A stretch of DNA of 64,000 bases, taken from the NCBI GenBank assembly GCA_965153285.1, contig OZ229122.1; one strand, 5' to 3'. A program made the translations under genes and the position numbers. Source of the stretch: Podarcis tiliguerta (taxonomy: Eukaryota). The notes below the pieces were generated by a model. It was given only the letters and a program-made list of their open reading frames with translations. It had not been told where the DNA came from and did not search any database. Positions 1 through 64,000 of the stretch are shown one piece after another; position 1 is the first letter of the stretch, and each line of letters begins with the position of its first letter.

Positions 1-166
1 TCACCAAACTCTTCTTCTCAGGATTCTTTTTTGGTGGCGTTGAAGGAAGCATGACGGTTAAGTGGCCTAAAACCAACACCATCTTTTAGGTGGGGTCCCC
101 CACTACTAGCTAGAGCTGCATAAACTGCACTAAGGAAGCCCAAATTCTGTGCCCTCCGCAAAAACA

Positions 167-409
167 CAGTCAAACCTTGGTTCCCGAACGGCTTAGTCGC
201 CCAACAAATCGGCTCCTGAACACCGCAAATCCGGAAGCAAGTGTTCTGGTTTGTGAACGTTTCTCAGAAGCCGAACATACGGCGTGGCTTCCGCTTGAGT
301 GCAGGAAGCTCCTGCAGACAACTGGAAGCCGCGCCTTGATTTTCTACTGGTTTTGGGAGTCGAGTGGACTCCCGGAATGGATTTAAGTTCAAGAACCAAG
401 GTACCACTG
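167..409. mobile_element. Tc1/mariner (Tigger-like) MITE
   Basis: Imperfect TIRs CAGTCAAACCTTGGTTC / GAACCAAGGTACCACTG. Right flank TA; left flank CA (mutated TA). Confidence 0.7.
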
Positions 410-425
410 TAGATGAAACAAGTTA

Positions 426-1139
<714 letters not shown>

Positions 1140-4100
1140 TTAAATGTGACGTGTTTCCTAGAGGCTCCCGGGCAGAATGTCCCAGGTTCAAAATCTCTGG
1201 CATCTCCAGTTAAAGGATCTATATGGTGAGGATGCACTAGGCCCAACCCTGCAGAGCCCAGAGTATGCCAGCCAAGAATAGGCAGCACTCAGCTGGGCAG
1301 ACGGGCAGCCTGACTTGGAATCAGGTAGCTTCATATATTCATTATAGGAGAAAGGCAGGATATAAGGGGAATTATCAGTGATTATGACAAAGCAGCAGTC
1401 CTGGGGCAACTAATGTCCAAGTAGGACCATGCTGGGAGTTGGCTGAAGGGCCGGCAGCCTTGGCTCTCCCGTTCTAGTATGAGCTCCAACAGTGGCAAAA
1501 GGACTTTTCAACCCCCCACTTCACCCCCAAGTAGGATCAAATATTGACTAAGTTTGAATTCTCCCCTTCCGCTCTTCAAGGTCCTGGCTGCTTGCGTCTT
1601 GGGCTCACACCCACAACCGAGATGCTCAGGGGGAGAACTTTTTAAGCTGAGCCTCTGCTGCTGTTCACACAAAGTTAAGAAAGGGGTGTAAGAGAGGGTG
1701 CATGTGTGTATTTTCCCCTGTGGCTGCATTAGGGAACAGGCTGAGCCTTCTGAGCCCCCAAGTAGCCTAGTCCTGTGCTAAAAAGACACAAACTCCACAC
1801 AAGGTAAGGCCAGCAACCAAATTAGTGTTTAACTGAAAGGCAGGGTACATTTATTTTTTAAATTGTTCAAAACCCACCCCCATTTTTGTCTCCAGCATTT
1901 GCTTTACTGAATGGTCACTGTACACCAGGCAACACTTTTCAGAGCTGTCCTTTATCTGAGACTCTCACTGGGACGCCTTCCAGTTGATCCCATTTGGGTT
2001 AGTGAATGGGGAGGGCTCAAACCCCACCACCCCTTTGAAAAAGATACCTCTTCTCTGCCCTCTACTTATCTAAGTAGCGTTCAGGTTTTTTAAGGAACGC
2101 ACTGGGGCTGGGGAGTGTATGGGGTGCACCACAAACATTTAAAACTTCCCAGTTAAGGAGTCAGAGGTTAGGAGAAAGCAAAGTTGAGTTTCTATTTCTG
2201 TGCCAGCTCCTCGTTAGGAGGTGGTCTACAAAAATGTTATCATCAAACACACAGAGCGAATACCGAAGTCCCTTGTGTTATGAATGGGATGAATGAGGGC
2301 GGACGCCTTACATGGGTGCCAGGAATGGGAAGGCAGTGGCGTCGTGGGGAGGAAACTCTTGTGCCTCATAAGGAAAACTGAGCCTCACAGCTGGGAGGTC
2401 AGGGAGGAAGATGCTTAAAGATTAAGCAGAAGGATACTTTTTGAACTGAGACTAATGTAAGGCAGGTGGAACACACATTTGTCACTGCCGTGGCTGACCT
2501 CTGGGAAGCCTCTGGGAGAAGGAACCTTTGTCATATGATGCAGCAGGAACCCACCTCAAAGCTGTGGGTCTGTGTTTATTTCGGAGCCCACGTGTGTTAT
2601 TTTTGCTTGGAAGCTGTGTGTGCAATTATTCTGCGGTACTCTGGATTGCAGAGAATAAAGGCTGGCACAAGTCAAGCCGCCCCAGGTATTCACACAGGGC
2701 ACAAACCACCAGGAATTCTAGAGTGATCCTCACAGAGATGTTTGCAGAGGGTTGTACTACATGCATAAAAGCAGCCTCCCAAAGCAACCTCCCAAATGGT
2801 ACCCAAAAACCGATTGCCTGAGGCAGCTGCCTCACCCAGATGCACATTTTCATGACTCAAATGTATTGCTTTCCAATGTCCCTTAGAAACAAGTGCATTA
2901 GCTACCAAGCTGATTGGGCTGTTATTCATTTTGGGCGGTGGGGGTTGCAGGAGTGTGGGGCACGGCCCTCAAAGGTTGCAGTTCCACTTTTGAACATATA
3001 GAAGCAAATGGAAATGATGTAAAACAGGCAGGCTAATAAAATTGCCCAGATTCATTCCCCCCCCCCTTTCTCCTTGAGTATTCTAAATAATTTCAGGAAC
3101 ATTCCCACCACCCCTGAGTGTAGAAAGTTATGGACAGTTACAGCTTCTCAGAGTTAATGAGAAACAAAGGTAACAGTGGGGTGCAGAGAGGAAATCCATA
3201 GATCCCCTCCGATTCAGGTTTTGAATAATACTCCAAACTTTTACAAACATACAGTGCAAAATTTCAGGGAGACGAAAGCTTAAATACAAGGTGTTTGGAA
3301 GCAACAGAGGTGTGAAAACAGACTCGTAGCCCAGCTCCTAAGCTTAAAGTGCCTCATTTTATTTTTTAAAAAATTGAGAAATAAATAAAACCAAACTCAA
3401 AACTCACAATACAGAGGTGGTGAAGTGTGGTGCAGAATTCTTTTTATTTTTCCTTCAAAGTTTCACATGCATCCACAACAGGGAAGGGAGAAATAAATAA
3501 ACCACAGATGAATACCTTCCCCGCACAAAATGGGAGAAATAAATAAAAAATATTTAACAGAGGGGAAAAAATGCAAGGAGGATAAGGGGGAAACCACAGC
3601 TCAAACGCACACACACAAAATAGGAAGAAATACAAGTACACTATTAAAATGGACAAAACAGAATCTGGATTAATGAAAATAAATTTGGCCAAAAAATGGA
3701 GGAATGCTAAAAAATAAATCCATGATTTGAACAAAATAGGAAATAAATAAAAAAAGACCACAGATGAACCAAAAAAGGGAGAAACACAGGATAAGCACTT
3801 GATGTACAAAATGGGACCAAAATTAGATCGATAAATGCAGAATTAAGTTGGGGATAATCTCAACTTGGGGTTTTTTTGTTTTTTTTAAAGGCTGTAGTAA
3901 CAGAATCAGACCACAAGCTCGGGAAATATGTAAAAATGCACGAAGGAAACAATTTAAAATGAGGCACCAATTAAACTAGAACTGTAGGCTGTTAGTTACA
4001 AAATGATTTAACAGCATAAAGCACAGTTGGCATGTCATGGGAATGTGAAAAATCCTTGCTTTGTCTGGGAATCTAAAACAAACAACAAAAATGGGATTTA

Positions 4101-6288
4101 CTCTCAGATTTGGTGTGTTCAGGATTACCGTATTCTCTAAAGATATTCAAGCTCAACCACCCCAGTTTGGCATTTTAAAAAATGGTTAATTTAGTGCCTA
4201 TTTGGCTGCCAAAGATCGACTTTTAAATAAATCAGGTTTTGTTTCCAAAAACAGAGAAACCACATCTATCAGCAACGCTCTTCATATACGAACTTGATTG
4301 AGACATTGTAGTGTCTGGGTGATTACCTGATTAGAGCATCCTTTCCCAACTTTGTGCTCTCCAGATGTTTAGGACCCATCAGCCCAGCCAGCATGGCCTG
4401 GAGTTGTAGTCCAAAACATCTGGTGGGCACAAGGCATGGTAAGGGCTGGGATAGAGAGTTAAAATAGGCAAGGTAATCATTTTTTTAATGACATTTTTTT
4501 AATGACACAAGTAAATCACTGCAAGACTACTTGTTACTTGTGTTACAAAAGGCAAGCATCTCATCCAGGTGTGCAAGGGCCAGGTACTCTGATGCCATTG
4601 CCACAGCTCAAGCTGTGGGGGACTGAGGACAGAAATCCCAGAGTAATGAGGGCATTCAGATCCTGGAGTAGGAAAGGTGGAATAGTTGGCTCCCTGGGAA
4701 AGGGGAGAGCTTGAGGCACTGCTATCCCTGGAATGGTCCCTGCAGGGAACCAACAAAAAGGTTGGTTTCACCACCTGAAAAACTACCAACAATCCCAGCA
4801 TTTGGGGAGGTGCTCAATGGCAAACTTAACTTTTCCATTCTTACATAGGTCCACTAAAGCAAACTGGTTAAAAGCCTAACCATTACTTCAAAGTCCTGGC
4901 TTGTGGTATTTGAAGATTTCTTTTATAAGGGCAAGAGAGAGAGAGATAGAGAGAACTGCTTGATTGGCCCATTGTGCTTTCAAATGAAAAGCCTGTAGCA
5001 ATAAGTTGGATTTTTTAAAAAAAATTCTCCCGTTTTCAGTCATTTTTTTATAAAAAAAACTCACATTAGCTATTTGTCCCTCCCCACAAAAACTGGTTTT
5101 ATATAAAACTTAGCAAAAAAAAAAAATCACAAACATACACAAACATAAAATTAAAAGTCAGCTTGAAATATGTACATTCAAGTAAAAAAAAAATGAAGTG
5201 AAGGGAGGTTGTTACAATTAGGGTGGAAAATGATAAATATATATATATTTGTAGAACAGTGGAAATATATATATTAACGGCGAAAGAATCACCTAAAATT
5301 AGTTAAGCCCTTAGGAGCTGGTAGGAGTCTGATTTCTTGAAACATGTACACCCCTTTAGGTTTGTAAGTTTCCAGATCGATTGAAACAAGGTTCAGTGGG
5401 GGAGAGGGAGGGAGAATGATAAAATTTAAGGTGATATGGATCCTGACCATTTAAGGAGCTGATAATGAACAGAAGCCTATTTATTTTGATGACTGTATAT
5501 TCAGCCCCAGAACCCGCTACCTTCTTTGGGGGTTCTATGTTTGAAGGAAATGGAGGACCGTACTTATCCCCTCATTGCTCAAAGTAGGTTAAAGATGGAA
5601 ACAAGAGTGCCTGGACTTTTAAAAAAGAGGTTACTGGAAAATGGTTACAAGAGTGGAGTATTCTGCAAACTGCAGCCCCTGCCCCCTTAGCAAACTCCTC
5701 TTTTCATTGGGGAACATTGAACAGGACCTTTCGACCTCAGACACTAGCACACATGCACCTCAAACCTCAGTTCTAAGGGGCTTGGAAATCTCTTCAGCTT
5801 AACCCACATCTCCACATCTTCTCCCAGCCGGCTGGAACGGGCGCCCAAAAATACCCAACCCACCCAAACACAGCCAGCTCAAAAGGGCGTCATCAGGTGA
5901 TTCTTTCCTCGTTAGGGTAATGAACACTCAACAACGCTCCGCCCCACCCCCATTGTGTAAACCAATAAGGAGCTAGAACAAACTTCTGGTCCTCCCGCAA
6001 CTTCAAAACTCCTTTTATCAAAGGCTCAGAGGGATCCCTGGCCTTAAGACATTAAATTCTCTCCCCTTGCTGTTGGGTTCTATATACCAATACCACAACG
6101 CTGGATGGGAAGTAGTAGGTTTTCAGAGTAAATACTGTCACTTGCTCTGCCTGATCTCCCCTAAGTCCAGAGACTGGCCAACCTCCCAGAATTCTGTGTG
6201 CGAGACCAGAGGACCAGGATGCCAGAGTCCCACTGGAATGGACTGTTTCACCGTTTTAGAACAGGATGTGGAGCCCTCCGAGGGCTCC

Positions 6289-20871
<14,583 letters not shown>

Positions 20872-22329
20872 GGCGGCCGTGGAGGAGGCTGGGCTTCACC
20901 TTTGCCCTTCTCCTAAGGTGGGGAAACAGAGGTTAGCAAGCTCACCAAGGGTAAGACATGGTCTAATAGGACACACAATGAGGCTACCTTCCTGAAGCTA
21001 AACATATCTAGGCCTGATCAGTGAGGGGACTGGACTGGGGGATGGGCATCTAAGAACCTCATGTAGGTTGCCTTGAGTTCCTTAGTGGAAGAAAGGCAGG
21101 TTATAAAAATATATCAGACTCCCTACAAAAGGCCCATTCTTTTGCTAAATCAGCCAGGATGGGGAATCTTCCAGAGCTGCATCCAATCTAGTCACTGCTC
21201 ATACAGGACATCCTTCACAAGAGAATCCAGGAGTCGCAAATTTCCACCCACAAAAATAAGAGAAGTGGTGTAGAATGGTAATCAAGGAGAAGAATTTGGA
21301 AGGGGGGGCACCAATGCCAGCAAATGGGGTAAGACTTCATAGAGATCCGAGAAGATACAGCTGTTTCTCTTCTTCATGTTGTGCTCCTGCTGCACTAGCA
21401 GCAGCATTCAATTGGGAACTGAAAATGTACTGAATTGGGGAACTGCATGCACCCGAAACTTTGCTTATCGCTAAGTTTTCCAACTTTTCTGCTCTAACCA
21501 CAACAATATACCCTGGCAAGCAAATTTCTTTTAGAAAATAAATTACAGGCTCCAATTCTTCCTAAGAAAACTCCGGAGTATCTCCCTGAGATACAATACA
21601 CTCTGACTCAGAGCACACTTGTCCCTGCTGCTTTCCCAACTAAAATAACCTCCATGACTTGCTCCTTCTATGACAGGATGAAGGTTCTTGCTGAGTTTTC
21701 CCTCTTCAGTGTGGAAGGACTGAACATGCTTCAGCTCCACGGACTTGCATGCGCATGCCACCTTCCCCTTGCAGTGGGCAAAGACCTGCATGTACAGCAG
21801 CCACATTCTCACAAAGAATTGCCTCAGCTTAATAAGCTTCTTTCTTGTTTTAGTTTCCCTTCTGCTCTTGTTGAAAGTCAAGTTAGGGAGGAGGAAGAAA
21901 TTAACAAGATCTTCTTTAAAGACTACTTCTTTGATGGCAATTACTCCCAAGGATGTATAAACAAAACCAAAAAGAAATAATCAAGTCCAACCCTTCCAAG
22001 GTTGCTTTTGTGATTTGGCTATCTTGTGCTGCTTTCCTTAACAATTCTTTCTAGAGCAGGGATGGATGGGGAACACATGGGCCTTCAGAGGTTGTTGGCA
22101 CTCAAACCCCTATCAGAATAAGCCAATGGTTAGAAATAATGAAAGTTAAATAGTCCACCACCATCTTGAAGGCCACAGGTTCCCCATTCCTTTTCTTGGG
22201 TAAACTGAGGTCAGTCAGTTGTGAGGGGCTAAAGGCAATTATGGGGACATGTAGCAAATGAGACTTTTGAGAGGCTTGCCTGGGATTTTACTGGGCTTGG
22301 TACAGGAAAAGTGGACTAGGTAATTTCTT

Positions 22330-22790
22330 TCTTTCTAAGATTTTATACCTGCCCTTCTTCAACAGGTTCCAGGGTGGGTTACAGTATTATAATATACGGT
22401 TATAAAAACAGTTAAGACCATTGCAATGATAGTAACATAGTGAATCCTCTCTGAACAGGACAGTATAAATCCAACAAAAGTTCAGTCTCCAAAAAACAAA
22501 GGCCAGGGCAAAGAGGTGTGTCTTTTACATACAGTGAAAGCTGTCCAATGAAGATGTTGCACACAACTCTGTGGGGAGGGAGTCCCACAATTTAGAGGCT
22601 GCCACAAAGAAAGGCCTCTCCTGGGCCACTCTTCCCCACAATTCTGAGGATGAGGATACCAAGGGAGCCCCCTCAGTCGATTGTAACACCCAACAACTTT
22701 GGAAGGGGTGGAGGCAGTCTTTCAGCTATTTGGGGCCTGAGCTTTTTAGGGCTCACTAATGTGATCACCCTGAACTGGGCCCAGAGACCA
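22330..22790 (-). mobile_element. Old L2 LINE 3' fragment
   Basis: tttatacctgcccttc...gggagggagtcccacaatttagaggctgccac..aaggccctc...ctgaactgggccc, similar to 41001-41398. Confidence 0.6.
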
Positions 22791-24794
22791 AGAACCCTGT
22801 ACCCAGGAAGCATGGACAGTACAGAAGTTGATTAATCCTTATTAGTCCTCAAAGAGGTGCTCAGAGCTGTTCACCACCTGGAAAATATCACCTCCATCAT
22901 ACAATTTTATGTTAAAAGCTAACCATCCACATATGAAACAGTTGCATGTCACTACGTTGAAATGTTTTACCTGCAACACACTGCCCCAATTGGTACATCT
23001 ATGGAGTTTATTTTAATCAAGGTCTTTAAGATTAAAAGATGCAGGTGGCATAGAAGTAAAAAAAGGGGGGGAAAGAGCAGAAATACATTTCAGATTGTAA
23101 GCCTGCAGGCAGGGGCTGTCGTGCAAGCTATTGTATGCAAGCCACTCCAGGAGACTTTTAGGTTGAAGAGTGGGGTACAAGTGCTCTAAATCAATCAATC
23201 AATTCTATGGCAAGATGACCCATACTTCTTGATGTAGCATTATAGTGTACAAGAGGCTGAAGCTTCTAAAAGAGAACACAGACAAATCCAGGCAGCCTAG
23301 ACTTTAGCTCTGAACCCTACATCAAACAACTCAAATTTCCAGACGTACCAACCTAAATTCCCTGGGAGAGATCCTTCAGCAGGAGAATATGTTTGCCGCT
23401 TGCAGTAGCTGCAACCTATGACCCTACACTAAATGGGAAGAGAGGTGGACTGCCATGCCGCCTCCCACCCTGGCCCAAGGGAGACACTCCCAACATGGTT
23501 ACCCTGCTTTCCAGAGGGGGAACCTCACTATTTTGGAGTCTATGCTTAATGCAGGTATAAGCCACTATTCTGACCTTATTGCTAATCACACCCTGGCAGG
23601 CTGGGCACTCTTCATCTTTGCTCAACACAAAAGGCAAGAAAGAGGTCTGTAAAAGTTGGCACCAGCTACTCCCCCCACCCCCCATACCACCTCTGAAGGC
23701 TGCAAAACTCCACAGTGATCCTTTGCAGGCCTCCATCAGCTGAATGAACCAGCAGGGTATTCATATGGGCTAAAACATCTTGTATGTCTGGACTGCGGAT
23801 CCATTCCTTGCCCTTGACATTAGTCAGCAGGATGTAACCCCCTGGAGTCTTTGTCTATGGGAATGGGTCAGGCCAGGCTGGCTAGATGAACATTAGAAAA
23901 ACAAGGCCCATGGCCTTTGCCTTTTGAGGGGCACCAACCTGCATCTAAACCCCGTTTGCCAAAACAAGTTTCTTGGGGTACCTCTTCACCTTCTGGGATG
24001 GGCAGAGCTCATTGAACCAATTCCCCTCCTCCACCCAATGAACAGAAAAACAAGGAAATCAAGAGCCTGCAGGCAGGCCATGTCAGCGAGAGGAAATCCT
24101 TGCATTGTTCAGTTGCTTCCCAGGGAACAATCCAAAGCAAAAAGGCAAATCACAAGGCCAGCCTGGCAGCAGTAATGCGGGTGGGAAGGCATCCTTCTGC
24201 TGTGCCTCACTTCACTAAGCAGTGCACAGAATTTAACCTCTCAAGTTTGGTTTTGAGGTTCCAGGCTAAAGTCAACGGAACAGGGTTATACAATGAATTC
24301 AGAGAAGTCATCTAGGGCTACTCCTTACACAGAAAGAAATGCCCCCTGCAGCATAAGCTGTATCGTCTGCAAAAAGGATCTGCAAAAGTAGATCAGGCTC
24401 TCACCCAACATGGAACAGTAGACCTGCTTTCAGGTCATCATCAGCAGGTCTGGCTGTCACATTTGACCCAAGATGTGCAGACTAAAAGTGGAACCAGTTT
24501 ACAGGCCTGTGACTCTTAAAGAGTCGTGCAAGGCTTTGCTGCTTCTGCTGAAGCTTTGGGAGGCTGCAATTAGACACAGAAAGCAGCAGTTACCATTTGC
24601 CAGCATACTTCTATGCCACTTTTCCAGTAGTTCTCATGGCACTTACATGAATGCACAAGACACTTCCAAAACACAAAAAGGATATATAATCTTTAATTAT
24701 TGTAATATAACTATTAAAAAGGACCTGTGCTAGAGGGTTAAGAGCACTCCTGAAGGCAGGCTTAAGGATTTCTTCTCAACTGCAGAGTGTAACA

Positions 24795-25128
24795 CAGGGG
24801 TGGGGAACCTCAGGCCCCTCTATATGGCCCTCAGAACTTTCCCCAGGCATTCCCCTCTCCCCAGGCAACAGCTCTCACTGGCCCTGCTTGACTGCCTGTG
24901 TGTTTCTGCCCGGCTGGAAGGTGTCTTTGAACTCTGATAATGCCTCTTGCTTGCCTGGATGGCAGAAAGAGAAAGGGGAGTGAGAGTTTTTCGTAGAAAC
25001 TAACCTACTGTTCAAAGGTTGTTCTGCCCGCTTTTGCCTCCGTCCCTGTGCACCACCAGCATGTGACCCTCAGAAGGCTGCCTAGAAGGGAAAGCAGCCA
25101 TTGGGCTAAAAAAGGTTCCTCATCCCTG
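24795..25128. mobile_element. hAT-type non-autonomous DNA transposon
   Basis: TIRs CAGGGGTGGGGAACCT / AGGTTCCTCATCCCTG. The TSD is degenerate. Confidence 0.65.
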
Positions 25129-26014
25129 CTGTACCGGATAAGCACATTTGGAAAGGAGTTAACCACCCAGGACAAACAAAACACCTTGCTTTTTCTATAG
25201 CATGTGCTTTGGCTCACTTGCTCAATCCAGCTACAGTGAGTTATGAAAATTAGTCAGGAAGCTCTGACACAGGACCTGCTGCCAGTTTCAACAATCTGCT
25301 TGCAGAACACGCTACCCAGAATGACATTTGCCAAGGGTGGGTGGACGGACATGTTGTAAAAAATTAAGTGTCTATCCAAAGGCTGGGAGATGGACCCTTG
25401 ACCTTAATGGCTTTCCAGCTACTACAATTTAGAGAACTGAAGATAGTGATCCTGAATTCTTCTGTTCATTTTCACAAACTGAGGATGTAACCTGAGGATC
25501 TCCTGAAGAAAATGCACCTCATATGCCTGGATGGCAAAGAGGGGTACCAGATTTCTGACAGGGAGTAGCAACAAGCTTATTTATTTAGCTGGGGATGCCA
25601 ACATGCTAAGTAGGTTGACAATGATGGGCTCAACTGTGCAGGAAAAAGGAACAAAAATGCATTACCTAGTATACCAATGTCCACCCCAAGTGATTGCCAC
25701 TGTACCCCATCTACTAATAAGGGTTTTTCCCTCAAAAGCTGCTGGGATTGTTATGTGTGCTTGGAAAGCCAAAATTGGTGAGGTTGCTTCTACTCTATTT
25801 TACCACCTGAAATATATCAAGCATTGAGCTGTTTACACTGCATTCTTTAAAATACAGAGATTAAAGTAAACAGAAGAACTAAAAGAACAGCCTGATTATT
25901 CTGGGTTTAATCAGTGAAACAATATACAGTGAAAGCTGGTTAGGGGAAAGTCTTAAGAGAAGTGGTCAGGAGGCCTCAGGCCTAACTTGGCAATTAAAGC
26001 TAGGTAACTTATAA

Positions 26015-26377
26015 GGGACGCGGGTGGCGCTGTGGGTTAAAGCCTCAGTGCCTAGGGCTTGCCGATCGAAAGGTCGGCGGTTCGAATCCCTGCGGCGGGG
26101 TGCACTCCCATTGCTCGGTCCCAGCGCCTGCCAACCTAGCAGTTCGAAAGCACCCCTGGGTGCAAGTAGATAAATAGGGACCGCTTACTAGCGGGAAGGT
26201 AAACAGCATTCCGTGTGCGGCTCTGGCTCGCCAGAGCAGCGATGTCACGCTGGCCACGTGACCCGGAAGTGTCTTCGGACAGCGCTGGCCCTTGGCCTCT
26301 TTGAGTGAGATGGGCGCACAACCCTAGAGTCTGTCAAGACTGGCCTGTACGGGCAGGGGTACCTTTACCTTTACCTT
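26015..26377 (+). mobile_element. Full-length Sauria SINE
   Basis: Head GGGACGCGGGTGGCGCTGTGGGTTAA (A box) and GGTTCGAATCC (B box); (ACCTTT)n tail; TSD TAACTTAT(A/G)A at 26005-26014 and 26378-26387. Confidence 0.9.
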
Positions 26378-29300
26378 TAACTTATGACAGCAGACACTTG
26401 GCAACAGTGAAATGTAAAATCCTAAGGCAGACTTTCCACAAACATAAAGTCATTAAATTGCAGGTGAAAACAGATACACTAGGAGACGGTAGCATTAGGC
26501 TGCTGAAGTCCCATTAAAAAGTGAAGAACATATAAACTCCATCAGGCTCTCCCTATTGCAAAACATCATCAGCGGTGGGGATATGGAGCAAGGAAGAGCC
26601 ATCTGAACCTAGAGAGGAAGGGGGCAGAATTATCCAATACCCACAGGTGGGCTTTAAGTATTTGAAAGCGCGATAGTGCCACAGTTGTGGCACATGTGGA
26701 TCTTTCCACACACCCAAAATCAAGAGGCCTAAAGATCACCTGCCTGCAACACTGGAAGCCACAACGTCTGGACTGCTCCCAATCTCCAAATGTTAGCCAC
26801 TGTCCTTTGTGGTAGTGGCAGAGAAGCAAGTTGTGGGTTTTCTTTCTTTCTTCACTGGCCCAGTAAATGCTTTTAGACAGCACCTTGTGCCAATTACCAC
26901 CAATGGGCAATGAAATACTACCACAGAATGAAAGAAAGGACAAACTCTGGTCCAGTTTGTTGAACTTACTCAAGGGAGGCCGCTGCACCTCCACAAAGGG
27001 CTTCTGATCCCTTCTCCTTCCTTAAGCCTCCAAAATATTCACACGTAGCCCATTTGGATACCCTCTTGATAGAAACCTCGGAAACGCATTAAAGCTCCAG
27101 CCACAAAACAGCAGAAGAGCTGCCCTTCACCTGTTGCTGCCCTCTTCATATTTGCTGGCTTTGCACTGCAACTACAAGGATTATAAAGTGCTTATTAAAA
27201 ATTATGGCAGCAATTTCTATATTTAATAGATGTATATCCTGTCTTTTTTCCATCATGGAACTCAAGTCCCCAGGCACTCTTGCCATCCAGGAACTAACCA
27301 GGCCCAGACCTGCTTAGCTTCGGCAAAGCTACAGCATCCTGGGTCCACAGAAGCACATCTCTGTTATGTTACTGCTTCCTAGTCCTTGCTTCCCAGGCAG
27401 CACAATCCTTTGAATTTTTACTCAGAAGCAACTCCTACAGTGCTCAATGGGGTTCATCTCAATTAAGTATACAGGGTTACAAATCAGACAGTGCCATCCT
27501 ACACACCTACTTAGACCTAAGCCCTTCTGAATTCAATGGGGCTTACTCCAGGTAAATGGACTCCAGCCTTGAAGTCTCTTTCCTAAATATTATGAAATAC
27601 CCTGTCCTGGCCTCTTTCCTTTCAGAGGTTCTAGGATGCTTTCATTCCAGGGGGTCTTCTCCCCCGCACTACCAATTCCTTCTGTGCTGGAAGAATACAG
27701 GGCTTACTGAGTAACCTGTGGGTAACTCAAAAGCAAGCCCTAGGGGTTGTGTTCTACCACAACAGCATGACAGAAAATAATGCTTTGAGAACACAATGCA
27801 GTCATTTCCAGAGATTTTGCTGCAACCATTAGAAAACTATTTTAAGAAAGAATTGGAAGGAGTTCAGTTACCTTAACAAATGCCCTTCGCCGGCCGGAAG
27901 AAAATATTGCATTTGTCCAGACTACTGAGGTGATTTAGTTTTGCATACCCTGTCACATATGTTAAGCCCATAGAAAGGCCTGTAGTCATGAGACGTACAT
28001 AAGACAGACTCTCACCAAACCAGATTCAAATGAAAACTAAAGGCAGAAAACAAGACTGGTGTTGGATGTTATAGAAAGCACTTCCACTTTTCGCAAGTCC
28101 TCCATAGTGTCTAAAGGGGAACTTTTGTATGTGTCGAGGGGGTGGGGTGTGCGTGTGTGAAAGAGAGAAGTTCTAATCGTATCTCAAGCTTCTACATGTG
28201 TCCTTTCAGACATTATACTGGAACTCTCATTCATTCCTCTGCTTGCCAGCTCTTCTTAACAACGTATTCTCTGACAAAGGACAAGATCAAAGTTAGAAAC
28301 TTTGGGCTGTTAAATTTATCTGACCAAAGAGTGTTACCAGTTATTATTTTATGTCACATCGTGGTGAGATGTGCAAAAAGAGGCAGCCTCTTAACACAGA
28401 ATCAGCAGCCACAAATATAGAAACAATTCCACCTCCCCTAAGTAGTGCCTGGGCAAGAGGGGTAGGATGCTTTTATTCTTAGTCTGGGTTGGCTTGTTTG
28501 CAGTCCTTTGGCTCAAAGCAACACTTTTGTTACACCATCATAATCATCTTTTTAAAAAAACATCTGAATATTCCAGGATAAAACTTCTCTCATGATGACA
28601 TGTCCAGCTGAAAGGAGGCTCATGATTCTGTTTTAGATTACTGGAAGTAAGTGTATTATAATCAAGAACATAGGTGGGGGGAATCCAGCAAAGGAAAAAT
28701 CCTAAATGCTCATTGAGAAGTCATGCTCTTTGTAGCAACAGGGGCAGAACCAGGGTTTTAAATGGACATGTGTATTAGAGGAATGGGGCTGCAATTCTAA
28801 CCTCACTTACATGGGAATAAGTCCCACTGAACTCAACAGGACATCTTTCCAACTTGTCACAGAAGTGTGCTGTAAGTCAGAGAAACTGGAAAAAGTGTTG
28901 GTTTTTTCCCTTTCTTTTGAGCTCTTGATATAATTGAAATGACCGAATAAACATATGTGGACAGATTAGTAACTTTGGGGCAATCATTTGCAAGGCTGTC
29001 CCCAACTAAACAGACTAAAATAAGAGCGTTACTAGTCACAAGAGAGAATCAGCTGGGTTAAAAGTCTGAGGAGCTCCTGTCAACAAAAGAAAAGCAATTT
29101 AACCCATTATCTCGGTGGCCAAGCACTTCAGAAAGAGCCTTCAAAAAAATATCACAGGAAAAGCTTTGTCAAAAAGCAACCAAGTAGATACTGGGCCCCA
29201 TCTTGCATGATAAAACTACTGCCTATTAGGACAGTGGATGGAGGAGCCCCAAAAGTAACATAGCTCTCAAGGACTCTTACTCATCCTTGATAGAAGCATG

Positions 29301-30994
29301 CCGCACAAAACCTTTCCTGAAACCTTCTGGAATGATGTTCAAGCTACGATGAAAATTGTTGGATGCACACCACAAGAAACACCCCTTATTCTCAGACTCA
29401 TTTTAAATTCCTACCTTAAATTGGTATGTCCCACAGAAATGTGCAATCCCTTGAGGTGGTAATTTTCCCAACTCCCATTTTTTGACCCAGGTCAAGCAGC
29501 AATACAATCCATGAAAGTGGAGGTCTTGAAACTTGTGTGCTTTGTGTTAATGGGCTTGATAAACATGCCATCATTCATTAATTGATCTTCTGAGATGTGA
29601 CATGTACAGAAATCTAGACTGCTGAAGACCTCTTCTTTAAAGGTACTAGCCCCCATGTTTCTAGAGAGATATCTGAAAACAATCCTGGTCCACAGGGTGG
29701 GCAGGGGGAGAGAAACAGACAACTACCATTGCTCAAGGAATACAGTACTGGTTTTCTCATACCCCACTGCTTATAGATACTGCCTCCTAACAGCACTTTC
29801 ATACCATCAAGTACCAAATAATGCTCAATTTACTAAAACTCTGAATTAAATGTGCAACTCCTGAATATTAGCAGAATTGGATTTTTTGATCAGTGTTATA
29901 CTGAATGCTGAATTTTATTTTCCTCTCTGTGGAAAATGGGTTTCTTTGACATTAAATCCTTTTCTGGTTTCCCCTCAGAATACAAAAAGAGCAGGCCCAG
30001 TGGGAAGTGGTCCCTGTAGCTGAAAAGGATGTCAAACTGAACACCATCCAGCATTTAGGACAAGCCATTCATCCTCTTTCCTTCCAAGTGGTCATGTTAA
30101 ACCTCATTACTCTGCAGTATCTTTGTGAAGCACCCCTGCAACCAAATACAGTTCCACCATGTCTTCCTCCTAACCCATTAAAAACACACATACAAAACTT
30201 TTGGTGGCGTGCTACATTAAAATCCAACCCCAGACCACAAGCCAAGGGCAATCATCCCATTTCCCCAAAATTCACTCCTGGTTGCATGCTCAATATTTAC
30301 AACAAAGTTTCAGCCTGAATGATGATTCCTAGGGAAGCCAACAGTAGTCCATCATGTTAACCTACCTTGATAACACCTACATCCCCAATCTTGTCATCAA
30401 ATATTTAAGGGCATAAAAACAGGCCTCTAGGTTTCCTTAAAAGCTGAACAAGACCTAATGGAGAGGAACAGGACTAGGAGCCAGGGGCTCTTAGTTGCAT
30501 AGTCAAGAAATGAGTCTAGCAGTCATAGTGAGATGCAATTGCTAGGTTGCAAAGGAGGTTTTTGGGAGGGATGGGGGTGGTGGTGTCAGCTTTTATTCTC
30601 AATAAAAAGAAGACAAGGATTTGAGGTGGCAGAATGGAAACCCAGGATCCATGTTCTGGTGAACAGAACTCCTGGCTTCTCCAGAAAAGAGAAGTGGGGC
30701 CCAGATGTGGCAGGGGAAAGCTGCGAGTTGCTACTCCTTCATTAAGCCTTTAGAAGAAGAAAATGAGTTCGGGGTGGGGTGGGAGGGCGTGTGCTTCTCA
30801 ACATAGGAGGCATGATTGTTGGGGGAAGGCGGGGGAAGCAGACAGAAAGAAAATCGGATTTCCACAAAATTGGTGCATACAACCTCTTTGTTCTGCAAAC
30901 GTTCACCTTCTGTTATCTTCCCAGCCTCCCCACCACCACCACCAAAACACACATCCCTTCACCTCTCCCCTGTATCAGTACGTTCAGGTCTCAC

Positions 30995-31950
30995 CTGTAA
31001 GTCTCGGCAGCTGCCTTGATACTGTTCCCCTTGCGGCTCCAGCTCCAGGATATTGGGGGTGGGGAGTACACCCCCGACCTCCTCCTCCTCTTCCCCAACT
31101 CCTCCAATCAAGGAAGAGGGTTTAGAGGGAACTGTCACTGGCTCCCCTGGACGAGGGAGGCCTCTGCGTAGGAGACATAGGGCACCTAGAGTATCTCCCT
31201 CTCTCTGGCTTGGCTAGGGAAGAAAGGATCCGCAGAAGCGAAGACGTGCAGGGGGCTCTACTTAAAGGGGAAGGATGGGGGCATCCCTTTGAAAAGGTGA
31301 ATGAGGAGTCTCCCAGCAGACCCAATTCTACGGAGACTCTTCAGGGCGGTGGGGGGGGGGACGAGAAGAGGGAATATCCCAATTTAGAGGAGGGGAAATC
31401 TCTATCAGACAAGAGGCCCTACCGACAGACGACTCTTTGGGAAGCCTATTAAGGGAAGGGAGACGCGGGCTAAGTGGGACGTCGCAGCTCCTGTCATATA
31501 TTTCAGGTGGGGTGAGGTATAAAGGACCCACAGGTAATGGATGCGGAGGGGACTCAGGCTTGCACCTCCGAAGCGGAACGCGCCACCGCCCTCACGGGGA
31601 AAGTGGGGCGGGGGGTCAGGAGGGGCCGGGGCGGGGTGGGCGGACGGGGGCGGGCTGGTCCTCCAGGAGCCCCAGAAATCCTCCAACGTCCAGGGAGCCC
31701 TGCGGGGCGGGGGGCTGGGGGAAGGGAGGGGCTACCTCTCTACGGCAGAGGGTGGGGTCGGTGATGTGGAGTACTGTGGGGATGGGGGGCCTGGCGCTAT
31801 CCGGCCCCCCCTCCCCTCTCTCGCCTCCTCGGGCTCCTCTGCCTTCTCACTCACTCACTCACTCCAGTTGTCCCCAAATCCAAGATGGCGCCCAAGGCAG
31901 GAGCCAGACCGGAACCAAGGCAGAGAGAAGCCTGGGCGCATGCGCAGAGG
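30995..31950 (-). other. TAOK2: Probable non-coding first exon region of TAOK2
   Basis: Lies in the CpG island. Consensus donor CAG|GTGAGA at 30995/30994, with further GTGAGT donors near 31850-31865. The first coding exon has its acceptor at 20913 and only 41 nt of UTR. The TSS is not determined. Confidence 0.55.
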
Positions 31951-33170
31951 CGGCGGCGCGCGGCGGAGGAGAGGGCGCACGCGCAGTGAGCCGTGGGAGG
32001 GAGCCGGGAGAAAGCCGCATGCGCCGCGGACTGGACACGCGCCGAACGCCTTTCCGAAGCCAAGGAACGGCCGCATGCGTAGAGCGGAGCGGAGACGTAG
32101 CGTACGACTTGCGCCTTGGTAAGGGCGTTCTGGAGAGAGAGAGAGAGAGTTAACCGAGCATGAGCTATGAGGAAACAAGGTGTTGCTGAATGAGACAAAG
32201 CGCATGTGCACTAATAAAAGGGAGCGAGCGAGCGAGCCGAGTCGTTCGCGAGGGCCCAGCGTTCATTGGGTTGCTGCGGCGTTGATGGGCGGAACTGTGG
32301 CTTTCCTTGACAATACGAAGAGAGTGCGGGCGGATGTCTGGAACCGGGCCTAGGGGCGAGGAAGCCGCGCCGGGCTTGGAGGAGGCGGGGCTTCGGGAAG
32401 GGCGAGGGCAAACAAGGAGGTCGGCGTTCTGGTTGGCTGAGAGGGGAAAGAGCTGTTCAATGAAAGGAGTCCGATTGGGACGGCACATGCCCTCCAACCA
32501 GTGTTGATTGGGACATACAGTGGAGGCGGGATGTGATTGGTAGCTTGGCGTTGTTGGGGGCGGAGCTTCTGGCGCTCAGCTGTTACTGGGGCAGGATTCC
32601 GAAAAAACAGGCGCGCGCGCGCATAGGAAACAGGCGAAGGGACGACAGCTGTCGAAGGGGAGGGGGAGGAATAAAGGATGCTGTGGGCGACCGTTAAAGT
32701 GTCACTGAACGAGCGCGCGGGCCCTCGCCCGAACCCCTCTGGAGGAGGGCGGGGTCAGGCTCCCCTCACTCGACGGAATGTTCAGGTGCCGCGCGGTCTC
32801 CCTAGTGTGACCTTTCCCTCGCCTTATATGGGAACAGCAGCACCTTGGCACCTGCGCAATTGGGACCAAGGCGAGCGATAACCGCCCTTTCTCAAGGGGG
32901 CGGCGGCGGAATAAATCGTACGCCCTTTTGGCCGTAAATTTAAAACCCCCCAAAACAAGCAAAAATGAAAAGGCGGCAAAATAGAAACACTCCAAAAAAT
33001 CTTCACAAAACCGAAAGGCTCTACCTGCTCTGGAACAACCCCCTCCCCACAGTGTCACGTGATTTGGCCTCGCTTGTTGACTCCGCGGATGCTAATGCAG
33101 CACAGCCTGTACATTGTTAAGCCCGGTGACGTCTCGGACACTGATTGGCTGGGCTGGTGCATTGGCTGGG
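31500..33170. promoter_or_regulatory. TAOK2 CpG-island promoter
   Basis: Dense CpG. YY1-type CAAGATGGCG (about 31881-31890); NRF1 GCGCATGCGC at 31936-31945 with variants near 32015 and 32071; GC boxes; ATTGG (CCAAT) boxes at 32474, 32507, 32536, 33144 and 33161; GTCACGTGAT near 33054; TGACGTC at 33127. Confidence 0.85.
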
Positions 33171-33912
33171 ACAGTTCAGAGCAGATCGTGGTCCACCTTC
33201 TGTGAGGAAAAGGGGGTTGGTTGGTTGGGATTCATTAAAACATCTCAGGGGAATGGTTGAAGATTGTGATGGCCCTGAGAGGAGGTAGAGAAGCTAATGG
33301 ACAGGGAGCCCCAAGGCAAGGAAGCTGAATGAAGGGGCAGAGTGGAGAAAGTGGCTTCTTTTTTCAACGCAGATTTTTTTAAAAAATTAAGATGTTAATG
33401 TATTGTTACAATAGCCCGGTGCCTGCCCTCCCTCCACCCAGCAGTGGCCAGAGCACTTGGGGCCAAAGGCACACACACAGGGTCTGTGTCCCTTTGGAGA
33501 ACAGAAGACACGGTGGAGACTGTTGTGCTTTAAGAAAGAGGGTTTATTCGCCTATTTACACCTTCAGTCTGCCTGAAGGGAGTCCAGATTTTACAGCATG
33601 GTCCACAGCAGTGCAGGAGACTCATCTCCTTCTCCAAGATGGATCTCAGCCTTACTTCCTCCTCCTACCCCCGGGGGACCCCCCCCCCAAAGTTCTATAA
33701 CACCATGTATTTGTTTTTTTATTAAAATATTGTAAGTCACTTTGCGTTCCCATGGCAAAAAAGTAACTAGTTGATTTAATAAATAAGAAAAAGGAGGAGG
33801 AGGAGCCTGGAGGTAGGGGAAGAAAGAGGGAATTGAGACATGAAAGGGCAACAAGGATAAGATGAGTAGAATTTTATGTGGCAGATGGAAGGAGAAATAG
33901 AGTGATTTAGAA

Positions 33913-34218
33913 CAGTGGTTTCCAAACTTCACATCCGTGGTCTACTTGAAAACTGCTTAGCATCTTGGTGGACCACTTAATGGTTTTTCTGCTTGTTTAG
34001 CAACTGTAATACACTGTGCAGTACAATTTTATAGAATTCAAACTGTAATACAATATAATACAATACAACACAGAAGAAATACAATTAAAATCAATATGAG
34101 TATTTAATGCAATGGATATGCCATCTCTTGTTTTCAGTAGCCACAGATCATGCCATGGATCACCTGAATGAAGTGTGTGTGTGTGTGTGTCCCGTGAAGT
34201 GCAGTTTGGGAACCCCTG
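33913..34218. mobile_element. hAT-Charlie-like MITE
   Basis: TIRs CAGTGGTTTCCAAACT / AGTTTGGGAACCCCTG; 8-bp TSD ATTTAGAA / ATCTAGAA. Confidence 0.8.
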
Positions 34219-35742
34219 ATCTAGAAACATGGTAGAGAAAGGAAGGGGAACAAAGTAGGCAGTGGCCTGACAAGCCATGGCCTGAGGAAGCAATGGGTGG
34301 TAGGGTCATGGAGTTGGAAAAGGAGGGCTAGAGACAGGAGGGTCTGGTACTTTACACAGGAAGGAAGGGAGCAGCCAAGGGGGAACTGGGTTGCTATGTG
34401 TAGCCAGAGACATTCTACCAGTTATGGCTTCTGCTGTCACTGCAGCACTGTGAGCCTGGCAAGTAGGGGGCTAGGGACACACAGACTCAGAAGCAGCAGA
34501 GGTGGTGTGACTGAATTTCACACATTAATTTTAAATGGCTGGCCAAATTTTGGTTCAGGCACCTCTAACTGATTCTCCTGTTTGGTAGTGCAGTTTGCTG
34601 AAACCTGGGTTGAATTACCTATCAGTAACCCGTAAGTTGGAATCAATGACATGAAATGAAACCACAATGAAAATTGTGATTTTATGTACAAAAGGATGGC
34701 ATCTCGTGATCCCTTTAACATTGAGAGATTACTGTCATGGTAGAAAGGAATGCCCTGGAAGATCCCTTCCTTTCCAATGGGTGACTCATGTAAAGAGTTA
34801 AGGCGTACCCAGCACTCCGCTAGCATCGCTGTGCCACGATCACTTCTCTGCCAAAGGCAGGGAGTTCAGGTTGAATGCTTCAGGCTCAAAGGAATGAGGC
34901 CTGTAAGCCAGCTCCAGTTAGGAAGTAGGATCCAGAATTGCACACATTTCAGACCCTCCTCCACCTTACATTAGGGTCCGTACAAGGATCTTCTCCTTCT
35001 AACCCTGACTCACCAAAGTCCTTGCCTGTGATTCTTCTGAACTTTTGATGTAAGATGTATTTATTAAAACTGTCTTGATGAGACAGAGATAAGGTAAAGT
35101 CTTTGGGATGGGGTAGGCTATATGTCAGCTTCAGATGCTCTGCTCTTGAACCTTTGGTGGGTATTTGAGATAAAACCTCAGTGGTTATCCCGTAATGGCA
35201 AATGCCCTTCCTGTTGAGATCTGCTGGGCTGCTTTCATTTCACCTTTAAGCAGTCATAGAAGACTCCAGTGAGTTTTTAATATTTCCATTTTAATTACTC
35301 TTCTCTGCTCTTAATCTGAATGTTGTAAGGTGTTTTGTGCATCTTTTGATTAAAAAGTGGGAAATAAATACATAAAACACAAGCAATAAACAAGCAAACC
35401 ATGACACAACTCACACCAGCAAGAAACAACATTGGGTTTCTTATGATCACATTCCCTGACCCTATTGATCAATGATACCATGTTATATAATGGTTTTTAA
35501 TTTAAATTATTTTTTAAAAATGAAACCTGTAGCCAAAGCTCCTAATTCTAACAGAATAACAGAATATTTACTGGCAAAGGCATGGTAATCCCATTTAGGA
35601 TAATGCTACGGGAGTCATTAACCTACTCAACCACACGTGAAGCTCCTCCAGTAACTACCTGAGAAATACTACGATTCAATTTGTGTCACTGGTACAGCCA
35701 CTTACAATACAAAAAACAAATACTCCTATCATTTGTATGTTA

Positions 35743-35748
35743 TTTATT
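35743..35748 (-). terminator. AATAAA poly(A) signal of TMEM219
   Basis: tttatt on the plus strand, about 220 nt downstream of the stop codon. Confidence 0.6.
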
Positions 35749-35967
35749 GCACCATCCGCTCTCATAGGGGTTCATATAGTCACCCCACAGTGAACCAAGA
35801 TAGCAGTTAAACTCTTATTCACAGCTCAGCTGTCACAACAGTACATGGGCTAATTTCAGATCTGAAATATGGTATCGTTGCATGATCCAGGTGCTTGGAG
35901 AAAGCAGGGCAAATGGGCAGGCTACCTGGCTTTGCTGCAGGACAGGTCCGGCATTTGCTGGACCCGC

Positions 35968-37816
35968 TTAGATTTGCCCCCACTTGTCTCTGGGGTTAGG
36001 ATAGCACAGGCCAGCTGCACAACATAGCATGGCACAGAGGCAGAGAAGGAAAGCACTGGTCATCAGGAGCCGCTGGCTGCAGAGGGCACGATCCGCCTGA
36101 GAGTGAAAGGAGTGCAACAGTGAATGCCCCTCCCCTTATAATCCAGCTTGCATCCTGAAGAAACCCAGAATCCCCAGGTCCAGATACTGTCACTGCCCAC
36201 CTTCATCTTACCTGATCCAGCATGCTGGACAGGGCAGGATTAGCCTGGTAATGTGGCTGGTAACAAATTCCTGTCTCTTCTTGATGCATGTCCCATTCCT
36301 CTATCGCACATTTAGGTGGTTGTCTGGGGACAAGATGGGAGTATTGCATTAATGGGTTAAGAACTCCTTGAAACTAAATCTCTTGGCTCACCTGGTCTTG
36401 GGGAGAAGGGATGAAGGTGCAGTGATGCTAAGGCAGTTCTCATGGGAGACTGAGTTCGTTATGATAGTCAGGAAGTGGATTGACTCCTGGGCATCTGGAC
36501 CTGTGGTTGGAGTTGATGGAAGGAAAGGTCAAGGGGAGACGGACACGGAACCAGAGTTCCTGAAATCTTTGGGAGGATGTTGCAATTGGTCAGGAGATCA
36601 CTCACCTTTGAGACCCAGTTTTTCCCCAGTGACTGTCAGACCTAGGCGTGTACCATTGGGAGGATCTGTGCCATTGTGGAGGTCAAAGGTCAAGGCAACC
36701 ATGACAGAGACTGTTGTAGGGGTCTCAGCAGTGGTTGTGGAGGGAGCTGGTGTCAAGGCACTTTCCTGCGTCTTATTTGGGATACAGAACATTAAGTGTG
36801 CCAGAGACTTTAGCAGAGAATTCCAGTCCTTAGAGATGAGGGAGGGAAAAGGAATGAGAATTGACTCTTAGTTGATTCTATTCTCTTGATTGCAATTTTT
36901 TCATTTCCTTCTGCCTTTTAAAGTACCTTTCCAATTTCACCCAATCGTGCCTCTAAAAATTCCCTTTTGCTTTTAACAGCTAGAAAATTGAAAGATGGGA
37001 ACTGTATTTTAAAAGTACCATAAAACATCTCAGAACACCCGGATCGTTGAATATTTCAGATATAGCTGCACCTACTAATTTAAAATTTTGTACTGTAGAA
37101 TATCCTATTCTTTTGCTCGCCACTTCTTCTGATAGTAACCATTCAGGACTATCTTTTCAATGACAGCTTCTTATAGCGTATTTGTAAAAACCAGCAACAC
37201 CCAACCATCTGTAATTCATGAATGTTTAGCTTGGGTCATTATGGTATGATAACAGCAGCCAACACAGGCAACACTATTTTTGAGAGCAAATCAATGCAGC
37301 TGTTCAAATTTGGGTAAATCTCTCAAGTCTGTTAGAAAATGGAAATAAATGAAAACAATTGCCAAAAGATAAATCACACAAGTCTGCCTCTACAATGAAC
37401 ACCCAACATACCCGTCACAGCCCAGAATTGTTAGGGACAGTCTGTGCATTCCATCCGAGAAGATACCCAACCATCCTGAAAGTTTCAGTCAGAGAACCAT
37501 TCAGTTGCTGAGCCTAAACAGTTAGTAAGAGACCAAGACGGCAGAGCACCCACCACTGCCTCCTAAAGTCTCTCATGCGTGCTTTACAACCACAACCCAA
37601 TTCCATCCCCAGCATTTTGGTCTGATTTTCTACTTAAGGTGATCATCTCTAGCTCACCTCTTTGACATCGGGATTCTGAACATCATGTGACTGGATGTAG
37701 GCAGCAAAACCAACAAAGGCAACAGCCAACGAAAGGAGGCAAAAGAAGAAGGTGACCAGAGGTGGGTGTCGCTCCAGGCAGACACGCAGGGAGCCCAGCA
37801 GGGAGCAGGTGACCAT
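35968..37816 (-). CDS. TMEM219: TMEM219 (IGFBP-3 receptor), 243 aa, 5 coding exons
   Basis: Exons 37658-37816 (MVTCSLLGSLRVCLERHPPLVTFFFCLLSLAVAFVGFAAYIQSHDVQNPDVKE), 36606-36828 (DWNSLLKSLAHLMFCIPN...GEKLGLKG), 36392-36500, 36212-36323 (QPPKC...) and 35968-36096 (ADRALCSQRLLMTSAFLLCLCAMLCC...QI*). All are GT-AG and in frame. Two-TM TMEM219/TMEM248 architecture, syntenic between KCTD13 and TAOK2. Confidence 0.9.
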
Positions 37817-40800
37817 GGTCAGCCCTAGGAATGAGGGTAAGAAGGTTGCAGTGTCATCCCAGCACTAGAAGAAGCTGAAACGTCTGCTGGAACAGCCAGA
37901 ATCAAGGGAAACGAAAAGGCTGGCAGTCTGCTACCTAGTCCCCTTTGCATTTTGTGTGGTACAATCACGAGCTTTGCTTTATTAAATAAATAAATTTTAA
38001 AAAGTCAAATCGTGTCCTAGAAATGTGAATGGAAGATACTCATTCAATCTCATAAATTGCTCAGAGATTATTTAAATATTTAGTGTGCATGCGGTCTGGT
38101 TGTCTAAACTTACTGAAAATAAAGTGGGAATTGGTTTCCTTGAGATTGCCCCTGCCTCAAGATCGCCACGTAAATGGAAAGGTGATATACTGCAACTTTG
38201 TATTCATTTTTTATGTGCTTTCCAAAAATACCTGAAGACATTTTGTTTCAACAAACATTTCCATCTGGATGAAAAGGTCTCCATCTTGTCTTGCTTTTAA
38301 AAGTATGTTAGTTGCTTATATTGTGATTCAGATTGAGACATGGGAAAGGCAATTCAAAAATTAATAAAATGAATATATTTTGACTGTGGGGTGTTTTTAG
38401 ACAAGTAACCACTGCCCATGTGTATCTTGACATAGTAAGGCTCTCAGGGAGGACTGCACTACATACACCTCATTGTTTAAATTAGCTGTAAATCTATGCA
38501 TGGGGGGGGGGGACTTAGAAGTGCCAACTTCTGAAGTTAGCAACCACTAGATTCTTGATCATCGCAACTGGCTGGATGACTGCTTGTATGAAAGAATGTC
38601 GTACTCAAGGATATACAGGTACTTGACAGGTTTTCCTACTTCTCTATATTTCTGATGAAGGTGGCAAATTTCAACACAGTTACGGTAAGTTGGAAAGAAA
38701 GAGCTGGAATTATAGGTGAAAGTCGGATATTTGCAACCCAGAGTTGCTTCATCTGCTCCACCCAACATGGCAATCTCATCATTGCCAAGTCTTCTCGCAG
38801 TGTGGTGTTATTTGTTGGGGATGAGGAAGGGGAAAAACTTTATAAGGAGGTTATTTTTAACAATCTCTGTCAAATCTTAAAATATAATGTGCCACATGAT
38901 GTACTGTTGTTGATCACATTGTTTTTCCTTTGTTTAAATAAAGTTTTTTTTTAAAAAAAGGAATATGGGGATGCTGATCTTTGTGTGTGTCCTCAAAATT
39001 CAACAAAAGAGAGAACCCCCCACAAAATGAATAAGCAGCATAAACTGAACACCACATTTGTTTGATTTCTTAAGTTTTGTTACATAAGGCTTCCCTCCTT
39101 TGAGTCTTCTGGTCTTGTGAGACAGTTTCTCCCCATATTTCTCAAGAACTGCATGTGAATGCGTAGTTTCATGGTAGACTTGTTTTGTGCTGTATATCCC
39201 ACAAATGTTGGTGTGTTTACATCACACAAACAACTTGCTAGCAGTTACTGCAGTGAACTGCTAGCAAGATCATTGTTCAGCATGTGATTGATCTCCTGTA
39301 CCTGGGAATGTCACCTGCAGGGAACTGTATGTGAGGACAGGGCTCAGATCCTGCTTGCAGACGTCCGACAGGCTAGGCATTTGGCTGGCTACTATGACAA
39401 CTGGATGGGCCATTGGCCTGATCCAGGAGACCCTTCATACATTCTTAACATACAGATTAGCCCTTGCCTATGCCCACACGATCATCATGAGCACCTTTTA
39501 AGTCCACAAATGGTTCCCTGCCACACTGCAAGATGTGGTGATGGGCACTAGCATATATGGATTAAACACACTTTCATGGAGAATGAATGTGTTTTACCAT
39601 TAGCTGTTAATCATGACAAGTGGAACCTGCAACAAAAAGTTGTAGTATGGAGGCTCCTATTTGGAATTCCTGCCAGCCAGCCATGCCCTTTCCCTGGATA
39701 TTCCATTTTCCCTCCTCCTGCTTGTCCATTCCTCCCTCCATTCAACTGAGAGTCAATTTTCTATAGCCACTGAGCATGTTCAGTTCTTCCTGAATAACTC
39801 TTCCATGTGCACTCATCACGCACTTTTAGCTGCACAAGGATCCACACTTGGGAGAATGAATTTGCTATTAGTGTAAGGGAAGTCTACATACAAACTCCAA
39901 ATTTAAGACATAGCATGCCTGATAATACTGTCACTAGGGAGTAATAACACGTGACAGCTATTGCTTCTATGCCTGTTTATGAGCTTCCCAGAAGTGTATA
40001 CTTTACCACTGTAGGAAAGGGGATACCAGACTAGATGGACCTTTCGCCTGATTCAGCAAAGCTGTTGATGTTCTCCAACACTGAAAGTTCTGCTAATGCC
40101 ATTTTGTCTGGTGATCCTCACAACCAACTTCTCCAACACCCTCCTAAGTGTCCCAAGGTAACTGCTAAATACAGAACAATCAACTTATACACTTTCAAAA
40201 ATAGAGTGCTGGACAACTGAGGGACACTTAGTCCTTTTTGATTTCTCACATCCCACTATGATCCACATAGCAGCCACCATGTCCTCAAAAGGCTAAGACA
40301 ATCTCCTTCCCCCCACCCCACTGTTTCATATCCACCTCCTAGCATCTTTCTTCTAAATCGCAGATTAAATGAAAAGGCATTGGCTGGAGGAGAGTTTAAG
40401 GCCGCCTAGAAGCCCTGATCTTAGATATGTATTGCTTGATTGAGATTGTGGTGCTGCTGGGGAGCAATAGTTGTGGTTTTTCTGGATTGCTTCTTATATT
40501 ACACAACACACAGGAGGCACGTCCTCTGTAAGAAACAACACGGTAAGCACATAAAGATTATCACATGTGGCAAGTACCCTCTTCAAAGCCTGTTTATGCA
40601 GCAACAATTCTACATATGCGATTGTTGCCCACCATTTTCTAATGTGGTTTGTACATTTCCAGCACTTGTAACAGGGGAAGTAGCCTTCAGTGGTGAGGGA
40701 GAGGATTGTCTCCAGTGGTAGCTGTACTCAGAACAGACCCAAAGAACTGAATGGACAAGACTACTGTATCTAAGGTTCAATACTCCTTTAGAGTAGAACT

Positions 40801-40965
40801 TAGCTGGATGCAACCCAAAGACTCTCTTGAGCAACCTTTGTGCTCTAGTGCTAAGCTTAGGTGAGTTCTGCTACAAATTCAATCCTGGCGACACTAAGAA
40901 AGACTGCTGCCTATGGAAGCAAAGGAAATGCAACAAATCCTCTTTTTACTTTGAAGTGGAGGAAC

Positions 40966-40966
<1 letters not shown>

Positions 40967-41000
<34 letters not shown>

Positions 41001-41398
41001 TTATTATTTATACCCCGCCCATCTGGCTGGGTTTCCCCAGCCACCCTGGGCAGCTTCCAACAAAGTATTAAAATACAGTGGTCTGTTAAACATTAAAAGC
41101 TTCCCTAAACAGGGCTGCCTTCAGATGTCTTCTAAAAGTCTGATACTTGTTGTTCTCTTTGACATCTGGTGGGAGGGCGTTCCATAGGGCGGGCGCCACT
41201 ACCGAGAAGGCCCTCTGCCTGGTTCCCTGTAACTTGGCTTCTCGCAGTGAGGGAACCGCCAGAAGGCCCTCAGAGCTGGACCTCAGTGTCTGGGCTGAAC
41301 GATGGGGGTGGAGACGCTCCTTCAGGTATACTCGACCGAGGCTGTTTAGGGCTTTAAAGGTCAGCACCAACACTTTGAATTGTGCTCGGAAACGTACT
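40967..41398 (-). mobile_element. L2 LINE 3' fragment with adjacent (AAT)n microsatellite tail
   Basis: ORF2 C-terminus FRAQFKVLVLTFKALN...RAFSVVAPALWNALP...FRRHLKAALF; (AAT)n at about 40967-41000. Confidence 0.88.
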
Positions 41399-42648
41399 GT
41401 TTCCGAACACATGCTACAGTTTTTGCTTAAAGCCATTTTGTTAAAATGATCCTACTAACTGTTCAACGTTGTAGTTGTGGCAAATGGCACGTAATTGTCA
41501 AAAGCTACTTTCTACACATTCTGTGTGTCTGCACAATATTGCATTGTGAAAGAAAGGATCAGCAGAACATGTCTGCAACCAAAGTACACTGGTTACTGCT
41601 TTGCACTATCGCTTCAGGAGTCTCCCCTTGAAGACCATCCCTAGCAATTAGCAAACAGGGCATTAAGCACAATGACCATCATCATGAATGCATTTATTCT
41701 TTGTTTGGCTTCCCTGTCAATTGAAAAAAATATACTTTCCTAGAAAAATCTTAAATATGGAAGGACAAGTGTTTCTGTTGTTTCCTTTCGTAAAACAGCT
41801 CAGTGATTTATTAATTTTTAAGAGCAGGAGTGAACCATGAGTGCGGGTGCTTCCTCTCTCTTCTCACGCGCCCCATAGGAGGGGAAGATTCCCAGTTTGT
41901 TAAATCAGCTCCACTTGACATCTGAACTGAGAAACAGTGGTTTCAATGTTACTGACATTTCTGGTTTGCAAGCCAGGATAAAACCATGTCTGCCCAGATA
42001 TGGAAAGTGGGAGTTATCAGATGCATTCAGACACTCATATCTTATTAGTAATATCTTATTAGACTTATTAGAAAAATGCATAAGCTTTCCCCCCCTGAAC
42101 ACAGCCTCTTCACTTCCCCCTGAAAGCTGCAATTAAACCAGTTAAGCCAGCAGTGTAGATTTCCCTTAAAAAATAGCCATTTTTGCAATTTTGCAAAAAA
42201 AAAATAACAAAAAAAAATACCACAACTTAGTGTTTTCACTTTTTGAAATATGGCAACCCTACCAAACCAGGAAATTATGATTAGAAGATTCCTGGTTTTA
42301 GTGTGAAGAAAAGTATTGTTCGTATCTTAGCTTAATCAGACTGTCTAAACTTTTTCATTATGTGGATCCATGGTTACTGGTTCATATAAATCTCATGTCA
42401 GCCATTCCGCTTGAAATCCATGTGTTTCATCTTAAAAATCCCTGGGTCTCCAGATGAACCCGCAACACTGAAAGAGCTTTTGGATGACACCCAGAAGACG
42501 ATACCTTCATGTAGCAAAGTAGAATAAAACCTGCATTTCGTATTGGAGAGGCTGGAGTAGCAGGCATCTTCATGATCTTTGTTGATTTCCCCCCACTAGC
42601 ATCTGGATACTGGACTAGCCAACTGAAACATCTTGAAATATTTCTGGG

Positions 42649-42803
42649 CATAGCTGTCAACCTTCCCTTTTTTTGCGGGAAACTCCCTTATTCCAGCGCT
42701 GTTTCCCGCTGCTATTCCGGATTGTTAGATATCCTGTAGACTGTCCCCGGGACAGGTGAGGCTGCTGATCCCTTATTTTCAAATCTGAAAGTTGACAGCT
42801 ATG
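42649..42803. mobile_element. 155-bp hAT MITE with perfect 8-bp TSD
   Basis: TIR CATAGCTGTCAAC(C/T)TTC at both ends; TSD TTTCTGGG at 42641-42648 and 42804-42811. Confidence 0.93.
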
Positions 42804-43145
42804 TTTCTGGGTGAACCTGATAGGATTACACAGAAAGTCCCAGAGTTCAGTAAGACGTAGTCCCAGGTAAGTGTGCATAGGATTGCAACCAGTGTACTTT
42901 CTAAAAGGCTAGAAAATTTGTCCGTGAACTTCCATTTTCATTAGGCAGGTATACCATGTCATTTTGTTAATGTTTTAGAGATAGAGTGGTAGTTATATAA
43001 ATCCCTTTTAAGAAAAACTGTTCACTCTTCTGTTTTACACCATCATTGGTTCAAGTCCCACTCTATGCTTTTGGAAAACAATTACCTTTAAAAAAATCCC
43101 ATCTCTTAGAAAATATAGCAGCAGGCCACTCAAAATCATAGCCTT

Positions 43146-43151
43146 TTTATT
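43146..43151 (-). terminator. AATAAA poly(A) signal downstream of the Harbinger-derived ORF
   Basis: tttatt on the plus strand, 126 nt after the TAA at 43277. Confidence 0.55.
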
Positions 43152-43276
43152 TGACATGTAGAAAACTACCACACAGCAGGCGTCAGCAATACAGGGTCTG
43201 CATACTACAACCAGGTCATACACACCCATGAAATTACATGGACAAATGCGCCTGCTTTGTTTCCCCCCACCCCACT

Positions 43277-44632
43277 TTACACAGGGTTCTTTTCAAAATA
43301 GGAGCAATAAGCAGCCCTGATCTGGCAAGCTCTCTTGGTCAGTCCAGCCTCTGACAAGGGCACCCTTGGCCTGGCTGAAGCATTCTGGCTGTCAGCCACT
43401 GCAGGGCTTTCCAACGGCTCCAGCAACTCATCCCCTTTGATCTCGCAGATATTGTGCAGGATACAGCAGGTGGCTATGACCACAGGAATGAGCTTCTCCC
43501 TCACATCCAGCCTCATCTGCAGGCACCTCCAGCGAGCTCTCAGGACCCCAAAAGCTCTCTCCACGCACACGCGGCACTTGGCGAGCATCTCGTTGAATTT
43601 CTCCTGGGCCCCGGTTTTTGGCGCTGGGTACGGCTTCATGAGCCAGGGGCGAAGCGGATAGGCGGGATCCCCTATTATGATAGGGGTCATCGAAACGCCT
43701 TCCAGCACCGTTGGCGCCTGTGGCCCAAAAGTGCCTTCGTCCATACTGTTGAAGAACGGAGAGTTGTGCAAGATGCGGGAGTCGTGGGACCTCTCCGGGA
43801 AGCCGACGTAGATATCGGTGAAGCGGGATTTGCTGTCCACCAGGGCCTGCAGCACCATAGAATAGAAACCCTTGCAATTAATGTAGGAGTCGGCAGAGAA
43901 GGGGGGGCAGAGGATGGAGATGTGGATTGCGTCGATTGCACCGAGGCAATTGGGGAAACCTATCTCCTTGAAGCCCTCAATGATCTCCTGCGGGTCTCCC
44001 AGCTTAATGATTTGGGCCAGCAGCCTGCTGTTTATTTCCTCGCACACTTCTTCAAATATCGAGCAGGCTGACGAAATCCCCACCCCGAAGAGCTCCGACA
44101 CGGTCTTGTAGCTGTCGTGGTGGGCCAGCTTCCAGATAGTCATGGCGACTCTTTTCTCCACCGGGATGTGAGACCGCATGCCCGTGTCCCGGCGCTGCAG
44201 GGCAGGGCGCAGCTCCTCGGCGATGTACATCAGCGTGGACCGCGACATCCTGAACAAGGAAATCCAGCACTTGTCGTCCTGCTCGGAGTTGATCATCCGC
44301 TCCCACCATTCGCTGCACCTCGGAAGCATCCAGTGGGAGCGCTCAGACAAGGCCATCAGCTCGTGCTCGTAGTGCAGCGCGGGGGAAGACGAGTACACCA
44401 TGGTGACCACGGAGACGATGGCGTTCCGGTGAAGCCGCAGCAGGGCTCTCTTGCGGCGGACGCTGGCCGAGAGGATGCGCCTCAGCACCGCGGCCGACCT
44501 GCGGAAGCGCCTCCTCTGCAGAATCCTCGCTATGGCGAAAATCACCGTGCGCCTGTTGAGCATCCATTGCTGCACCAGCAACTGGGAGGTTTGGACGCAG
44601 GCAGCAACCAGAGCCAGGCACTCCTGCTCCAT
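43277..44632 (-). CDS. PIF/Harbinger transposase-derived nuclease (HARBI1/ALP1-like, DDE_Tnp_4 type), 451 aa, single exon, nested in TMEM219 intron 1
   Basis: Uninterrupted ORF with Harbinger motifs FRMSR, VEKRVAMTIWKLA, FGVG (HTH), GFPNCLGAIDAIH (D234), SMVLQALVD, SHD (D284), IIGDPAYPL (D322), WLMKPY, RVCVERAFGVLRARWRCL (E358) and CCILHNIC. CpG- and GC3-rich. No flanking TIRs or Myb/SANT ORF seen. Confidence 0.92.
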   Translation of the reverse strand: MEQECLALVAACVQTSQLLVQQWMLNRRTVIFAIARILQRRRFRRSAAVLRRILSASVRRKRALLRLHRNAIVSVVTMVYSSSPALHYEHELMALSERSHWMLPRCSEWWERMINSEQDDKCWISLFRMSRSTLMYIAEELRPALQRRDTGMRSHIPVEKRVAMTIWKLAHHDSYKTVSELFGVGISSACSIFEEVCEEINSRLLAQIIKLGDPQEIIEGFKEIGFPNCLGAIDAIHISILCPPFSADSYINCKGFYSMVLQALVDSKSRFTDIYVGFPERSHDSRILHNSPFFNSMDEGTFGPQAPTVLEGVSMTPIIIGDPAYPLRPWLMKPYPAPKTGAQEKFNEMLAKCRVCVERAFGVLRARWRCLQMRLDVREKLIPVVIATCCILHNICEIKGDELLEPLESPAVADSQNASARPRVPLSEAGLTKRACQIRAAYCSYFEKNPV

Positions 44633-46332
44633 TGATCCGGCCGCTCTGGAAGAAGCTTGCAGAAGGCTCGGGAGGAAGTGGCGCGAAGGCGCTACGAGAA
44701 AAACCTTCCCCTTGCTACACCCTTAGCCAAGGCAGGGATGATGTCGCTGGGCAGGGACGAGACATCACCAGTCCTTGTGCTTCAGCCGGAAAGGTGCTGT
44801 TGAGCTGAAGGGCAATATATTGTAACAGAATCATATTTGTATTTCAACCGTGAAGGCCTTTTCTAAACAGCAAAATAGATTGAGCGTAAGAAATTTATTC
44901 CACCATACTTGGGAAAGGTCCAATCTCTGCCCATTCTACATTCCAAAATTCATAAAGGTTTCAGAGTTGCCTATGGCTCTGTTCTGTCTTCCCCATCCCA
45001 GCTTCCCTCCAGTGCCCATAAATAGTCTTCCAGCTAACCACCCCTCAATGACATTGCTATATTACTCCCATAGTGTTCGTCTTACATCAACCCACACCCA
45101 CCTCCAGTAACTGCCTACTCTCTGAAGCTAGGACTTTATCTCAAAACTGGTCAACCACCTGATATCTGATTTGTAACTTAATTGGCTTCAGAGGTTCAGC
45201 ATCCCTGCTTGTTTCAGGTGTGCTAAGCCCAACAGGAGTTACTCAGCAGTGATGGGAAAGCGCTCTATACACGCTCAGAGGCAATTAGGCTGAGTCTTGA
45301 AAATCAGGTTCTGAGGTAAATCCTGTGAGATTTAAAATCTTACCACTTTTCCAGAGTTCCACCTCTGCTCAAGTTAGTGAGACAGCTGTATTTTATTTCC
45401 CCCCAAATATTCCATTTGAACCATGACTACAGCGAAATGAGCAGTTTTAAATCCTCTTTTCTGTGAAATGAGCAGAATGCTAATGTGTTCTCAATGGTTA
45501 AAGCTCACGGAATCAGAGCAGTTCTGTTGGCCTACTGACCCAAATAATTCAGTTCAGTTGCTCTTCCACCATCCTTAGCAAAACGCCCAGAAGTCATTTA
45601 ATGCCCAGCTTTGACTTACTACAAAAACAATGAAGAACACTGGGAACTGATCTACATTGTTCTCTGCTACAATAACTCCCCCCCACACCCTCCTTCCACA
45701 GGAAATATTGATTTTTCTCATGCAACACAGTTTTCTGTGTGTCCTCAGTACATTAGGGCTGCAACCCTGTGCATCTTTGCTTGGAAGCAAATCGCACTGA
45801 ACTCAGTGGTACTTACTTTTAAATAATAACATGGTTAGGGCTGGATGTAAACCACATAGCTAGAGAGCTTTGGGACCCCATTACTGATAGAGGTACCAGC
45901 TTCAATGGCAGCCTGGGTTCCTATGTACAAGCCACTGTATCTTCTAAATACTTATTTGAAAGGCAGAAGAGCCCTTCATTTAATCTGATCATCATCCCAT
46001 ACTCAGTTGCCAAAGACAATGAAGAGAAGAAAGAACAGTGACTGGGCATAGGGAAGAGGGGAAGGGTGGCCAAGATAGTGGCATGGAAAGACAGATAGTC
46101 TGGAGACAGAAAGTGGTTTGGTTTAAACTCTAACAAAGGATCTACTGGGAAACTCCTTAGCCATCCCATCCGTCCCTATTTTCTAGGTGTGGCCCTGCCT
46201 TTGGGAATTTGTTACCAAAATCACGTTAGCAATCACATACTAGAGCTCTCATTCTCCAGTATTCATCTCTCACACACAAACACACACAGTTAAATCTATA
46301 GGTGTGTTTCATCTCAAGTGCACCTACGTGTG

Positions 46333-46468
46333 CAGGCATCCCCAAACTTGGCCCTCCAGATGTTTTGGGACTACAATCCCCACTATCCCTGACCACTGCT
46401 CCTGTTAGCTAGGGATGATGGGAGTTGTAGTCCCGAAACAGCTGGCGGGCCGAGTTTGGGGGTGCCTG
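46333..46468. mobile_element. Palindromic hAT MITE of about 135 bp (ggactacaactccc family)
   Basis: TIRs CAGGCATCCCCAAACT / AGTTTGGGGGTGCCTG; TSD TACGTGTG / CACATGTG. Related older copies at about 4335-4450, 14464-14590, 22054-22190, 53553-53650, 54940-55070 and 58730-58870. Confidence 0.85.
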
Positions 46469-48288
46469 CACATGTGGATGCACGGAGACTAATGTGCAAT
46501 GGGAGCACACAGCCTGCTAACATTACAAACTGTAGAGACATCTTTTGTCCTGTTAATAACAGTACCTCATATTCCTAGACTGCTTTCAAGTGCTCACAGT
46601 AGTTCACATGCATCATCCAGTTGTAAGCCTGTAAATCAGTATTATCCCCAATATGGCAACAGGGGTGAGGTTGAGGGAGAATTGCTTCCCCAAGGCACCT
46701 TGTGAGCTCAGGGCAGAGGTAAGATCCAAACCAGTCCTGACTTCTGACTCATAGCTCAGTCTCTCAGGCACTACGCTACACCAGCTTTCTCTTAATAAAT
46801 TACTGAGGGGACAATTGTGATTTAAAAAACAACAACTCTGGGTGGAATTCTGGCTAGTGCTAAGGAGATTGTTCCATCAAGCAAGCAGCAGACAGAACAA
46901 TTTCTGTTCTGGGGGTTCTCATGACCCTTCAGAGCAGATTTGGGAGAGGTGTAAGGTGGGTGAAGCCCCATTAGGCTAGTAGGAGTCTTTGTGCTGGCGT
47001 CTGCTAATGAAATAGGATCACTGAATCCTGCCCTATCTTTACGAAAACTGCCTACTCAGCTATTGAGTCTGGGGAGGGAAGGCCAAAAGGCAGCATGCCA
47101 TGTGCAAACCGGAGCCCCTTTGCCAGATGAGAACTAGTCTGCACGGCTTACTGTTATTTCATGGCTCAGTGGTAGCATTCAAAACAGGTTCCCGGCAGGT
47201 TAAGCTCCCAGCTCAAAATAAGCTTTTGGGTTAGAGAGAAATATGAGTAAGCACATGTGAAGATGATTAGTGTGGTACAGCAGTGTGTTATTCGTTTAAT
47301 ACACAATATCCCACCTTTCTTCCAAGGAGCTCAAAGAGGCATACATAGCTGTCCCTGCATTTTATCTTCACAACAACCCTGTGGGTGAGGTAAGGCTGAA
47401 AGATAGTGACTGACCACCCTGTGAGCTTCAGAGTTGAATGGGGATTTGGATCTTGGGTCTCCCTGGTCCTAGTCTGGCACATCACCCGCAGCACCACAGG
47501 AATTGGGTTAGGAGATCCAAGGACAAACTTTCTTAATTGCAAAAGTCCATCAAGCATGGTGATGTGGCTGACTGACTTCCATAGTGACAAGAAGAGCACT
47601 GAAAACCAGGACTGCTTGCTAAGAAGTGCTTTAGGAATAATTAATGAGAATGGAGAAATGCAGTATTTCACACGGAAGGTAGACATAGAACTTCTTTTTC
47701 AGCTGTGCACTGAGAGAAAAAAATGCATTCACTTGTAAATAGTCTAGGCTCCAGAAATATGGGAGTGTATTAATCTCTCTCAACGTATGCACACAAGGTT
47801 GCAATTCTATGTATGCTTACTAAGAAATAAGCTCCACTGTGGCACTGACTCACTTCTGGGCATATATATGCAAAGGATTGCGGCGTGTATAGGATACCAA
47901 TTGAGACTTTCCCTGACTGAGAGGTGCCATCGTTCAGAGGCAAAGTCAATACTTTGCATTCAGAAAATGCAAGTTCAGCCTCTGGCCATGCAGCTAGAAG
48001 CGTTCAGCTTGAGAAAGACCCTGGAGAGCAGCTGCCAGACAGAGTAAACAATACAAGATGAACCAATGGGCTGACGGTGTGAGGCAGCAAACGAGGGGGG
48101 AAAAAACCCTATTTTATCCCCCAAGGGGCTACATTCTTCGAAACCTAAATCCTTGCGTATTTTGTTCCAAAAGCCAACCTAATAGCTGAACAAAAGGATT
48201 TAGATGAGAATAACCAGATGGAGAACAGACCCAGGGGGAAGAAATGCAAGAATGGCACACAGTTAAGAAAGGTGCAACCTTATCTTAC

Positions 48289-48620
48289 CTCCGTCCTGTT
48301 CTCCACTGCCATCCAGGCTGGCGCTCAGGCGACTTCCCCTTTTACTCGAGGATTCTGTCCCTTTAAGAGGCAGCTGCGCACACCCATTTCCTAACTCCTG
48401 CAAAGGAATCCTATCAGGTATTACTCTCGCGCGCAGGCGCAGGCGAGACTCCTCCGCGCCACTCTCCATCCGCGGGCGAATGGGCGCTTTGGAATGACGC
48501 GCAGGCGCGCACGCGTCCCGCGCTGCCCTCCCGCCATAGAAACAGTGCCGCTCCCTACACTGTAAATCACGTCATCGACTTAGGCCTCGGAAGGGAGGAG
48601 GCCGCGCGCCTTCCCGTATA
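48289..48620 (-). promoter_or_regulatory. CpG-island promoter and first exon for TMEM219, probably also for the nested Harbinger-derived gene
   Basis: CpG-rich 48420-48620 with NRF1-like GCGCAGGCGC repeats and TCACGTCA. Strong donor GAG|GTAAGA at 48289/48288. It is the only promoter-like CpG island between the NUFIP2-like 3' end and TMEM219 exon 2. Confidence 0.72.
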
Positions 48621-50017
48621 ACGGCTGCTTGGGACCATAGAGGAGAGTCTTCCGAAGAGTATAGAGCTACCACAACTACTGGAAGCTTTGAGAGCCATTT
48701 TGGTCAAGGGCAAATAGTACTTATTTATAGATCATTAATATATTGTATCGTCAAAAACGGTTTTAGCTACATTTAGGTCGACTCTTATGAAATATTCACC
48801 TTTTAAAAGAGGCAAACCAACAAAGAACGCATTTTCTCCTCCCTCTCCCCCAGTGCAGGTCAGGAACAGTAAGTTATATGGCTCATTTTTTGTTACTTGT
48901 CTACTTGTGTTTTTAAGCGCAGAAAAGAGTAACTGCAAAGCAACCCAGGCTCAGGTTTGTATAAAAGGAGGCTCAGGTTCAAATAAGCAAGCAATTCAGA
49001 CCGTGCGATGTTTACTTGGACCTATCCCACTGATTTTAATACCATTTCGGGGGGAGATTGGGCTCATAGCTTTCTGTATTTTTCTACAAAGCAGCTGGGC
49101 TAAGAAAATGTTTTGCCCCGTGAAGGCTATCAACACTGCACTCTTACCCAACAGGACACAGATGGCTCCTTCCTTTTGCTTTCATGATAAATTGTGGTGG
49201 GGATTTATTTCACACACTTCCTCATTACCACTGCAACTAAGCATCTTTACTGAGAAGCCCCATTGTGCTCTGTAGGCTTTCCTCTTCAGTAAATTGGCCG
49301 CATCAGTTCACTGGCTTTTAAGATGGCAATCTTATTTTTTAAAGTGAGGAGCTTTTTTACAGTGGCAACCAGCTTAGAAGCTCAGCACATGAGAATAGAA
49401 ATAAAGAGTATTGAACCATTAATTAGCATTTAGGTAAACTAGCACTGTACATCTAAAAGATACCTAGAAGTAAAGTTATGCTTAGCGTAATCTCATCACT
49501 ATGCTGGCAGAAGACGCACTCAGCAAATATTTTATTTCTATTAAATCAAGTTGAGCAAGTCACATAATTTCAGTAGAAATCACCCCTGCCTTCTTTAAGA
49601 CATCTTCTGAAAACTGTTTATAGACAGGCCTTCACATTTCTTTGTGGTAACTAGTATTTACTGATGTTTTTAATGATGCCTTTGGTTTTATCTTGTATGT
49701 TGCATACCACCTTGTCAATACTTATGAGAATGCAGCTTATAAATTCTTCAGTGGATAAACAAATAAAACTATTTCTTAGCCATATATTAATAGTTCCTTG
49801 TGGTAAACTTCCCAAAGCTTCTCCTTTGTGCTTTCAAAAATCATGTTTTTCACGTTTTTCCATCTCTATCCCTTAAAATAATTTCCCTCCCAAACCATTT
49901 TCAGTGCCTTGAGCCACATCACTACCTACCCCATGCTGGTAACACACCTGTGTAGCGATGAATAATGAGACACTGACAAGGCAAGAGAAGTGAATTTAAA
50001 TAAATTCTTTTTTTGCC

Positions 50018-50023
50018 TTTATT
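50018..50023 (-). terminator. AATAAA poly(A) signal of the NUFIP2-like gene
   Basis: tttatt on the plus strand, about 290 nt after the stop codon. Confidence 0.5.
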
Positions 50024-50314
50024 TTCAGGGGAATCCAGAGAAATTAAAAACCATGTGAAGAAATTAAAAACCAGAGCATTAAATCAGAGAGAAATAGAGA
50101 GAGAGCAAGAGAGAAAAAGAGAGGTGAGGCGTTAGCCCCACTGAGACAATTTGAGCTATAACAGCAAAGGGAGGGAGGTAGGCAGGTGGCAGAGCTTCCC
50201 CTTTCAAGATGCTTGGGCTTCTCCAGTCTTCAAGGGGGGTGGGGTGGGCATCTTGCCTCTCCCCATGTGCCCCCCCTCATGTCTTAGCGGTGCTTCCCCT
50301 GGGAATTATTGAAG

Positions 50315-53300
50315 TTAACCCTTCCCATCAAAGGTGTCTGTGTAGACCGTCACTCTGCTAGGATCTAGATGGAAAAAGAAAAAGTGATGGCAACAGGAAC
50401 AATGCCTTGAAGGGAGATGTGCCATAGATAATGTGTATACACACACACACACACAAACCCCTGCCCGAAGCCCCCCTCTTCCCCCCTGCTATCCTCAATG
50501 GCTAGCCACAGAACAGATCCTTCATTAATCTGCTCCCACATATGCAGCTCTTTTGTGATTTGGTTTAATTGTTTAAGGCAGCTCCACATCCAACTTCAGA
50601 TAGTTGTGGATTTCAGCAGCTGTACTTCTCTTTCCTATCTCCCATCACACAACTTCATAAGGCCCAGTTTATTCACCTCCCCATACTGCACAGAACCAAT
50701 CACCCCAGTTTTTCAGATAGCATCTACCTGCTCCTGCCTGCTACTACATGAATAGAAAACCTGCCTGGCTGCCTGGCTCATGGGCCTAGGCTGGCAGGGG
50801 CACTTGTCTTCAGTGTCACTGTCTCAAGCTCTCCAGGCAATGGTGTGGGGTCAGAAACATTTTCAAAGTGTAATTTGAAACTTGTGTTAGATGATCAAAA
50901 GCCAGCACCTCCTACCAGTTAGGTCTTCAAAGTTATGGAGCACACACATCTAGGACACAACATTAAAAAGCAAACCACGAAAAGACACAGTATTAAAATG
51001 TAGAATCAGTGCCCTCAGCTTCTAAAAGAAATCCTTACAAAAGGCTGGATTTTTTCAAAATACGAGTGGTCAGATTAAATTTGTGGATTTTTGTTTGTTT
51101 TTTGCATGTGTGGTACAGTAGAGAGTGAGACGCAACTGAATATATGGCAAGGATTGGAAAGTATGAATTACACACCCACAATTCTTAGAGTCACATCCCT
51201 ATCCTAGGACTCTGCTCCCCTCCACTTCACATTGTTGTACATTACTGCAAATCTTAATACCCCCTTTAACAGGAAGCTATCCAGCCCACTGTTGAGCCCC
51301 AAAGGTCATATTTATGAAGCCACTGATTTAGGCCCAGGTACCTCCATTTGCTTACCTTGACTGTGTAGCTCCCATATATGTCTCCACTCTGTATTAGAAG
51401 GGGGGAAAAGGGAAAAGGGAAATTAGAAGAAGCCAAGCACTGTTTGTAAATAAGCCCCAGTGCCCTAAGACCCTCCAACACAGCTGAAGCTGCTCACTTC
51501 TCAAGACATTGCCCTGAAAGTTCAGCCACACTGAGAAAAGTTGGGGTCTCAGTGCACTGAAGGTCCTATGCCCATCCAAACCTTTCCCCAAGCTACATAA
51601 AACGGGATGTGGGAATCTGTGCTCTCTGGAGCAATGCTGAAAGTTATGAGGGAGCTAAATGATATCCATCTATAACTACCTCTTTAGCCCAACCAGGGCT
51701 TCTCTTTAGCTTTCTAAAAACAATAGCTGACAAAGTAATCATAAAAAGTAGGGATAGGCTGTTTGATCATCTTCTACCCAAAGAAATTCATGCCCTAATC
51801 TGTGGAGCAAATGGAAACTATAGTAGAATTCAACCTCAGAGCAGTGAAAAGATTGTCCTTTATTTCTTCTGACAGCCAGTACTACCCAACACCTCTCCAC
51901 TTTCATGAACTGCAAACGTTCTTTGTGCTGTGTGACTGCCCCTTCACTCACCATCTTCACAAAGATCCCTAGCTTTCCAAATGAAGCATTTCCTTGTGTC
52001 CTCCATCCCTTCTCTCTTGACTATGTTCAGCTACCTATGGGACAGCTCCCAAGCCTCAACACACATGCATTGGTTCTCCTCCCTTTCCCTCATGCCCAAT
52101 GACTGGGCTCCTTCCAGCGCCTTACCGTCCAGATGGTAATTTTTTGCAGCCTGCCAGTCGCTAACTTCCATTTTCTCCCAGGATGCTCCAGCATCTGCAT
52201 CTCGTTCATCCACGTCTGGTGCCGTCCCGCCACCCCCTCCATGCCCAGCCCCCGGCTCGTTGATAAAGGAGAGGCCCCACTCATTCTGAAAGATGGCTCC
52301 CAGGTGCTGTCGCCGACTGCTGTCAGACGGCGGGGGGCTACTTGGGGGTGGCGCCAAGACACAGTTGGGGAGGCTATTGGTGGTGCGGACGGCTGAGGCA
52401 GGAACATGGCAGGCTTTCCCCGGTTGATCCAGGTTCTCTTTCAGCTTGCTGGCATAAGAGATCTTGGGGATGATCCGGGCACTGCTGCTATCGACAGGGA
52501 AAGCGGGAAGTGGCCGGAAGAGCGACCATGTTTCCTTCCCGGAATCCTCGTTGGCTGTGTTGGCGGCATTCGATGTGGCGGCAGGCTTCTCACTGGCTTT
52601 GACGGTGCTGCCTCGTTCGGATTCGGGAGACGACGACGGTGAGGGTGGGTCGGAATAGCCGCGGCGCCGGTGCTGCCACCGCCCGTTGGAGATGCTCTCA
52701 GGAGCACAGTGATGGCCGTTTGTGCTAGGTCCCCATTCCTTGCGGTCTGAGGGGCTGCCTCGGTAGGTCTTGCGGTATGCTGTAGCATGGAAGGGGCGGG
52801 CATGGTAAAAGCGATGAGGGTAGCGGTGGGGATGGTGGGCAACAGGAGGGTCCCGCTCAGACAACTGGAGATTGCGGATGTTGAGGCTGTTGGAAGGGCT
52901 CAGGGGAACACTGGGTTCGTCAGCTATCTCAGAGGGAGCAGTATACCCGTTGGACTCCCAGGCACCTGAAGAGGAAGAAGAGAAAGGGTGAAGACCGTGC
53001 CTGTCTCACGTCCCTTTGTCACCTCACACACCTAGAATGTAAGCACCTCAGAGCAGCAACCCCATTTTTTATTTTGGCAGGTGGGGAGCTTATGTTAACT
53101 CTTGTCAAGTGCACTATCAACAAAAATGGTGCCTCAGCGCAGTTCATTCCGACCCTCCCAAAATACCAAAGACTGCTCAGTTAGTGTTTGGAGTTTTGGT
53201 AAGAAAGTTGGGGGATTAAAAGGTGCTTAAATATGACACCTAAATATTTGAACATATTTCTGGCTTTCATTTCTCTGGAATGCAGACACATTCACCTCTC

Positions 53301-55231
53301 TCAATTTGGGGTCAACAGGTCATAGATAAGGCAGAAGATGCCCATGGGGTTAAAATACCTTTGAGGTCGTTTATCTGGGGTGTGCAGGTGGCTAAAATCT
53401 TCACATCAATTAAGTAATTTCAAAACCCCTGTCCGTGCTGCTAACTCAGTCAATTCCAAAACTGTGATCTTTAGTCAATAAAATGGGGGGGGGGGATTCC
53501 TCTTCTGTCTTCTGATATTTATTAATGAATTATAAACTCTAAGACAAGTACAAGGAACCTTTTGCCCTCCAGAAACTGCTGAACCACATTTTGCATCTTT
53601 ATGGCCATACTGACAGGGGCTGATGGAAGTTGTAGTTCAGCAACATCAGATCATATGAAAATACCACTTATGAGGTTGGTTTAGCCCACTCCCCGCTTTC
53701 CTGGTTATTTAGCATTCAAAACATTCTGTCTTCAGGTTTCCAAGCTTCTCTACATTGTGATGAGCAAAAGGGGGACGGGACGGAACCAGAGGTGTTTATG
53801 CTGAAGAACTCAAACCTATGAGATCCCTTCTCTCAAGCCCTAACCAATTTCAGTTTCCTCAAACCCTTTCCCAATAATTCTAGGATCCCATCCTATAAGC
53901 CACTGAGCTCTGGCTTTGCTGCCCAGAGAATTAAAGAGTCATTGTTTCCCCATCTGTAGGCCTTCATTCCTCTCCTAAGTACACCCCAGGAGTGTAACAG
54001 GAGGAGGAAAAGGATTATTTAGAACATGCTACTTTTTCCAAATGGGTATCTAGTAAAGAAGCACGGTGGCAGATACTGTAATCACTTCTTCTCCACATCT
54101 TTTCAACAGGGAAGAGAAAATGGGGAGCATAGAGGTGGGCATTCAGGGCTCTAGGTTCTCAGGATGAATGTATCTCACCCAGCACTGAGCTGGAACAGAA
54201 AAACATGCAGAAAAAGCATGACAGAAAGGAAAAGGGGAAAGCCCAATCCCAGTTCAGCACAACACACCTTCTCTGGAGACCTGGCTTGGCCTGTAGCCCA
54301 GCTCTGCTCCACCCCCTGCGTGACAGAAAGAAGGTTTTATTTTCAACATTTAGATGCATTAAGGATAGCTAGAACTTAGATGCATGTTACAAAAGGCAGT
54401 TAATCAAACCAGAGCCACTGAATTAATAACCAAATAGGACCCACCCCAGTAAGGAAAAGGAAATTGAAACTCTGGGAAGGGAGTGTGATCCAGTAAGTTG
54501 AGATTTACCAGGTAAGGAGCAGGTCTGCATGATTCTGTGGAGATGCAGCAGCTGATGGTTTAGGGTAGGATTCCCAACATGGGCTGTCCGAATATTTTTT
54601 TTGGGGGGGAGCAGGAAACTTAGCTTGGGGGATGGGGGTTCACAGCTCCACAAATCAGGTAGACACTATAGGGCTGAGGTAAAGGAAATTGAAATAAGGA
54701 TGCGTTCTAGTGGTGAAAAAAGCATGCTTGTCCCAGGAGTTCAGTTTAGTTTTGGACTAAATGGATAACAGATGCATGAAGGAGTTTGGGGTGTGTGTGT
54801 GAATGGATTGATAAGGGAAAGGATCAGCTGAGGTCTTTGGGAACTAAAGGAAATATTTCAAAATGCTAAGCACCAACACCAAAGCTCGGGGTGCACAAGA
54901 AGCTGGGTTTTTAGTAGCCAGTCTTGAGTTGGCGATGGTGAAGGGCTGGGGAACTTGTGGCTCTCCAGATGTTGCTAGGCTACAACTTTCATCATCCCTG
55001 ACCAATGGTCATGCTGGCTTAGTGTTCATGGGAGCTGGAGTCCAACATCTTCTGGAGGACCAGAGGTGACTTCGTAAAAGTGACCTAGAAGATAGAATAC
55101 TGGATGCAGTTTAAGTTACCTGTCCGGATGCGGTTGCTGAGGTTGTGGCATTTTTCCTTCTTTCCACCGAGGAGACGCAGCTCCTCCTCTGGGTTGCGAT
55201 TTTCATCCATTCCCAGCTCCTCCTTCTGCAT
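50315..55231 (-). CDS. NUFIP2-like protein (paralogue of nuclear FMR1-interacting protein 2), 344 aa, 4 coding exons
   Basis: Exons 55120-55231 (MQKEELGMDEN...NRIRTG; in-frame TGA upstream at 55259-55261), 52126-52965 (...KETWSLFRPLPAFPVDSSSARIIPKISYASKLKENL...HVPASAVRT...QHLGAIFQNEWGLSFINEPGAG...DWQAAKNYHLD), 51356-51388 (33 nt, EWRHIWELHSQ) and 50315-50364 (DPSRVTVYTDTFDGKG*). All three introns are phase 1. The blocks match NUFIP2 as I recall it (WTLFKPPPVFPVDNSSAKIVPKISYASKVKENL; LGDIFQNQWGLSFINEP; EMESIWNLQKQDPKRIITY). Confidence 0.88.
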
Positions 55232-56149
55232 GGCCTCTGACTGTGTGTGATGCAGATCTCAACAGCAATAGAGCTTCGAGGATGTGGAAGGTATTCTTCA
55301 ACCCCAGAGTCCCGACTACAGTCTTGCTCTCAGCCTCCTTTTCAAGCAAAACACCACAGCGTGCCCAGTGACTCTACTCTTCCTCTGTTTCCCTGCACTG
55401 CAAATTAGTAGCCTGTGCCTGAAAGCTATTCACTCTCTTGTAGCGGCAAAAGTCACCTCGGTGGCAGAGAAAGTTGGCAGGTACCCTGCAGAGCTCCCCA
55501 ACAGCAGCTTAAAGGACCAAAGGGAACTACTTCTATTTGTACCTACACTCCTTTCCACCTCTGCAGCTTAGGCTTCAACACCCTACGCTGTATACAAACA
55601 CCTGTATAAAACTTCGGGAGGAAGTTGCCCCCTCGTTTTCCGTTTTAGCTGTCTGTCTGCCCTACAGTACCCCACCCACCCCAGTTAGCGCTTTTCGGCT
55701 GAAAAACCAACCAACCCAAGGATCCAGCCCCAAACGCGGCACCTCCCTACAACCGTAAAAGAAGCTTTCTTCCTTACCAGCAGCAAAAAAAAGCTTTTCC
55801 CCCTTGCTTTTACACCCCCACACTCGAGGCGACTCCCACCCACCCCGCAACCTTTGCTAACAGCTTTGCTGACCGGTAGTCTTTGCTTCTTTAAAAAAAG
55901 CAAAACCCCACCAGCCCAGATCTACCGCCCCCGCTTTTGGGGGTCGCAAACTTCCTCCACAGCCTTTTCCAACCTTTTCGGCCTCCCTTTCCCGGTTCCG
56001 TCAATTAGGGCCCTTGTTTCGTCAGAGCTCAGATAACTCTAGGCCCAGCCTGACGCTCTCAAAATCACTGCCAGGAACCCTGCGCCTGAAGGGGGATCCT
56101 TTTCCCTTTTTTTAAATTAAAAAAAGAGAACCTCCCCAGGAAGGCCCTG

Positions 56150-56480
56150 ACTCAAGGAGCCCCGTCGCTTCCGCCCCGAGCCCCGGCTGCCCGCTTTGCC
56201 TCTGGCCGGCTGCCCCCCAACTACAAGGCGGCCCCCCTGCGCTCCAGCCTCGCTCTCCTCCCTTCACCTTCCTCAGGCCCAGGCGATTCAGCCAAGCCCG
56301 CCCGGCACATTCACCCAGCCAGCCCCCGCCACGTGACCGGTTTCCCCCTTTGGCCTCCTCTGGTCACCTGATCCTCAAAGCGCCGTAGCTTCCGGGGAGG
56401 TAACCGTGCCGCGTGACCCGCCCTCTGTCATGTGATCACTTCGTCTCTCACGTGACTAGAGGGAGCGGCTTCCCCCCCCT
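56150..56480 (-). promoter_or_regulatory. CpG-rich promoter and probable non-coding exon 1 of the NUFIP2-like gene
   Basis: CpG cluster with E-boxes CACGTG at 56330 and 56449, plus variants at 56363, 56410 and 56427. Candidate donor AAG|GTGAAG at 56268/56267. Confidence 0.65.
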
Positions 56481-57213
56481 CCTCCCTGCTTTGCTTCTCC
56501 ACTCTTTGACCCACCCCTTTCTTTCGTACAATTGGGTTGGTTGCGTTTTTCTTGTGGAGCTTAAAAGCACCCCCCGCCATGTAATTATATATATTTTCTC
56601 ATATATAGGCTGCTCCCCTCGAAGAACATTATGGAAAGGGTGAGACCGACTTGGCCCCATCCATAAACCAAAGTGAGTAACAGCCACAGGACTCTTGCTT
56701 CGGCCCCGCTCAGTCCTTGGAATAACAGCTGTGAGGATTTCGCAACTAAAGCTGCAAAGCCTGCCATGTCTGCTCAGAAGTAAGCGCCATTAAATTCAGT
56801 GGAGCTTACTCCGAGGTCAGGATCGCAGCACTAATGCTCTCCACCTTCCAATCTCGTTTCCTTTTGTCAGGTGTTTTAGATTGTAAAGGAGGGAACCATA
56901 TTACTCATTACTGTAAACTGCTTTGCGTGCCTTGGTCGGCTGAAGAGTAGGGTAAAAATACTTTAAATACCATCATAAATAATATACTTGGTGGTGACTC
57001 ACATAGAGCTCAGTGGGGCTTGCTTTTATATATAAAAAATATGTAGAGATTGCAGATTGATTGCAAACTACAGTGTACATATAAGGGTTAAAAGTTTATC
57101 ATCACTTAACTGCAACACTAGGTATTTCATGTTTAAATAATATAGTAATACAAAAAAACCTGCAGAGATACTGTGCAGCACTACTAGGGTAGGCATTGGG
57201 TCATTTTGTAAAC

Positions 57214-57219
57214 TTTATT
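57214..57219 (-). terminator. Distal AATAAA candidate for the KCTD13 3' UTR (a proximal one is at 58402-58407)
   Basis: tttatt on the plus strand in AT-rich UTR-like sequence. Confidence 0.45.
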
Positions 57220-60200
57220 TCAGTTTTTTATACTGTTGGGCCATTGCTATTAACGAACCCAAGCACAGACTAATTGCAGCTGAGAGAAGACTAATTTCCA
57301 GCATAGTAATCTAAGGTTTGTTAACTTCATTCCCTCAAGGCCATTATGGTTTTGCTACTTTAACCCTTGACAATTTGAAAGGTGTAGATCATTGTTGAGG
57401 ATTAAATTAAGTTTTTGTATCATAGCTGCTTATATTTGGAAGAATCAACCACACAGGGAAGGAAGCTACATAAGATATTCTTGCACAGGAGGATGCAGAG
57501 TAGTGTAAGGCTCAGCTGCCTATTAGATTGAGATACATTGTAAACAGTGGGTTCTGCTCTGAATGGGCAAAAGCCTTTGTTTAATCCTGGTATGAGAATC
57601 TATACTAGCAACATACCTCTGCCTGACTCTTCTTCCCTGGGTACGAGACAAGATAGGAAACTACCAAGATATGGAAGCAGGAATACCAAGTTACCAAAAT
57701 ATGGCTTCTTAAAATTAAAACACTCATCCAGCCACTGCATTGTAGCCCATCAAGCCTGCTCAGCCCTTCTGCTTCTTCTCCAAGGCCCCCGTTACAGCAG
57801 CAGCTGCCATCAACTAGTATGAATCAAGGCATACTATTATAAAAAGACAGGCATACTATAATGTTCTCCAATTAAATACCAGCAGTCTGGATAATGACAG
57901 TAGATCTTCCATTTCCTCTGGCCCGAGGCCCTCAACATACAGATGCCCTTCCCCTTCTCTCTTCACAAAATCCAAGGCATCCACCAGACTGCTGAAACGC
58001 TCTCCATTGCTACAATCCAGAAGGGGAGAATTGGAGAAAACTTGCACCCACCTTAAATTTTAGGTTCCTGAAAATCCATAAGGAAGCTCACCTTATTTCC
58101 TTCCACTACTGGAGCAAGCCACAGGCAGGAGATGAACAGAGAAGCTGCCCAAGTGTTAACAAGGTAAGATTTCAAACATGTGCTGCCAACTATGCCAAAA
58201 ACTCCTTCCTCTTTAACAATTGTAATTGTCCAATAAACACAACCCCCAGGGTTAGAAAAAAGGATGATCCAGCTCACTAAAATCACTAATATTCTTTGGG
58301 AAATGTGCCTGTCTAGGCATGGAAAAGCCCTGGAGATACAGATCCTTATCCAGTTAAAACACACACACAACAGGAAACTTCCCCATTTTTAAGCAGGTAC
58401 CTTTATTACAATAATTTAATAGAAAAAAAATATTTTTAAAATAAATTATGCAAATACAAAAAATTACAATAATTAATTCAAGAAAGTTACCTCCTCCAGG
58501 GAGGGGAGGATAGAGATGGGAAAAGAAGAATGGAGGAAAATAATACCTTCTCTCCAGTAAAGTTACCTGCACCAGTCTGCATTTACAGAATGCAATTTCA
58601 CCCTCCCTCTCCACCCACCACCATTAATATCCAAACCCTGTTCCATGAGACAGTTGACTGAAAGGGCTGTTGAAATGTCCCATATTACACTTTGCTGAAG
58701 TTTGTGTGAAGCGGCATACCATTCCCTGTGGCAGGAAGGGGAAATGGTGGCCCTCCAGTTATGGATGGACTACAACTCCCATCAAACCTGATCACTGGCT
58801 AAGCTGGCTGGGGTTGATGGGAGTTGGTAGGCCAATGTATTCTGGAGGACCCCTGATTCCCCCTCCGCCCAACCTTATGGAAAACAAGGGGGTGAAGGCA
58901 TTCCAGGGGCAGAGTGCAAGTGCTCAAACTCTGCAGGAAGAAGTAAGACTTCTGTACCTACACAGATCTATGTCTGAGGAGAGTCACTTGACCATGTTCC
59001 GCTGTTTTGTAATGGTGTGTAGATGCCTATGAAGTGTGGGATTGAAGCGTCTAACATATTTTGATATAAGTCGTACCGGTAAGTGGGACAGAATAGTTTG
59101 GATGGAATCAGGGTCCAGGTCACACAACACTTAAGGAGACAGTCAAACTGTGTTTTTGACCCAGACAAAAAAAATTAAAATAGCAGCTGTTATCTGACTG
59201 ACATCTTTCCCAGAAGGACAATAAGTAATACGAACCAATTTCACGACAGTTACCTCCTGCTCTAATGCAAAGGTTAAAGGTGCCAAGTTTGTATGCATGA
59301 ATATTTTAAGTGGCTGATTAACACTGGATTTAATCTCCTTTGCTCACAGGAGGCTAAATGTAGTGGAAATTATTCCAGAAAAAAAGACACTAATAAATAT
59401 GTTGTATAATCCCAGTTATGTCAATGCCATTATCAAAAAATCTAAATGGAGTGTAGCCAGTTTTTGTCTGAACAATTTATGCATTCTCTTAAATCCAGGC
59501 AGTTGTCTTCAGCAGAGAAGTTAAAAGTAGGCGAACAGAAACCAAGGGTGGGTTGGGGGTTGACCAATAAAAAAACAACTATGTACCATAAAGCGAAGGG
59601 CAGAAGACTCCAGAATGGAGAGATCAAAGTTGGTAAATATGTAAGAACTGACACACCCCTGTCTAGGTAGCACCTCGTCTGTGACCTCTGAAAGAGGCCA
59701 ATAACAGTGTTACAAAATGGAAGTCACCAGTATTAAGCTGAGATGGACTGTAGGCTCCCCTGATTCATATGCTTTGCTCACATATAGCTCTCTCAGTTAT
59801 AATGTTGTTCTTCCATGGATCCTAAGTTTAGAGGACAGTTAAGAGTCAGTTGGTCTCAGGTTGGAAAGGTTTAGGGTCAAGAGGTTTTGAATAAAGGACC
59901 ACAAACCAGGTTTCAGTGGTGTCTTGCAGATTATGAGACAGGTGGGGTGGTGAGGGGAAGTGGGAAGTCGGGTGTTTAAGACTGAAGCATTAGGGGAAAT
60001 AAACAGCTGGAAAGAGCATGCCAGTAAAATGAAGGGGCAGACCAAGAGGTCAATTGTCACAATAAAAAGGAGGGCTTAATAAAGTCAAGGGATAGCAAGA
60101 GGGCAGAAAAGCAGCCCAGAGGGGGAGAGAGGTTAGAAAAGGATGCAAACATCAATGAGAAGACCTTGAGGTGAAAGATCAAAAGGAGAAAACAGCTCCT

Positions 60201-60251
60201 CCTTTGGCACTAAATGGATGGAGTAATGAGGACATTGCGAGCAAGGCGGGA

Positions 60252-62874
60252 TCAGTCTTTGAAAACAGCTTGGTGGCCGTGAGGACGTTCATCATGCATG
60301 ATGTGCCTACGGACATGTATGCGCCGGACACGGTGCTCCCGCCCATCTTCGTCGTCACCTGCACGGAGGGGGCCTCCACCCCCACCTGCCACCCCACCTG
60401 TTGCCTCCAGGAGGGCCTTGTCTGGCACTCGTGGCGTCTCGTAGATCAGGATGTTCAGGGTTTCCTCAAAGATCCGTGCCTCTGGGAACTCCACCTGTGC
60501 ACATGGGGGCAGCAAAGCAAGACCATACTGAGCAACACCAGTTCTGTCCACAGTGTGGTGCAAGTGTTTGGTTTCAAAATGGAATCCTGGGTTCAAATCC
60601 TTGCTTGGTGAACTTGAGCTTTATAGTTTTTTCCAGTTTAACTTAACTCACATAGTGCAAGGCTAAAACTCAACAGCTGCTCTGAACTCCTTGATGCATA
60701 AAATTGTAAGCAGAGCTGCAGTTTCGCTAGGTGGGAAGAACTGGAACTGGGAGAGTTGACCTGAAGTAGCACTTTATCCAGAGAGTCACTTGAGTGGCCT
60801 AGGGGAAAACTTCTTCTTTCTCTCAGGTTCTGTTCTCCCATGTATGGGACCACTCCCTCCACTAAATGCCACCAGAGGGCTACCTAAGGACCACCATGCC
60901 CTGAAGGAAGGAGAGGCCTCGCTTTCAAAAAGTTTTCTTCCCTGTGGCTCTCTCTTTATTGCTTTATAATATAGTATTAATTTATATTGTTTTTTCAAAG
61001 AAAATATGTGATGTTTGCCTGAAAAGCAGTACACACAGGTTCTGCGATCCACACGCTTGCTATCTAAAAATTCACTTATCAGCACATAAAGGACATTCAC
61101 TTATCCAAACAGCCAACTTCCTTACTTCCTTGTTTGTTTCTGCTTTGCTGGTTGGCAGTAGCCATTTTCAGGCAGAAACCACAGAGAGAGGGAGGGAAGG
61201 AGCAAGATCAGACATATTGGAGAGCAGGTACAATTTATCCTGAAGGGGAAAGCTTGTATCTGAAGCTCAGGGGTCTGCACATTACCTTGGTCTGCTTCTT
61301 CTCAGTGGCATACACAATGGAGGTGCAGCAGACTTCGGCAATCTTGCGGCCCTGCCCATAAAACGACCAGCAGCAGATTTCATCCCCAAGAACATCTTTG
61401 ATGAAGAGTACTCGGCCATTGAACCGCAGAGCCAGCTTGTCAAACAGTTCGATATTCTTCAGCAAGTTGTCATCGGAGTTACTGGAGGGGAGGGAAAGGG
61501 AGAAATGGTGATATCCCTTAAGACACCTCTATTACCCAGGAGGTGGAAGTCAAGAATGGGCGACATAGGAGTCAAGAAACAATACCGTTATGCCCAATTC
61601 TAGCAGTTGGGTGTGTGTGTGTTGCATCTTACCTTGTATATGAATACTTATTATTACTTCGGTTATGCAGCAATTTCACCACAGGCTAAGAAAGAAGGAA
61701 AAGAAGGATAAATATGGTGGAAACTATCTTTTTAACCTGCATAAGAGAAGCTGTCACTTTTGCCATTGGACGAGCTACAGTGATTTCATGAAATGTTCAT
61801 ATATGTTCTAACTTCTGGTATGTGTGTGCTCACATCAGGCCCATTTTACGCTGTGTCAACAATATGGAAGGTGCTAAATTATTTCCATGTGTTAAACTGT
61901 GTCACACAGCAAGTCTTCATGACTTGAATGGGTCATGAGACTGGAGTTCCAACCTACGTTTTATAGTAGGCAGCGCTTGGTTTTAGCTAGAAGGCTAAGA
62001 AGCTTTGCAACTTAGGACCTCCACTAAAGGGGGCAGATGCCATCTGCACTCATAAGTATCACCTCACTGGCCCGAAACAAGCAAGAAGACATCTAAGTCA
62101 AGCAGTCTAAAATGGCACAAATCTACACGATCTTCTTGTACTTGAACCTTATGTGACTTCACAGCCTCTTTACCTTGGAACAGCTTGAGATGATCTGCTG
62201 CTCCTCCTTGGGAGAGGTCACCATGGGGATATGGCAGAGGGGGTCATAGGCCTCACTCTTTTGCTAGGCAGAAAAAAATACATACAAATATATTACAACC
62301 TTATTAGAAGCCCTAGAACATGCCACATATTATTAACATACCACACTTACATACTGCCTTTTTACCAGTGCACTCATAGAAGTTTACAAATTAAAACAAA
62401 TGACATACAGTTTATTTAACACATGTAACAAAATAACAGTGGAAGGATGGGGAGGAAGAAGAAAGATATGCAAATTGAGGAATCAGTTTTTAGATAATGT
62501 TGCATGATGGTTACAACCACCAGATGGAACAATCACTGCGGGAGACAGTTCTGAGAGGGAGAGGCCAAGTAGCAGGTCGTCCAAATCAGGCTAAGGCAAG
62601 TGGGCCTTACTAACTCACCTCTTCGTCTCCCCAGTTCCTTCAAACTGCTTGAGGCTCAGAGGAGTCTGCCTGCCTCCTAACTGCTCAGCAGGTGACCAGC
62701 TCACCTGCAGGGCAAGCTGACAGTCTTCAACCAAGCCTTGGATCAAGTAGTACCGGGCCTCAGATAGCACTTCCTCCAGCTCCCGCTGGGATTCAGGGAG
62801 AGACACAGAGCCATCGCGCAAGTAGTTCAGGATGGTTCCAAAATGGCGCCCACTACGGTCAATCAAGATCCAGC
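60252..62874 (-). CDS. KCTD13: KCTD13 (BACURD1/POLDIP1) BTB adaptor for CUL3, exons 2-6; exon 1 lies beyond the window end
   Basis: Exons 62705-62874 ([22 protein letters not shown]...), 62174-62263, 61633-61685 ([17 protein letters not shown]), 61286-61481 ([14 protein letters not shown]...EICCWSFYG...KKQTK) and 60252-60494 ([19 protein letters not shown]...[27 protein letters not shown]). The C-terminus is KCTD13-type rather than TNFAIP1 or KCTD10. Confidence 0.95.
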
Positions 62875-63074
62875 CTGGAAAGGAAGAACTGAATTTTAGT
62901 CTCTGAACAAAAGGGCTTTGGGGGGCAGAAGCAGATACCAGGAGAGAAGGATCTCTTGCACATAAAATTAAAAGTAGCTCTGTTCTGGAGAACACTTTAA
63001 AACATTTAGAGGCAAATCCAAACATTGCTGGCTTTGTATATAATTTTGCTAATGAAGCTACAATATTTTGTTTT

Positions 63075-63480
63075 ATTTTCTATTTAATTTGTATACCGCT
63101 CTATACCCGCCGGTCTCAGGGCAGTTCACAGGATAAAATCATGATATAGAAACACAGAATACATAATCAAAATAAAAGCAGTAGCAACCCAATAACCCCA
63201 CCAACACATTTTAAAAGGGCACTGAATGCCAGTCAACCAAAGGCTTGGTCAAAAAGCAACGTTTCTGCCTGGCACCTAAAGGTGTATAATGAAGGCGACA
63301 GGCGAACCTCCCTGGAGAGAGCATTTCACAAATGGGGAGCCACTGCAGAAAAGGCCTGCTTTTGTGTTTCCACTCTGCAGACCTCTCGTGGAGGAGGCAC
63401 ACGAAGAAGGGCCTCAGAGGATGATCTCGGGGTCTGGGTAAGTTCATACGGAAAGTGGTGGTCCTTGAGGTATTTAGGAT
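63075..63480 (-). mobile_element. L2 LINE 3' fragment in KCTD13 intron 1
   Basis: tttgtataccgc...gggcagttcaca...gagagcatttcacaaatggggagccactgcagaaaaggcc pattern shared with the other L2 copies. Confidence 0.7.
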
Positions 63481-64000
63481 ACGTCCTTGCGGAAATTTAG
63501 GATATTTTATCTCACAAACAAAATGTAAGCATCTAGCTGTAACAGATCCTTGATACCAAGTTATCAAACATTGTCTTTCACTAGAAAGCTGCTCATATCT
63601 TTTAAAAATATGAACCTGAATTTCCCCCCGGGGTTCACTGTTCATCCTATCAGAAGCAGGTGTAAGGTAGTTCTGACAATTTCTTTGCGTCTGCAAAGAA
63701 GCCATACAGAATGACAGATTTCTGTCACCTCCAAAGTGCCACACTTATTCGTAACTAGTTCCTATTACATAATTTATATTCTTGACTGAATTTTCATGCT
63801 ATTTTTAAAAATCACTTTGATTGATCTAATGTTTTGCACTTTTCCTATAGATTTCTTTTGTAATATGCAGTAGTGCTGTTCATGGTTTTGGGGGCTTCTG
63901 GTCTAAAAAGTATTAAAATTTATTTATTTTACTATACCATATAATCTCAGCTGAGCAGGAAACCTGGATTGGGAGAAGGGTTGAGTGGGGAAACAGACTG

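What the first reader, a model, noticed from the sequence alone, without database searches (positions are those of the whole stretch)
43146..44700. Intact, apparently domesticated PIF/Harbinger transposase gene nested in TMEM219 intron 1
Seen: a 451-aa uninterrupted ORF with every Harbinger nuclease motif (D234, D284, D322, E358 and the HTH). It has a basic N-terminus with NLS-like RRRFRR/RRKR, strong CpG and GC3 enrichment like the neighbouring host exons, and its own AATAAA. I found no TIRs, TWA target duplication or Myb/SANT partner ORF, while most TEs in the window are short or decayed. Known: vertebrate Harbinger-derived genes include HARBI1 (next to ATG13, with a different sequence) and the NAIF1/MSANTD Myb-like genes; plant ALP1 and HDP1 are Harbinger nucleases recruited into chromatin complexes. 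I know of no such gene in mammalian TMEM219. Inference: an independent, lineage-restricted (squamate or sauropsid) domestication of a Harbinger transposase.
Basis: partly seen in the sequence, partly recalled or inferred. Interest (0 to 1): 0.85.

Follow-up and report, generated by a model that had tools for sequence, protein, structure and literature searches.

The report
Squamate domesticated Harbinger transposase in TMEM219
A jumping-gene enzyme (a PIF/Harbinger transposase) that landed in the first intron of TMEM219 has been kept almost unchanged as an expressed host gene in geckos, lizards and snakes for about 200 million years, and no paper I could find describes it.

Summary
Window 43277-44632 (minus strand) is an uninterrupted 451-codon ORF with a full Pfam DDE_Tnp_4 domain (E 9e-29) and D234/D322/E358 in place.

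It is a host gene, not a live transposon.
- Sixteen squamates (geckos, lacertids, an anole, an agamid, an amphisbaenian, a cordylid, snakes) encode a 451-aa orthologue with no indels. Pairwise identity is 93-99%. The next relatives in 5.8 billion proteins are at most 49% identical.
- NCBI files many orthologues as "IGFBP-3 receptor (TMEM219) isoform X1".
- A Phrynosoma gene model fuses part of the ORF to TMEM219 exons 2-3, so place and strand are shared.
- Against a related lacertid, 29 of 33 differences are at third codon positions (dN/dS about 0.06).
- Contigs from three related species carry a GT..AG splice from a CpG-island exon (ends 48289) to 44804.
- An in-frame stop precedes the ATG, so exon 1 is non-coding and there is no fusion protein.
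- I found no TIRs, TSD or Myb ORF.

The function (nuclear DDE nuclease, probably with a Myb-like partner) is inferred. This is a new member of a known kind.

The parts
48289..48436 (-). Shared non-coding exon 1 in a CpG-island promoter. The 5' end is not determined. The splice donor follows 48289.
   Evidence: Contigs lie at 48289-48418 (X14) and 48288-48436 (X15) and stop at the donor. The joint 48289->44804 is seen in X1, X13 and X14. Region 48289-48650 has GC 0.61 and CpG o/e 1.03. The upstream ATGs here give only short out-of-frame uORFs.
44805..48288 (-). Intron between exon 1 and the transposase-derived exon (3484 nt, GT..AG on the minus strand). It holds a high-copy palindromic repeat at about 46318-46483.
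   Evidence: The joint 'skips 3484', with ends CT..AC on the plus strand, in three runs. Inverted repeat I1.
44633..44804 (-). 5' UTR part of the transposase-derived terminal exon. It holds an in-frame stop at 44725-44723 and a 16-codon uORF.
   Evidence: Acceptor AG at 44806-44805. The stop-to-stop frame opens only at 44722. uORFs listed.
43277..44632 (-). Coding sequence of the domesticated PIF/Harbinger transposase (451 aa plus stop). Residues 1-95: basic amphipathic helix. Residues ~109-224: helical/HTH region. Residues ~229-400: DDE RNase-H-like core with D234, D322 and E358.
43130..43276 (-). 3' UTR with poly(A) signal AATAAA at 43152-43147. The cleavage site is estimated, not mapped.
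   Evidence: Sequence. The X1 contig aligns down to 43152.
37658..37824 (-). TMEM219 exon 2, the first coding exon (ATG at 37816-37814). Boundaries are predicted from splice motifs. It defines the 3' end of the host intron 1 (48288-37825) that contains the transposase exon.
   Evidence: Pfam TMEM219 PF14940 E 6.9e-13, profile positions 1-44. Sequence. 85% identical to the matching part of Phrynosoma P0135.
36601..36867 (-). Open segment holding TMEM219 exon 3.
   Evidence: Pfam PF14940 E 6.9e-10, profile positions 42-130. 72% identical to P0135.

Best explanation
This is a single-copy host gene derived from a PIF/Harbinger DDE transposase. The element inserted into intron 1 of TMEM219 before the last common ancestor of living squamates. 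It lost its transposon ends and its Myb-like second gene. It now uses the TMEM219 CpG-island promoter.

How it is expressed: the shared non-coding exon 1 is spliced either to one 1.7-kb terminal exon (44804 to about 43130), which carries the whole 451-aa ORF and its own poly(A) signal, or onward to TMEM219 exon 2. The second route is inferred. The two products share only a promoter and 5' UTR, so this is not a fusion protein.

What the protein is: it keeps the full D-D-E catalytic triad in an RNase-H-like core, a helical DNA/partner-binding region, and a gene-specific, arginine-rich N-terminal helix with NLS-like motifs.

Inferred function, by analogy with HARBI1-NAIF1 and Harbinger transposition: a nuclear DNA-binding nuclease-type protein that probably works with a Myb/SANT-like partner. 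Domestication, conservation, splicing and expression are shown here. Catalysis, partner and biological role are inferred.
For: - Family: ORF and domain. The triad is present and invariant. The AF2 model has pLDDT 82.6, and its core matches piggyBac (Z 9.9), Tn5 (Z 9.4) and Tn4430 (Z 8.2) transposases over residues 119-407.
- Orthologues: all 451 aa, in geckos through snakes, with pairwise identity 92.9-99.3% and only 72 of 451 columns variable. Residues 51-200 have 4 variable columns. Everything else is 49% identical or less.
- Tree: the clade has 96% SH-aLRT support, with internal branches of 0.004-0.03 on a 0.30 stem.
- Selection: dN/dS 0.06 against a lacertid relative (27 synonymous, 6 non-synonymous; 29 of 33 differences at third positions).
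- Locus: NCBI names orthologues as IGFBP-3R isoforms. Phrynosoma model P0135 joins ORF residues 31-106 to TMEM219 exons 2 and 3.
- Expression: a spliced GT..AG joint 48289->44804 in contigs of three related organisms, and a contig covering the whole exon.
- No fusion: an in-frame stop lies upstream of the ATG.
- No TE hallmarks: no TIR, TSD or Myb ORF.
Against: - Deep synteny therefore rests on annotation names and one gene model, and dN/dS covers only lacertids and codons 143-451.
- The four runs are RNA only by guess. The canonical splice argues for RNA but does not prove it.
- The splice from exon 1 to TMEM219 exon 2 was not observed here.
- Copy number in this genome was not measured directly.
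- Nearly every residue is invariant, so conservation of the triad alone does not show that catalysis is the selected property.
- No partner, substrate or phenotype is known.
Confidence: 0.88

Rival explanations
1. It is a domesticated gene, but the protein is a non-catalytic scaffold or regulator, as plant ALP1/ALP2 are in PRC2. The DDE residues would then be kept for folding or metal/DNA binding rather than for cleavage.
For: The most conserved part is the non-catalytic N-terminal half: residues 51-200 have 4 variable columns, against 16 each in 201-250 and 301-350. A second conserved squamate paralogue clade tolerates G or D at the catalytic E position, which shows that relatives can be kept without the triad. 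ALP1/ALP2 and HDP1 are precedents (PMC4671723, PMC7282668, PMC5339849).
Against: D234, D322 and E358, and also H237 and D284, are invariant in all 16 orthologues. The nearest non-orthologous squamate copies have lost D322 and E358.
Confidence: 0.3
2. It is a still-mobile or recently mobile autonomous Harbinger element that happens to lie in this intron.
For: The ORF is intact with a full triad. Related Harbinger families are multi-copy in turtles and in some lizards.
Against: There is one 451-aa orthologue per species across about 200 Myr of divergence, at 93% identity or more. It lies in the same host gene. There are no TIRs, TSD or Myb ORF. dN/dS is 0.06. It is spliced to a host exon.
Confidence: 0.01
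3. The exon is kept mainly as an alternative terminal exon and poly(A) trap that tunes TMEM219 output. On this view the protein itself does not matter.
For: The exon shares exon 1 with TMEM219 and ends in its own poly(A) signal, so its use must compete with TMEM219 mRNA production.
Against: A purely regulatory exon would not hold a 451-codon frame without indels for about 200 Myr, nor confine 29 of 33 changes to third positions. The nested ORF is more conserved than the host coding exons (95% against 85% and 72% to Phrynosoma).
Confidence: 0.03
4. The gene is older than squamates (lepidosaur or sauropsid origin) and was lost, or is simply unannotated, in tuatara, turtles, birds and crocodilians.
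For: Absence was tested only against predicted proteins, not genomes. Related Harbinger proteins do exist in turtles, alligator and kiwi.
Against: No non-squamate protein is 50-90% identical, and none shares the N-terminal 100 residues. Turtle, alligator and kiwi sequences fall in other clades of the tree.
Confidence: 0.1

Closest known systems
HARBI1 (vertebrate Harbinger-transposase-derived gene; partner NAIF1)
   Same: Both are PIF/Harbinger DDE_Tnp_4 transposases turned into single-copy host genes with the catalytic triad kept. Both lack TIRs and the Myb gene. Some orthologues are auto-named 'putative nuclease HARBI1'.
   Different: - Locus: TMEM219 intron 1 rather than next to ATG13.
- Age: squamates only, versus jawed vertebrates (PMC9392472).
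- Size: 451 aa, with a gene-specific basic N-terminal helix of about 95 residues that has no relatives outside the orthologue set.
- Nearest relatives: squamate Harbinger copies, not HARBI1.
Plant ALP1/ALP2 and HDP1 (Harbinger transposase-derived chromatin factors)
   Same: Independent domestications of the same transposase family into nuclear host proteins (PMC4671723, PMC7282668, PMC5339849). NCBI auto-names one orthologue 'protein ALP1-like'.
   Different: They come from a different kingdom and separate events. By recalled knowledge, ALP1 lacks an intact triad. Here the triad is invariant. No chromatin-complex evidence exists for this gene.
Harbinger element anchoring the squamate harbiTRIM cluster (preprint PMC12262214)
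   Same: It is described as intact, transcribed, 'apparently domesticated', about 200 Myr old and present across squamates. This shows that squamates keep old Harbinger genes.
   Different: That element sits in a repeat-rich TRIM/PRY-SPRY cluster. The large ORFs of this window that I scanned with Pfam show no TRIM or SPRY domain, and the locus is TMEM219/NUFIP2-like. It may instead correspond to the separate ~483-aa clade seen. The preprint gives no accession, so identity could not be tested.
Host-transposase fusion genes formed by transposase capture (Cosby et al., bioRxiv 10.1101/2020.05.07.082677)
   Same: An intronic transposase ORF acquires a splice acceptor and is spliced to an upstream host exon as an alternative terminal exon.
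   Different: The captured host exon is non-coding and a stop precedes the ATG. Only the promoter and 5' UTR are shared, and the whole protein is transposase-derived. The preprint's main text does not mention Harbinger, PIF or TMEM219.
Drosophila DPLG genes (co-domesticated PIF/Harbinger transposase and Myb-like pairs, PMC9710019)
   Same: Lineage-restricted domestication of PIF transposases under purifying selection.
   Different: These are insect genes from separate events. No co-domesticated Myb partner was identified here. The Harbinger-type Myb exon in PRDM11 noted elsewhere in this genome is reported as conserved from frog to mammals, so it is not squamate-specific.

Membership tests
PIF/Harbinger transposase superfamily (protein) | DDE_Tnp_4 / Plant_tran catalytic domain | tested here: met
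   Pfam PF13359 E 9e-29, full profile 1-158. PF04827 E 9e-16.
PIF/Harbinger transposase superfamily (protein) | Catalytic D-D-E triad aligned with family members | tested here: met
   D234 is invariant in all 50 aligned homologues. D322 is present in 46 of 50 and E358 in 41 of 50. All three are present in all squamate orthologues.
PIF/Harbinger transposase superfamily (protein) | RNase-H-like transposase fold | tested here: met
   AF2 pLDDT 82.6. VIA-align gives piggyBac Z 9.9 (237 residues aligned), Tn5 Z 9.4 and Tn4430 Z 8.2 over residues 119-407. Foldseek alone was weak: best E 6.6e-3, though all top hits are DDE enzymes.
PIF/Harbinger transposase superfamily (protein) | N-terminal HTH DNA-binding domain | tested here: inconclusive
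   HTH_Tnp_4 scores 18.9 bits, below the 27-bit cut-off. Helices are predicted at 131-208.
Autonomous Harbinger transposon (mobile element) | Terminal inverted repeats with a 3-bp TWA target-site duplication | tested here: not met
   Only short chance-level inverted pairs flank the ORF. The best pair has no matching TWA on both sides.
Autonomous Harbinger transposon (mobile element) | Second ORF encoding a Myb/SANT-like DNA-binding protein | tested here: not met
   No Myb/SANT Pfam hit in 12 open segments of at least 83 aa (one of 121 aa) scanned between 41089 and 48571.
Autonomous Harbinger transposon (mobile element) | Multiple near-identical copies per genome | tested here: inconclusive
   Each listed orthologue is on one contig, and the listed members of the 90% cluster come from different species. 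Transcript contigs show one form per run. This genome was not searched for further copies.
Domesticated transposase gene | Orthologues at the same locus across distant species | tested here: met
   Named as a TMEM219/IGFBP-3R isoform in Notechis, Vipera, Crotalus, Candoia, Podarcis, Pogona, Heteronotia and Rhineura. A Phrynosoma model joins it to TMEM219 exons. Direct DNA synteny was not available.
Domesticated transposase gene | Purifying selection on the coding sequence | tested here: met
   dN/dS 0.06 with 29 of 33 changes at third positions. 93-99% protein identity without indels across Squamata. The test is partial: lacertids only, codons 143-451.
Domesticated transposase gene | Transcription as a host mRNA | tested here: met
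   A GT..AG spliced joint to an upstream CpG-island exon in contigs of three related organisms. The run type is guessed, not on record.
HARBI1 orthologue | Orthology to HARBI1 (conserved locus beside ATG13, about 349 aa, all jawed vertebrates) | tested here: not met
   It lies in TMEM219 intron 1, is 451 aa, and is restricted to squamates. The HARBI1 locus and length are recalled knowledge plus PMC9392472. A direct sequence comparison with HARBI1 was not made.
Host-transposase fusion protein (transposase capture) | In-frame fusion of host-encoded residues to the transposase domain | tested here: not met
   An in-frame stop at 44725-44723 lies between the acceptor (44804) and the ATG (44632). 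Upstream ATGs give only short out-of-frame uORFs. Every orthologue examined (16 aligned) is 451 aa.

The most novel reading that the evidence does not exclude
Squamates possess a lineage-specific, catalytically active DDE nuclease or recombinase that cuts or rearranges host DNA. Candidate roles are programmed cleavage, or defence against or control of Harbinger/Tourist-type elements, in the way RAG and PGBD5 arose from transposases. It may be expressed in the germ line: the exon has kept CpG o/e 0.71 while its flanks fell to 0.2-0.3. Its unique, acid-free, arginine-rich N-terminal helix might give it a new localisation or partner.
Probability: 0.12. Interest if true: 0.85.

Novelty: new member of a known kind. 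Interest (0 to 1): 0.58.

Why it matters
The literature I could search treats HARBI1 as the only Harbinger-transposase-derived gene in vertebrates (PMC9392472). This gene is a second, independent and much younger case.
- It is restricted to a clade of more than 11,000 species.
- It is conserved more tightly than its host gene.
- It still carries a complete catalytic triad.
- Databases hide it under the name of an unrelated receptor ("IGFBP-3 receptor isoform X1"). That can mislead TMEM219 comparisons and expression analyses in reptiles.
- It gives a clean natural example of promoter and 5'-exon capture without protein fusion.
- It offers a tractable test of whether domesticated Harbinger nucleases still cut DNA. 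I propose testing this with CRISPR in anoles or geckos.

Tried and rejected
No orthologous loci, DNA-level synteny or Squamata-wide codon model could be obtained.
- My first guess for the splice acceptor (about 44692, which would have put exon 1 in frame with the ORF) was wrong. Contigs place it at 44804, and a stop follows in frame.
- dN/dS values for runs X13-X15 are unreliable. The difference table was cut at 40 rows and appears complete only for X1. I rely on X1.
- PDB sequence search found nothing. Foldseek against the PDB was weak.
- The protein atlas only repeated the family name.
- The Rfam scan of 42900-48800 was empty.
- The sigma-70 promoter scan is irrelevant to a vertebrate gene.
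- The N-terminal helix matched only generic coiled coils, which is not informative.
- The harbiTRIM preprint has no supplement held as text, so I could not tell which Harbinger gene it means.
Exons were searched singly by reference. One local script concatenated the two exons only to list upstream ATGs.
Full report
**Observation.**
The window holds an uninterrupted 451-codon ORF on the minus strand at 43277..44632.
- Pfam gives a full-length DDE_Tnp_4 match (E 9e-29, residues 233-394) and Plant_tran (E 9e-16). The HTH_Tnp_4 hit is below threshold.
- The ORF has GC3 0.78 and CpG o/e 0.71, against 0.18-0.30 CpG o/e in the flanking intron.
- This is well above the TMEM219 exons (GC3 0.62 and 0.49; CpG o/e 0.35 and 0.13).
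- AATAAA lies at 43152-43147 on the minus strand.
- No credible TIRs or TWA duplication flank the ORF. No Myb/SANT ORF lies in the surrounding intron.

**Host gene.**
Pfam TMEM219 (PF14940) matches two open segments on the same strand. One is 37652-37864 (profile 1-44, holding the TMEM219 start codon at 37816). The other is 36601-36867 (profile 42-130). The ORF therefore lies upstream of the first coding exon of TMEM219, in the same orientation.

**Transcript structure.**
I laid Logan contigs from four RNA-like runs of four related organisms on 42900-48800.
- Three runs (X1, X13, X14) carry a joint from 48289 to 44804. It skips 3484 nt, with CT..AC on the plus strand, which is a canonical GT..AG intron on the gene's strand.
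- Separate contigs cover 48289-48418 and 48288-48436 and stop at the donor.
- One 1.7-kb contig covers 43152-44804 without interruption.
- The 5' exon sits in a CpG island (48289-48650: GC 0.61, CpG o/e 1.03).
- My first guess of an acceptor near 44692 was wrong.
- With the real acceptor at 44804, the reading frame upstream of the ATG is closed by a stop at 44725-44723. The upstream ATGs give only short out-of-frame uORFs.

So the mRNA has two exons, and exon 1 is non-coding. The protein starts at the ATG at 44632, and nothing host-encoded is fused to it.
- That exon 1 also splices to TMEM219 exon 2 (predicted 37824-37658) was not observed here. It is inferred from NCBI models that list the transposase protein as an isoform of the TMEM219 gene, and from the exon-1 contigs ending exactly at the donor.
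- The run type is a guess by the tool. The canonical splice argues for RNA.
- One run (X15) has a contig that continues unspliced to 44894.

**Distribution and conservation.**
- The best database hit is a 451-aa king cobra protein at 94% identity. The next best of 261 hits is only 49% identical.
- The 90%-identity cluster of the cobra protein has 44 members. Fifteen members were listed, and all are 451 aa.
- The listed members come from geckos (Gekko, Eublepharis, Heteronotia), lacertids (Podarcis, Lacerta), Anolis sagrei, Pogona, Rhineura, Hemicordylus and six snakes.
- Sixteen aligned sequences have no indels. Pairwise identity is 92.9-99.3%. Only 72 of 451 columns vary, and residues 51-200 have just four variable columns.
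- The window protein is 99% identical to that of Podarcis muralis, so the window is from a lacertid.
- Squamates have more than 200 Myr of history (PMC10379679, abstract). By general knowledge, geckos are among the deepest branches, so the gene was present in the crown ancestor.

**Same locus in other species.**
- NCBI names the orthologues of at least eight listed species [quoted passage not shown], which is TMEM219.
- A search with residues 1-100 alone found only the orthologue cluster and a 388-aa Phrynosoma platyrhinos gene model.
- That model joins residues 31-106 of this protein (95% identity) to TMEM219 exon 2 (85%) and exon 3 (72%).
- The model is surely a mis-splice. It still shows the same order and strand in an iguanian, and it shows that the nested gene is more conserved than its host.
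- No non-squamate protein shares the N-terminal 100 residues.

**Selection.**
I took the base differences listed for run X1, which appear complete for 43280-44204. Of 33 differences, 29 are at third codon positions. Nei-Gojobori counting over codons 143-451 gives 27 synonymous and 6 non-synonymous changes, dS 0.14, dN 0.008 and omega 0.06. Values for the other three runs (0.06-0.08) rest on an incomplete list.

**Phylogeny.**
In a 57-protein tree:
- The TMEM219-nested proteins form one clade (SH-aLRT 96) with internal branches of 0.004-0.03 on a 0.30 stem.
- Their nearest relatives are long-branched squamate copies (Eublepharis 320 aa, Anolis carolinensis 442 aa, Varanus 363 aa). Three of these four (the two named lizards and a Logan protein) have lost D322 and E358.
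- Turtle multi-copy families, alligator, kiwi and invertebrate sequences fall elsewhere.

The triad D234/D322/E358 is intact in all nested-gene orthologues.

**Structure.**
AlphaFold2 with a 50-sequence alignment gives pLDDT 82.6.
- It predicts one long helix over residues 3-82, a helical region over 109-224, and a mixed alpha/beta core over 229-400.
- VIA-align against 48,161 PDB representatives puts piggyBac (Z 9.9), Tn5 (Z 9.4) and Tn4430 TnpA (Z 8.2) transposases on top for residues 119-407.
- Foldseek gave only weak hits, all to DDE transposases and integrases.
- The N-terminal helix has 16 R/K and no D/E in residues 5-88. It is strongly amphipathic over residues 37-72. It matches only generic coiled coils.

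**Interpretation.**
This is a domesticated PIF/Harbinger transposase gene fixed in the squamate stem lineage. It is expressed from the TMEM219 promoter through a shared non-coding first exon and an alternative terminal exon.
- Shown here: family membership, loss of transposon hallmarks, squamate-wide orthology, strong purifying selection, splicing and transcription in related lacertids.
- Inferred: nuclear localisation from the NLS-like RRRFRR and RRKR motifs, retained metal-dependent nuclease chemistry, and a Myb/SANT-type partner. The last is by analogy with Harbinger transposition and the HARBI1-NAIF1 pair (Sinzelle et al. 2008, as summarised in PMC9392472).
- I put about 0.9 on the domestication reading. 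I put about 0.5-0.6 on retained catalysis, against about 0.3 on a non-catalytic scaffold role.

**Literature.**
- Full-text searches for TMEM219 with transposase, and for Harbinger/HARBI1 with squamates, reptiles or domestication, found no description of this gene.
- PMC9392472 lists HARBI1 as the transposase-derived Harbinger gene of vertebrates.
- The main text of the transposase-capture preprint does not mention Harbinger, PIF or TMEM219.
- A 2025 preprint on reptile TRIM genes (PMC12262214) reports an intact, transcribed, "apparently domesticated" Harbinger element about 200 Myr old, anchoring a TRIM/PRY-SPRY cluster in 13 squamates.
- The large ORFs of this window that I scanned show no TRIM or SPRY domain, so that is most likely another locus.

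The gene is therefore annotated, under misleading automatic names, but as far as I can find it is not described.

**Limits and procedure.**
- Deep synteny, Squamata-wide dN/dS, copy number in this genome, tissue pattern, the TMEM219 splice and absence from non-squamate genomes were not tested directly.
Exons were searched singly by reference. One local script concatenated the two exons only to list upstream ATGs.
- The scan's own notes had already flagged the shared-exon idea on this window (s1-832776). Here it is confirmed for the transposase branch only.

Noticed in passing
proteins P0004-P0014 (no window coordinates): There is a second, separate clade of ~468-515-aa squamate 'ALP1-like' Harbinger proteins (geckos, Rhineura, Varanus, Thamnophis, Anolis sagrei, agamids). 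It has 100% support, 79-93% pairwise identity, and a topology roughly like the species tree. It looks like another conserved domesticated gene. Its catalytic E is replaced by G or D in iguanians and a snake. It may be the Harbinger gene beside the harbiTRIM cluster of PMC12262214, or the DDE_Tnp_4 candidate noted elsewhere in this genome (s1-824106).
   Followed up: partly
window 46318-46483: A palindromic repeat (two 73-nt arms, 84% complementary, 20 nt apart) lies in the intron between exon 1 and the transposase exon. Transcriptome contigs pile up on it at summed depths of 10^4-10^5 in all four related species, so it is a very high-copy, transcribed MITE/SINE-like element. It has no Rfam match.
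   Followed up: partly
P0135 (Phrynosoma platyrhinos gene model): This public gene model fuses part of the transposase ORF, through a cryptic GT at codon 106, to the TMEM219 exons. It even translates the TMEM219 5' UTR. It is an annotation artefact that would pass as a 'host-transposase fusion' in automated screens.
   Followed up: yes
window 52034-52864 (minus): An open segment with a Pfam NUFIP2 match (E 9.5e-27). This agrees with the first-stage note of a compact NUFIP2-like gene next to TMEM219.
   Followed up: no
window 6289-8481 (minus): A 730-aa ATG-started ORF with no Pfam family at E 0.01 or better. It is the longest ORF in the window and I did not identify it.
   Followed up: no
P0046 (Apteryx mantelli, 639 aa): This kiwi protein combines a KRAB domain (PF01352) with a Harbinger DDE_Tnp_4 domain. 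It is a possible true host-transposase fusion in a bird. It sits on a long branch in the tree.
   Followed up: no
window 44805-44894: In one related organism (run X15) a contig runs unspliced from the ORF through the acceptor to 44894. This is either retained intron/pre-mRNA or a second, proximal start site.
   Followed up: no
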